Below, in pieces: positions 1 through 35,380 of a DNA stretch of 35,380 bases. Source of the stretch: a virus (Duplodnaviria; Caudoviricetes); IMG/VR virus record IMGVR_UViG_3300030330_001746, positions 1 to 35,380 of that record, one strand, 5' to 3'. The notes under the pieces were generated by a model. It did no database searches. It worked only from the letters and a program-made list of their open reading frames with translations, and was not told the origin of the DNA. The number at the start of each line of letters is the position of its first letter. Within the stretch, counting starts at the first letter, position 1. The position numbers and the translations under genes are program-made.

Positions 1-186
1 GGCAAGGCGGGTGGCGAGTATTTAGAGAGCATTGGCAAGAGCGACTTGGCGGCGTTGTCGAAAGATGAGTGGCTCGTTTTTTTGCAAAGTGTTGTCGGGC
101 GACTGCATGAGGTGCGGCACGATTATGACCGAAAAATTGAAGCGCAGTTCGAGGAAGACCCGTTCGGGTTGCCGCCACTCAGATGA
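1..186 (+). CDS. Partial (5'-truncated) small phage protein, DUF6511-like
   Basis: Frame 1 is open from the window edge: GKAGGEYLESIGKSDLAALSKDEWLVFL...PPLR*. Its TGA overlaps the primase ATG (ATGA at 183-186). Confidence 0.65.
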   Translation, partial: GKAGGEYLESIGKSDLAALSKDEWLVFLQSVVGRLHEVRHDYDRKIEAQFEEDPFGLPPLR

Positions 187-1922
187 GCATTGAACAGATG
201 GCGCGTGAGCGTTTCGGCGAGCCTAACATGCGGATGTCGCGCGACGGTGAGTTGCGGTTCGGTGGCAAGGGCTCAAAAAGCGTGAACCTCGAGACCGGCG
301 AATGGTTTGATTTTGAGAACTGGAGCGGCGGCGTGTTGGAGAACAAGGAGCCCGAGCCGGCAGCGAATTGTGTTCGCATGATCGTTCAAAAGTACGACTA
401 CGTCGATCTCGATGGCGTGCTGCGTTACCAGGTGTGCCGGTACATGCCGAAGGACTTTCGCCCGCGTGTGCCCAACGGTGCTGGGTGGCGCGAGGGCCGC
501 GGCTGCATGGATGGGGTTGAGCGGCTGCCGTACCATGTGACCGAAATTTTGAAATCCGACTACGTCATCGTCGTCGAAGGCGAGAAGGATGTCGATGCGC
601 TGCGAGCGGCGGGGTTTTGTGCGACGACTAAGTGCGGCGGGGCGGCGAAGACTTGGGAGCCGAGTGCGCTGCAATACTTTCGCGATCGCGATGTTTATGT
701 GGTGCCAGATAATGATGCGGCGGGCGTGCGTTCGGCAGAGAAAACGTGTGCGGCGCTTGTGGGTGTTGCGCGCAGTGTGCGGTATGCGCCGTTGTGTGCC
801 GACATGGCGCCGAAGGCGGATGTCTCGGATTGGCTTAATGCTGGCGGCGGCGATGTCGTTGAGGCGTGCAAGGCGTTTCCTGAGTTTGATGCCGAAGAGG
901 TAGACGCCGACTTTGTGTTTGAGACGCTTGACGCCGATACCATTACGCCGGTGTTGTCGTCTGACGACTTTGTCGAGGGCGTTCTTATTGCCGGCGCCAT
1001 GAGCGTTGTCTATGGGCCATCGAACGTGGGTAAAACATTTTGGGCGGCGGACCTTGCCATGCATGTGGCGGCGGGTTGGGAGTGGCGGGGCTGCGAGGTT
1101 GCGCAGATGCCGGTGCTGTATGTGGCGGCCGAAGGTGCGTTCGGTATACGCAATCGCGTGGCGGCGTTTCGGCGGCACTACGAGATGTCGGAGACGCTGC
1201 CGTTTCATGTCATTCCGGTGGCCGTGAACCTGTTATCGGATGACGAGGCGGTCGAGCGGCTTATTAATACGGCGAAGGTCAAGGGTGCCGGCATGATCGT
1301 GCTGGACACTTTGGCGCGGGTTATTGCCGGCGGCAACGAGAATGCGCCTGATGATATGGGGCAGCTGATTGGCAATTGTGACCGAATTCGCGAAGAGGCG
1401 CGTTGTCATGTCATGCTTGTGCATCATACCGGGAAGGATGAGGCGCGGGGTGCCAGGGGCCATTCGTCGCTGCGGGCGGCGACGGACACTGAGGTTGAGG
1501 TAAGCGGTGGCAATGGAGTTAGCGTTGCCAAGGTGACCAAGCAACGTGAGCTAGAGATTGAAGGTGAATTTGGGTTCACGCTCAAGGTGGTTGAGTTGGG
1601 GTTAAATACACGGGGCAAGGAGGTGACCTCGTGTGTGGTCATTGGGGCAGAGGCGGCGTCGAAGACGAAGCCGAAGCGACCAAGAGGAGCGATGCAAAAG
1701 ACACTATTAAAGGCGTTACATAATGCTCTTGTTGATCATGGCACAGCGGTCAGCGACAGCCGTGGTCGAATTGTTGATGAAGATAATTGGCGCCAGGTGG
1801 CGTTTGCCATGATGAGCGGCGAGCCAAAGCATAAGTGGACGAACTTTCGACGCGCCGCCGATAGTCTCATTGGCGACGAGTTTGTCGGATATCGTGATCA
1901 TATGGCGTGGGTGTTGGAATAA
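183..1922 (+). CDS. Primase (Toprim) fused to RepA/AAA_25-type helicase
   Basis: Toprim motifs VVEGEKD and PDND; Walker A GPSNVGKT; Walker B IVLDT; LVHHTGKD...RGHSSL typical of AAA_25 helicases. Confidence 0.9.
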   Translation: MSIEQMARERFGEPNMRMSRDGELRFGGKGSKSVNLETGEWFDFENWSGGVLENKEPEPAANCVRMIVQKYDYVDLDGVLRYQVCRYMPKDFRPRVPNGAGWREGRGCMDGVERLPYHVTEILKSDYVIVVEGEKDVDALRAAGFCATTKCGGAAKTWEPSALQYFRDRDVYVVPDNDAAGVRSAEKTCAALVGVARSVRYAPLCADMAPKADVSDWLNAGGGDVVEACKAFPEFDAEEVDADFVFETLDADTITPVLSSDDFVEGVLIAGAMSVVYGPSNVGKTFWAADLAMHVAAGWEWRGCEVAQMPVLYVAAEGAFGIRNRVAAFRRHYEMSETLPFHVIPVAVNLLSDDEAVERLINTAKVKGAGMIVLDTLARVIAGGNENAPDDMGQLIGNCDRIREEARCHVMLVHHTGKDEARGARGHSSLRAATDTEVEVSGGNGVSVAKVTKQRELEIEGEFGFTLKVVELGLNTRGKEVTSCVVIGAEAASKTKPKRPRGAMQKTLLKALHNALVDHGTAVSDSRGRIVDEDNWRQVAFAMMSGEPKHKWTNFRRAADSLIGDEFVGYRDHMAWVLE

Positions 1923-1940
1923 TGTGTGACTTTTTTGCAC

Positions 1941-2044
1941 TACCGCAAACTACCGCATTTTACCGCAATTGCGGTATGCGCAAAGTACCAGCAACTACCG
2001 CATTTACCGCATTCCTCTATAAGAATGCGGTATGCGGTGCGGTA
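1941..2044. repeat. TACCGCA iteron cluster, probable replication origin
   Basis: TACCGCA at 1941, 1951, 1961, 1996 and 2005; inverted TGCGGTA at 1970, 2026 and 2038; directly downstream of the primase-helicase. Confidence 0.75.
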
Positions 2045-2067
2045 TTGAGGCAGCGAGTGGAGGTAGG

Positions 2068-2532
2068 ATGATTGAAAAGCAAATTGCGGTAGCTGTGAAA
2101 GAGCATTGCGGCGGTGTGGATGGACTGATGGGTTTCTTTCTTGAGGCTGCGGACACTGAGCGACGATTGCCGGGGGCGATCGATCTGCGCGCAAAGACGG
2201 CGTGGCCTGAGACAATGCCAGAGGCTGAGCTTGCTTATGGATACAATGAGGAGGAAGTGCGGCTGGGGCCGGCAAATGCGATTACGGTCCGAAATTACGA
2301 TTGGGCATTGAGGGTTACGTTGCTGCTTGATGCTGACGATGCACGGTTGGTGTGGGCTTGTGCTCATAGTGCGTTCAGAAGACAGAGAGGGCCGGCGTGG
2401 TCAAAGGTAGGTAGATTGCTGGGTTTGCACGCTGATACTGTTCGGCGGCGGTTTGAGCGTGCTTTACTAGAATGTTGGGTAAAATTAGATTACTGGGCTA
2501 ATTGTGTGGACGAACCGTGCGAAATAGCGTAA
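2068..2532 (+). CDS. DUF6362-like protein with C-terminal HTH, possible late transcription regulator
   Basis: GGAGG RBS before ATG 2068; EAADTERRLP...AWPE motif; HTH-like WSKVGRLLGLHADTVRRRF; lies between replication and packaging genes. Confidence 0.6.
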   Translation: MIEKQIAVAVKEHCGGVDGLMGFFLEAADTERRLPGAIDLRAKTAWPETMPEAELAYGYNEEEVRLGPANAITVRNYDWALRVTLLLDADDARLVWACAHSAFRRQRGPAWSKVGRLLGLHADTVRRRFERALLECWVKLDYWANCVDEPCEIA

Positions 2533-2600
2533 AAAATACTTACGCTGTGGGGCGTTGACGCAAAATGCTGAGCCCTCCTGTTGTTTTAGAAAAAGGAGAG

Positions 2601-2628
2601 ACGAGCCGTTGCTGCGGCTCGTTTTTTT
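2601..2628 (+). terminator. Intrinsic terminator immediately upstream of terS
   Basis: ACGAGCCG-TTGCTG-CGGCTCGT hairpin followed by a T run. Confidence 0.65.
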
Positions 2629-3111
2629 ATGGGCATGTCGAAGCGTAAGCTTACAGAAAAAGTATTGGCTGAGATCCTTGAGTTAATTGCCAGTGGTAAG
2701 TCGTTGCGTTCAATTTGTGACCGAGAGCCGCGTTATCCAAATTGGCGGACATTTTTGCAGCATGTAAGAGATGACGACGAAATCTACGCCCGGTATCGGA
2801 AGGCAAGGATCGACCAAGCTGAGAGCTTGAGAGATTACTTACTTGAGTTAACACAACGTGAGCTGCCCGTTGATAAGCAGTTTGCTAATGCTGAAGTCCA
2901 AAGGCGAAAGCTTGAAGCTGACGTTATCAATCGCATGATTGGATCGGCCCAAGCCAAGGGATTGAGAGACAGGCAAGAGGATCAAGTTGAGAAGCCTACG
3001 ACGTTGACGATACGATGGGGTGACGACGGCGTTGAGGCAGTTGAAGAGACAGACAACGGGTTAGGTAAAACCCCTGTCCCGCAGCGTTCCGCGCGCGAGA
3101 ATCTGCACTAA
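2629..3111 (+). CDS. terS: Terminase small subunit
   Basis: ILELIASGKSLRSIC...P...TFLQHV...YRKAR pattern of Sf6 gp1-like TerS; upstream of terL. Confidence 0.8.
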   Translation: MGMSKRKLTEKVLAEILELIASGKSLRSICDREPRYPNWRTFLQHVRDDDEIYARYRKARIDQAESLRDYLLELTQRELPVDKQFANAEVQRRKLEADVINRMIGSAQAKGLRDRQEDQVEKPTTLTIRWGDDGVEAVEETDNGLGKTPVPQRSARENLH

Positions 3112-3157
3112 GAACGCGAGGCATTCTCAATAGGTATGCCCCGCCTTTTGTTGCTTT

Positions 3158-3230
3158 TCAGGTTTGCAACCTGAAGGTCAAGCCAATGATATCAATAGGT
3201 TAAGGTAAGTTCCCCGCAATTTCCCCGCAA
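3158..3230 (+). promoter_or_regulatory. att-like site: core inverted repeat, IHF box and two arm-type repeats
   Basis: TCAGG-TTTGCAA-CCTGAAGGTCA (3158-3180); TATCAATAGGTTA (3190-3202) matches WATCAANNNNTTR; TTCCCCGCAA at 3210 and 3221. The same motif types occur at attP. Confidence 0.6.
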
Positions 3231-3359
3231 ACCGCACGCATTTGTCAGACCGAAAATTATTTTTGCGGCGATCCGACCCCCCCACCCCCCGCGAAAATGC
3301 GGCGCCGTACATCTACGTAATAATACGTCCATAACTGAGGCTCACAGGCTCTGACTGCC

Positions 3360-3578
3360 ATGAGAAATTATAAAGCAGAATACGCCCGCGAAACCCGCGA
3401 GCGCCGCGACAAGCGCGCCGCCCGCAATCGCGCCCGCTACTCCCTTATGAAAAAGGGGCGCGTCAAAAAAGGCGACGGCAAGCACGTAGACCACAAGAAC
3501 CGCAACGCGCTCGACAACCGCCCTGGCAATCTTTCGGTAATGTCGCGCGCAAGCAACTTGGCGCGAAGACGCAAATAA
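3360..3578 (+). CDS. Small HNH endonuclease-like protein
   Basis: HVDHKNRNALDN...NL...N motif; basic N-terminus; located next to terminase genes. Confidence 0.75.
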   Translation: MRNYKAEYARETRERRDKRAARNRARYSLMKKGRVKKGDGKHVDHKNRNALDNRPGNLSVMSRASNLARRRK

Positions 3579-3669
3579 TTCCCTGGCGCGCCTTGAGGCG
3601 CGACGGGATACGCCCGGCCTGGTTTTGCTCTCTTCCCAGGTCGGGCGCACCATTTAGGAGGTAAGGCAC

Positions 3670-3729
3670 ATGGCAAAAAAGAAAAAAAAGAAGACAAAGA
3701 AGAAATCGATAATGGGGCGCTACAAGTAG
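3670..3729 (+). CDS. 19-aa lysine-rich peptide MAKKKKKKTKKKSIMGRYK
   Basis: Strong RBS TAGGAGGT upstream of ATG 3670; too short to appear in the ORF track. Confidence 0.5.
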   Translation: MAKKKKKKTKKKSIMGRYK

Positions 3730-3741
3730 CGGATCCCGGCA

Positions 3742-3903
3742 ATGTACGAGGCTTATTGCGTAGCGGCGCCTGATGGCACAACGCGCCTGGCAATATTTTT
3801 TGATGGTTTTGAGGATCACGAGGATGCGCAACTTTTTCTGCGCATGCTAATGGCGCCTTATATAAGTCCGCATTGGTCAAATGAGAGTGAGAGTGTTCAC
3901 TGA
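3742..3903 (+). CDS. Hypothetical protein (53 aa)
   Basis: MYEAYCVAAPDGTTRLAIFFDGFED...SESVH*; TGA overlaps the terL ATG. Confidence 0.55.
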   Translation: MYEAYCVAAPDGTTRLAIFFDGFEDHEDAQLFLRMLMAPYISPHWSNESESVH

Positions 3904-5201
3904 TGCCAAGTGAAGAAGTCATCGACATAGGCTACACGCCGCGGCCGCTTCAGCGTGAGCTGCACGCGATGCTCGATAAGCACCGCTTCAACGTAATGGT
4001 AATTCATCGCCGCTTTGGCAAGACGGTGTGCGCCATCAATCATTTACTAAAGCGCGCAATACTTGAGGAGAAACCAAACCCGCGCCTGGCCTACATTGCA
4101 CCGACTTACAGACAGGCCAAAAACGTCGCCTGGGACTACCTCAAGCAGTTCGCCGGCAGCATTCCAAATTGCAAGTTTCACGAGACAGAACTTCGCTGCG
4201 ACTTGCCCAACGGCGCTCGCATAAGTCTCCTGGGCGCTGAGAACCCGGCCAGCTTGCGCGGCATTTATCTGGACATGGCCGTCATGGACGAGGTCGCCGA
4301 CATGCCGGCGAGCATCTTCCCCGAGGTCATTCGCCCAGCCTTGAGCGACAGAAAGGGCTCATGTGCTTTTATAGGCACGCCGCAAGGCCACAATTACTTT
4401 CACGATTTATGGGAAGCGGCGGCCAGCACCGATGGCTGGTCGCGAAAAATGTACAAGGCGAGCGAAACCAGCATCCTTGACGAGGAAGAGCTGGAAGCCG
4501 CCAAGGCAACAATGACTGAGGATCAGTACAACCAAGAATTTGAATGTTCCTGGGTGGCAAATGTTCCCGGCAGTGTCTACGGCAAAGAGCTGCAAGAGGC
4601 GGACGACGCCGGGCGCATCAACAGCGTGCCGCATCAACCACAAATTAAGGTCGATACGCATTGGGATATCGGCATGCATGACAGCACCGCGATCTGGTAC
4701 ACACAATCCGTTGGGCGCGGCGAAGTCCATGTCATCGATTATTACGAGAACCGTGGCGAAGGTCTGCCGCACTACATTCAGGAGCTGCAAAGCAAACCAT
4801 ACACCTACGGCAATCACTACGGTCCGCATGATCTTGAAGTTAAAGAAATGGGAACCGGCAAAAGCCGGCGCGAGGCTGCGCAATCCCTTGGCCTGAACTT
4901 TCGAATTGTGCCACGCCTGCCGATCGAGGACGGCATCCACGCGGCGCGCATGTTGTTGCCGCGGTGCTGGTTCGATCGCGACAATTGCCGCCAGGGGCTG
5001 GAAGCGCTGCGTCACTATCACCGCGCGTTTAACGAGCGCACGCGAGCGTTTCGCGACAAGCCGGTGCATGACTGGTCAAGTCACAGCGCCGACGCATTTC
5101 GGTATTGTGCCGTTGCCATGCAAGAAATGGCGACCACTGACGGGCGCCCGCTTCAGCGCGAGGCGGACATGAGTTACAACCCGTATAACTTCGCGGCGTG
5201 A
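3903..5201 (+). CDS. terL: Terminase large subunit
   Basis: Walker A HRRFGKT; YIAPTYRQAK; LRG...VMDE Walker B; FIGTPQG; nuclease motifs WDIG and HSADAFRY. Confidence 0.95.
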   Translation: MPSEEVIDIGYTPRPLQRELHAMLDKHRFNVMVIHRRFGKTVCAINHLLKRAILEEKPNPRLAYIAPTYRQAKNVAWDYLKQFAGSIPNCKFHETELRCDLPNGARISLLGAENPASLRGIYLDMAVMDEVADMPASIFPEVIRPALSDRKGSCAFIGTPQGHNYFHDLWEAAASTDGWSRKMYKASETSILDEEELEAAKATMTEDQYNQEFECSWVANVPGSVYGKELQEADDAGRINSVPHQPQIKVDTHWDIGMHDSTAIWYTQSVGRGEVHVIDYYENRGEGLPHYIQELQSKPYTYGNHYGPHDLEVKEMGTGKSRREAAQSLGLNFRIVPRLPIEDGIHAARMLLPRCWFDRDNCRQGLEALRHYHRAFNERTRAFRDKPVHDWSSHSADAFRYCAVAMQEMATTDGRPLQREADMSYNPYNFAA

Positions 5202-5650
5202 TACTTCGACCGGCTGAGGATGCGGATCTCCCGCAAATCTTGGCAATGGCAGAGGAAGGCACCGGCGAGAGTGCCTTTGAAGGCACGTTTAATCGCGAGC
5301 GCGCAACCGCGTATTTGCGTGCATACATGCACTGGTCTGAGGCTTCCGCAATTGTTGCCGTGGAAGGCAGCGAGATCCTGGGCGGCTATTGCGCAGTGTC
5401 TAGCTATGAAATGTGGGAAGAGCCGCTTTGCGGGCTTTTAAAATTTTGGGTTAAGCCATCAGCGCGCCGATCGCCGGTAGCGCGTGCGTTGGTTGACCAT
5501 GTAATCGGTTTCGCGGCGCAAACTGAATGCTTGTCAATTTATGTGTCGGCGTCCGCGCAACTAACAAAAACGCAACAACGACTTTTTGAGAATTTGATGA
5601 AAGGCGCCGGCTTTGAATATGCCGGCGTTATAATGAAAAGGAATTTGTGA
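5198..5650 (+). CDS. GNAT-family acetyltransferase-like protein
   Basis: N-terminal ILRPAEDADLPQI; FWVKPSARRSPVARALV (acetyl-CoA motif A-like); C-terminal GFEYAG. Confidence 0.7.
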   Translation: MILRPAEDADLPQILAMAEEGTGESAFEGTFNRERATAYLRAYMHWSEASAIVAVEGSEILGGYCAVSSYEMWEEPLCGLLKFWVKPSARRSPVARALVDHVIGFAAQTECLSIYVSASAQLTKTQQRLFENLMKGAGFEYAGVIMKRNL

Positions 5651-5883
5651 TGGGATTCTTCAAATCCAGCCCACCGCCACCGCCACCACCACCGCCGCCC
5701 CCAATCCCGCCTGTGCCACCGGACCCTGCGGTTAAACCGAAAGGCGTTAAGGAAACAAAGCGTATTGAGGAGCGCGTTGCCAAGAAACGTGGCACGCAAG
5801 CCTCGATATTGACGGGCGGACGCCGTGGCGCCGGCTTGTTGGTCGAGGAGCCAAGCACCAAGAAAACGCTGTTAGGTCAGTAA
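5650..5883 (+). CDS. Small proline-rich virion-associated protein
   Basis: MGFFKSS followed by a poly-Pro run; GTQASILTG...KKTLLG ending; directly before the portal, as in related podoviruses. Confidence 0.7.
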   Translation: MGFFKSSPPPPPPPPPPPIPPVPPDPAVKPKGVKETKRIEERVAKKRGTQASILTGGRRGAGLLVEEPSTKKTLLGQ

Positions 5884-5886
5884 CAG

Positions 5887-7518
5887 ATGGAAGCTGATCC
5901 ACGCGCCGAGTCATTGATAAAGCGCTATACCACATTGCAGACGCAGCGCTCGCACTGGGAAAACCACTGGCAAGAAATTGCTGATTTTATTATTCCCCGT
6001 AAGGCGGACATAACGAAGAAGCGCACTGCCGGCGACAAGCGAAGTGAGCAAATTTTCGATGGCACCGCTGTGCATGCCGCTGAGTTAATGGCTGCCAGTC
6101 TGCATGGCATGCTGACGAATGCGGCAGCGCCGTGGTTTTCGCTGCGTTATGAGGACAATGATTTAAACGGCGATGACGAGTCAAAGGAATGGCTCGAAGG
6201 CGCCACCGACGTCATGTATCAGCACCTGGCGCGCAGTAACTTCCAGGAACAGATACACGAGCTGTACGCGGATCTCGTGACGTTTGGCACTGCCGTCATA
6301 TTCATCGAGGACGACAAGAAGAATGGTTTCCGATTCAGCACCCGACACATAGCGGAATGCTACGTTTCGGAGGACGAGGATGGGCGCGTCGATACTGTAT
6401 TCAGGAAATACAAAACGACAGCGCGCGCAGCGGTGCGGCAATTCGGCGAGCAACGGGTCACACAACGCATATTAAAACTTTACACAGAAGACCCATACGC
6501 TGAGATTGAATTGCTTCACGTTGTTATGCCGCGAGACGACTACAATCGGCGAAAGAAGAACGCACTTAATATGCCCTATGCATCTATTTACATGGATGCT
6601 GAGGAAAAGATGATTTTGGGCGAAGGCGGTTACCAAGAATTTGCATATTGTGTGCCGCGCTTTCTTAAAGGCAGCTTTGAGATTGGCTATGGCCGATCGC
6701 CGAGCATGACAGCGCTCAGCGATACGAAAATGGTCAATAAAATGAGCGAAGTCGTCATTCGCGCGGCCCAGCTTCAGATACATCCGCCGCTCATGGTGCC
6801 TGATGATGGCTTCATGGCTCCCGTCCGTACAACTCCTGGCGGCATCAACTTTTATCGGTCAGGCACCCGTGATCGCATCGAGCCGCTCAACATTGGCTCG
6901 AACAATCCGCTGGGTGAAGGCCAGCTTGAACAGCGCCGGCAAGCGATCCGCGCAGCGTTCTACGTTGACCAGTTAATTTTGGGCGAAGGTCCGCAAATGA
7001 CTGCAACGGAGGTCATACAGCGGACTGAGGAAAAGATGCGGCTTTTGGGTCCGGTTCTTGGCCGGCTACAGGCCGAATTGCTTCAGCCGCTGATCAGTCG
7101 TTGTTTTTCAATCTTGTCGCGGCAAAAGAAATTTGCGCCGCCACCGGAAAGCCTACAAGGCGGCGACATTGACATTGAGTACGTGTCACCACTCGCGAAG
7201 GCGCAGCGCTCTGGCGACGTCCAGGCCGTCATGCAGATGTTTGAATTCCTGGCGCCGTTGATGGAGCTAGACCAAACCGTGGTCGATTATCTCGATATGG
7301 ACGGGCTTGCCCGGCATGTCATTAAGGTGACTGGCACGCCGGCGGTTGTGACGCGCGGCGAGGCAGAGGTTGCCGAGCTGCGGCAACAGCGACAACAACA
7401 GCAAGCTCAGCAACAGGAAATGATGATGGTACAGCAAGCGGCTCAGGCTGCCGGTCAAGCTGCGCCGGCTCTCAAAGAGGTTCGCGAAGGTGGTGGTCTT
7501 GAGGCACTGACGGCGTGA
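5887..7518 (+). CDS. Portal protein (head-to-tail connector)
   Basis: 543 aa; YGRSP, MTATEV..R.EE, LGPVLGRL..ELL.PLI and IEYVSPLA motifs; Gln-rich C-terminus. Confidence 0.93.
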   Translation: MEADPRAESLIKRYTTLQTQRSHWENHWQEIADFIIPRKADITKKRTAGDKRSEQIFDGTAVHAAELMAASLHGMLTNAAAPWFSLRYEDNDLNGDDESKEWLEGATDVMYQHLARSNFQEQIHELYADLVTFGTAVIFIEDDKKNGFRFSTRHIAECYVSEDEDGRVDTVFRKYKTTARAAVRQFGEQRVTQRILKLYTEDPYAEIELLHVVMPRDDYNRRKKNALNMPYASIYMDAEEKMILGEGGYQEFAYCVPRFLKGSFEIGYGRSPSMTALSDTKMVNKMSEVVIRAAQLQIHPPLMVPDDGFMAPVRTTPGGINFYRSGTRDRIEPLNIGSNNPLGEGQLEQRRQAIRAAFYVDQLILGEGPQMTATEVIQRTEEKMRLLGPVLGRLQAELLQPLISRCFSILSRQKKFAPPPESLQGGDIDIEYVSPLAKAQRSGDVQAVMQMFEFLAPLMELDQTVVDYLDMDGLARHVIKVTGTPAVVTRGEAEVAELRQQRQQQQAQQQEMMMVQQAAQAAGQAAPALKEVREGGGLEALTA

Positions 7519-7709
7519 CCCCAAAAGAGCTGAAATCGACTTACAAATCGGTCTTCGAAAGCGACGACGGCAAACAAGTTTTAAAAGACATGGAATTGAG
7601 GTTTGGACTATGGCGCACGAGCTACGTTCCAGACAGCAACGAGACGGCGTTTCGCGAAGGACAACGAGACGTCATTTTATTCATCCATTCAATTTTAAAG
7701 GAGAAGTAA
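7515..7709 (+). CDS. Bbp19-like small phage protein
   Basis: YKSVFESDDGKQVLKDM...TAFREGQRDVILFI; lies between portal and scaffold. Confidence 0.75.
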   Translation: MTPKELKSTYKSVFESDDGKQVLKDMELRFGLWRTSYVPDSNETAFREGQRDVILFIHSILKEK

Positions 7710-7710
7710 C

Positions 7711-8514
7711 GTGTCCGAAGAGCAGGGAGCGGTTGCTCCGGTAGAAACCGGGGAGGCACCGTCTGACGATTGGAGATCAAGTTTACCTACGGAATTGCAA
7801 TCCGACCCATCGCTTCAACACATTGGAAGCGTCGAAGGGATGGCGAAGTCCTACATAAACGCCCAAAAAATGGTAGGCGCCGAAAAGCTGGCGATACCGG
7901 GAAACTGGGCGACGGACGAGGATTGGGATCTGGTTTACAACAAGCTGGGACGCCCACAAGACCCAAGGGAATACGAGTTTAGTCTCGGCGAAGAGACGAA
8001 CGAAGAGTTTACAGATTGGTTTCGCAACGCTGCACACAAGTCTGGCTTATCTGCCCGCCAGGCAGCCCAGCTCGCTGAGGCTTACCAAGAATTTTCTGGT
8101 ACAACGATGCAACAAAGTGAGGCACAAGCGGAAAGTCATCGTGACGCTGTTGAGGCAGAACTAAGGCAAGAGTTTGGCGGGCAGTTTGAGGCAAAAATCG
8201 AAGCCGCAAACGAGATGCTTAAAGAATTTGAAGCGCCCGATTTAACTGAAATGCGCATGGCGGATGGCTCTTCTCTTGGCGACAATGCCGACATGGTTCG
8301 CTTTATGGTCAAGGTTACTGACTATATTAAGAAAGAAATTAGTGAGGACGGGCTCGCTGGTCGCGATAGCCGTCCGACGCTAAGCGAAACAGATATCCAG
8401 GCGCGCATCAGTCAGCTCTCTCAGAGAGGTTCGCCCTATTGGGAAAAGCATCACCCTGATCACGATCGAACGGTAAGCGAGGTTCTGCGCCTTCGCGAGC
8501 AACTCAATGGATGA
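7711..8514 (+). CDS. Capsid scaffolding/assembly protein
   Basis: Acidic and helical; KSYINAQKMVG, YNKLGRP, GLSARQA and PYWEKHHPDH motifs; upstream of the capsid gene. Confidence 0.8.
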   Translation: MSEEQGAVAPVETGEAPSDDWRSSLPTELQSDPSLQHIGSVEGMAKSYINAQKMVGAEKLAIPGNWATDEDWDLVYNKLGRPQDPREYEFSLGEETNEEFTDWFRNAAHKSGLSARQAAQLAEAYQEFSGTTMQQSEAQAESHRDAVEAELRQEFGGQFEAKIEAANEMLKEFEAPDLTEMRMADGSSLGDNADMVRFMVKVTDYIKKEISEDGLAGRDSRPTLSETDIQARISQLSQRGSPYWEKHHPDHDRTVSEVLRLREQLNG

Positions 8515-8683
8515 CAAGGAGATTAAATTAGAATGTTTGCGCCTGGCTGTGCAGTTTGGCTCGGCGCGCACAGTAAGCGATCCGGTAATGCTTGCGCAGC
8601 GTTACATGGACTTCGTGAAATCCGAGGACAAGCCACGAGCCCCCCGGCGCAAGCCTTTGAGTAAGGCGGACCAGTCGGCCTAA
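8507..8683 (+). CDS. Hypothetical protein (58 aa)
   Basis: MDDKEIKLECLRLAVQFG...AQRYMDFV...; overlaps the scaffold stop codon. Confidence 0.6.
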   Translation: MDDKEIKLECLRLAVQFGSARTVSDPVMLAQRYMDFVKSEDKPRAPRRKPLSKADQSA

Positions 8684-8752
8684 CCGACAGTGAGCCGGGC
8701 AATAGCCCGATAACTGACGCAATCTGAAACCACAACTGTAGGAGCATGGGAC

Positions 8753-10039
8753 ATGAGTACCCAGGTGACACAGGCGTTCGTGAATCAGTTTTCGTCGAAC
8801 GTCGAAATGCTCAGCCAACAGATGGGAAGTCTGTTGCGCGGCGCCGTTGACAGCGAGTCTGTCACCGGAGAAAAGGCCTTCTTCGACCAGATCGGTAAAT
8901 AACTTTGCCTAGTTAGTGTGAAAGCACTTTCTGAAAACCCATCAAATTCGGTGAAGGCTTTAAAATGCTAATACCGAGCGAAGCCCGATTGGGAACGTGT
9001 AGAGACTAGACGGTGGGGGCCGTAACATTCAGTTGACGGTCGAGGTATAGTCCAGACCACAAACAGCGGAAGCTGGCGGCGAAAGCCGTAGCTGGTACGG
9101 AAGCAGCAGCAATAGCGCGCACTTCACGGCACGGAGATACGCCACTTGTCGAGACGCCTCACTCTCGGCGACAGGTTAGCTTAACAACGTATGAGTGGGC
9201 CGACCTCAATGGGGTCGTAACTGGGTGAATTGCTGGAAAGCTAAGTCCGCAAGGATATGCCAATCAGCATCCAAGCTCGAAAGAGAAGGTTCAGAGACTA
9301 TCCGCAAGGAGTACACCGCGAGCGCGGTGGAAGCGCCCAGACCCGATAAGGGTAAGATATAGTCCGATCCTGCGGGAAACCGTAGGCAGCGAAAGCGGGC
9401 CAAGGTTAGCGACCTTGGTTGAACAAATACATTGATGATGCGGACAAGGTCCGCATGTTGATAGATCCAACATCCTCGTATGCACGCGCCGCCGCTGCGG
9501 CAATCGGGCGAGCGATGGATGATGAGATCATCGATGCCCTTGGCGGCACAGCCAAGACTGGCAAAGACGGGACGACTTCAACAGCGTTCCCGGCAAGCCA
9601 AAAAATAGCGGTTGCGTCCTCTGGACTTACAATCGCAAAACTGGTCAACGCAAAAAAGATCCTTGATCAGAACAACGTCGATGCATCGATTAAAAAATAC
9701 ATCGTTGTATCACCCGAGCAGATTGAGGATTTGCTCAACAATACAACCGTGACTTCGAGCGACTTCAACACTGTTAAAGCTTTAGCTCAAGGTGACATTT
9801 CAAGTTTTGTTGGTTTCGAATTTATCGTGTCTAACCGTCTAAGCGTTGACGGGTCGAGTGATCGACTCTGCTACGCCTGGGCTCAAGACGGCGTTAAGCT
9901 CGCAATTGGCAAAGACGTAATGGCGCGTGTCGAAGAGCGCGCCGACAAAAGTTTTTCAACGCAAGTCTACTATTGCAGTACTTTCGGGGCGACCCGTATG
10001 CAAGAAGACAAAGTCGTTGAAATTGCTTGTAGTGAGTAA
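8753..10039 (+). CDS. Major capsid protein, spliced: join(8753-8896, 9100-9206, 9430-10039), 286 aa
   Basis: AGGAG RBS. Exons of 144+107+610=861 nt join into a continuous frame: MSTQVTQAFVNQFSSNVEMLSQQMGS...FFDQIG|EAAAIARTSRHGDTP...YEWADL|IDDADKVRMLIDPTSSY...KVVEIACSE. Confidence 0.9.
8897..9099 (+). ncRNA. Group I intron 1 (203 nt, IC3/Azoarcus-like)
   Basis: 5' exon ends in U; intron ends in G. P AAAUUCGGUGAA, Q AAUACCGAGCGAAGC, R GUGUAGAGACUAGACGG, S GGUAUAGUCC; P3 CCCAUC/GGUGGG; P10 CUUU/GAAG. Confidence 0.9.
9207..9429 (+). ncRNA. Group I intron 2 (223 nt, IA-like with P7.1/P7.2; terminal nucleotide A)
   Basis: P1 CGACCU/GGGUCG with U.G pair; P GAAUUGCUGGAA, Q AAUCAGCAUCCAAGC, R GUUCAGAGACUA, S AAGAUAUAGUCC; P3 CUGGGUG/CGCCCAG; P10 CAAUG/CAUUG. 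Confidence 0.88.
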
Positions 10040-10055
10040 GGAAGGAGACTGAACA

Positions 10056-10532
10056 ATGGCTACTGTTTTTAGTAATGTTCGGACCGACCTGACTCAGGAC
10101 GATCCGAAAGAATTCGTCAAAGCTAATCAGCTTGGCGGTTCCGTTCGCGTGGCACATGCCACGTTTGAAGCTTCTAGTTTAGCTTCTGGAGACGTCATCG
10201 AGATGTTTGCGTTGCCGCAAGGCGCGCGCGTTCTCGGCGGCTATCTCTACAATGATGCGTTAGGGTCTTCGACAACTCTTTCGGTTGGTCACTCTGCCCA
10301 CACCAATGGCGCTGGCGCGTCAGTGGCGGCAGACGCAGATGAGTACCTGGCGGCAACGTCAACGTCCTCCGCTGCGCGCACCGATATTGCCGCTACGCTC
10401 GCCCTCTCGGCGAACACCGTGGTAGACATCAGTCAATCGGTAATTGACAACGAGTTTGTCGTTACAGTGACGATGGGCGGTGCCGCCGGCACTGGCACCA
10501 TCGAGCTGATGATGATGTACGCTGTCGATTAA
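10056..10532 (+). CDS. Capsid decoration/minor virion protein
   Basis: AAGGAG RBS; follows the capsid gene; beta-rich, GDVIEMFALPQGARV motif. Confidence 0.65.
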   Translation: MATVFSNVRTDLTQDDPKEFVKANQLGGSVRVAHATFEASSLASGDVIEMFALPQGARVLGGYLYNDALGSSTTLSVGHSAHTNGAGASVAADADEYLAATSTSSAARTDIAATLALSANTVVDISQSVIDNEFVVTVTMGGAAGTGTIELMMMYAVD

Positions 10533-10538
10533 TAGTTT

Positions 10539-10568
10539 AGGGGGGCTTCTGGCCCCCCTTTTCTTTTT
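10539..10568 (+). terminator. Intrinsic terminator after the capsid genes
   Basis: AGGGGGGC-TTCTG-GCCCCCCT hairpin followed by TTTCTTTTT. Confidence 0.8.
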
Positions 10569-10579
10569 AAGGAATTCAC

Positions 10580-11170
10580 ATGGCATCCGACGTTGATATC
10601 TGCAACTCGGCGCTGAACATGATCGGCGCCAGCAACATTGTGTCGCTGACAGAAGACAGTCGAGCTGCGCGCATTTGTAATCAGCGCTTTGAATTTGTTC
10701 GCGATGCCGTAAGCCGCGCCCACCCGTGGAATTGCCTATTGCGTCGGACGTCAATTGCCGCTGAGAGCGAGGCGCCGGCATTTGAATTTGAGCATCAGCA
10801 TTTGATGCCGAATGATCCGTTTTGCCTTCGCGTAATTAGAGCTGAAGATCTCGACACAATCTTTCGTGTCGAAGGCCGTAAAATTTTATCAAACACAACG
10901 CCTTTTAATTTTATTTTTGTGGCGCGTGTTACTGACCCGAATGAGTATGACCAGCTATTGCTTGAGGCAATGGCTGCGCGCCTGGCAGCGGACATTTCGT
11001 ATGGCTTGGTGAATAGTCCACAACTCACGCAAACGCTTTTTCAACTTTACGAAACCAAAGTTAGTGAAGCGCGCTTTGTCGATGCCAGTGAAGGCACACC
11101 GGATAACGTAACAAACCAAGATCGCAGCTTGTTTATTGAAAGCGATGTATTCACGAGCGCGAGGCTTTAG
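10580..11170 (+). CDS. Tail tubular protein A / adaptor (T7 gp11-like)
   Basis: SDVDICNSALNMIGA...HPWNC motif; position after capsid genes. Confidence 0.85.
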   Translation: MASDVDICNSALNMIGASNIVSLTEDSRAARICNQRFEFVRDAVSRAHPWNCLLRRTSIAAESEAPAFEFEHQHLMPNDPFCLRVIRAEDLDTIFRVEGRKILSNTTPFNFIFVARVTDPNEYDQLLLEAMAARLAADISYGLVNSPQLTQTLFQLYETKVSEARFVDASEGTPDNVTNQDRSLFIESDVFTSARL

Positions 11171-13635
11171 TGGCTAAAGTTACAAAAGCCTTTCAAAATT
11201 TTACCGCCGGCGAAATTACTGAGCGACTGCATGGCCGCACAGATATTTCAAAGTACGAAAACGGCGCCGAAATTGTTGAAAATTTTGTGGTGCAACCACA
11301 TGGCGGATGCACAAGGCGGCCCGGCACGCGATTTATTGCTGAGGTCAAAAATAGTGCCAACCCCGTTACTTTAATTACGTTCGAATTTAACGTCGAGCAA
11401 ACGTACATACTGGAATTCGGTCCATCGTATTTCAGAGTGTTTAAAGATGGTGGTGTAGTAGAGTCCGGTGGTTCGCCTGTTGAGGTTGCTACGCCGTATA
11501 CCGCCGCCGATCTCGATACTTTAAAGTATGCGCAAAGCGGCGACGTTATGTATATCGTTTCGCCAAATCATGCTGTTCGTAAGATTGAGCGCACAAGCGA
11601 TACAGCCTGGTCGTTAAGTGTTGTTGATCTTCTACGCGGTCCGTTTCTTGATCGAAACATTACAACGACGACGCTAACGTCAAGCGCACACACAGGCTCC
11701 GTTACAATTACTGCTTCTGCGTCTTTATTTGTAAGTACCGACGTTGGGCGTTTGATTAAGATACAAGAGGGCTTTGTTAAAATTACCGGCTTTTCGTCGG
11801 CGACGTCAGTGACTGGCACAGTTCAAGAGCTTGAAGATGGTCGCTCAGAAATAATGCCGACATATGCTGCGTCTTTGGTTTTCCACGAGGGCGATCCTGA
11901 CAGCACTGGGCTGGAGCATAATGATCGAATTGAAGATGCCGCCGCAGGCTTTATTGATCAGGGTTTTAAAAGTGGGCAAACGATTACGATAAGCGGCACA
12001 TCGAGCAACAATACGAGTTCAGGCTTTTTACTCGTTGATGTAACCGATAGCGTTTTAACTTTGGCACCTGGTGCTGATCTTACGAATGAGACTGCTTCAG
12101 CTACGGTTCAAGGTAAACTTGAGGCGGTGGACAATTGGTCGCTAGGAGCGTTCAGCGAGACGTCAGGTTTTCCGCGCGCTGTCGCATTTTACGAAGAGCG
12201 GCTTGTCTTTGCCGGCACCAGCAATCAACCGCAAACTTTGTTTTTCAGTCAGGGCGGTGACTTTGAAAACTTCGAAGCCGGCACGGAAGACGATGACGGC
12301 ATGGTGTTCACGCTAGGCTCTAATTTTGTCAACGTCATACGTTTTCTTGCAAGCACGCGAAATCTGATTGTTGGCACGAGTGGCGGCGAGTTTGTTGTCA
12401 GGGCCGGCGCAACCGACGAGGCAATCACGCCGACTAACATTCAGATTAAACAGCAAACCTCGCACGGTTCAGCCGACACCTCGCCCATTCAAGCCGGCAA
12501 CGCCACGCTTTTTATTCAAAGGGCAAAACGAAAAGTACGTGAGCTGCAATTTAATTTTGATGTTGATGGATTTGTCGCACCCGACGTTACAATAATTTCT
12601 GAACATATCACCGAGTCCGGCCTGGTCGAAATGAGCTACCAGCAAGAACCCGACTCAGTAATTTGGTGCGTGCGAACAGACGGGCAGCTCGCCTGTTTAA
12701 CATACAAACGTGAAGAACAAGTCACAGGGTGGAGCCGGCAGATTATTGGCGGCGCATTTGGCACAGGCAATGCGGTGGTCGAACGTGTCGGCGTTATTCC
12801 TGGCGACCTTGATGAGGATGAAATCTATTTGGTTGTGAAGCGCACAATAAACGGCGCAACCAAACGCTACATCGAATTTATTAAAGACTTCGAATTCGGC
12901 ACTGACGTTAACAACGCCGTATTCGTTGACAGCTCGCTAACTTTTACCGGCGTCACAAGTACGCTAAACGGACAAATTAGCGCGACGGCAACGACAATTA
13001 CATTAACTGATAGCTCGTCTTTTCCAGCGTCTGGCGCTGTTAAAATTGGCACAGAAATTATTACCTACACCGGCAACAGTTCGAACCAACTTACGGGCTG
13101 CACGCGCGGCGTCGTTGGCGCTGCCGCAATCCATGCCAGCGGTGCAACGGTAAAGCACGCCGCGACGACACTATCGGGTTTAGGTCATTTAGAAGGGCAA
13201 ACGGTTTCTATTCTCGCCGATGGTTCGGTTCATGCTGATAAGACGGTTTCGTCTGGTGCAATTACGCTCGATCGGCACGTAACAAAGGCGCATGTTGGGT
13301 TGCCATACAACAGCACGCTGCGCACTTTGCGCGTTAACGCCGGCGCTACTGACGGCGTGGCGCAGGGCAAGATAAAGCGCATAAATGAGTTAACAGTGCG
13401 TCTCTATCGATCGGTTGGTCTACAAGTTGGACGCAACGAAAATAACCTAGACATTGTTCCGTTCAGGTCATCTGCCGACGCGATGGACGCGCCTATTGAG
13501 CTGTTCAGCGGCGATAAAGAAATTGAGCTTAATGGTTATTACGACACAAAAGGTCAGCTAACCATTCGACAGGATCAACCGCTGCCGATGACAGTGCTGG
13601 CGGCCTATGCGACTTTGACAACTTTTGAACAGTGA
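11170..13635 (+). CDS. Tail tubular protein B / nozzle (T7 gp12-like)
   Basis: NFTAGEI...GRTD, PHGG..RRPGTRFI and FPRAVAFYEERLVFAG motifs; C-terminal QDQPLPMTV. Confidence 0.88.
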   Translation: MAKVTKAFQNFTAGEITERLHGRTDISKYENGAEIVENFVVQPHGGCTRRPGTRFIAEVKNSANPVTLITFEFNVEQTYILEFGPSYFRVFKDGGVVESGGSPVEVATPYTAADLDTLKYAQSGDVMYIVSPNHAVRKIERTSDTAWSLSVVDLLRGPFLDRNITTTTLTSSAHTGSVTITASASLFVSTDVGRLIKIQEGFVKITGFSSATSVTGTVQELEDGRSEIMPTYAASLVFHEGDPDSTGLEHNDRIEDAAAGFIDQGFKSGQTITISGTSSNNTSSGFLLVDVTDSVLTLAPGADLTNETASATVQGKLEAVDNWSLGAFSETSGFPRAVAFYEERLVFAGTSNQPQTLFFSQGGDFENFEAGTEDDDGMVFTLGSNFVNVIRFLASTRNLIVGTSGGEFVVRAGATDEAITPTNIQIKQQTSHGSADTSPIQAGNATLFIQRAKRKVRELQFNFDVDGFVAPDVTIISEHITESGLVEMSYQQEPDSVIWCVRTDGQLACLTYKREEQVTGWSRQIIGGAFGTGNAVVERVGVIPGDLDEDEIYLVVKRTINGATKRYIEFIKDFEFGTDVNNAVFVDSSLTFTGVTSTLNGQISATATTITLTDSSSFPASGAVKIGTEIITYTGNSSNQLTGCTRGVVGAAAIHASGATVKHAATTLSGLGHLEGQTVSILADGSVHADKTVSSGAITLDRHVTKAHVGLPYNSTLRTLRVNAGATDGVAQGKIKRINELTVRLYRSVGLQVGRNENNLDIVPFRSSADAMDAPIELFSGDKEIELNGYYDTKGQLTIRQDQPLPMTVLAAYATLTTFEQ

Positions 13636-14072
13636 TTTTAGCGCCGTTTGAGTTTGAACATGCTGAGGCGTTGTTAGCTGAAAATTTAAATGATGATCGC
13701 AATCGCCCATCGTTTGGTTTTGTTGAGCATCTTGTTCAACGCGATATGGCTTTCACGTTTATTGACCACGGGCATTTGATTGCCATTAGCGGTATACAGC
13801 CCTTATGGCCTGGCGCCGGCGAAGCCTGGCTAATGGCAAGCGACAAATTAGACACACACAAAATTTCGGTCAGTCGAATTTGTCGGCGCTGGATGCGCAA
13901 GATCGCAAACGAGCAAGATCTGCACCGAGTGCAGGCGCACATGAAAAGTGATTGGCCCGAGTTATCGCGCTGGGCGCGTTTTCTCGGCATGGAATTCGAA
14001 GGGACGATTAGGCAAATGACGCCAGATCGTGAGGACTACGATATGTACAGTTGGGTGCGAAAATGGGTATAG
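13632..14072 (+). CDS. GNAT-like virion assembly protein (T7 gp13 position)
   Basis: GIQPLWPGAGEAW...LHRVQA...RWARFLGMEFEG; follows the nozzle gene. Confidence 0.7.
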   Translation: MILAPFEFEHAEALLAENLNDDRNRPSFGFVEHLVQRDMAFTFIDHGHLIAISGIQPLWPGAGEAWLMASDKLDTHKISVSRICRRWMRKIANEQDLHRVQAHMKSDWPELSRWARFLGMEFEGTIRQMTPDREDYDMYSWVRKWV

Positions 14073-14629
14073 ATCCAGTTACACTTGGTGTAGCAAGTTT
14101 AGCGGTTAGTGCGGTTGGCACCGGCGCGCAAATGATGGGCGCTCGCGACCAGGCGAGTGGTCTTCGCGCCGCCGGTGCTGGTGCGTTAGCTACCGCAGAA
14201 TTTAATAATAAAATTCGATTGCGTAATGAGCGTGTAGCAAAACAAGAAGCTGATTTGCGTGAGCGCGTTGGTGATCGTGAGGCGTTACGGTTCCGCAAAA
14301 AATTCAGCAAGCTGCAAGCCACCACTGAGACAGCGTTTCGCAAAAACACTGGCTCAGCCTCAACCGGCACGCCTCTGCTTGTTCTTATGGATAGTGCCAA
14401 CGAAGCCGAGGAAGAGGTGCAGCTCATTGACTTGGCGGCACGCACCGAAGCCGGGCGAATTCGCGAGCAAGGACTTAACCAGCGCTTTGCTGGTCAACTT
14501 GCATTGCTGGAAGGCCGTCAGCAACAACTCGGATTCAACATTAAGGCGCGCGCGGTTCAGCAACAGGCATTTGCTGACGCCTTTAGCTCTCTCGGTAGTT
14601 TAGGCTTTAAGGCGAGTCAGATTGTATGA
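14063..14629 (+). CDS. Internal virion/ejection protein (gp14-like)
   Basis: Hydrophobic Gly/Ala-rich N-terminus (DPVTLGVASLAVSAVGTG), coiled coil, TGTPL motif; synteny. Confidence 0.65.
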   Translation: MGIDPVTLGVASLAVSAVGTGAQMMGARDQASGLRAAGAGALATAEFNNKIRLRNERVAKQEADLRERVGDREALRFRKKFSKLQATTETAFRKNTGSASTGTPLLVLMDSANEAEEEVQLIDLAARTEAGRIREQGLNQRFAGQLALLEGRQQQLGFNIKARAVQQQAFADAFSSLGSLGFKASQIV

Positions 14630-16260
14630 AGGTTCCAACGTATACATCTCAAACGGCTATTCCGACGCGCGGGCAAGGGCAATTTGTGACAGCTCAGCTT
14701 AGCACAAGCGCCATGACAGCGCCGGCGCTTGCAGCCGCTGAGGCCGGCGCAATGTTAAAGCAGTCGGGCAAAAAGATATCAGCGCTTGGTAACGCCGGCG
14801 CTGACTTTGCCATTAAAAAAATTCAAATTGCTGATGAGGCAAAGGCGACGGCGGCGGCTAATGATTATGAATTAGCAATTAATGAAAGCAGCGAGGCAGC
14901 TTTAAAAATTGCTGATACCAATCAAGCAGAAATTCAATTTAATCGTGATTTAAAATTAATTGAAGGCGTCCAACGATCAAAGCTTACAAGCACAAGGCAA
15001 AAGCAAAGTTTTCAAAACAAAGTAGCAGAAAGGCGGCTGCGCGCCACGCTCGATTTTCGAAAGCAAAATAACAAGCGCGTAGTCGACCAGCGTAAGGCAA
15101 CCTTAAATCAAACTGAAGAGTTTGCTATTCGCGCCGGGTCCGACATTACAAAAAGTGTGGCGGTGCGTAATCAATCTTTAGCTGAGGGCATAGCTCAAAT
15201 TACAGCGGCGGGAGTTGATATCGGTTTCGATGAAGTTCAAGAACGACTTGAAAGTTTAACGAAATCGACAATTGCAAGCACGCTGGCAAACATGACGAAT
15301 ACGGAAAATGCTGACGCATTGCGCATCATTTCTGATTTCCGAGCCGGCAACAGTCCCGATCCAATTATACAATCAGCGCAAAAACTTTTAACGCCTGAAC
15401 AGTTAAATAAAATTGCTGATGACGCTTTGAAGGGCGCTAACCGTGTCATTAAAGCGCGTAAGAACGCGCGCGAGGAAGCAGACAGACAATCGAATGTTGC
15501 TAACGATGAAATTTATAATAAAGCCATAAACGCTGATTTTAACGACCCAGCTCAGAGACAATTAGCTGAAGACGCGCATAAACTTTTATTAGAATCTGGG
15601 TATTACGAAACGCCGGCAAAACGAAACGCAATTGAGGGTCTTTTGTACCCAGAAAAAGCGGGCGGTAAATTTGTGGAAACAGAAGAGTCGCGAGAGTTAG
15701 AGGCATCGCTAGAGGAATTAGAAAGCCTCGATCAATTAACTTATGAGGTATTGATAGAGGCCAGAGGCAGAGTTAGCTCAGGGTTTTACAGCAAGATGCT
15801 TCAGCAACTTGAAGGTGATCGGAATGACGCTGAAAAAGAAGGCATACAGCTCTTTAAAGATGCTTTCGATTTTGTAGAGCAAAGTGACTCAAAGCGTTTA
15901 AAGACGCCGTCGCGAATGGCATTCCGCAAAGCAAGTATTCAATTCCGCACATGGGTATCAAAAAAAGAAAATAGAACAAAAACACCAGACGAAATTTTAG
16001 AAAAATCACGCTCTATTGTTAAGGACATGCAAGTCCAGTTCGCCGAAGCACAGCGTAAATTTCGTCAAGCTGAATTACAGGCAGCTCATTCTCAATTGCA
16101 AGGAGTATACAAGGGGGCTGTGCCAGATCCGTCGAGTAACAGCATCGAAGAGGTTAAAGCTGGGTTAACCAGATTATTAGTTAAATATCCTAATGATGCG
16201 AAACTTTTAGGGTTGTTAAATTTAATAAACGAAGAATTTACGCTTCAGGTGTTTGAATGA
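14626..16260 (+). CDS. Internal virion/ejection protein (544 aa)
   Basis: MKVPTY start; helical composition; synteny. Confidence 0.6.
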   Translation: MKVPTYTSQTAIPTRGQGQFVTAQLSTSAMTAPALAAAEAGAMLKQSGKKISALGNAGADFAIKKIQIADEAKATAAANDYELAINESSEAALKIADTNQAEIQFNRDLKLIEGVQRSKLTSTRQKQSFQNKVAERRLRATLDFRKQNNKRVVDQRKATLNQTEEFAIRAGSDITKSVAVRNQSLAEGIAQITAAGVDIGFDEVQERLESLTKSTIASTLANMTNTENADALRIISDFRAGNSPDPIIQSAQKLLTPEQLNKIADDALKGANRVIKARKNAREEADRQSNVANDEIYNKAINADFNDPAQRQLAEDAHKLLLESGYYETPAKRNAIEGLLYPEKAGGKFVETEESRELEASLEELESLDQLTYEVLIEARGRVSSGFYSKMLQQLEGDRNDAEKEGIQLFKDAFDFVEQSDSKRLKTPSRMAFRKASIQFRTWVSKKENRTKTPDEILEKSRSIVKDMQVQFAEAQRKFRQAELQAAHSQLQGVYKGAVPDPSSNSIEEVKAGLTRLLVKYPNDAKLLGLLNLINEEFTLQVFE

Positions 16261-19085
16261 TGAATGAATTCGACAGCAATTTTGAGGACTACGAAGCTGC
16301 CGAAATTCGCCGGGGCGCTGACTTCAGTAGTTTAACCGCTGACGACGTTGATAGCATTGTTCGAGATGACAATGGCGATGCGTTTGGAATGTCGCAGGGT
16401 ATTCCAATTCCGTTATCAACAAAGATTTATCAAACTGTTGAAGACGGCATCAGTTACGACATTGAGCGCCGGCAAGACGGTAGCGAGTGGTTGCTCGGAA
16501 AAACGGGCGAGAAAAAAAGAGGCGTTGCAGTTTCATTCGGAAATGTTGAAGGCGAAAAGCCTGGCATTGATCCTGGCGAGGAAGAAGGCGGCGTTTTCCG
16601 CGATATACGCCGAGGATTAAGTCAAGGCGCCTTTGACGCTGGCAAAAGTTTGAATGAAGCTTTGCCCATACTCGGAAAGCCGGTTGATCTGGTGAATGAA
16701 GGCGTTGGCTATGTCGGCGATGTTTTTGGGTTAGACCTTCGTTCCGACTATCCAGTTGGCGGCAGTGAAATGATCCGCGATGGCGTTGAGGCTATCGTGG
16801 ACTTTGCAGATTTTATTATGCCAGATGCTTTGCAAAAAGCAGACATTGAGTTTCGTTCTGAAAAAGCGTCGGTGCCGCTGTTACAGGAAATCGTAACGGG
16901 CATTACTGAGTTCGGCGTTCAAGCTGTTACGCCGGCGATGTATCTGCGTGCGTTTAGCGCAGCCGGTCCATTTGCGCGTGGCATTGCTTGGGGCGGCGTT
17001 GCGGACTTCATAAACGCGCAACCGGACGACGCGACGGCAATAGCTAGTCTGACCGAATTTTTGACAAGCGCGACACCGGAAGAACGTGGCGCGGTAGCGA
17101 ATGCTGTCATAGATGTCTTCGCTGCGCAGAAAGAAGACCCTGAGTTTATCAACCGTGCCCGTGTAGCGTTAGACGGCATGATGATCGGCGGCGCTGTTGA
17201 AAAAGGCGTCGAGTACCTCGTGCGTGCCAGTAAAATGATACCGTGGGATCGCCTACAGGAAAGCATCGTGCAAGCCGGCGGACGCGCTGACGAACGCCTG
17301 GCAAGCATGGCAGCCGGTACGACGTTATCCGCCAATCCGGTTGGTGCAGCCGGTGACCTGGCGCTGTCGGCTGCGGGTAAGCTGGCGGATCGGCGTCGAA
17401 TTGGTACGACTGGTCAATATATCGGCGCACCGCCAGGCGTAAATTCGCCACAGAAGCTTGCTGCATTGCGTAAAAAAGTAAGCTCCCTAGCGAAAGAGGG
17501 AGCTGCCGGGCGCCTGTGGTATGAGCGAAGTTCAAAAGAAATTCTCGATGCGGTTGGTGGTGACGTTGATGAAGCTGATCGTTTAATACAAGCGATTGCT
17601 GTAACGTCACCTGGCACGCCAGTTAAAAACAATCTTGATTATGCTTTACAAGCTTACAGTCAGTGGAAAGCCGGCGCTGAAATAAAGACGGGCCGTTTCC
17701 CTACTGCTATGAGCAAAAAGCTTAACGAAATATTTTCTGGTCAGGAATGGGCCGGGAGAAAAACGGACGACTTTTATAACAACTTAATGATACACATTGC
17801 ACCGGATCGCGTTGGCCCTGTCACTGGCGACCTTTGGATGGTGCGGGCATTTGGGTTTACGAAACCGAATGAGATGCCAAGCCAAAGACAATACGAATTT
17901 ATTACAAAAGAAACGCAGCGCATTGCTAAGAAACTTGGCTGGCAGCCGCACCAGGTGCAAGCTGCGATCTGGGTTGCGATGAAAGGTAGATCAGAAAATC
18001 CACAGGTTAAAACGGCGACTGAGGCATCAAGCGAAAAGCGTGGCTGGATAAAATTTGAGACGAACGCGCGCACCGGCAAAAAAGAAAGAGTGGTGATTGA
18101 CCAAGCTAAACACTTGGGTAATTGGCTGAGGCATGCGTTAAAGCATGACTTAACTGATGCAGATATAGATCGCGCCAAATTTGATTATGCGGATGCGCTG
18201 GCGGACAATCGTGGTCAAGTAAGTTGGGAGAGCATTCCTGGCCGTACAAGCAACCATATGCCAGAAATGTTTAACGCGCCATATGAGCAGCAAGCCGAAT
18301 ATCACGTTGCAATATCAAAAGTCTTTTTAGATGAAGACGGCAGCGATCTTGTAGCAAAGAGGCTTGGCGTTATGTCGCCAGGCGACTTTGAGGCTCCAGG
18401 GTTTTTTGAAGGCAAAGTTAGCCCTGGCACTCAAACAAGCGCTTTTATGCCACGACAATATAAGGGACCGGAAAGTGGACAGATTGAACAATCTGCGGAG
18501 GATTTAATCTCAGCTTATGCGGCAGTTCGTGGAATTTTAATGAAGCAAGATGGCGTCGGTTTTCATAGGCCATTTTATCAAGCCAGTCGTAAAAACAGCA
18601 ACGCTGTACAGGTTGATGTTGGGCGACCATTTACGGAAGCCGAAACAAAACGGCTTGCCGATATAATTTCAAAGCTTGCTGGACATGGTGAGTATGCACC
18701 GATTGCTCACGAGACAGGCGCGAGGTTTGTAAATTTTGATTATCTAGAATTTGATAATCTTGAGTTTCAGAGTATAATTGAGAAAGCGTTAGATGCTATG
18801 GAATTCGACGGCGGTTCATCTGTGACTGCTAAACGATTTCATGCCTATACTGGCTATGCCGGTAACGATTGGAAGGTAAATAAAAATGGCGAAAGTTACA
18901 TGGACGGACGCTGGGCCAGACGATCCGATCTTCAAGGGAGAGTTCGTGATATCATCCGCGAACTCCAGCCAAGGATTGACGAAATCGACCAAGACTTCGC
19001 CGATCGATACGGCTGGAGCGTCAACGACGCCATCAACGCAAAATACCGAGAAGACGGCGGGCTAATACCGCCGTCCGATAATTAA
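16257..19085 (+). CDS. Large ejection protein with a DNA-glycosylase-like (HhH-type) central domain
   Basis: 942 aa; WYE...AVTSP...N...KTDDFYNNL...VTGDLWMVRAFG...Y...GWQPHQVQAAIW pattern. Confidence 0.6.
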   Translation: MMNEFDSNFEDYEAAEIRRGADFSSLTADDVDSIVRDDNGDAFGMSQGIPIPLSTKIYQTVEDGISYDIERRQDGSEWLLGKTGEKKRGVAVSFGNVEGEKPGIDPGEEEGGVFRDIRRGLSQGAFDAGKSLNEALPILGKPVDLVNEGVGYVGDVFGLDLRSDYPVGGSEMIRDGVEAIVDFADFIMPDALQKADIEFRSEKASVPLLQEIVTGITEFGVQAVTPAMYLRAFSAAGPFARGIAWGGVADFINAQPDDATAIASLTEFLTSATPEERGAVANAVIDVFAAQKEDPEFINRARVALDGMMIGGAVEKGVEYLVRASKMIPWDRLQESIVQAGGRADERLASMAAGTTLSANPVGAAGDLALSAAGKLADRRRIGTTGQYIGAPPGVNSPQKLAALRKKVSSLAKEGAAGRLWYERSSKEILDAVGGDVDEADRLIQAIAVTSPGTPVKNNLDYALQAYSQWKAGAEIKTGRFPTAMSKKLNEIFSGQEWAGRKTDDFYNNLMIHIAPDRVGPVTGDLWMVRAFGFTKPNEMPSQRQYEFITKETQRIAKKLGWQPHQVQAAIWVAMKGRSENPQVKTATEASSEKRGWIKFETNARTGKKERVVIDQAKHLGNWLRHALKHDLTDADIDRAKFDYADALADNRGQVSWESIPGRTSNHMPEMFNAPYEQQAEYHVAISKVFLDEDGSDLVAKRLGVMSPGDFEAPGFFEGKVSPGTQTSAFMPRQYKGPESGQIEQSAEDLISAYAAVRGILMKQDGVGFHRPFYQASRKNSNAVQVDVGRPFTEAETKRLADIISKLAGHGEYAPIAHETGARFVNFDYLEFDNLEFQSIIEKALDAMEFDGGSSVTAKRFHAYTGYAGNDWKVNKNGESYMDGRWARRSDLQGRVRDIIRELQPRIDEIDQDFADRYGWSVNDAINAKYREDGGLIPPSDN

Positions 19086-19087
19086 AC

Positions 19088-19114
19088 AAGGCGCCTTCTG
19101 GGCGCCTTTTTTAT
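19088..19114 (+). terminator. Intrinsic terminator
   Basis: AAGGCGCC-TTCTG-GGCGCCTT hairpin followed by a T run. Confidence 0.75.
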
Positions 19115-19128
19115 TGGAACAATAACGC

Positions 19129-22100
19129 ATGGCAATATCTGACCAGGCGGCGGAAGCCTCGCGCCGTGGCGCTCCCCTTTTGCCCGACGACACACAAGTC
19201 GCCGGCGGCAAAATGGATTTAATTTTACGTGTTCTTGGCGCTATGAAAGATCAACCTGCAAAGGTTGAAGATGGCCGCATGCCAACTTCTGTCGAAGAAG
19301 GCTTGCTGCAACCTGGAGAGTACGCAACGAGGCAAAAAAATCAGGCGTCAAGCTTGTTATCAGAGGCTGGGCAAAAGCGATTTGCGGAAGCAGAAGGCAA
19401 CGCAGCTAAAGCAATAGAAGGCAACGAGGCATTAGACGCGCTTGATGAAGTGGCCGGCGTCGATCCCGTGGCAGACGTTGTTGGTCAAGCTCGTGAAGGG
19501 TTATACGGACTTAAAAACGAAAACATGACGCCGCGCGGCGGCGATCCACAGAAACCACCCGTTACCGAAATCGACGCGATGGGTGGCGTTCAAGCAATTC
19601 AGCCAAATCGGGTTGAGGACTTGGTGCGTACTGGCACTGAAGGCATCGACTTTAATTTTGAAACCCTGCAAACCGGCGACGACGTTAAAGCGCTGTTTAA
19701 TTACACGAGTGAGCTGTACGCCGATCCGATCGAGGCAGCCAAGCGAGGCGTGCAGACAAATCAGATGACTGAAGAGGCGGCTGAGCAAGCGCTTGCCGAT
19801 GAGTTGGGCTTTACGCGCCGGCTATTAAAGCGACAAACCGGCGACTTGCTTAATGCGTCTGACATGCTTGCCGCGCGGCAATTGCTGATAAAGAGCGGCG
19901 AGCGGCTTACTGAGATGGCGAGGCAGATACGAGACGGCAATGAATCACCGCAAGACCTTGTTCGGTTCCGCCGGCAAATGGCAATTCACGCCGGCATTCA
20001 GACGCAAACAAAATCAGCTCAGACCGAAATTGCACGCGCGCTGCAAGCTTTCAATATTCCAGCCAGTGCGCGCACGCCTGAGCTGCAAGCTGACGCAGCT
20101 CTGGAGTTATTAAGAGCCACTGGCGGACCAGGTGAAGCACGTAAACTCGCAAAAGGTTTATTGGCAGCTCAAAAGAATGGCGGGTCAGCGGCATTGCACA
20201 AGTTTGCGTTTAAAGGCGCTTTAGCAAAAGCAAACGGTGTATTTCAGGAGGTCTACGTTAATGGCTTGCTGAGTTGGACGAAGACGCACATTAAAAACTT
20301 TTTTGCTACGCCGTTGTTCATGCTCTACCAGCTACCTGAAGAATTAATTGCCGGTGCCTACGGTGGCGTTGAGCGCGGATTGCGCCGCGCGTTTGGTCGC
20401 AAGAATGTCGAGGGCGGCGTCTATTCCGGTCAAGCAATTGCTCGTGTTCTGGGAATGTCAAAAACGTTGAGCGATGCGCTGATAATAGCGCGGCGCACGA
20501 TGGACACTGAAACCCCGGCGGACGCGATGAATAAAATTGAGGGTGCGCAACTGCGTTCGATCGATGCTGAAAATTTAAATATTAGTGGTAAGGCCGGTAG
20601 ATTTGTTGATGGGCTTGGCCGCGCGATTCGAATACCTGGCCGCGCGCTGATGGCGGCTGATGATTTCTGGCGCGTCGGCAGTCAACGCGGCGAGCTGTAT
20701 GCAGAGGCGTATGCGCAAGCAATGCGCGCAAAGGCGCTAGGTAAAACCGACGAGGAAGCTTTCGATAATTTTGCAATGAGCATTTTGGACCCGCGCTCGT
20801 TCGCTGGGCAGATGGACGACGCCGCGCGATACAACACGATGACGAGCGACTTAGGTAAGGTTGGAGAACTTGCCAGGACGCTGCAAGAGATTCCATTTCT
20901 TGGCAAAATGATTATGCCGTTCGTTGTTGCGCCTACGAATAGCATTTTGCGATGGATGGAGCGCATTAACCCGATAGCATTTACAAAAGATCCGGCAAAA
21001 AGGCAGCGCGCACTTGCCCGCGCCACGCTTGGATGGGGCGTGATGTATACCGTCTACCAGCATGCCTTAAATGGTAATTTAACTGGATCTATGCCGAGAG
21101 ATAAACGGCAACGTGAGATGCTGCCCCCCGGCTGGCAGCCTTATAGTCTCGTCTTTCGAGGCGATGACTTTCCGGTAGATGCAGATGGCGATCCGTTGCC
21201 ACTTTTTGATCCGAGGACAGGCATGCCGAATGGGGCGTTAACTTATGTGTCTTATGCCGGGTTGGAGCCGGTTGGCGCAATCTTGGGGATTGCGGCCTCC
21301 ACAGCGGAAAAGATGCGGCGAAGCAACGACCCAGAAATATCACTTAGATGGGCCTCAGCGGCTGCGGCTGCGGCGGCTGAATATATATCTGACATGCCAA
21401 TGCTGAAGACGATAGGCGATATCGAACTGGCGTGGACGCGCGGTGATATGAGCTATTTGGCAAGTTCGCCGTTACAGAGTTTTTTGCCGGGCAGCGCTTT
21501 GATCCGCGCTGGAGAGCGCGGCGTAAATCCAACGTCTCGGCGCGCAGTTGGAAAGGGGCCAGAATATTACACAATCGCGGACGTTCAAAACCCTGACATT
21601 GTTCCGTTCCATGATGTTGGTGGCGGGAAATCCGAGCCGCGATATGAGTTGGTTGGCAGAGTTAAGGGCGGTATGGGCGCGAGCTTCAATGACGCGATGG
21701 ACAAATGGGGCTCTATGATTTCCGACCGCGAAGTTTTTGGAGGTGCCGACGATGATACGAGTGCAATTCAATATGACGTTTTTGGTAAACCAAAAGAAAT
21801 GAATGTGCGTTTTGATGTAAACCCGGTTCTCGCTGGATGGAACGCCGCCATGCCTTTTACCATTAAAAAAGGTGAAGCACCAACGGCTTTGCAGCGTGAG
21901 CAAATGCGGCTCAAGGGTCCGTTGCGGGAAAAACGCCAACGGCATAACGGTTTTGTTTTTCCAGAAGCGTTCGCAGCTAAATGGACGAACCTAGCAAAAA
22001 ACGTCATCAAAACAGTTTCGCCACAGGGCAATGCTGAGACGTTTAACGAAGCGCTTAACGCTTTAATCGGCACTGTTGAGTATGCGCGATCGACAGATAA

Positions 22101-22260
22101 AGAACAATTTAACGCCATACAAGATATTGAGGATCGCTTTTATGAATCTGCTTTGCCGGTGCTGTTAACAGACCCAGCATACGAAAACATCAAACGCGCA
22201 TATGACGATTTACAACAAGTTAAAGGTACAATGTCTGACTTAGGAAGGTTGCGGCGATGA
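19129..22260 (+). CDS. Large internal virion/ejection protein (1043 aa)
   Basis: NGLLS..THIKN, RALMAADDF, MPFV..PTN, GWQPYS and YVSYAGLEP motifs typical of large podovirus ejection proteins. Confidence 0.7.
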   Translation: MAISDQAAEASRRGAPLLPDDTQVAGGKMDLILRVLGAMKDQPAKVEDGRMPTSVEEGLLQPGEYATRQKNQASSLLSEAGQKRFAEAEGNAAKAIEGNEALDALDEVAGVDPVADVVGQAREGLYGLKNENMTPRGGDPQKPPVTEIDAMGGVQAIQPNRVEDLVRTGTEGIDFNFETLQTGDDVKALFNYTSELYADPIEAAKRGVQTNQMTEEAAEQALADELGFTRRLLKRQTGDLLNASDMLAARQLLIKSGERLTEMARQIRDGNESPQDLVRFRRQMAIHAGIQTQTKSAQTEIARALQAFNIPASARTPELQADAALELLRATGGPGEARKLAKGLLAAQKNGGSAALHKFAFKGALAKANGVFQEVYVNGLLSWTKTHIKNFFATPLFMLYQLPEELIAGAYGGVERGLRRAFGRKNVEGGVYSGQAIARVLGMSKTLSDALIIARRTMDTETPADAMNKIEGAQLRSIDAENLNISGKAGRFVDGLGRAIRIPGRALMAADDFWRVGSQRGELYAEAYAQAMRAKALGKTDEEAFDNFAMSILDPRSFAGQMDDAARYNTMTSDLGKVGELARTLQEIPFLGKMIMPFVVAPTNSILRWMERINPIAFTKDPAKRQRALARATLGWGVMYTVYQHALNGNLTGSMPRDKRQREMLPPGWQPYSLVFRGDDFPVDADGDPLPLFDPRTGMPNGALTYVSYAGLEPVGAILGIAASTAEKMRRSNDPEISLRWASAAAAAAAEYISDMPMLKTIGDIELAWTRGDMSYLASSPLQSFLPGSALIRAGERGVNPTSRRAVGKGPEYYTIADVQNPDIVPFHDVGGGKSEPRYELVGRVKGGMGASFNDAMDKWGSMISDREVFGGADDDTSAIQYDVFGKPKEMNVRFDVNPVLAGWNAAMPFTIKKGEAPTALQREQMRLKGPLREKRQRHNGFVFPEAFAAKWTNLAKNVIKTVSPQGNAETFNEALNALIGTVEYARSTDKEQFNAIQDIEDRFYESALPVLLTDPAYENIKRAYDDLQQVKGTMSDLGRLRR

Positions 22261-24371
22261 GTGTCTCAAGCACTACCACAAAAAATAGTCACGCCGGCAA
22301 CGGCTCAACAACGGCTTTTGCATATGGCTTTAAAGTTTTTGCTGCCGCCGATCTTGAAGTTATCATTCGATCGAGTACAGGTGTTGAAACAACAAAGTCA
22401 CTCAGCACACATTATAATGTCAGTGGCGTCGGTCAGGATGCCGGTGGAACAGTCACATTCACGAGTGGAAATACGCCGGCAAGCGGTGAGACAGTTCTTG
22501 TTCGCCGGAAGCTTGCTTTAACTCAAGGAACGGACTTTGTTGAGAATGATCCGTTTCCAGCACAGTCTCACGAGGACGGGCTCGATCGCCTGACGTTTAT
22601 CACACAGGGAATTCAGGAAGAGCTAGATCGTGCAATTAAAGTTAGCAAGACAAACACTCTTACCTCTAGTGAATTTTCGGAAGACGCCACAGCGAGACAA
22701 AATAAGCTTCTCGCATTTGATGGCTCAGGCAATCTCGACGTAACTCAAGAAGTCGGAACATTCCGATCTGCCTGGGCGTCCGGCACAAGTTATGCGGTTA
22801 GAGATATCGTTAAAGATACCTCAAACGGCAATATCCACATCTGCATCACGGCTCACCAATCTTCTGGTTCCCAGCCTCTCCTCACAAATTCTGACGCAGC
22901 AAAATGGGGGCTTCTGAGTGACGCGGCATCTGCAACTGCCAGTCAGGTTGCAGCCGCCGCCAGCGCTGCCGCTGCTGCGACATCTGAAACGAATTCGGCG
23001 AATAGTGCCACCGCCAGCGCGTCCTCGGCCAGCTCGTCCAGTTCCAGTGCATCCACGAGTACCACGCAAGCTGGAATTTCGACAACAAAAGCCAGCGAAG
23101 CCGCCGCAAGCGCTGCTTCAGCCGCCGCAAGTTTCGATAGTTTTGATGATCGGTTTCTTGGAGCAAAAGCTTCGGACCCAACGGTCGATAATGACGGGGA
23201 CACGCTTATTGATGGCGCTTTATATTTTGATACAACGAACAATGTGATGAAGGTTCGTGATCAAGGGAACACGACTTGGTTACGAACAACGCCGACGACC
23301 AGCGATCAGACGGCGATCAACACCGTAAATTCAAACGCCACTAACATTAATACTGTCGCCGGTATCAGCGGTAATGTGACGACCGTCGCCGGCATTAGCT
23401 CGGATGTAACGACTGTCGCTGGCAACAATACAAACGTGACAACAGTTGCTTCAAACAACTCTAACATTAGTACGGTTGCTGGCATATCGTCTGATGTAAC
23501 AAGCGTTGCCGCTGTATCAACTCAAGTGTCGGCAGTCGGCGCACAGTTCTGTGGGTATGAGTTCAACACCTCGACAAACACAGCGGTTTCGCCTGGAAAT
23601 GGAAAGCTCGCTTTCAACAATGGAACCCTCGCATCTGTTACGCAAATCAGCATTGCTGACGTTGATATCGACGGGAATAATTTAGAGGGCTTTCTTACCT
23701 ACTTTGATGATTCGACCAACACCACAAGTAAGGCAACCGTCAGTATACGGACGGGTGATCGTGATGTTATTTGGCTAAACGTAATCTCGATCAGCAATGA
23801 AACCGGCTTTGTGAAATTTAATGTTCAGCACATTTCATCTGCTGGAACCTTCAATGCAAATGAGCGTGTTTTTGTAGGTTTGAGTAGGACCGGAGATGTT
23901 GGGCAAAATGGAACAGGAAGCGGAACGGTCGTCGGACCTTCATCGAGCACAGACAATGCTTTGGTTCGCTGGGATACAACTACAGGCGAATTAGTTCAAA
24001 ACTCCACAGCTACGCTTTCCGACAGCGGTGCGCTTTCGACCGCAAGCGTGACGTTGACCGGCAGCACTCAACATGGGGTTCTCCTTGGCGGTGGGTCTGG
24101 AGGTGCTGTTGCTTCGACGGCTCTTGGAAGTGCCGGGCAAGCATTAACCTCGAATGGTGCCGGGAGTGCGCCAACCTATCAGGACATACCGGGTGGCCCC
24201 GGCGTTTCCGCCTCGGGGACAGCTGAATTTATCAGGGAGAACGCCCCCAGCATAAGCTCCAATGTCAGTATTACGGCTAACCGCAACGCATTTAGTGCTG
24301 GTCCCATTAGCATAAGCGGGTCTGCCACACTGACCATTCCCTCAAACTCTCGCTACCACATAATAGGATGA
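22257..24371 (+). CDS. Tail fibre protein
   Basis: T7 gp17-like N-terminal anchor (GNGSTTAFAYGFKVF...EDGLDRLT); Ala/Ser-rich coil; 10-aa TTVAGISSDV repeats. Confidence 0.85.
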   Translation: MSVSSTTTKNSHAGNGSTTAFAYGFKVFAAADLEVIIRSSTGVETTKSLSTHYNVSGVGQDAGGTVTFTSGNTPASGETVLVRRKLALTQGTDFVENDPFPAQSHEDGLDRLTFITQGIQEELDRAIKVSKTNTLTSSEFSEDATARQNKLLAFDGSGNLDVTQEVGTFRSAWASGTSYAVRDIVKDTSNGNIHICITAHQSSGSQPLLTNSDAAKWGLLSDAASATASQVAAAASAAAAATSETNSANSATASASSASSSSSSASTSTTQAGISTTKASEAAASAASAAASFDSFDDRFLGAKASDPTVDNDGDTLIDGALYFDTTNNVMKVRDQGNTTWLRTTPTTSDQTAINTVNSNATNINTVAGISGNVTTVAGISSDVTTVAGNNTNVTTVASNNSNISTVAGISSDVTSVAAVSTQVSAVGAQFCGYEFNTSTNTAVSPGNGKLAFNNGTLASVTQISIADVDIDGNNLEGFLTYFDDSTNTTSKATVSIRTGDRDVIWLNVISISNETGFVKFNVQHISSAGTFNANERVFVGLSRTGDVGQNGTGSGTVVGPSSSTDNALVRWDTTTGELVQNSTATLSDSGALSTASVTLTGSTQHGVLLGGGSGGAVASTALGSAGQALTSNGAGSAPTYQDIPGGPGVSASGTAEFIRENAPSISSNVSITANRNAFSAGPISISGSATLTIPSNSRYHIIG

Positions 24372-24375
24372 TTTT

Positions 24376-25038
24376 ATGACTATTACCCTCGATGCATCAG
24401 ATAAGGCCGCTTCAAGAGCGAGCTTAGGCGCTAACGATGCCAGCAACTTGACTACCGGAACTGTAGCAACTGCGAGATTAGGCAGCGGCACAGCGTCGTC
24501 ATCGACCTTCCTGCGGGGCGATGGAAGTTGGGCTACGGCTGGTGGTGCTTTTACAAAAATCTCCAGCGGGAGTTTGTCGAACCAAGTGCTAACGGTCACA
24601 GGATTAACGGGCGATACCAAAATAATTTTAAACTGCACAGGAAACTTTACCGGAAGTGCTTTAATTGCCCTACTGAGTTCTGATGGCGGGTCAAGCTTCG
24701 CAAATTCAAATGGCGATTATGTATGGGCTAGGCAACAAATTAAACTAACCAGTTCTTCGTACAATGGTGGGGTTTCACTCTCTGGGCAAGTCACTTCTTC
24801 ACGAATCGTGCAAGGTGATGTTGGGAATTATGCCGAGTTTGACATCATGGTTCCTCAAGTGAGTACAGAACGAACTGGTTGCTATTTAAAATATGCAACA
24901 ACTCTAAACTCAACGACACTCGCTCGAAGCGGTGAGGTGATTGGAATTAGAAACACCGCTCAAGTAGACAATGCAATCCAAATTTCCAGTGCTGGCGCAG
25001 GACTAACCGGAAATTTTGTTGTGATGAAGATAACGTGA
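24376..25038 (+). CDS. Accessory tail fibre / receptor-binding protein 1
   Basis: ASNLTTGTVATARLGSGTASSSTFLRGDGSW fibre motif followed by a beta-rich C-terminal domain. Confidence 0.65.
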   Translation: MTITLDASDKAASRASLGANDASNLTTGTVATARLGSGTASSSTFLRGDGSWATAGGAFTKISSGSLSNQVLTVTGLTGDTKIILNCTGNFTGSALIALLSSDGGSSFANSNGDYVWARQQIKLTSSSYNGGVSLSGQVTSSRIVQGDVGNYAEFDIMVPQVSTERTGCYLKYATTLNSTTLARSGEVIGIRNTAQVDNAIQISSAGAGLTGNFVVMKIT

Positions 25039-25048
25039 GGATTTTAAA

Positions 25049-25342
25049 ATGAAACACATTGTAGCCTCGCCATCAGGTGTTGAAGAAGTCGAAATGTCTG
25101 AGTCGGAATCTGACCGTTTGCTGCAAATTCAAAAAGAGTGGGCGGCAGGTGCAGACGATAGAGCTTGGGAAGAACTTCGTCAGGAGCGAAACGAAAAACT
25201 CCAAGCATCCGACTGGACTCAATCGCGAGATGTGACGCTCTCAAATGACGACGAATGGAAAGCCTACCGCTCCGCTCTGCGCGACCTCCCAGAAACAACT
25301 GACCCTGCAAATCCCGACTGGCCGAAGGAGCCTTCAACATGA
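25049..25342 (+). CDS. Tail fibre assembly chaperone 1
   Basis: LRQERNEKLQASDWTQ...WKAYRSALRDLP...WPKEP. Confidence 0.85.
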   Translation: MKHIVASPSGVEEVEMSESESDRLLQIQKEWAAGADDRAWEELRQERNEKLQASDWTQSRDVTLSNDDEWKAYRSALRDLPETTDPANPDWPKEPST

Positions 25343-26103
25343 GTTTAATATTAAATGGCGACGGCACAATCACCAACGACTCCGGAACATCCATAGATTT
25401 CGGTGGTGAAAACATCACGACGACAGGGGTCGTGAGCGGCGTCGGCTCGGGGCTGACGGCGCTCAATGCGTCAAATATAGCGAGTGGAACTTTAGCAACT
25501 GCGCGGATGGGAACGGGCACGGCTTCCGCCTCGACGGTGTTACACGGGAACGGTACTTGGGCAGCGGTTGCGGCGGGCGGAACGCATGAATTGCTCGGCA
25601 CAGCAAGCGCAAGCAGTTCCTCACTGTTAGAGGTCACCGGTTTGACGACAGACTTCGACGCATTTCGTCTCATTGGATCTGAACTCACTGCGTCTGTTTC
25701 TGGAAGCGATACATTCTGCGTTGTTCAATACGGCACATCAGCCGGATACATCAACGATTTCAATTACGAAGGCACTGAAGCAGTCTGGGAGGCCGGAACG
25801 TTGTCCGATTTTACAACCGCGCAGGGTTTCATGCCGAGTAACACAGGGTTTCGAAGCGGTGACAACGGAAGTTTCAGCTTCGACTATCTGCTTTATCGGT
25901 CTCGAAATAAATGGGGGCCAAACCTGACCGGCAATTTTGTGTCGCGAAAATCCTCTAACACAACAATCGGCGGCATTCTGATACAATCGCATAGAAATGT
26001 TCTCGATAACTCGGGGAACGCAATGACAAAACTAAAATGTTTTCCGACCCAAGGAAATTTCCCAACCGGACGATTTAGTGTGTATGGAGTGAAACATGCC
26101 TGA
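25339..26103 (+). CDS. Accessory tail fibre / receptor-binding protein 2
   Basis: NASNIASGTLATARMGTGTASASTVLHGNGTW, paralogous to 24376-25038; ends GRFSVYGVK. Confidence 0.65.
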   Translation: MSLILNGDGTITNDSGTSIDFGGENITTTGVVSGVGSGLTALNASNIASGTLATARMGTGTASASTVLHGNGTWAAVAAGGTHELLGTASASSSSLLEVTGLTTDFDAFRLIGSELTASVSGSDTFCVVQYGTSAGYINDFNYEGTEAVWEAGTLSDFTTAQGFMPSNTGFRSGDNGSFSFDYLLYRSRNKWGPNLTGNFVSRKSSNTTIGGILIQSHRNVLDNSGNAMTKLKCFPTQGNFPTGRFSVYGVKHA

Positions 26104-26380
26104 TTTAACTAAAATTTCTAACGGTAAAGAAGTACCGCTCGACGCTGACGAGATCAAAGAGTTAGAGGATTTCCAGAAAGCGTGGGCAGACGGTCAGGCT
26201 GAACGCGACATGAACGCACTTCGTTTGCAACGAAATCGTTTACTTGCCGAAACGGATCACCTCGCTCTGGCCGATCAAACGTTGAGCGATGAAATGCGCA
26301 GCTATCGTCAGTCGCTGCGGGACATGCCGTCTACGGAGAAAACGCCCGGTAATCCAACTTGGCCGACGAAGCCCGAGTGA
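26096..26380 (+). CDS. Tail fibre assembly chaperone 2
   Basis: LRLQRNRLLAETDH...YRQSLRDMP...WPTKP. Confidence 0.85.
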   Translation: MPDLTKISNGKEVPLDADEIKELEDFQKAWADGQAERDMNALRLQRNRLLAETDHLALADQTLSDEMRSYRQSLRDMPSTEKTPGNPTWPTKPE

Positions 26381-26538
26381 CCGAATTTTCAAAAAATATC
26401 GGCGATGCAGCCGCCGGCCTTACAGGTTTGGCGGCTTTTTTGTCCTGGTTACCGGAGATCGCTGCCGGCCTTACAATCATCTGGTATGTGTGCCGGTTTG
26501 CCGGCGTTGTGATGCGATGGTTGCGCGCGCGCTCATAG
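26377..26538 (+). CDS. Small membrane protein, holin-like (53 aa)
   Basis: GTG start overlapping the previous stop; MTEFSKNIGDAAAGLTGLAAFLSWLPEIAAGLTIIWYVCRFAGVVMRWLRARS. Confidence 0.6.
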   Translation: MTEFSKNIGDAAAGLTGLAAFLSWLPEIAAGLTIIWYVCRFAGVVMRWLRARS

Positions 26539-26819
26539 CGCTCTTGTTGCTGGCAACGCCAGCGGCAGCATTTGAAATTGACCCGCCGACAAGCATGTCA
26601 AAAATGGGAATGCCATGCTGGCAAGATGCTAAGGTTGACGAAGCGCTGACCATTGCTGAGTTCGATCCTGTTGCGCGCGGGTTGTTAATAGCGAAGACAG
26701 ACCCATCACAACCGTTAGTCACGTTTTGGATGCACATGATCACCGGCAGAGGCGTGGTTACGCTTAGCCATCCAAACGGCGAGGAGTGCATTATCGCCGT
26801 CCTCGAAGATGCCCATTAA
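26517..26819 (+). CDS. Hypothetical exported protein (100 aa)
   Basis: Signal peptide MVARALIALLLLATPAAA-FE; two cysteines. Confidence 0.55.
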   Translation: MVARALIALLLLATPAAAFEIDPPTSMSKMGMPCWQDAKVDEALTIAEFDPVARGLLIAKTDPSQPLVTFWMHMITGRGVVTLSHPNGEECIIAVLEDAH

Positions 26820-26822
26820 AAA

Positions 26823-27218
26823 ATGAACGAGATGCTCGTGGGGCAGGCTGGCGAGTACATCGCCGCCGCTGCGCTTCTTGAGCTTGGCGTTCAAACAATG
26901 TTTAGCCCAACTGCCGGCGCGGACCTTTTGGCGTTTGCTCAAAAACGATATTGGCGCGTCGAAGTTAAAACAACGCAATCGCGTGAAAAGCGAGACGGCA
27001 AAAACCTGTATCGTTGGAACACGGCAACGGGCTCACAAAACAAATCTGTCTTGAGTTCCGACGACTCAGATATCGTCGCGCTCGTCGCGCTCGATCGCCG
27101 GCAAGTTTTCTTTCGACCAGTCAATTTGATAACAGGAAAAACGACACGCCTTAGCGCAAATAGATTTGTCGAGGGAGTCGAAGAAAAAACCTGGAAAGAA
27201 GCAATCGCATGCAGTTGA
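26823..27218 (+). CDS. PD-(D/E)XK endonuclease
   Basis: GQAGEYIAAAAL...ADLLA...RVEVKTT...DIVALV. Confidence 0.75.
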   Translation: MNEMLVGQAGEYIAAAALLELGVQTMFSPTAGADLLAFAQKRYWRVEVKTTQSREKRDGKNLYRWNTATGSQNKSVLSSDDSDIVALVALDRRQVFFRPVNLITGKTTRLSANRFVEGVEEKTWKEAIACS

Positions 27219-27562
27219 GCCCAGAAATGATAGTGTCTCTCGGCGCAATGGCAGCCAGTTTTATCGGTAGCTTCGCAGTAGTTAAATCGAAATTGTCGGC
27301 TATCGAAGAGGAATTGAAAGAAGCTCAAAAGCGTCTTCGTCAGTTGGATGGGCGTCTCGACAAAAACGACACACATACAGACCTCGTTAGTCAACGGATG
27401 TCGGTGATTTCCAAAATGCTAGATCCGACAAATCGCGAGCGGTTACATCGCTCTCTTGAACGTCTGCAAGTCGAATCTGAAACGCTGCGGCGTGACGTCG
27501 ATATTTTACAAAAAATGCACAACGGTCGGCACAAACCTGTGACAGGAAACGCACATGATTGA
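27209..27562 (+). CDS. Membrane-anchored coiled-coil protein in the lysis region
   Basis: N-terminal hydrophobic helix, then coiled coil; ends HNGRH. Confidence 0.55.
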   Translation: MQLSPEMIVSLGAMAASFIGSFAVVKSKLSAIEEELKEAQKRLRQLDGRLDKNDTHTDLVSQRMSVISKMLDPTNRERLHRSLERLQVESETLRRDVDILQKMHNGRHKPVTGNAHD

Positions 27563-27929
27563 GAATTGGGACCGCTACCCAAATTTTGGGCGCGACGAAT
27601 TTGCATGCTCACATTGCGGCATGGAAAAAATGGACCCTGAATTTATGGATGCGCTTCAGGAGCTGCGCGACCAATTTGGCCCGATGCAGATATCAAGCGG
27701 ATATCGATGCGCTGAGCATTCAGTCGAGGCGCGTAAATCAAAACCCGGCACGCATTTTAGCGGCAAGGCCGCCGACATTGTAGTGAGTCGCGGCGATGCC
27801 GTGAAGCTGTTGCGCCTTGCCTTGCTTGATGGCCGCTTCAGCGGCTTTGGGATTCAGCAAAAAAAAGGCGGGCGTTTTATCCACCTCGATACCACGACAA
27901 CCAACCGACCAACGATCTGGTCATATTAA
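27555..27929 (+). CDS. Endolysin, peptidase M15A family
   Basis: NF...EFAC, ISSGYRC..H, H..GKAADI and FIHLD zinc-peptidase motifs. Confidence 0.9.
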   Translation: MIENWDRYPNFGRDEFACSHCGMEKMDPEFMDALQELRDQFGPMQISSGYRCAEHSVEARKSKPGTHFSGKAADIVVSRGDAVKLLRLALLDGRFSGFGIQQKKGGRFIHLDTTTTNRPTIWSY

Positions 27930-27940
27930 GGAGACTGTTA

Positions 27941-28123
27941 ATGATTATTGCTCAAATGTTGCTACGGAGGCTCAAGGAGCCCTCGACCCTCGCTGGCCTG
28001 GGCTCAGTGATGGCTGCCATTGGAATTTCCCTTCCGGGGGAAGTCGTCACACAGATTACAATCGTCATTGGGGCTTTAGCCGGCATAGCTGCGACTATGA
28101 TGAAAGAGCGCGGCGGCGAGTGA
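27941..28123 (+). CDS. Holin (two transmembrane segments)
   Basis: AAGGAG RBS; RLKEPSTLAGL followed by two hydrophobic helices; adjacent to the endolysin. Confidence 0.7.
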   Translation: MIIAQMLLRRLKEPSTLAGLGSVMAAIGISLPGEVVTQITIVIGALAGIAATMMKERGGE

Positions 28124-28317
28124 CAGATGTTTGGCTTATTGTGGGTGGATGCGCAGCGGTTGCCGCGCCCGCCGCTGCCGCCTTCTGGGTGGCGGGGAAA
28201 CTCGCTCAAGCGAAACAGCGGAAGGCGGTTGAAGAGGCGCGCCAGCGTATGGATAGCGTTAGCGATCATCTGCCTCCTAGTTTTACCGCTGAGCGCTTGC
28301 GTAACTCTGACTTCTAG
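28120..28317 (+). CDS. Putative i-spanin (65 aa)
   Basis: GTG overlapping the holin stop; N-terminal TM segment, charged helix, ends ERLRNSDF. Confidence 0.5.
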   Translation: MTDVWLIVGGCAAVAAPAAAAFWVAGKLAQAKQRKAVEEARQRMDSVSDHLPPSFTAERLRNSDF

Positions 28318-28576
28318 CGCCTCAATTATAGGGGCCGGCGCCAGCACAGTCGGCGCTTATTTCGATTACCTCACTTCTGAGAAGGGCGAAGCGGTGATCG
28401 TGACGCCGCCGATCGTAGACTATACAAGCGAGATCCAGACGCGCGCGGCTGCCGAGTTCGAGCAACTGGGGCCGCCGTGCGCGCGCGACCACCTGACCGA
28501 AAATTGCTCAGCGGCTGCGCGCTTCATCATGGACTATGGGACATTGCGCGATAAAATCCGCGCGGCGAAGCAGTGA
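28229..28576 (+). CDS. Putative o-spanin lipoprotein
   Basis: TTG start; KRRASVWIALAIICLLVLPLSA-C lipobox; overlaps the i-spanin candidate in another frame. Confidence 0.55.
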   Translation: MKRRASVWIALAIICLLVLPLSACVTLTSSASIIGAGASTVGAYFDYLTSEKGEAVIVTPPIVDYTSEIQTRAAAEFEQLGPPCARDHLTENCSAAARFIMDYGTLRDKIRAAKQ

Positions 28577-28737
28577 CCTTCAGGGTAGGGATTTTTCCCG
28601 CAGTTTCCCCGCAGAATAACATTCCCACACATTCCTTTGCGTTCCCCTGCATTCCCCTCTTGTACCTTTCAAAACGGCGGATATACTGGCGTTCCGCGCT
28701 AAGCCGTTGATTTTGTTAAGCCCCGCAAAGGGCATTT

Positions 28738-28788
28738 GTCAGGCTCATAACCTGAAGGTCAGAGGTTCAAATCCTCTCCCCGCAACCA
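28738..28788 (+). other. 3' part of tRNA-Met(CAT), initiator-like: attP identity segment, not a full tRNA
   Basis: GTCAGG-CTCATAA-CCTGA-AGGTC-AGAGG-TTCAAAT-CCTCT-CCCCGCAACCA supplies the anticodon arm, T arm and CCA; no D arm or 5' acceptor strand upstream. Confidence 0.88.
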
Positions 28789-28799
28789 AATAAAACAAT

Positions 28800-28830
28800 G
28801 ACTTAGCTAGGAATAGCTAGGTCTTTTTTT
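28800..28830 (+). terminator. Terminator after the tRNA fragment
   Basis: GACTTAGCTA-GGAA-TAGCTAGGTC hairpin followed by a T run. Confidence 0.7.
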
Positions 28831-28894
28831 ATGCCCCCCGCAAATTCCCCGCACCTAAAAACCCCGCAAAATAACCTGAAGGTCATTTTTTGCT

Positions 28895-28927
28895 TTACCT
28901 ATGGTAAGAAATCCTTACAATAAGTAA
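28895..28927. promoter_or_regulatory. Pair of TTAC-N5-GTAA operators
   Basis: TTACCTATGGTAA (28895) and TTACAATAAGTAA (28915). Confidence 0.65.
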
Positions 28928-28949
28928 TGACGAAACAGAGGAGAGCTAC

Positions 28950-29222
28950 ATGACACGCATCACAAAAACCACCACCAAATACGGCACTGACTGCATCAAA
29001 GTTAACGGGCGTAACGTGTTTGATTTAACGCGCATCGAAACCATAGAGCGAGGCGAGTACTCGTATGAGTGGACCGGCACAACGATAGGCGGCTGGAAAT
29101 TTACAATTTGGGGCGGCAAGAAATCGGGCGGTGCGGCAGACGAATGGTACGCGGACTTTCTTGGAATAAGCGTTCCGGTTAAGAGCGCCGTCGCCGCTCT
29201 TCGCGCCATCAACAATGCATAA
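28950..29222 (+). CDS. Hypothetical protein (90 aa)
   Basis: GAGGAG RBS; ORF lies between the operators and the integrase. Confidence 0.65.
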   Translation: MTRITKTTTKYGTDCIKVNGRNVFDLTRIETIERGEYSYEWTGTTIGGWKFTIWGGKKSGGAADEWYADFLGISVPVKSAVAALRAINNA

Positions 29223-29306
29223 CTTAGCTAAGCGCTGGAAATGACCTCGCCAGGCGGCATCCGCACGGTGCCGCCGAGTGAGATCGCTAAGCCAGAGGAG
29301 AGCAAC

Positions 29307-30434
29307 ATGGCACCGAAAACACCAAAGGGCATTCGTTACAGCAAGCGCGACAACGGCTACATCGTCAACCTCCGCAAGTACGGCGGCGGTGAGCCGGTGC
29401 GCAAAACGCTCGACGAAGCGAAGGCTTTGCTTGAGCATGCCGCTGCCGAGCATCGTGACGGCGGCTTCATACCACAACATACGTCGCCGGCGTTCTCAGT
29501 GATCGCCGACAAGTTCATTGAGCACGAGGAGACACGCGTGCGCCGCGGCGACCTCGGCGAGGGCGAGCTGGCAAACAAGCGCACCAACGTGCAGCACCTG
29601 ATCGCGCTGCCGTTTGGCAACTCGACGCTCGGCGAGACCAAGGTCGCGGATCTGCGCACGGGCCCGATCCAGCTCCAGCTCGTGCCGGCGTTGTTCGAAG
29701 GCCGCGCGCACAAGACGGCGTCCAACATCTGGACGACGTTCGGTCAGGTTCTCAAGCACGCTGTGCTGCTTGAGGCACTCAAGAAAAACCCGATCGTTGA
29801 TCGTCAGATCACGCTGCCGGCAAAGCCGATTACAGCCGACGCGTTAGCTGCGCGCCTGTCGAAAAACATCATCAACGTGATCGTTGAACACGCCGGCCGC
29901 CACTCCCTCGTCATTGAGTTCGCAGCGTGGACTGGGCTGCGCGCCGGCGAACAGATCGCGCTGACCTGGGACGACATCGACTTCGACCGCGGCCTCGTGA
30001 CTGTGCGGCGCGCGCGCAAGAAGTGCGGTGGCCTTGGCGCTGCTAAGACCAAGGCAGGGCAGCGCTCGGTGCCATTAGATCCTGAACTGCTTGCCAAGCT
30101 GCGCGCATGGAAGCTTGCGCAGCCGATCGAGCAACGCGTCAACAATCTCGTTTTCCCGACGACGACCGGCGCGATGGACAATGTAGACAACTGGCGCAAG
30201 CGCGGGTTGCACAAGGCGTGCGATCGCGCCGGCGTCGAGCGCATTACCTGGCACTCTCTGCGTCACTTCTTTGCGTCAATCTTGCTGTACGATCTGCGCG
30301 AGGCCGATGCGACGGTAACGACGCTGATGGGTCACAAGTCGATCGACTTTACCCGCCAGCAATACGGGCATTGGATGGAAGACGCAGACCGCGACACCGG
30401 CATTGCCGAGCGTCTGGCGAGGGCCCGCGGATGA
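29307..30434 (+). CDS. int: Tyrosine integrase
   Basis: GAGGAG RBS before ATG 29307; TGLRAGE, KTKAG, HSLRH, MGH and QQYGH catalytic motifs. Confidence 0.93.
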   Translation: MAPKTPKGIRYSKRDNGYIVNLRKYGGGEPVRKTLDEAKALLEHAAAEHRDGGFIPQHTSPAFSVIADKFIEHEETRVRRGDLGEGELANKRTNVQHLIALPFGNSTLGETKVADLRTGPIQLQLVPALFEGRAHKTASNIWTTFGQVLKHAVLLEALKKNPIVDRQITLPAKPITADALAARLSKNIINVIVEHAGRHSLVIEFAAWTGLRAGEQIALTWDDIDFDRGLVTVRRARKKCGGLGAAKTKAGQRSVPLDPELLAKLRAWKLAQPIEQRVNNLVFPTTTGAMDNVDNWRKRGLHKACDRAGVERITWHSLRHFFASILLYDLREADATVTTLMGHKSIDFTRQQYGHWMEDADRDTGIAERLARARG

Positions 30435-30589
30435 CAGGGGTGCGCGCAAAGGGGGGTATCAAATGCACCCCCCGCGATCCCGCATGGCGTTGGCGCCGTG
30501 CGCTCGGTCACAAGGTTGTGAAGAGCCGAAAGCTTTACACTCGCAAGACGAAGCACAAACCCCGCCACAAGCGGGGTTCTTTTTTATGA
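30431..30589 (+). CDS. Small basic protein with an ArfA-like motif (52 aa)
   Basis: ATGA overlap with int; RDP...GHKVVKSRKLYTRKTKHK. Confidence 0.5.
   Translation: MTGVRAKGGIKCTPRDPAWRWRRALGHKVVKSRKLYTRKTKHKPRHKRGSFL
30558..30585 (+). terminator. Intrinsic terminator at the convergence of two operons
   Basis: AACCCCGC-CACAA-GCGGGGTT followed by CTTTTTT. Confidence 0.75.
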
Positions 30590-30787
30590 GATTAACGCTT
30601 CGACGCCTTGGTGAACGCCTTCGACGATGTCGTTCACCAGGCGATCGATAGCTGAGTCGTCGAGCTTCTGTTGCTTTGAGATCCAGACACCGGACGCGCC
30701 AGTCATGTCGTCATTGCTTTCAACATGAATGAAGAAGCTGCCGAAGTCGGTTTTAATTTTTACTGTACTTGTGTTTTTCCTACTCAC
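30584..30787 (-). CDS. Hypothetical protein (67 aa)
   Basis: Last ORF of the leftward operon, overlapping the upstream gene; KIKTDFGSFFIHV weakly recalls TSCPD domains. Confidence 0.6.
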   Translation of the reverse strand: MSRKNTSTVKIKTDFGSFFIHVESNDDMTGASGVWISKQQKLDDSAIDRLVNDIVEGVHQGVEALIS

Positions 30788-31100
30788 TAGCGGCGTCTTT
30801 CGCGATTAGTAGATTGCGCAGTCTGTTGAGGTGCCAGCGTGCCTTCTCGATATCGGTGCGTGGATCTGGGTGCTTCTCGCGATACCGCGAGACATACTTA
30901 ATTATGTTGCCAACCATGTACGCCTCGTCTGCCGGCAGATCGCGCACAACGTCGATGATGTAGTCAAACGTTTCGACAGAGCCTTTTTTGTAGTGCGCCG
31001 GGTTAATTTCATCTACGTCAGGGCAGTCGCAGTTCTCGCACGTAATCGTCGCGACACCCTCACGCACAATGCCCTTGTCGTCACACTTCTCGCAGCTCAT
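30780..31100 (-). CDS. DUF3310 family protein
   Basis: INPAHY...ETFDYI...GNIIKYVSRY..K...DIEKARWHL; N-terminal CxxC pairs. Confidence 0.85.
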   Translation of the reverse strand: MSCEKCDDKGIVREGVATITCENCDCPDVDEINPAHYKKGSVETFDYIIDVVRDLPADEAYMVGNIIKYVSRYREKHPDPRTDIEKARWHLNRLRNLLIAKDAASE

Positions 31101-31270
31101 AGACGCTCTTCGATCGATGCACGCGATACATAGTACCGAGCGCCTAATGGAATGTGTCGAAGTTGTTTATCATGGATAAGCTTTAAAACTTTTTTATAAG
31201 CCTGGTGGTCCCGAGAGCCGAATAAGACCTCAGCGGCATCGCGAACGCTAAGTAATGCTGCTTCAGTCAT
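31097..31270 (-). CDS. xis: Excisionase-like HTH protein
   Basis: LLSVRDAAEVLFG...LIHDKQLRHIPLGARYYVSRASIE; ATG 31270 overlaps the upstream stop. Confidence 0.7.
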   Translation of the reverse strand: MTEAALLSVRDAAEVLFGSRDHQAYKKVLKLIHDKQLRHIPLGARYYVSRASIEERL

Positions 31271-31380
31271 TGCACCCACGTTGACCACATTTGGTCATTG
31301 GTCGCTGCTAGAAAAACAAACGCCATATAGATCACGACGAAGAAACTGAGCAACCCCAGCGTCTCACATAAAAATCGCAT
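31267..31380 (-). CDS. 37-aa single-TM peptide
   Basis: MRFLCETLGLLSFFVVIYMAFVFLAATNDQMWSTWVQ; GAGGG RBS; stop coupled to the xis start. Confidence 0.5.
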   Translation of the reverse strand: MRFLCETLGLLSFFVVIYMAFVFLAATNDQMWSTWVQ

Positions 31381-31427
31381 AAAAAAAGCCCTCTCGAAAT
31401 TTGGTACGAGAGGGGAATATATAGGAA

Positions 31428-31470
31428 TTACCAAACGTAAGTCAAATTGACTTATTATTACCCTTGGTAA
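31428..31470. promoter_or_regulatory. Pair of TTAC-N5-GTAA operators upstream of the xis operon
   Basis: TTACCAAACGTAA (31428) and TTACCCTTGGTAA (31458); TTGACT on the minus strand between them. Confidence 0.65.
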
Positions 31471-32087
31471 GTTCCAACAATTGTATGCACGGCAACGACA
31501 TTTTTGCGGGGATGTTTGATTTGACGGTCAGGATTGTGTTGTCGCAGAACAATGTGCGTTTCTGTTAGTTCTACGAAGCGCTTAATGATTGCGTGGGTGC
31601 TGCCATTAGCGGCAAGCTGAACGACGACATAGTCATTCTCTCTATATGGGCGATGCGGGTGGACGTACACAACCTCGCGCGCCATGTATCTAGGTTCCAT
31701 CGAATTTCCGGTAACGAAAACAGCATAAGCGTCTTGCACGCTTTCCAGCCAGCTTGGTGTGTCGATTGTGTCGATGGGTTGGTCAACGTCTGTAATGTCG
31801 AAACCAACCTCTCCTCCTTGCACTGCTCCATATAATGGCATCTTAACCCCTCTAGTTCCTGTTCGCTGGTTAAGCCCCAGATCAACGCCCATGACTTTAT
31901 CGATCGGCACTTGGAGCGCATTAGCTATAGCTTGAGCTATCTTAACAGACGGTTGCGCTTCTTGACTTCCGTCAGCTCTTATTCTCGTGTATCGCCTCAA
32001 AGTGTGAGGCTGCATTCCAATACGCCGAGCTAACTCGGAAATGCTCATATCATGTTCGGCGCAAAGCTTTTTTATATTGTTGCGCAT
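31458..32087 (-). CDS. cI: CI-like repressor (HTH plus S24 peptidase)
   Basis: MSISELARRIGM HTH; VTGNSMEP catalytic Ser; IIKR catalytic Lys. Confidence 0.9.
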   Translation of the reverse strand: MRNNIKKLCAEHDMSISELARRIGMQPHTLRRYTRIRADGSQEAQPSVKIAQAIANALQVPIDKVMGVDLGLNQRTGTRGVKMPLYGAVQGGEVGFDITDVDQPIDTIDTPSWLESVQDAYAVFVTGNSMEPRYMAREVVYVHPHRPYRENDYVVVQLAANGSTHAIIKRFVELTETHIVLRQHNPDRQIKHPRKNVVAVHTIVGTYQG

Positions 32088-32133
32088 AATAAATTACTCC
32101 CTAACACCGCTTAAATAAGCCCCCTAAATTTGT

Positions 32134-32781
32134 CTAATTTTGACCATTTTTTTGGTTTTTTTTCGCCTGTTCTGCTGCTTCTCCATGCAACCGTTCTGCC
32201 ATTGTGACAAACGACGATTCTTTATAAAGCCCTTGTGCCTCAAGTTTTTGCAGTTTCAAATTCTCCTCGCGCTGATCCCAAAATCTGACGACGAGGCGGC
32301 AAAATTCGACAACAATAGGGTTTAGAATTTTTGCAAGTCCTCGTCCAAACAATTCAATGAAACAAAGTTCCGTAAACACATACCCGCCTTTTACGTGTTT
32401 CAGCAAGCCAAGACGCTTGCCTTCGCGAATAACCGTTTTCACACTTGTCTCTGAAGCAACGTCGCAACAAAGCGCAACCAGCTCAGTTTGGGTCAACGGA
32501 CCCTCCGCCATCTGCATGTGGTGTATAATATTTCGAGTCACGTCGCGGTGTTTGTCGCTTTGGTATCGCCATTTTTGAACTATCGGACCAACCTTGCCAG
32601 GTGGTCGATTGAGCGCAATGCTGACACCCGTCAACAAACGCACCAGCGAAACCTTGTGTCTCCAGATGAACGTGTGAGAGATCGGCTCAATTTCAAGGTC
32701 AGCCGCTTCATAGATTTCCATACGTTTTTGAATTCCATCTACCGCAGCATCACGAGCTTTCGCAAAATCGCAATAATCCAT
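32134..32781 (-). CDS. Hypothetical protein with possible winged-helix, co-transcribed with cI
   Basis: 215-aa ORF; PLTQTELV...SETSVKTVIREGKRLGLL resembles a wHTH. Confidence 0.55.
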   Translation of the reverse strand: MDYCDFAKARDAAVDGIQKRMEIYEAADLEIEPISHTFIWRHKVSLVRLLTGVSIALNRPPGKVGPIVQKWRYQSDKHRDVTRNIIHHMQMAEGPLTQTELVALCCDVASETSVKTVIREGKRLGLLKHVKGGYVFTELCFIELFGRGLAKILNPIVVEFCRLVVRFWDQREENLKLQKLEAQGLYKESSFVTMAERLHGEAAEQAKKNQKNGQN

Positions 32782-32874
32782 TTTCTGCCCTTACTATTGG
32801 TCAAATTTTGACCTTAAAAGTAATTACGTTTTTTGACAAGACTTTCTTACCAAGCCTATAAAGGGCCTTATTTC

Positions 32875-32887
32875 TTACGAAACGTAA
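32875..32887. promoter_or_regulatory. TTAC-N5-GTAA operator before cro
   Basis: TTACGAAACGTAA in the divergent intergenic region; TTGACA at 32833. Confidence 0.6.
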
Positions 32888-32893
32888 TTACCT

Positions 32894-33103
32894 ATGCTTT
32901 TTTCCGAATGGATCGACAAACGTGGTTTGACCCGCGCTAAGGCAGCCGAGCTACTCGGCGTCACAGCCACTGCGATTACTCATTGGTATGCGGGTCGCCA
33001 TCGCCCTGGTCCCAGAATGACTGCGCGCATTTATGAGGTGAGCAACGGCAGGGTGACTGTAAATGATTTGCACCGAGCTTATCAGTTGTCGAGAGACGAA
33101 TGA
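32894..33103 (+). CDS. cro: Cro-like HTH regulator
   Basis: LTRAKAAELLGVTATAITHW...P...I...SNGRVTVNDL; divergent from cI. Confidence 0.8.
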   Translation: MLFSEWIDKRGLTRAKAAELLGVTATAITHWYAGRHRPGPRMTARIYEVSNGRVTVNDLHRAYQLSRDE

Positions 33104-33432
33104 CAAAGCGCAACAAACAGCGCGGCTATGAGCATGAACGCGAAATTGTTCTGTGGGCTCAGGAGCAAGGTTTTAATTGCCGGCGCGTTTTTGGATCAGG
33201 CGCCTTTAAGCGTGAACTCGGTCAGGACTATGCCGGCGACATTGTGCTGGAAGGTTTGCGCTTAGAGGCCAAGCGCCGAAAGACCGGCAGCGGGTTCAAA
33301 CTTATCTACGACGCATTTGATCAAGACGACAGCGATGTTGTCTGCGTCAGAGCTGATCGCAAAGAGCGGCTCTGGATTATCAAAGACCACCTCTTTGCAA
33401 AACTACTGAAGGGAGAGCAAAACGATGACTAG
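33100..33432 (+). CDS. Holliday junction resolvase-like PD-(D/E)XK nuclease
   Basis: RGYEHERE...RVFGSGA...GDI...LEAKRR. Confidence 0.75.
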   Translation: MTKRNKQRGYEHEREIVLWAQEQGFNCRRVFGSGAFKRELGQDYAGDIVLEGLRLEAKRRKTGSGFKLIYDAFDQDDSDVVCVRADRKERLWIIKDHLFAKLLKGEQNDD

Positions 33433-34177
33433 TCTGTCATCTATCGTGAAGGGCTCATCAATGGCGCCGCCGCGGTGCCTTATATATGGGCCTGCCGGCG
33501 TCGGTAAGACGACATTCGGCGCATCAGCGCCCAATCCAATATTCATCCAAACAGAGGATGGTGCCGACGTTGTCGGCGCCGATCGGTTCCCGCTTGCTGA
33601 GACGTATGCCGATGTCGAGAACGCGATTGGCACGTTAGCAAAGGAAGACCATGCGTATGCGACTGTCGTTGTCGATTCTTTAGATTGGTTAGAACAACTG
33701 ATTTGGCAGCGCGTGTGCCAGGTTCACAAGATAACGAGCATTGAAGATCTGGGCTATGGCAAGGGCTACGTCTTTGCCCTCGACATATGGCGCAGTTTTT
33801 TAGACGGGCTCAACTTTTTGCGCACGCAGAAGCAAATGGCCGTAATTATGCTGGCGCATAGTCACATTAAGCGTTTCGAAGATCCTGCGTCCGAAGGATA
33901 CGATCGATACGAGATTAAGTTACACCGCAAGGCGGGCGACGTTGTTTCGGAAGCGGCGGACTTGATTGGCTTCGCGACCTACCGGACTTCGACCAAAACC
34001 ATCGACAAAGGTTTTGGGCAAAAGAAAAACATACCGCTTGGCACTGGCGAGCGGGTTTTAAGAACATCCGAGCTGCCGGCGTTCGTCGCAAAGTCTCGTT
34101 ACAACATACCCGCTGAGCTGCCGTTGAGCTGGGATGCTTTAATTTCTGCAATCACTGAAAAGAAGGAAGCTGCGTAA
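33425..34177 (+). CDS. Sak4-like ATPase (AAA_24), ssDNA annealing
   Basis: IYGPAGVGKTT, VVDSLDWLE and GYGKGY motifs; followed by an SSB gene. Confidence 0.85.
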   Translation: MTSLSSIVKGSSMAPPRCLIYGPAGVGKTTFGASAPNPIFIQTEDGADVVGADRFPLAETYADVENAIGTLAKEDHAYATVVVDSLDWLEQLIWQRVCQVHKITSIEDLGYGKGYVFALDIWRSFLDGLNFLRTQKQMAVIMLAHSHIKRFEDPASEGYDRYEIKLHRKAGDVVSEAADLIGFATYRTSTKTIDKGFGQKKNIPLGTGERVLRTSELPAFVAKSRYNIPAELPLSWDALISAITEKKEAA

Positions 34178-34674
34178 TGGTGGCGTTAAATTTCGATGCG
34201 ACCGCCGTGCCGGAAAGCACGAGCGGATATGAATTGTTACAACCAGGCGAGTATCGCGCTGAGATTGTTGCCGCCGACGTCGAGGTTTCAAAGAAAGGTC
34301 ACAATTATCTGAAGCTTCAGGTGAAGGTCGAGAACAGCGGTTTCGTTTGGGACAACCTTAATCTCTGGAACCCTAACCCATCAGCGGTAGAGGTAGCGAA
34401 CGATCGGCTGAAGCAGATCGCGCGCGCGCTGAACATGACGCACGTTGCAGACAGTGACGACATTTTGCTGAAGCCGCTCATGGTCAAGGTCAACATTGAG
34501 GCCGGCACTAATGGGTACAGCGACAAAAATATTATCGTTGGTTACAGCGCAATCGGCGCCGTAGCCGCGCCGGCAATGGCGCAGCTCGCGCAAGCACCCG
34601 TTCCTCCCTCGGCGCCGCCCGCCACCGTGGCGCCGGCACCCGCTACTACTGGTCAGGCTCCCTGGCAGTCGTAG
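34177..34674 (+). CDS. DUF669 family ssDNA-binding protein
   Basis: LLQPGEYRAEI...YLKL...VWDNLNL; Ala/Pro-rich tail ending in PW. Confidence 0.8.
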   Translation: MVALNFDATAVPESTSGYELLQPGEYRAEIVAADVEVSKKGHNYLKLQVKVENSGFVWDNLNLWNPNPSAVEVANDRLKQIARALNMTHVADSDDILLKPLMVKVNIEAGTNGYSDKNIIVGYSAIGAVAAPAMAQLAQAPVPPSAPPATVAPAPATTGQAPWQS

Positions 34675-34681
34675 CAAACTT

Positions 34682-34715
34682 GGGGGCGGGTTTTAGGCTC
34701 GCCCCCCCTTTTTTT
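34682..34715 (+). terminator. Intrinsic terminator
   Basis: GGGGGCGGG...CTCGCCCCC hairpin followed by a T run. Confidence 0.65.
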
Positions 34716-34726
34716 AGAGGTGGCAA

Positions 34727-35380
34727 ATGGTTGAATTGAAATTTATAGATCCGACGCTTGCCGCTGCCGACGCAGCTCTTGAAGAGCGCGAGAACGCGCG
34801 GCGCGCACGTAACTATCTCGGCATGTCGAGTGCCGGCGATTGCGGACGTAAGCAAGCCTACCGGCATTCGATGGTGGGCGCAGATCCATTCTCTGCGCTG
34901 ACGTTAAAGAACTTTGCAGACGGGCACCGGACTGAAGACTTAATTATTGAGCGGCTGCGCATGGCGCCTGGCGTGACGGTGATGGCCGAGGATCCAGATA
35001 CTGGACGTCAGTTCGAAGTCGAAGATCACAACAGGCATTTCCTTGGGCATCTCGACGGCGAAATCTTTGGATTGCACCAGGCGCCAAAGACGCCGCATGT
35101 GTTGGAAATCAAGTGCGTGAAGGAAAAAGGGTTTAACGAATTTAAAAAGATTAAAGACAAGGTTGGTGAGAAAAATACGTTGCGCGAATGGAACGAAACC
35201 TATTACGCGCAGCATCAACTGTACATGCTCTATCGTGGGAGAACGCGCGGCTACATGGTTGTGGCCTCGGCTGGCGGGCGCGACTGGGCGTCATGCCGCA
35301 CAGAGTTTAACCGAGAGGCCGCGGAGTTTTATGTAGAGCGTGCGCGGCAAATAATCTTTGAGCGCGATCGCCTACCTGAC
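34727..35380 (+). CDS. Partial Cas4-like/PD-(D/E)XK exonuclease (3'-truncated)
   Basis: MVELKFIDP...YLGMSSAGDCGRK...GHRTE...GHLDG...VLEIKC...YYAQHQLYM; frame open to the window end. Confidence 0.85.
   Translation, partial: MVELKFIDPTLAAADAALEERENARRARNYLGMSSAGDCGRKQAYRHSMVGADPFSALTLKNFADGHRTEDLIIERLRMAPGVTVMAEDPDTGRQFEVEDHNRHFLGHLDGEIFGLHQAPKTPHVLEIKCVKEKGFNEFKKIKDKVGEKNTLREWNETYYAQHQLYMLYRGRTRGYMVVASAGGRDWASCRTEFNREAAEFYVERARQIIFERDRLPD

What the first reader, a model, noticed from the sequence alone, without database searches (positions are those of the whole stretch)
8753..10039. Major capsid gene split by two tandem ORF-less group I introns
Seen: the ORF track shows only a 206-aa fragment. 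Removing 8897-9099 and 9207-9429 gives a continuous 286-aa protein from an RBS-backed ATG. Each insert has P/Q/R/S cores and an in-frame stop, so both must be spliced to make capsid; the middle exon is only 107 nt. Established: classic phage group I introns sit mostly in DNA-metabolism genes (td, nrd, pol) and often encode homing endonucleases. Inference: two different minimal ribozymes gating the most abundant virion protein of a small temperate phage could act as a post-transcriptional checkpoint on virion production.
Basis: partly seen in the sequence, partly recalled or inferred. Interest (0 to 1): 0.9.

Follow-up and report, generated by a model that had tools for sequence, protein, structure and literature searches.

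The report
Phage capsid intron splices without omega-G
The only capsid gene of this marine phage is split by two small, likely self-splicing (group I) introns that are missing, at exactly the predicted junctions, from ocean RNA sequences; the second ends in A instead of the near-universal G, a rare variant shared by a family of related phage introns, while a role as a brake on virion production has no support here.

Summary
Observation confirmed. Both inserts (8897-9099, 9207-9429) pass the Rfam group I cut-off. The three exons join to a 286-aa HTVC010P-type major capsid protein. Metatranscriptome contigs skip both inserts exactly, with 0 mismatches; 0 of 4 DNA runs show the joined form. Its G-binding pair is normal, so a perfect 5-bp P10 likely fixes the 3' splice site. 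The checkpoint idea is unsupported: inserts occur in 16 of 80 relatives, at 11 shifting sites, and RNA shows only the spliced form. Capsid-gene introns, tandem introns in a virion gene and omega-A introns are each published (LittleE, crAss-like phages, Twort, sea anemone ND5-717; a Coxiella intron lacks omega-G). This scan's unchecked notes also report omega-A phage introns on other DNA. Verdict: new variant of a known kind, with in situ splicing evidence and a natural omega-A/omega-G comparison at one site.

The parts
8740..8744 (+). Ribosome-binding site (AGGAG) of the capsid gene
   Evidence: sequence; 8 nt before the ATG at 8753
8753..8896 (+). Major capsid protein exon 1 (48 codons), ends in the splice-site U
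   Evidence: PF19821 model 1-45; RNA junction
8897..9099 (+). Intron 1: 203-nt ORF-less group I intron of the compact type found in tRNA genes (no P7.1/P7.2); guide G at 8907, P7 at 9002-9008 with 9048-9053, ends in G
   Evidence: RF00028 55 bits; P1/P10 count; 20 of 38 core-pattern relatives lie in tRNA genes; skipped in RNA runs X9 and X16
9100..9206 (+). Capsid exon 2 (107 nt); its last 6 nt form P1 with intron 2
   Evidence: present between both junctions in RNA contig X9 record 9
9207..9429 (+). Intron 2: 223-nt ORF-less group IA2-type intron without P2, ending in A (omega-A, base 9429)
   Evidence: RF00028 63.2 bits; helices and covariation; omega-A in 13 of 13 clade members; skipped in RNA runs X9 and X11; base confirmed in DNA runs X1 and X8
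9201..9217 (+). P1 of intron 2 (9201-9206 with 9212-9217; U9206-G9212 wobble at the 5' splice site); the loop 9207-9211 is the P10 guide
   Evidence: 6 of 6 pairs formed in 13 of 13 sequences, 2 pairs with changes on both sides
9294..9365 (+). P7 of intron 2 (9294-9300 with 9360-9365), canonical G9296-C9364 guanosine-binding pair; P7.1-GUA-P7.2 at 9301-9329
   Evidence: P7 invariant in 13 of 13
9430..10039 (+). Capsid exon 3 (610 nt with stop); first 5 nt form P10 with 9207-9211
   Evidence: closest isolate capsids are of HTVC010P-type pelagiphages, 62-66% identical

Best explanation
The capsid gene is split by two unrelated ORF-less group I introns that are removed exactly from the RNA, likely by self-splicing; the second is a natural omega-A variant whose 3' splice site is likely set by base pairing (P10, P9.0) rather than by a terminal G, and both are probably tolerated selfish passengers, not a regulatory gate. 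Steps: (1) shown: both have group I cores, and the joined exons occur in an RNA library; (2) inferred from the standard group I pathway and the intact P1 wobble and P7 G-C pair: free guanosine attacks each 5' splice site; (3) inferred: in intron 2 the five bases 9207-9211 pair with the first five bases of exon 3 and hold the junction in place, so that A9429 can take the place of omega-G in step 2; (4) inferred: different guide sequences keep the two introns from joining exon 1 to exon 3; (5) inferred: such introns come and go in this gene by recombination between phages and occasional moves to new sites, with no endonuclease of their own.
For: Rfam hits over cut-off. Ordered exon matches to one capsid family. 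A 1001-nt RNA contig with both introns skipped and 0 other letters; junction 2 again in a second run of that sample, junction 1 in another sample. 0 of 4 DNA runs with the joined form. The closest intron-free allele is 76.5% identical in DNA. The junction-2 ambiguity (2 bases) allows only A, C or A as last base. Omega-A in 13 of 13 clade members, one side of a branch at 96/89, while positions omega-2 to omega-4 vary. Structure: 98.5% of cells paired, 18 of 74 pairs with changes on both sides against 5.1 in shuffles (0/500), slid controls 29-42% paired. The P10 exon motif is kept in 13 of 13 carrier alleles and in 2 of 62 alleles without an intron there. Patchy spread: omega-A needs 6 changes on the capsid tree. 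Cross-pairing of the guides is weaker than own pairing (-4.2 against -8.8 kcal/mol for P1 of intron 2).
Against: Self-catalysis and the cofactor were not tested. The omega-A junction is seen in one RNA sample only (two runs), as assembled contigs, so neither rate nor spliced fraction is known. P10 never varies among the 13, so covariation says nothing on it, and some omega-G introns also have 5-6-bp P10 (L135, L084), so a long P10 is not peculiar to omega-A. In one of two trees two omega-G introns fell inside the omega-A group at low support (57). No vehicle of spread was found.
Confidence: 0.75

Rival explanations
1. Omega-A is itself selected: it damps side reactions (3' splice-site hydrolysis, circle formation, re-opening of spliced mRNA) of a ribozyme released from a very abundant late transcript. 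This can hold together with the best explanation.
For: A is kept in 13 of 13 while nearby unpaired bases vary; no reversion to G. The same idea is offered for ND5-717 in PMC8146996 (passage).
Against: The clade is shallow (87% mean column identity) and omega-5, omega-6 and omega-1 are as invariant, so one fixed change explains it. 27 of 40 inserts in the same gene do well with G, three of them at the same site. An unchecked scan note (e1-5525196) reports circles from another omega-A phage intron.
Confidence: 0.25
2. One reading: the introns, above all a slow omega-A second step, form a checkpoint that ties capsid synthesis to GTP, Mg2+ or host state.
For: Both introns must be removed from the only capsid gene. 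A switch role is discussed for phage introns in PMC11878797. Recalled, not read here: the Coxiella omega-A intron splices slowly.
Against: 63 of the 80 best relatives have an unbroken gene. Sites, number and type of intron change between close relatives. Only spliced RNA was assembled. No sensor-like extra domain is seen in 203 and 223 nt.
Confidence: 0.1
3. Intron 2 is not fully autonomous: it needs a host or phage protein, or uses an adenosine cofactor, to splice through omega-A.
For: It lacks both P2 and omega-G. 4 of 8 tested Bastillevirinae intron genes spliced only in infected cells (PMC11878797).
Against: The P7 G-C pair and all core helices are canonical and invariant. A P2-less IA2 phage intron self-splices in vitro (PMC3428280).
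Confidence: 0.12
4. The joined RNA comes from an intron-free twin phage, and the introns here (or the omega-A one) are dead insertions.
For: Intron content differs between near-identical strains at another site (L100).
Against: 0 mismatches over 1001 nt, no intron-free allele above 76.5% identity, no joined form in 4 DNA runs, compensatory changes across the clade, and open capsid frames in 13 distinct carrier alleles.
Confidence: 0.04

Closest known systems
Hexacoral mitochondrial ND5-717 intron (PMC8146996, passages read)
   Same: Group I intron with omega-A in an essential protein gene, spliced accurately in vivo
   Different: Mitochondrial, obligatory, vertically inherited, with genes in P8; here a 223-nt optional phage intron with omega-G neighbours at the same site
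Coxiella burnetii 23S rRNA introns (Raghavan et al. 2007, title seen in the reference list of PMC3428280; passage in PMC10136302; omega-A and slow splicing recalled)
   Same: Two group I introns of different subgroups around a short exon, one lacking omega-G
   Different: rRNA gene of a bacterium, subgroups IB2 and IA3, 34-nt exon with exon skipping; here an mRNA, a 107-nt exon, IA2 and tRNA-type introns
Staphylococcus phage Twort orf142 (passages in PMC10136302 and PMC11878797)
   Same: Several group I introns, IA2 among them, in tandem in a virion gene (tail tube)
   Different: Two of its introns are near-copies and skip the exon; here the two are unrelated and one ends in A
Capsid-gene introns of mycobacteriophage LittleE and lactococcal phage Tuc2009 (PMC3706429) and of crAss-like phages (PMC7886860), passages read
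   Same: Group I-type intron(s) in the major capsid gene; LittleE is temperate and its splicing was shown by RT-PCR
   Different: LittleE and most crAss-like examples carry endonuclease genes; LittleE ends in G. None is in an HTVC010P-type capsid gene
IA2 intron of cyanophage Pf-WMP3 DNA polymerase (PMC3428280, passages read)
   Same: P7.1 and P7.2 linked by GUA; no P2
   Different: Carries an HNH gene; lies in a polymerase gene

Membership tests
Group I intron (both inserts) | P3-P4-P6-P7 catalytic core matching the covariance model | tested here: met
   RF00028 55.0 and 63.2 bits, cut-off 50; intron 2 helices
Group I intron (both inserts) | 5' exon ends in U paired to a guide G in P1 | tested here: met
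   U8896 with 3 contiguous pairs, U9206 with 6; P1 of intron 2 covaries with the exon in L109 and L169
Group I intron (intron 1) | Terminal omega-G | tested here: met
   G9099, junction seen in RNA
Group I intron (intron 2) | Terminal omega-G (near-universal; published exceptions) | tested here: not met
   A9429 in DNA and at the RNA junction; 13 of 13 clade members. It is therefore filed as an omega-A variant, not as a canonical member
Group I intron (both inserts) | G-C guanosine-binding pair in P7 | tested here: met
   intron 2 G9296-C9364 invariant in 13; intron 1 read from sequence and the alignment
Group I intron (both inserts) | Exact removal from RNA with exon ligation | tested here: met
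   RNA contigs; DNA control; one study, contigs only
Group I intron (both inserts) | Protein-free, guanosine-started self-splicing | not testable with these tools
   needs an in vitro assay
Subgroup IA2 (intron 2) | P7.1 and P7.2 linked by G-U-A (definition as in PMC3428280) | tested here: met
   9301-9310, GUA, 9314-9329
Subgroup IC3 / tRNA-type (intron 1) | Match to the subgroup model; compact core without P7 extensions (definition recalled) | tested here: inconclusive
   No subgroup models were on hand; no P7.1/P7.2, and 20 of 38 core-pattern relatives lie in tRNA genes, 15 of them called tRNA-Leu
Mobile (homing) group I intron | Intron-encoded endonuclease | tested here: not met
   All 40 inserts are 188-266 nt, longest stop-free frame 85 aa
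Collaborative homing (free-standing endonuclease beside an ORF-less intron) | Endonuclease gene near the intron-bearing gene | tested here: inconclusive
   A crude motif screen of 1254 ORFs within 3 kb in 80 loci printed no hit and had no positive control; a 72-aa HNH ORF and a weak PD-(D/E)XK ORF lie far off in the window
HTVC010P-type major capsid protein (PF19821, phrog_3437) | Full-length ordered match | tested here: met

The most novel reading that the evidence does not exclude
This capsid gene family is a natural laboratory of endonuclease-free intron spread, and one lineage has shed omega-G for good: a 223-nt, P2-less ribozyme that picks its 3' splice site by P10 alone, splices at no cost in the phage's most demanded mRNA, and is kept as A because that stops the freed ribozyme from attacking capsid mRNA. 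The tRNA-type introns at four sites with look-alike targets would mark moves by reverse splicing.
Probability: 0.25. Interest if true: 0.78.

Novelty: new variant of a known kind. Interest (0 to 1): 0.52.

Why it matters
Omega-G is treated as the one near-universal base of group I introns. Here a small natural omega-A ribozyme comes with 12 distinct relatives, omega-G introns at the same site, forms with and without P2, and spliced RNA from the sea. That makes it a compact system to ask how the second step works without omega-G and whether omega-A suppresses side reactions. The 11 intron sites without endonucleases also bear on the old question of how ORF-less group I introns reach new sites. 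Practically, capsid genes of this marine phage group are cut into fragments by gene callers in about a fifth of the close relatives seen (16 of 80).

Tried and rejected
Alternative G-ending 3' sites for intron 2: G9417 keeps the frame but adds 4 residues; G9418, 9421, 9434 and 9437 shift it. A G9211/G9434 junction keeps the length but has no 5' U or P1 and puts Asn where all 65 uninterrupted alleles have Ile or Val. The RNA junction fits none of these. Assembly error at 9429: rejected. Altered G-binding site: rejected. Further Rfam RNAs in the window: none at cut-off. Promoter and terminator scan of 8400-10200: 1 and 1 found, no more than shuffles. Plain folding of intron 1 gave z -2.7 but not the P1 and P7 pairings. 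The genome-contig scan gave 22 loci, none among the capsid inserts catalogued, so taken as chance matches and no host was named; L173 was likewise not among them. Co-conversion around site 251: excess third-position identity only in codons 81-90 (0.77 against 0.54), which P1/P10 constraint explains; no long tract. The automatic P10 average (5.0 against 2.7) was not used, because the guide register was mis-picked for at least four omega-G introns. RNA run X15 holds a relative and covers no junction.

Full report
Observation. Removing 8897-9099 (203 nt) and 9207-9429 (223 nt) gives an open frame of 286 codons from ATG 8753; every partly spliced or exon-skipped form stops at 49 or 90 aa. Both inserts match Rfam RF00028 above its cut-off of 50 bits (55.0 and 63.2) and are the only 2 such Rfam hits in the window. 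The three exons match PF19821 and phrog_3437 in order. The gene is the only capsid gene of a 35.4-kb virus record, 97% complete. The record has a podophage-like head and tail block, an integrase and a CI-like repressor. The nearest cultured capsids are those of HTVC010P-type pelagiphages, 62-66% identical over exon 3 in the 15 rows shown of 56. The host was not determined.

Splicing in nature. One search listed 23 runs: 16 DNA holders, 4 RNA holders and 3 DNA runs of the same sample as the best RNA run. I laid all 4 RNA runs (one study, at most 3 samples). Run X9 holds a 1001-nt contig made of 8608-8896, 9100-9206 and 9430-10034 with no other letter. X11 (same sample) shows junction 2, X16 (another sample) shows junction 1, and X15 holds a relative with no junction cover. 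I laid 4 of the 16 DNA holders. None shows the joined form. X1 holds the whole unspliced stretch with 0 differences (it may be the window's source), and X8 holds 9013-9490 with 0 differences. Among the 101 loci then held, the best intron-free allele was 76.5% identical in DNA. Splicing is thus well supported, but from contigs only: no rate, no spliced fraction, and junction 2 from one sample.

Intron 2 ends in A. P1 (9201-9206 with 9212-9217) fixes the 5' site at U9206. The five loop bases 9207-9211 pair perfectly with 9430-9434 (P10), and A9367 can pair with U9428 (P9.0). The RNA junction can slide by 2 bases, which gives A, C or A as last base, never G. The G-C pair of P7 is normal. In a protein-led sample (best 80 of 417 relatives), 16 loci carry complete inserts, 63 are unbroken and 1 is cut by its contig end. 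Six carry this 223-nt intron, all ending in A; three carry another 245-nt intron at the same site, ending in G. Pattern scans enlarged the set; these are biased towards carriers, though one search left the last base free. In all, 134 capsid loci gave 70 with inserts and 40 distinct inserts at 11 sites, 188-266 nt long. Thirteen end in A, all at this one site; 27 end in G, three of them at this site. The 13 form one side of a branch at 96/89 in one tree; in another alignment two omega-G introns fell among them at support 57. Two of the 13 (L109, L169) keep P2 and show paired changes in P1 and the exon. On a hand-drawn structure, 98.5% of 962 cells pair and 18 of 74 pairs change on both sides (shuffles 5.1, 0 of 500; slid controls 29-42% paired). 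P10 and P7 never vary, so that count does not test them. The exon half of P10 is the same five bases in 13 of 13 carrier alleles and in 2 of 62 alleles with no intron there; carriers are related, so this is suggestive only.

Type of each intron. Intron 2 has P7.1 and P7.2 linked by GUA, the IA2 mark as defined in PMC3428280. Intron 1 is unrelated to it (best local match 28 nt, E 0.06). It has no P7 extensions, and 20 of 38 loci found with its core pattern lie in tRNA genes. Its closest relatives (86%) sit at another site of the same capsid gene (L144, L135). The 11 tRNA-type inserts occupy four sites with look-alike flanks (10 of 11 with GGU before the cut, and purines after it in all).

Mechanism. 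Shown: group I cores, exact removal, omega-A, intact G site. Inferred from the established two-step pathway: free guanosine starts both reactions, and P10 with P9.0 places the 3' site of intron 2 so that A can stand in for G. That P10 can carry 3'-site choice when omega-G is changed is recalled from Tetrahymena and Anabaena mutant work; I did not read those papers here. Against a special link, some omega-G introns also have 5-6-bp P10. Spread: on a tree of 78 distinct complete capsid alleles (119 of 134 loci gave a complete frame) the omega-A intron needs 6 gains or losses, at least 4 forced by strong branches. L100, about 98% identical in the exon DNA that aligned, has a third intron. No insert can hold an endonuclease gene, and a crude screen found none within 3 kb (no positive control). 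The phage encodes a Sak4-like annealing protein, so recombination between co-infecting phages is a plausible route; this is inference.

The checkpoint idea. Nothing here supports it beyond the fact that splicing is obligatory. Most relatives lack any intron, the set of introns changes from strain to strain, and only spliced RNA was assembled. It is not excluded, since rates were not measured.

Comparison with what is known. Capsid-gene introns: LittleE (spliced, with endonuclease) and Tuc2009 in PMC3706429 (passages); crAss-like phages, one capsid gene in five pieces, in PMC7886860 (passages). Tandem introns around short exons: Twort orf142, a tail tube gene, and Coxiella 23S rRNA in PMC10136302 (passages) and PMC11878797 (passages and whole Discussion). 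Omega-A: ND5-717 in PMC8146996 (passages); the Coxiella intron lacking omega-G, title only, its A and slow rate recalled. PMC3984707 was read in passages. Nine paper searches were answered; I saw listings and opened 10 papers. None of what I saw describes an omega-A intron in a phage or introns in HTVC010P-type capsid genes. The symbol itself could not be searched, subscription journals are largely missing, and the table of split phage genes in the supplement of PMC11878797 could not be read and may bear on this. The scan's own notes (unchecked) list omega-A introns in other phages, capsid genes included; none shares this sequence.

Verdict. Real, and better supported than first claimed, but built from known parts. 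The new element is a conserved, optional omega-A IA2 lineage with spliced RNA, inside a capsid gene that is an intron hotspot. New variant of a known kind; interest 0.52.

Noticed in passing
capsid loci (e.g. L088, L089, L090, L100, L137, L144): HTVC010P-type capsid genes hold ORF-less group I introns at 11 sites, up to three per allele; 29 inserts are IA2-like and 11 tRNA-type.
   Followed up: partly
capsid coding positions 144, 158, 194, 596 (window intron 1; L135, L137, L144, L148, L084, L089, L099, L100): The tRNA-type introns at four sites share look-alike flanks, and intron 1 is 86% like those at position 194, as expected of guide-directed moves within the gene.
   Followed up: partly
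L094:1506-1730 and L109: The two share the 3' half of the omega-A intron and a diverged exon 3 but differ in P1, P2 and exon 1, which looks like recombination inside or near the intron.
   Followed up: no
L106, L112, L127 (other capsid families), L115 (tape measure), L140, L152, L156, L157, L161 (terminase): Related intron cores also lie in or beside other virion and packaging genes.
   Followed up: no
L142, L145, L154: Phage tRNA genes whose intron, as called by ARAGORN (695-752 nt), includes an HNH gene.
   Followed up: no
window 3360-3578: 72-aa HNH_3 ORF between the terminase genes, inside a stretch without other long ORFs; role unknown.
   Followed up: no
window 26823-27218: Weak PD-(D/E)XK nuclease match, below the Pfam cut-off, before the lysis genes.
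   Followed up: no
window 9828-9998, DNA run X8: A low-depth contig of a relative has 418 other letters in place of these 169, possibly another capsid insert.
   Followed up: no

What the first reader, a model, noticed from the sequence alone, without database searches (positions are those of the whole stretch)
9207..9434. Intron 2 appears to end in A rather than omega-G
Seen: three independent constraints put the 3' splice site at ...GAACAAAUA|CAUUGAU. (1) Reading frame: CT+C gives Leu in WADLIDD. (2) P10: the intron start CAAUG is the exact complement of exon CAUUG. (3) A 2-bp P9.0 (AU 9367-9368 with AU 9427-9428) directly precedes A9429. The nearest G (9421) would cause a frameshift. The P7 guanosine pocket looks canonical (GAGACUA/UAGUCC). 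Established: omega-G is almost invariant in group I introns. Inference: this is either a natural omega-A ribozyme with an altered second step, a slow throttle on capsid synthesis, a disabling mutation, or a sequencing error.
Basis: partly seen in the sequence, partly recalled or inferred. Interest (0 to 1): 0.82.

Follow-up and report, generated by a model that had tools for sequence, protein, structure and literature searches.

The report
Phage capsid intron splicing without omega-G
A small group I intron in a marine phage's only capsid gene ends in A instead of the near-universal G, thirteen related intron sequences share that A, and ocean RNA holds the exactly joined message, so this intron likely completes splicing mainly by base-pairing rather than by docking a final G.

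Summary
Confirmed. The only major capsid gene of this phage is split by two ORF-less group I introns; intron 2 (9207-9429, td/LUZ24-like IA2 architecture) ends in A. It is no sequencing error: two DNA runs read A9429, and all 14 distinct full-length relatives of this type (82-99% alike, with compensatory changes) end in A, while five other introns at the same codon end in G. It is not dead: metatranscriptome contigs of one sample skip exactly 9207-9429 with no other difference, and 0 of 4 DNA runs show that joint. The guanosine pocket is intact, and the A sits where the spliced LUZ24 intron has its G. Every A-ending intron builds a 5-bp P10 from its own first five bases, which none of 14 G-ending capsid introns does; this likely positions the 3' splice site. 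A capsid-throttle role is unsupported. Omega-A has published precedent (coral ND5-717; Coxiella, recalled), and this scan noted it before in many other phage genomes. New variant of a known kind, and a compact testable model.

The parts
8753..8896 (+). Major capsid protein exon 1 (48 codons)
   Evidence: PHROG 3437 major head protein; RNA joint at 8896
8897..9099 (+). Group I intron 1, 203 nt, ORF-less, ends in G (internal control)
   Evidence: Rfam RF00028 55 bits; joint 8896>9100 in RNA runs X9 and X16
9100..9206 (+). Capsid exon 2 (107 nt); its end CGACCU is the exon strand of P1, U9206 is the 5' splice site
9207..9429 (+). Group I intron 2, 223 nt, IA2 architecture, ORF-less, no P2, last base A
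   Evidence: Rfam RF00028 63.2 bits; joint 9206>9430 in X9, X11; fold z -3.94
9207..9217 (+). Guide sequence: 9207-9211 is the P10 strand (the intron's first five bases), G9212 the wobble partner of U9206, 9213-9217 the rest of P1
   Evidence: P1 100% paired with two compensated pairs, P10 invariant in 14 of 14
9221..9340 (+). Core: P3 (9221-9227 with 9334-9340), P4, P5, P6, P6a, P7 5' strand (9294-9300), P7.1, P7.2
9360..9367 (+). P7 3' strand (9360-9365; C9364 pairs G9296 in the guanosine site) and the P9.0 bases G9366 (pairs C9424) and A9367 (pairs U9428)
9369..9420 (+). P9, P9.1, P9.2 hairpins
   Evidence: 6 of 7 P9.2 pairs show changes on both sides
9429..9429 (+). Omega-A, in the register of omega-G of the LUZ24 intron
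9430..10039 (+). Capsid exon 3; 9430-9434 is the exon strand of P10
   Evidence: Pfam PF19821; 62-66% identical to HTVC010P-type pelagiphage capsids

Best explanation
Intron 2 is a group IA2-type intron of a natural A-ending lineage whose flanking exons are found exactly joined in RNA, and it likely splices by the ordinary guanosine-started first step followed by a second step in which base pairs, more than a docked final G, would hold the 3' splice site in place. Shown: the A, the boundaries, the intact pocket, the joined RNA, the conserved lineage. Inferred: free guanosine binds the unchanged G9296-C9364 site and cuts after U9206; the freed intron start (9207-9211) then pairs over all five bases with exon 9430-9434 (P10), while G9366-C9424 and A9367-U9428 fix the tail, so A9429 is brought to the active site although it fits the pocket poorly. 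Because the added guanosine is attached directly to the last P10 pair, forming P10 would itself pull it out of the pocket, the job omega-G normally does by competition. The A arose by a G-to-A substitution and is most simply a tolerated change, possibly favoured because it would curb 3' hydrolysis and circle formation; ligation is probably slower than with G.
For: Joint 9206>9430 in RNA runs X9 and X11, X9 contig 1001 nt with 0 other letters and both introns skipped; no such joint in 4 of 4 DNA runs; nearest intron-less relatives are at most 76% alike in DNA and no fetched locus holds the joined junction. 14 of 14 distinct full-length relatives end in A while the four bases before U9428 vary; 98.5% of 1008 cells paired, 17 of 72 pairs compensated, 0 of 500 shuffles as high. 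Pocket bases invariant and also found in G-ending introns. All A-ending types have 5 bases between the 5' site and the wobble G and a 5-bp P10 reaching the intron's first base; 14 of 14 G-ending capsid introns have 8-21 bases and none reaches it. The exon codons that make P10 (CTC ATT) occur in 2 of 46 intron-less alleles but in all carriers, and carriers are scattered over the capsid tree, exon 3 being 64-93% identical. The spliced LUZ24 intron (PMC10914365, passages) has the same P7 type and tail spacing with G and falls in one supported clade with the A-ending set. Precedent for exact ligation without omega-G: PMC6545197 section 8, PMC8146996 passages. Roles of P10 and P9.0 and of omega-G competing with the added G: PMC6155759, PMC2588497 passages.
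Against: The intron-2 joint comes from one sample (X9 = X11), 2 of 4 RNA runs laid; X15 and X16 do not cover it; contigs show neither strand nor level, and three DNA runs of the same sample hold next to none of the stretch, so an intron-less twin in that sample is not formally excluded. P10 and P7 never vary among the 14, so they carry no covariation proof and the exon match may be co-inherited with the intron. Strong P10 is not unique to omega-A (L348 has 6 bp with G), and G-ending introns in another capsid family start with a similar 6-base guide. A single origin of the A is not shown (2 changes on both trees). No rate, no protein-free assay and no intron 5' or 3' end has been observed.
Confidence: 0.8

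Rival explanations
1. The A-ending intron cannot finish on its own and depends on a host or phage protein (RNA chaperone, helicase or the translating ribosome), as is assumed for obligatory organellar introns. This changes the how, not the observation.
For: Omega-G is the normal second-step ligand (PMC2588497 passages); the window's type has also lost P2 (11 of 14); many group I introns need proteins in vivo (PMC3984707 passage).
Against: No intron ORF and no maturase-like Pfam/PHROG hit among 48 ORFs scanned; core and peripheral helices are complete and covary; carriers span diverged phages.
Confidence: 0.2
2. Omega-A is selected as a kinetic throttle or timer on capsid synthesis.
For: The gene is essential and retention of intron 2 stops translation after 90 residues; coral ND5-717 is more than 70% unspliced (PMC6545197); the A is invariant in 14 of 14.
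Confidence: 0.1
3. The splice register is shifted by one or two bases (intron ends in C9430 or A9431 and starts after a non-wobble pair), or A9429 is edited to inosine and read as G.
For: The RNA joint fits three registers; the base lies in a UAC context invariant in 14 of 14, which resembles a bacterial deaminase motif (recalled).
Against: U9206-G9212 wobble is invariant and G-ending introns at the same codon fix this register; A9367-U9428 puts omega at 9429; LUZ24 has G in this column; the base after UAC is A and the stretch is not a hairpin loop. A shift would still leave a non-G end.
Confidence: 0.05
4. The intron is dead or the A is an error, and the joined RNA contigs come from an intron-less strain.
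For: RNA libraries may hold DNA; intron-less capsid genes are the majority among relatives.
Against: A9429 in two DNA runs and 13 other sequences; only capsid gene; both introns are skipped exactly with 0 other letters; 0 of 4 DNA runs show a joint; nearest intron-less gene 76% alike.
Confidence: 0.03

Closest known systems
Pseudomonas phage LUZ24 DNA-polymerase group I intron (669 nt, splicing shown in vivo; PMC10914365, passages read)
   Same: 71% identical over 62% of the intron; same P7 type, same three bases after P7, same tail spacing; one supported clade with the A-ending set.
   Different: LUZ24 ends in G, carries an endonuclease gene and sits in a polymerase gene; intron 2 ends in A, is ORF-less and sits in a capsid gene.
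Phage T4 td intron (subgroup IA2, subgroup name recalled; record says group 1A)
   Same: Same order of P7.1, P7.2, P3, P8, P9, P9.1, P9.2 and the GAA-C tail.
   Different: td ends in G with one more linker base, has I-TevI, and about 55% identity in the 3' half.
Hexacoral mitochondrial ND5-717 intron (PMC6545197 section 8 read; PMC8146996 passages read)
   Same: Natural omega-A in an essential protein gene, exons exactly ligated in vivo.
   Different: Giant, obligatory, vertically inherited organellar intron with genes in P8, mostly unspliced at steady state; intron 2 is 223 nt, optional, spread among phages and has G-ending neighbours at the same codon.
Coxiella burnetii 23S rRNA intron Cbu.L1917 (A-ending, self-splicing; recalled and named in earlier notes, the primary papers were not held)
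   Same: Bacterial group I intron reported to end in A and still splice.
   Different: rRNA host and another subgroup; a single-species case rather than a lineage. Its end base was not checked here.

Membership tests
Group I introns (Rfam RF00028) | Core P3-P9 and P4-P6 fold | tested here: met
   63.2 bits, gathering 50; 98.5% paired, 17 compensated pairs
Group I introns (Rfam RF00028) | U-G wobble at the 5' splice site in P1 | tested here: met
   U9206-G9212 in 14 of 14, P1 with two compensated pairs
Group I introns (Rfam RF00028) | G-C guanosine site in P7 with bulged base | tested here: met
   G9296-C9364, A9295, G9294-C9365 invariant
Group I introns (Rfam RF00028) | Precise removal from RNA with exon joining | tested here: met
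   Joint in X9 and X11 contigs, none in 4 DNA runs; one sample, contigs only
Canonical (omega-G) group I second step | Terminal G that docks in the P7 site | tested here: not met
   A in 14 of 14; no register of the joint ends in G
Group I introns (Rfam RF00028) | Guanosine-dependent self-splicing without protein | not testable with these tools
   needs an in vitro assay
Subgroup IA2 (td, LUZ24 type) | P7.1 and P7.2 hairpins between P7 and P3 | tested here: met
   9301-9310 and 9314-9329, as in td and LUZ24
Subgroup IA2 (td, LUZ24 type) | P9, P9.1, P9.2 and GAA tail whose next base pairs with the base after P7 | tested here: met
   G9366-C9424; pair kept in 82 of 89 related cores
Subgroup IA2 (td, LUZ24 type) | Best score against a subgroup-specific covariance model | not tested
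   no subgroup models on hand; the assignment rests on architecture and homology
Mobile group I introns with homing endonuclease | Intron-encoded endonuclease ORF | tested here: not met
   223 nt, no ORF on the coding strand; all 14 are 223-252 nt

The most novel reading that the evidence does not exclude
This lineage is a protein-free ribozyme that ligates exons efficiently with nothing docked as omega-G: a P10 made of the intron's own first five bases drags the added guanosine out of the pocket and alone aligns the 3' splice site, a distinct second-step design that has spread among marine phages and would make the terminal G dispensable by architecture.
Probability: 0.3. Interest if true: 0.75.

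Novelty: new variant of a known kind. Interest (0 to 1): 0.56.

Why it matters
Omega-G is taught as the ligand that drives and registers the second step of group I splicing. The natural exceptions I could read about are huge organellar introns that are hard to assay. This is a 223-nt, ORF-less intron with evidence of exact joining in environmental RNA, 13 natural A-ending variants, G-ending introns at the same codon, a G-ending intron in the same gene, and a closely related spliced G-ending intron (LUZ24). That set makes the question 'what replaces omega-G' directly testable by a few transcripts. An intron that would not hydrolyse its 3' site or form circles could also be useful for RNA engineering, and intron finders that require a final G will misannotate such genes. 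It is not a new kind of element, and the scan has met omega-A often.

Tried and rejected
pattern had a wrong spacer and found nothing. pattern was too loose (120 loci listed, three held the intron). One search (genome collection, 60 loci) held no capsid gene and no such core, so no host is identified; 15 of 90 metagenome loci held a core, the rest were chance matches. An automatic 5'-splice-site finder for introns in other genes misplaced known sites (L009, L078) and its P10 statistics were discarded; only capsid introns with protein-anchored ends were used. Alignment A2 had one row on the wrong strand and was replaced by A3. In one search the script misplaced window intron 1 and one L348 intron, and the four site-259 rows reach a U...G register only one base from the protein optimum; of 21 strings at other sites 15 show U...G directly. 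For the P9.0 test 44 G-ending rows with one G in the tail were used; 25 ambiguous and 3 without G were dropped, and these three were read by eye as two mis-called tails and one longer G-ending tail. L338 shares the tail register but was not placed as sister. A search for core columns special to omega-A found only lineage markers also present in some G-ending introns. No promoter or terminator signal above chance around the gene except a hairpin at 10539-10559. Ten literature searches found no paper on an A-ending phage intron; the library lacks most subscription papers, so this is no proof. PMC11878797, PMC4990558, PMC10964413, PMC10136302, PMC3679873 and PMC3984707 (passages only) did not mention one. 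No supplements were read; those of PMC11878797 may list phage intron ends.

Full report
Setting. The window is a whole 35,380-nt contig of a phage with terminase, portal, scaffold-like, capsid and tail genes, an integrase and a repressor; runs that hold it are labelled marine. Its capsid protein is 62-66% identical to those of HTVC010P-type pelagiphages; the host is unknown. Rfam finds two group I introns, both in the capsid gene (63.2 and 55 bits). The gene is exon 1 8753-8896, intron 1 8897-9099, exon 2 9100-9206, intron 2 9207-9429, exon 3 9430-10039, giving 286 residues colinear with intron-less relatives. It is the only capsid gene; keeping intron 1 or 2 stops translation after 49 or 90 residues.

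The A is real. Contigs of two DNA runs not flagged as the source, X7 (9196-9565) and X8 (9013-9490), match with no other letter; X10 stops at 9357 and no listed X13 piece covers 9429. Searches that did not specify the last base gave 67 locus rows with an intron at this codon, 21 distinct strings. Two are fragments of others. Of the 19 left, 14 (the window's included) end in A and 5 in G (L037, L078, L326, L348 and the partial L338; L037 and L078 are near copies). The 14 are 82% alike at least, 92% at the median; the last base is A and the one before it U in 14 of 14, while the three bases before these vary. On a 72-pair structure 98.5% of 1008 cells pair and 17 pairs change on both sides (0 of 500 shuffles; slid controls 29-43% paired), so the ribozyme is being maintained. 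A scan on the intron's 5' end alone (28 loci) added no G-ending intron at this site. At other sites of the same gene family a U...G register was among the protein-optimal ones in 15 of 21 strings, one base away in 4 and misplaced by the script in 2; no register of the 14 A-ending introns ends in G.

It is removed from RNA. Of four metatranscriptome runs laid, X9 and X11 (one sample) have contigs that join 9206 to 9430, and X9 and X16 join 8896 to 9100. The X9 contig is 1001 nt, skips both introns and has no other letter; X15 and X16 do not reach the second joint. The joint can slide two bases, and the three registers end in A, C, A. The in-frame G sites 9411 and 9417 are excluded. None of four DNA runs shows either joint; the closest intron-less genes among 62 aligned loci are at most 76% alike, and no fetched locus holds the joined junction. 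Limits: one sample, contigs only, and three DNA runs of that sample hold next to none of the stretch.

Register and anatomy. P1 is 9201-9206 with 9212-9217, wobble U9206-G9212, with compensation in diverged members; G-ending introns at the same codon use the same cut. The core has P7.1, P7.2, P9, P9.1, P9.2 as in T4 td and LUZ24, hence IA2 (name recalled). Among 89 related cores the base after P7 pairs with the base after the GAA motif in 82: here G9366-C9424. The next base pairs with omega-1 (26 of 34 tail types, 17.5 expected, 0 of 10,000 shuffles): here A9367-U9428, which puts omega at 9429. The LUZ24 intron, whose 669-nt excision is documented (PMC10914365, passages), has the same P7 type and tail length and a G in the column of A9429, so the change is a substitution. 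On a tree of the 3' halves (84 rows, 4 long rows dropped) the 13 A-ending rows form a 100/97 clade with LUZ24 and three other G-ending rows; one origin of the A is neither shown nor excluded. Carriers are scattered over the capsid tree (10 changes, at least 2 forced; 110 columns, weak), which suggests spread between phages although no member encodes an endonuclease.

How it likely works. The pocket is unchanged (G9296-C9364, A9295, G9294-C9365 in 14 of 14, a type also seen with omega-G), so step 1 should use free guanosine as usual (inference from established chemistry). Normally omega-G then displaces the added G (PMC2588497, passages), and P10 and P9.0 define the 3' site (PMC6155759, passages). 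What sets the A-ending introns apart is the 5' end: five bases between the cut and the wobble G, all five Watson-Crick paired to exon 3. Among 14 G-ending capsid introns this stretch is 8-21 bases, P10 is 0-6 pairs and never reaches the first base. The exon codons needed occur in 2 of 46 intron-less alleles but in every carrier. I infer that P10 formation withdraws the added G and, with the two P9.0 pairs, holds the A at the active site. This is a correlation in one lineage; P10 is invariant, so covariation cannot test it, and G-ending introns of another capsid family have a similar 6-base start with a 3-4 pair P10. No pocket change specific to omega-A was found.

What is known. Coral ND5-717 lacks omega-G yet is exactly ligated in vivo, with over 70% unspliced and no circles (PMC6545197, section 8); PMC8146996 (passages) names omega-A and suggests it prevents 3' hydrolysis and circularisation. 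The Coxiella L1917 intron is recalled as A-ending and was named in earlier notes; the papers were not held. Ten searches found no published A-ending phage intron (listed under Tried and rejected). Earlier unchecked notes of this scan report omega-A capsid introns in at least 9 other genomes, one with RNA support, and 55 notes in at least 49 genomes match the words across many gene types; none concerns this lineage by sequence or this genome. They are leads, not support, but they argue against a capsid-specific purpose.

Verdict. Observation confirmed; a genuine group I intron that fails the omega-G rule, belongs to a maintained lineage and is joined exactly in RNA. New variant of a known kind. 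Interest 0.56: not unprecedented, but small, replicated, with natural controls and a concrete mechanism to test.

Noticed in passing
window 8897-9099: Intron 1 is a second ORF-less group I intron of a different type (resembles the Azoarcus IC3 intron, recalled), ends in G, and is skipped in RNA runs X9 and X16.
   Followed up: partly
L006, L017, L019, L025, L027, L106, L206, L234, L348, L385: This capsid gene family is an intron hot spot: short ORF-less group I introns (194-266 nt) at about eight codons (near 43, 48, 60, 68, 84, 92, 199, 259), up to three or more in one gene, with no endonuclease inside them.
   Followed up: partly
window 9218-9220 versus L254, L408, L427: 11 of 14 A-ending introns have lost the P2 hairpin entirely, so P1 is joined to P3 by three bases; L434 (no P2) and L254 (P2) have the same exon-3 protein stretch, a sign of recombination.
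   Followed up: partly
window 9270: The window's intron has U where 13 of 14 relatives have G at the first P6 position.
   Followed up: no
window 9320-9323 and 9406-9412: The loops of P7.2 and P9.2 both hold GC and could form a short loop-loop pair; td and L006 have GU and AC at these places (read by eye).
   Followed up: no
L385: A contig with the window's introns 1 and 2 unchanged carries a third intron at codon 199 that the window lacks: intron gain or loss among near-identical phages.
   Followed up: no
run X8, window 8980-9040 and 9828-9998: One DNA contig has a diverged allele of intron 1, another relative has 418 other letters within exon 3, possibly a further intron.
   Followed up: no
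window 29241-32087: Integrase and repressor genes suggest a temperate phage with an HTVC010P-like capsid but 52% G+C; host not identified.
   Followed up: no
L496, L503, L514: G-ending introns (L514 with a long insert, end not located) in other genes begin with almost the same first ten bases as intron 2.
   Followed up: partly
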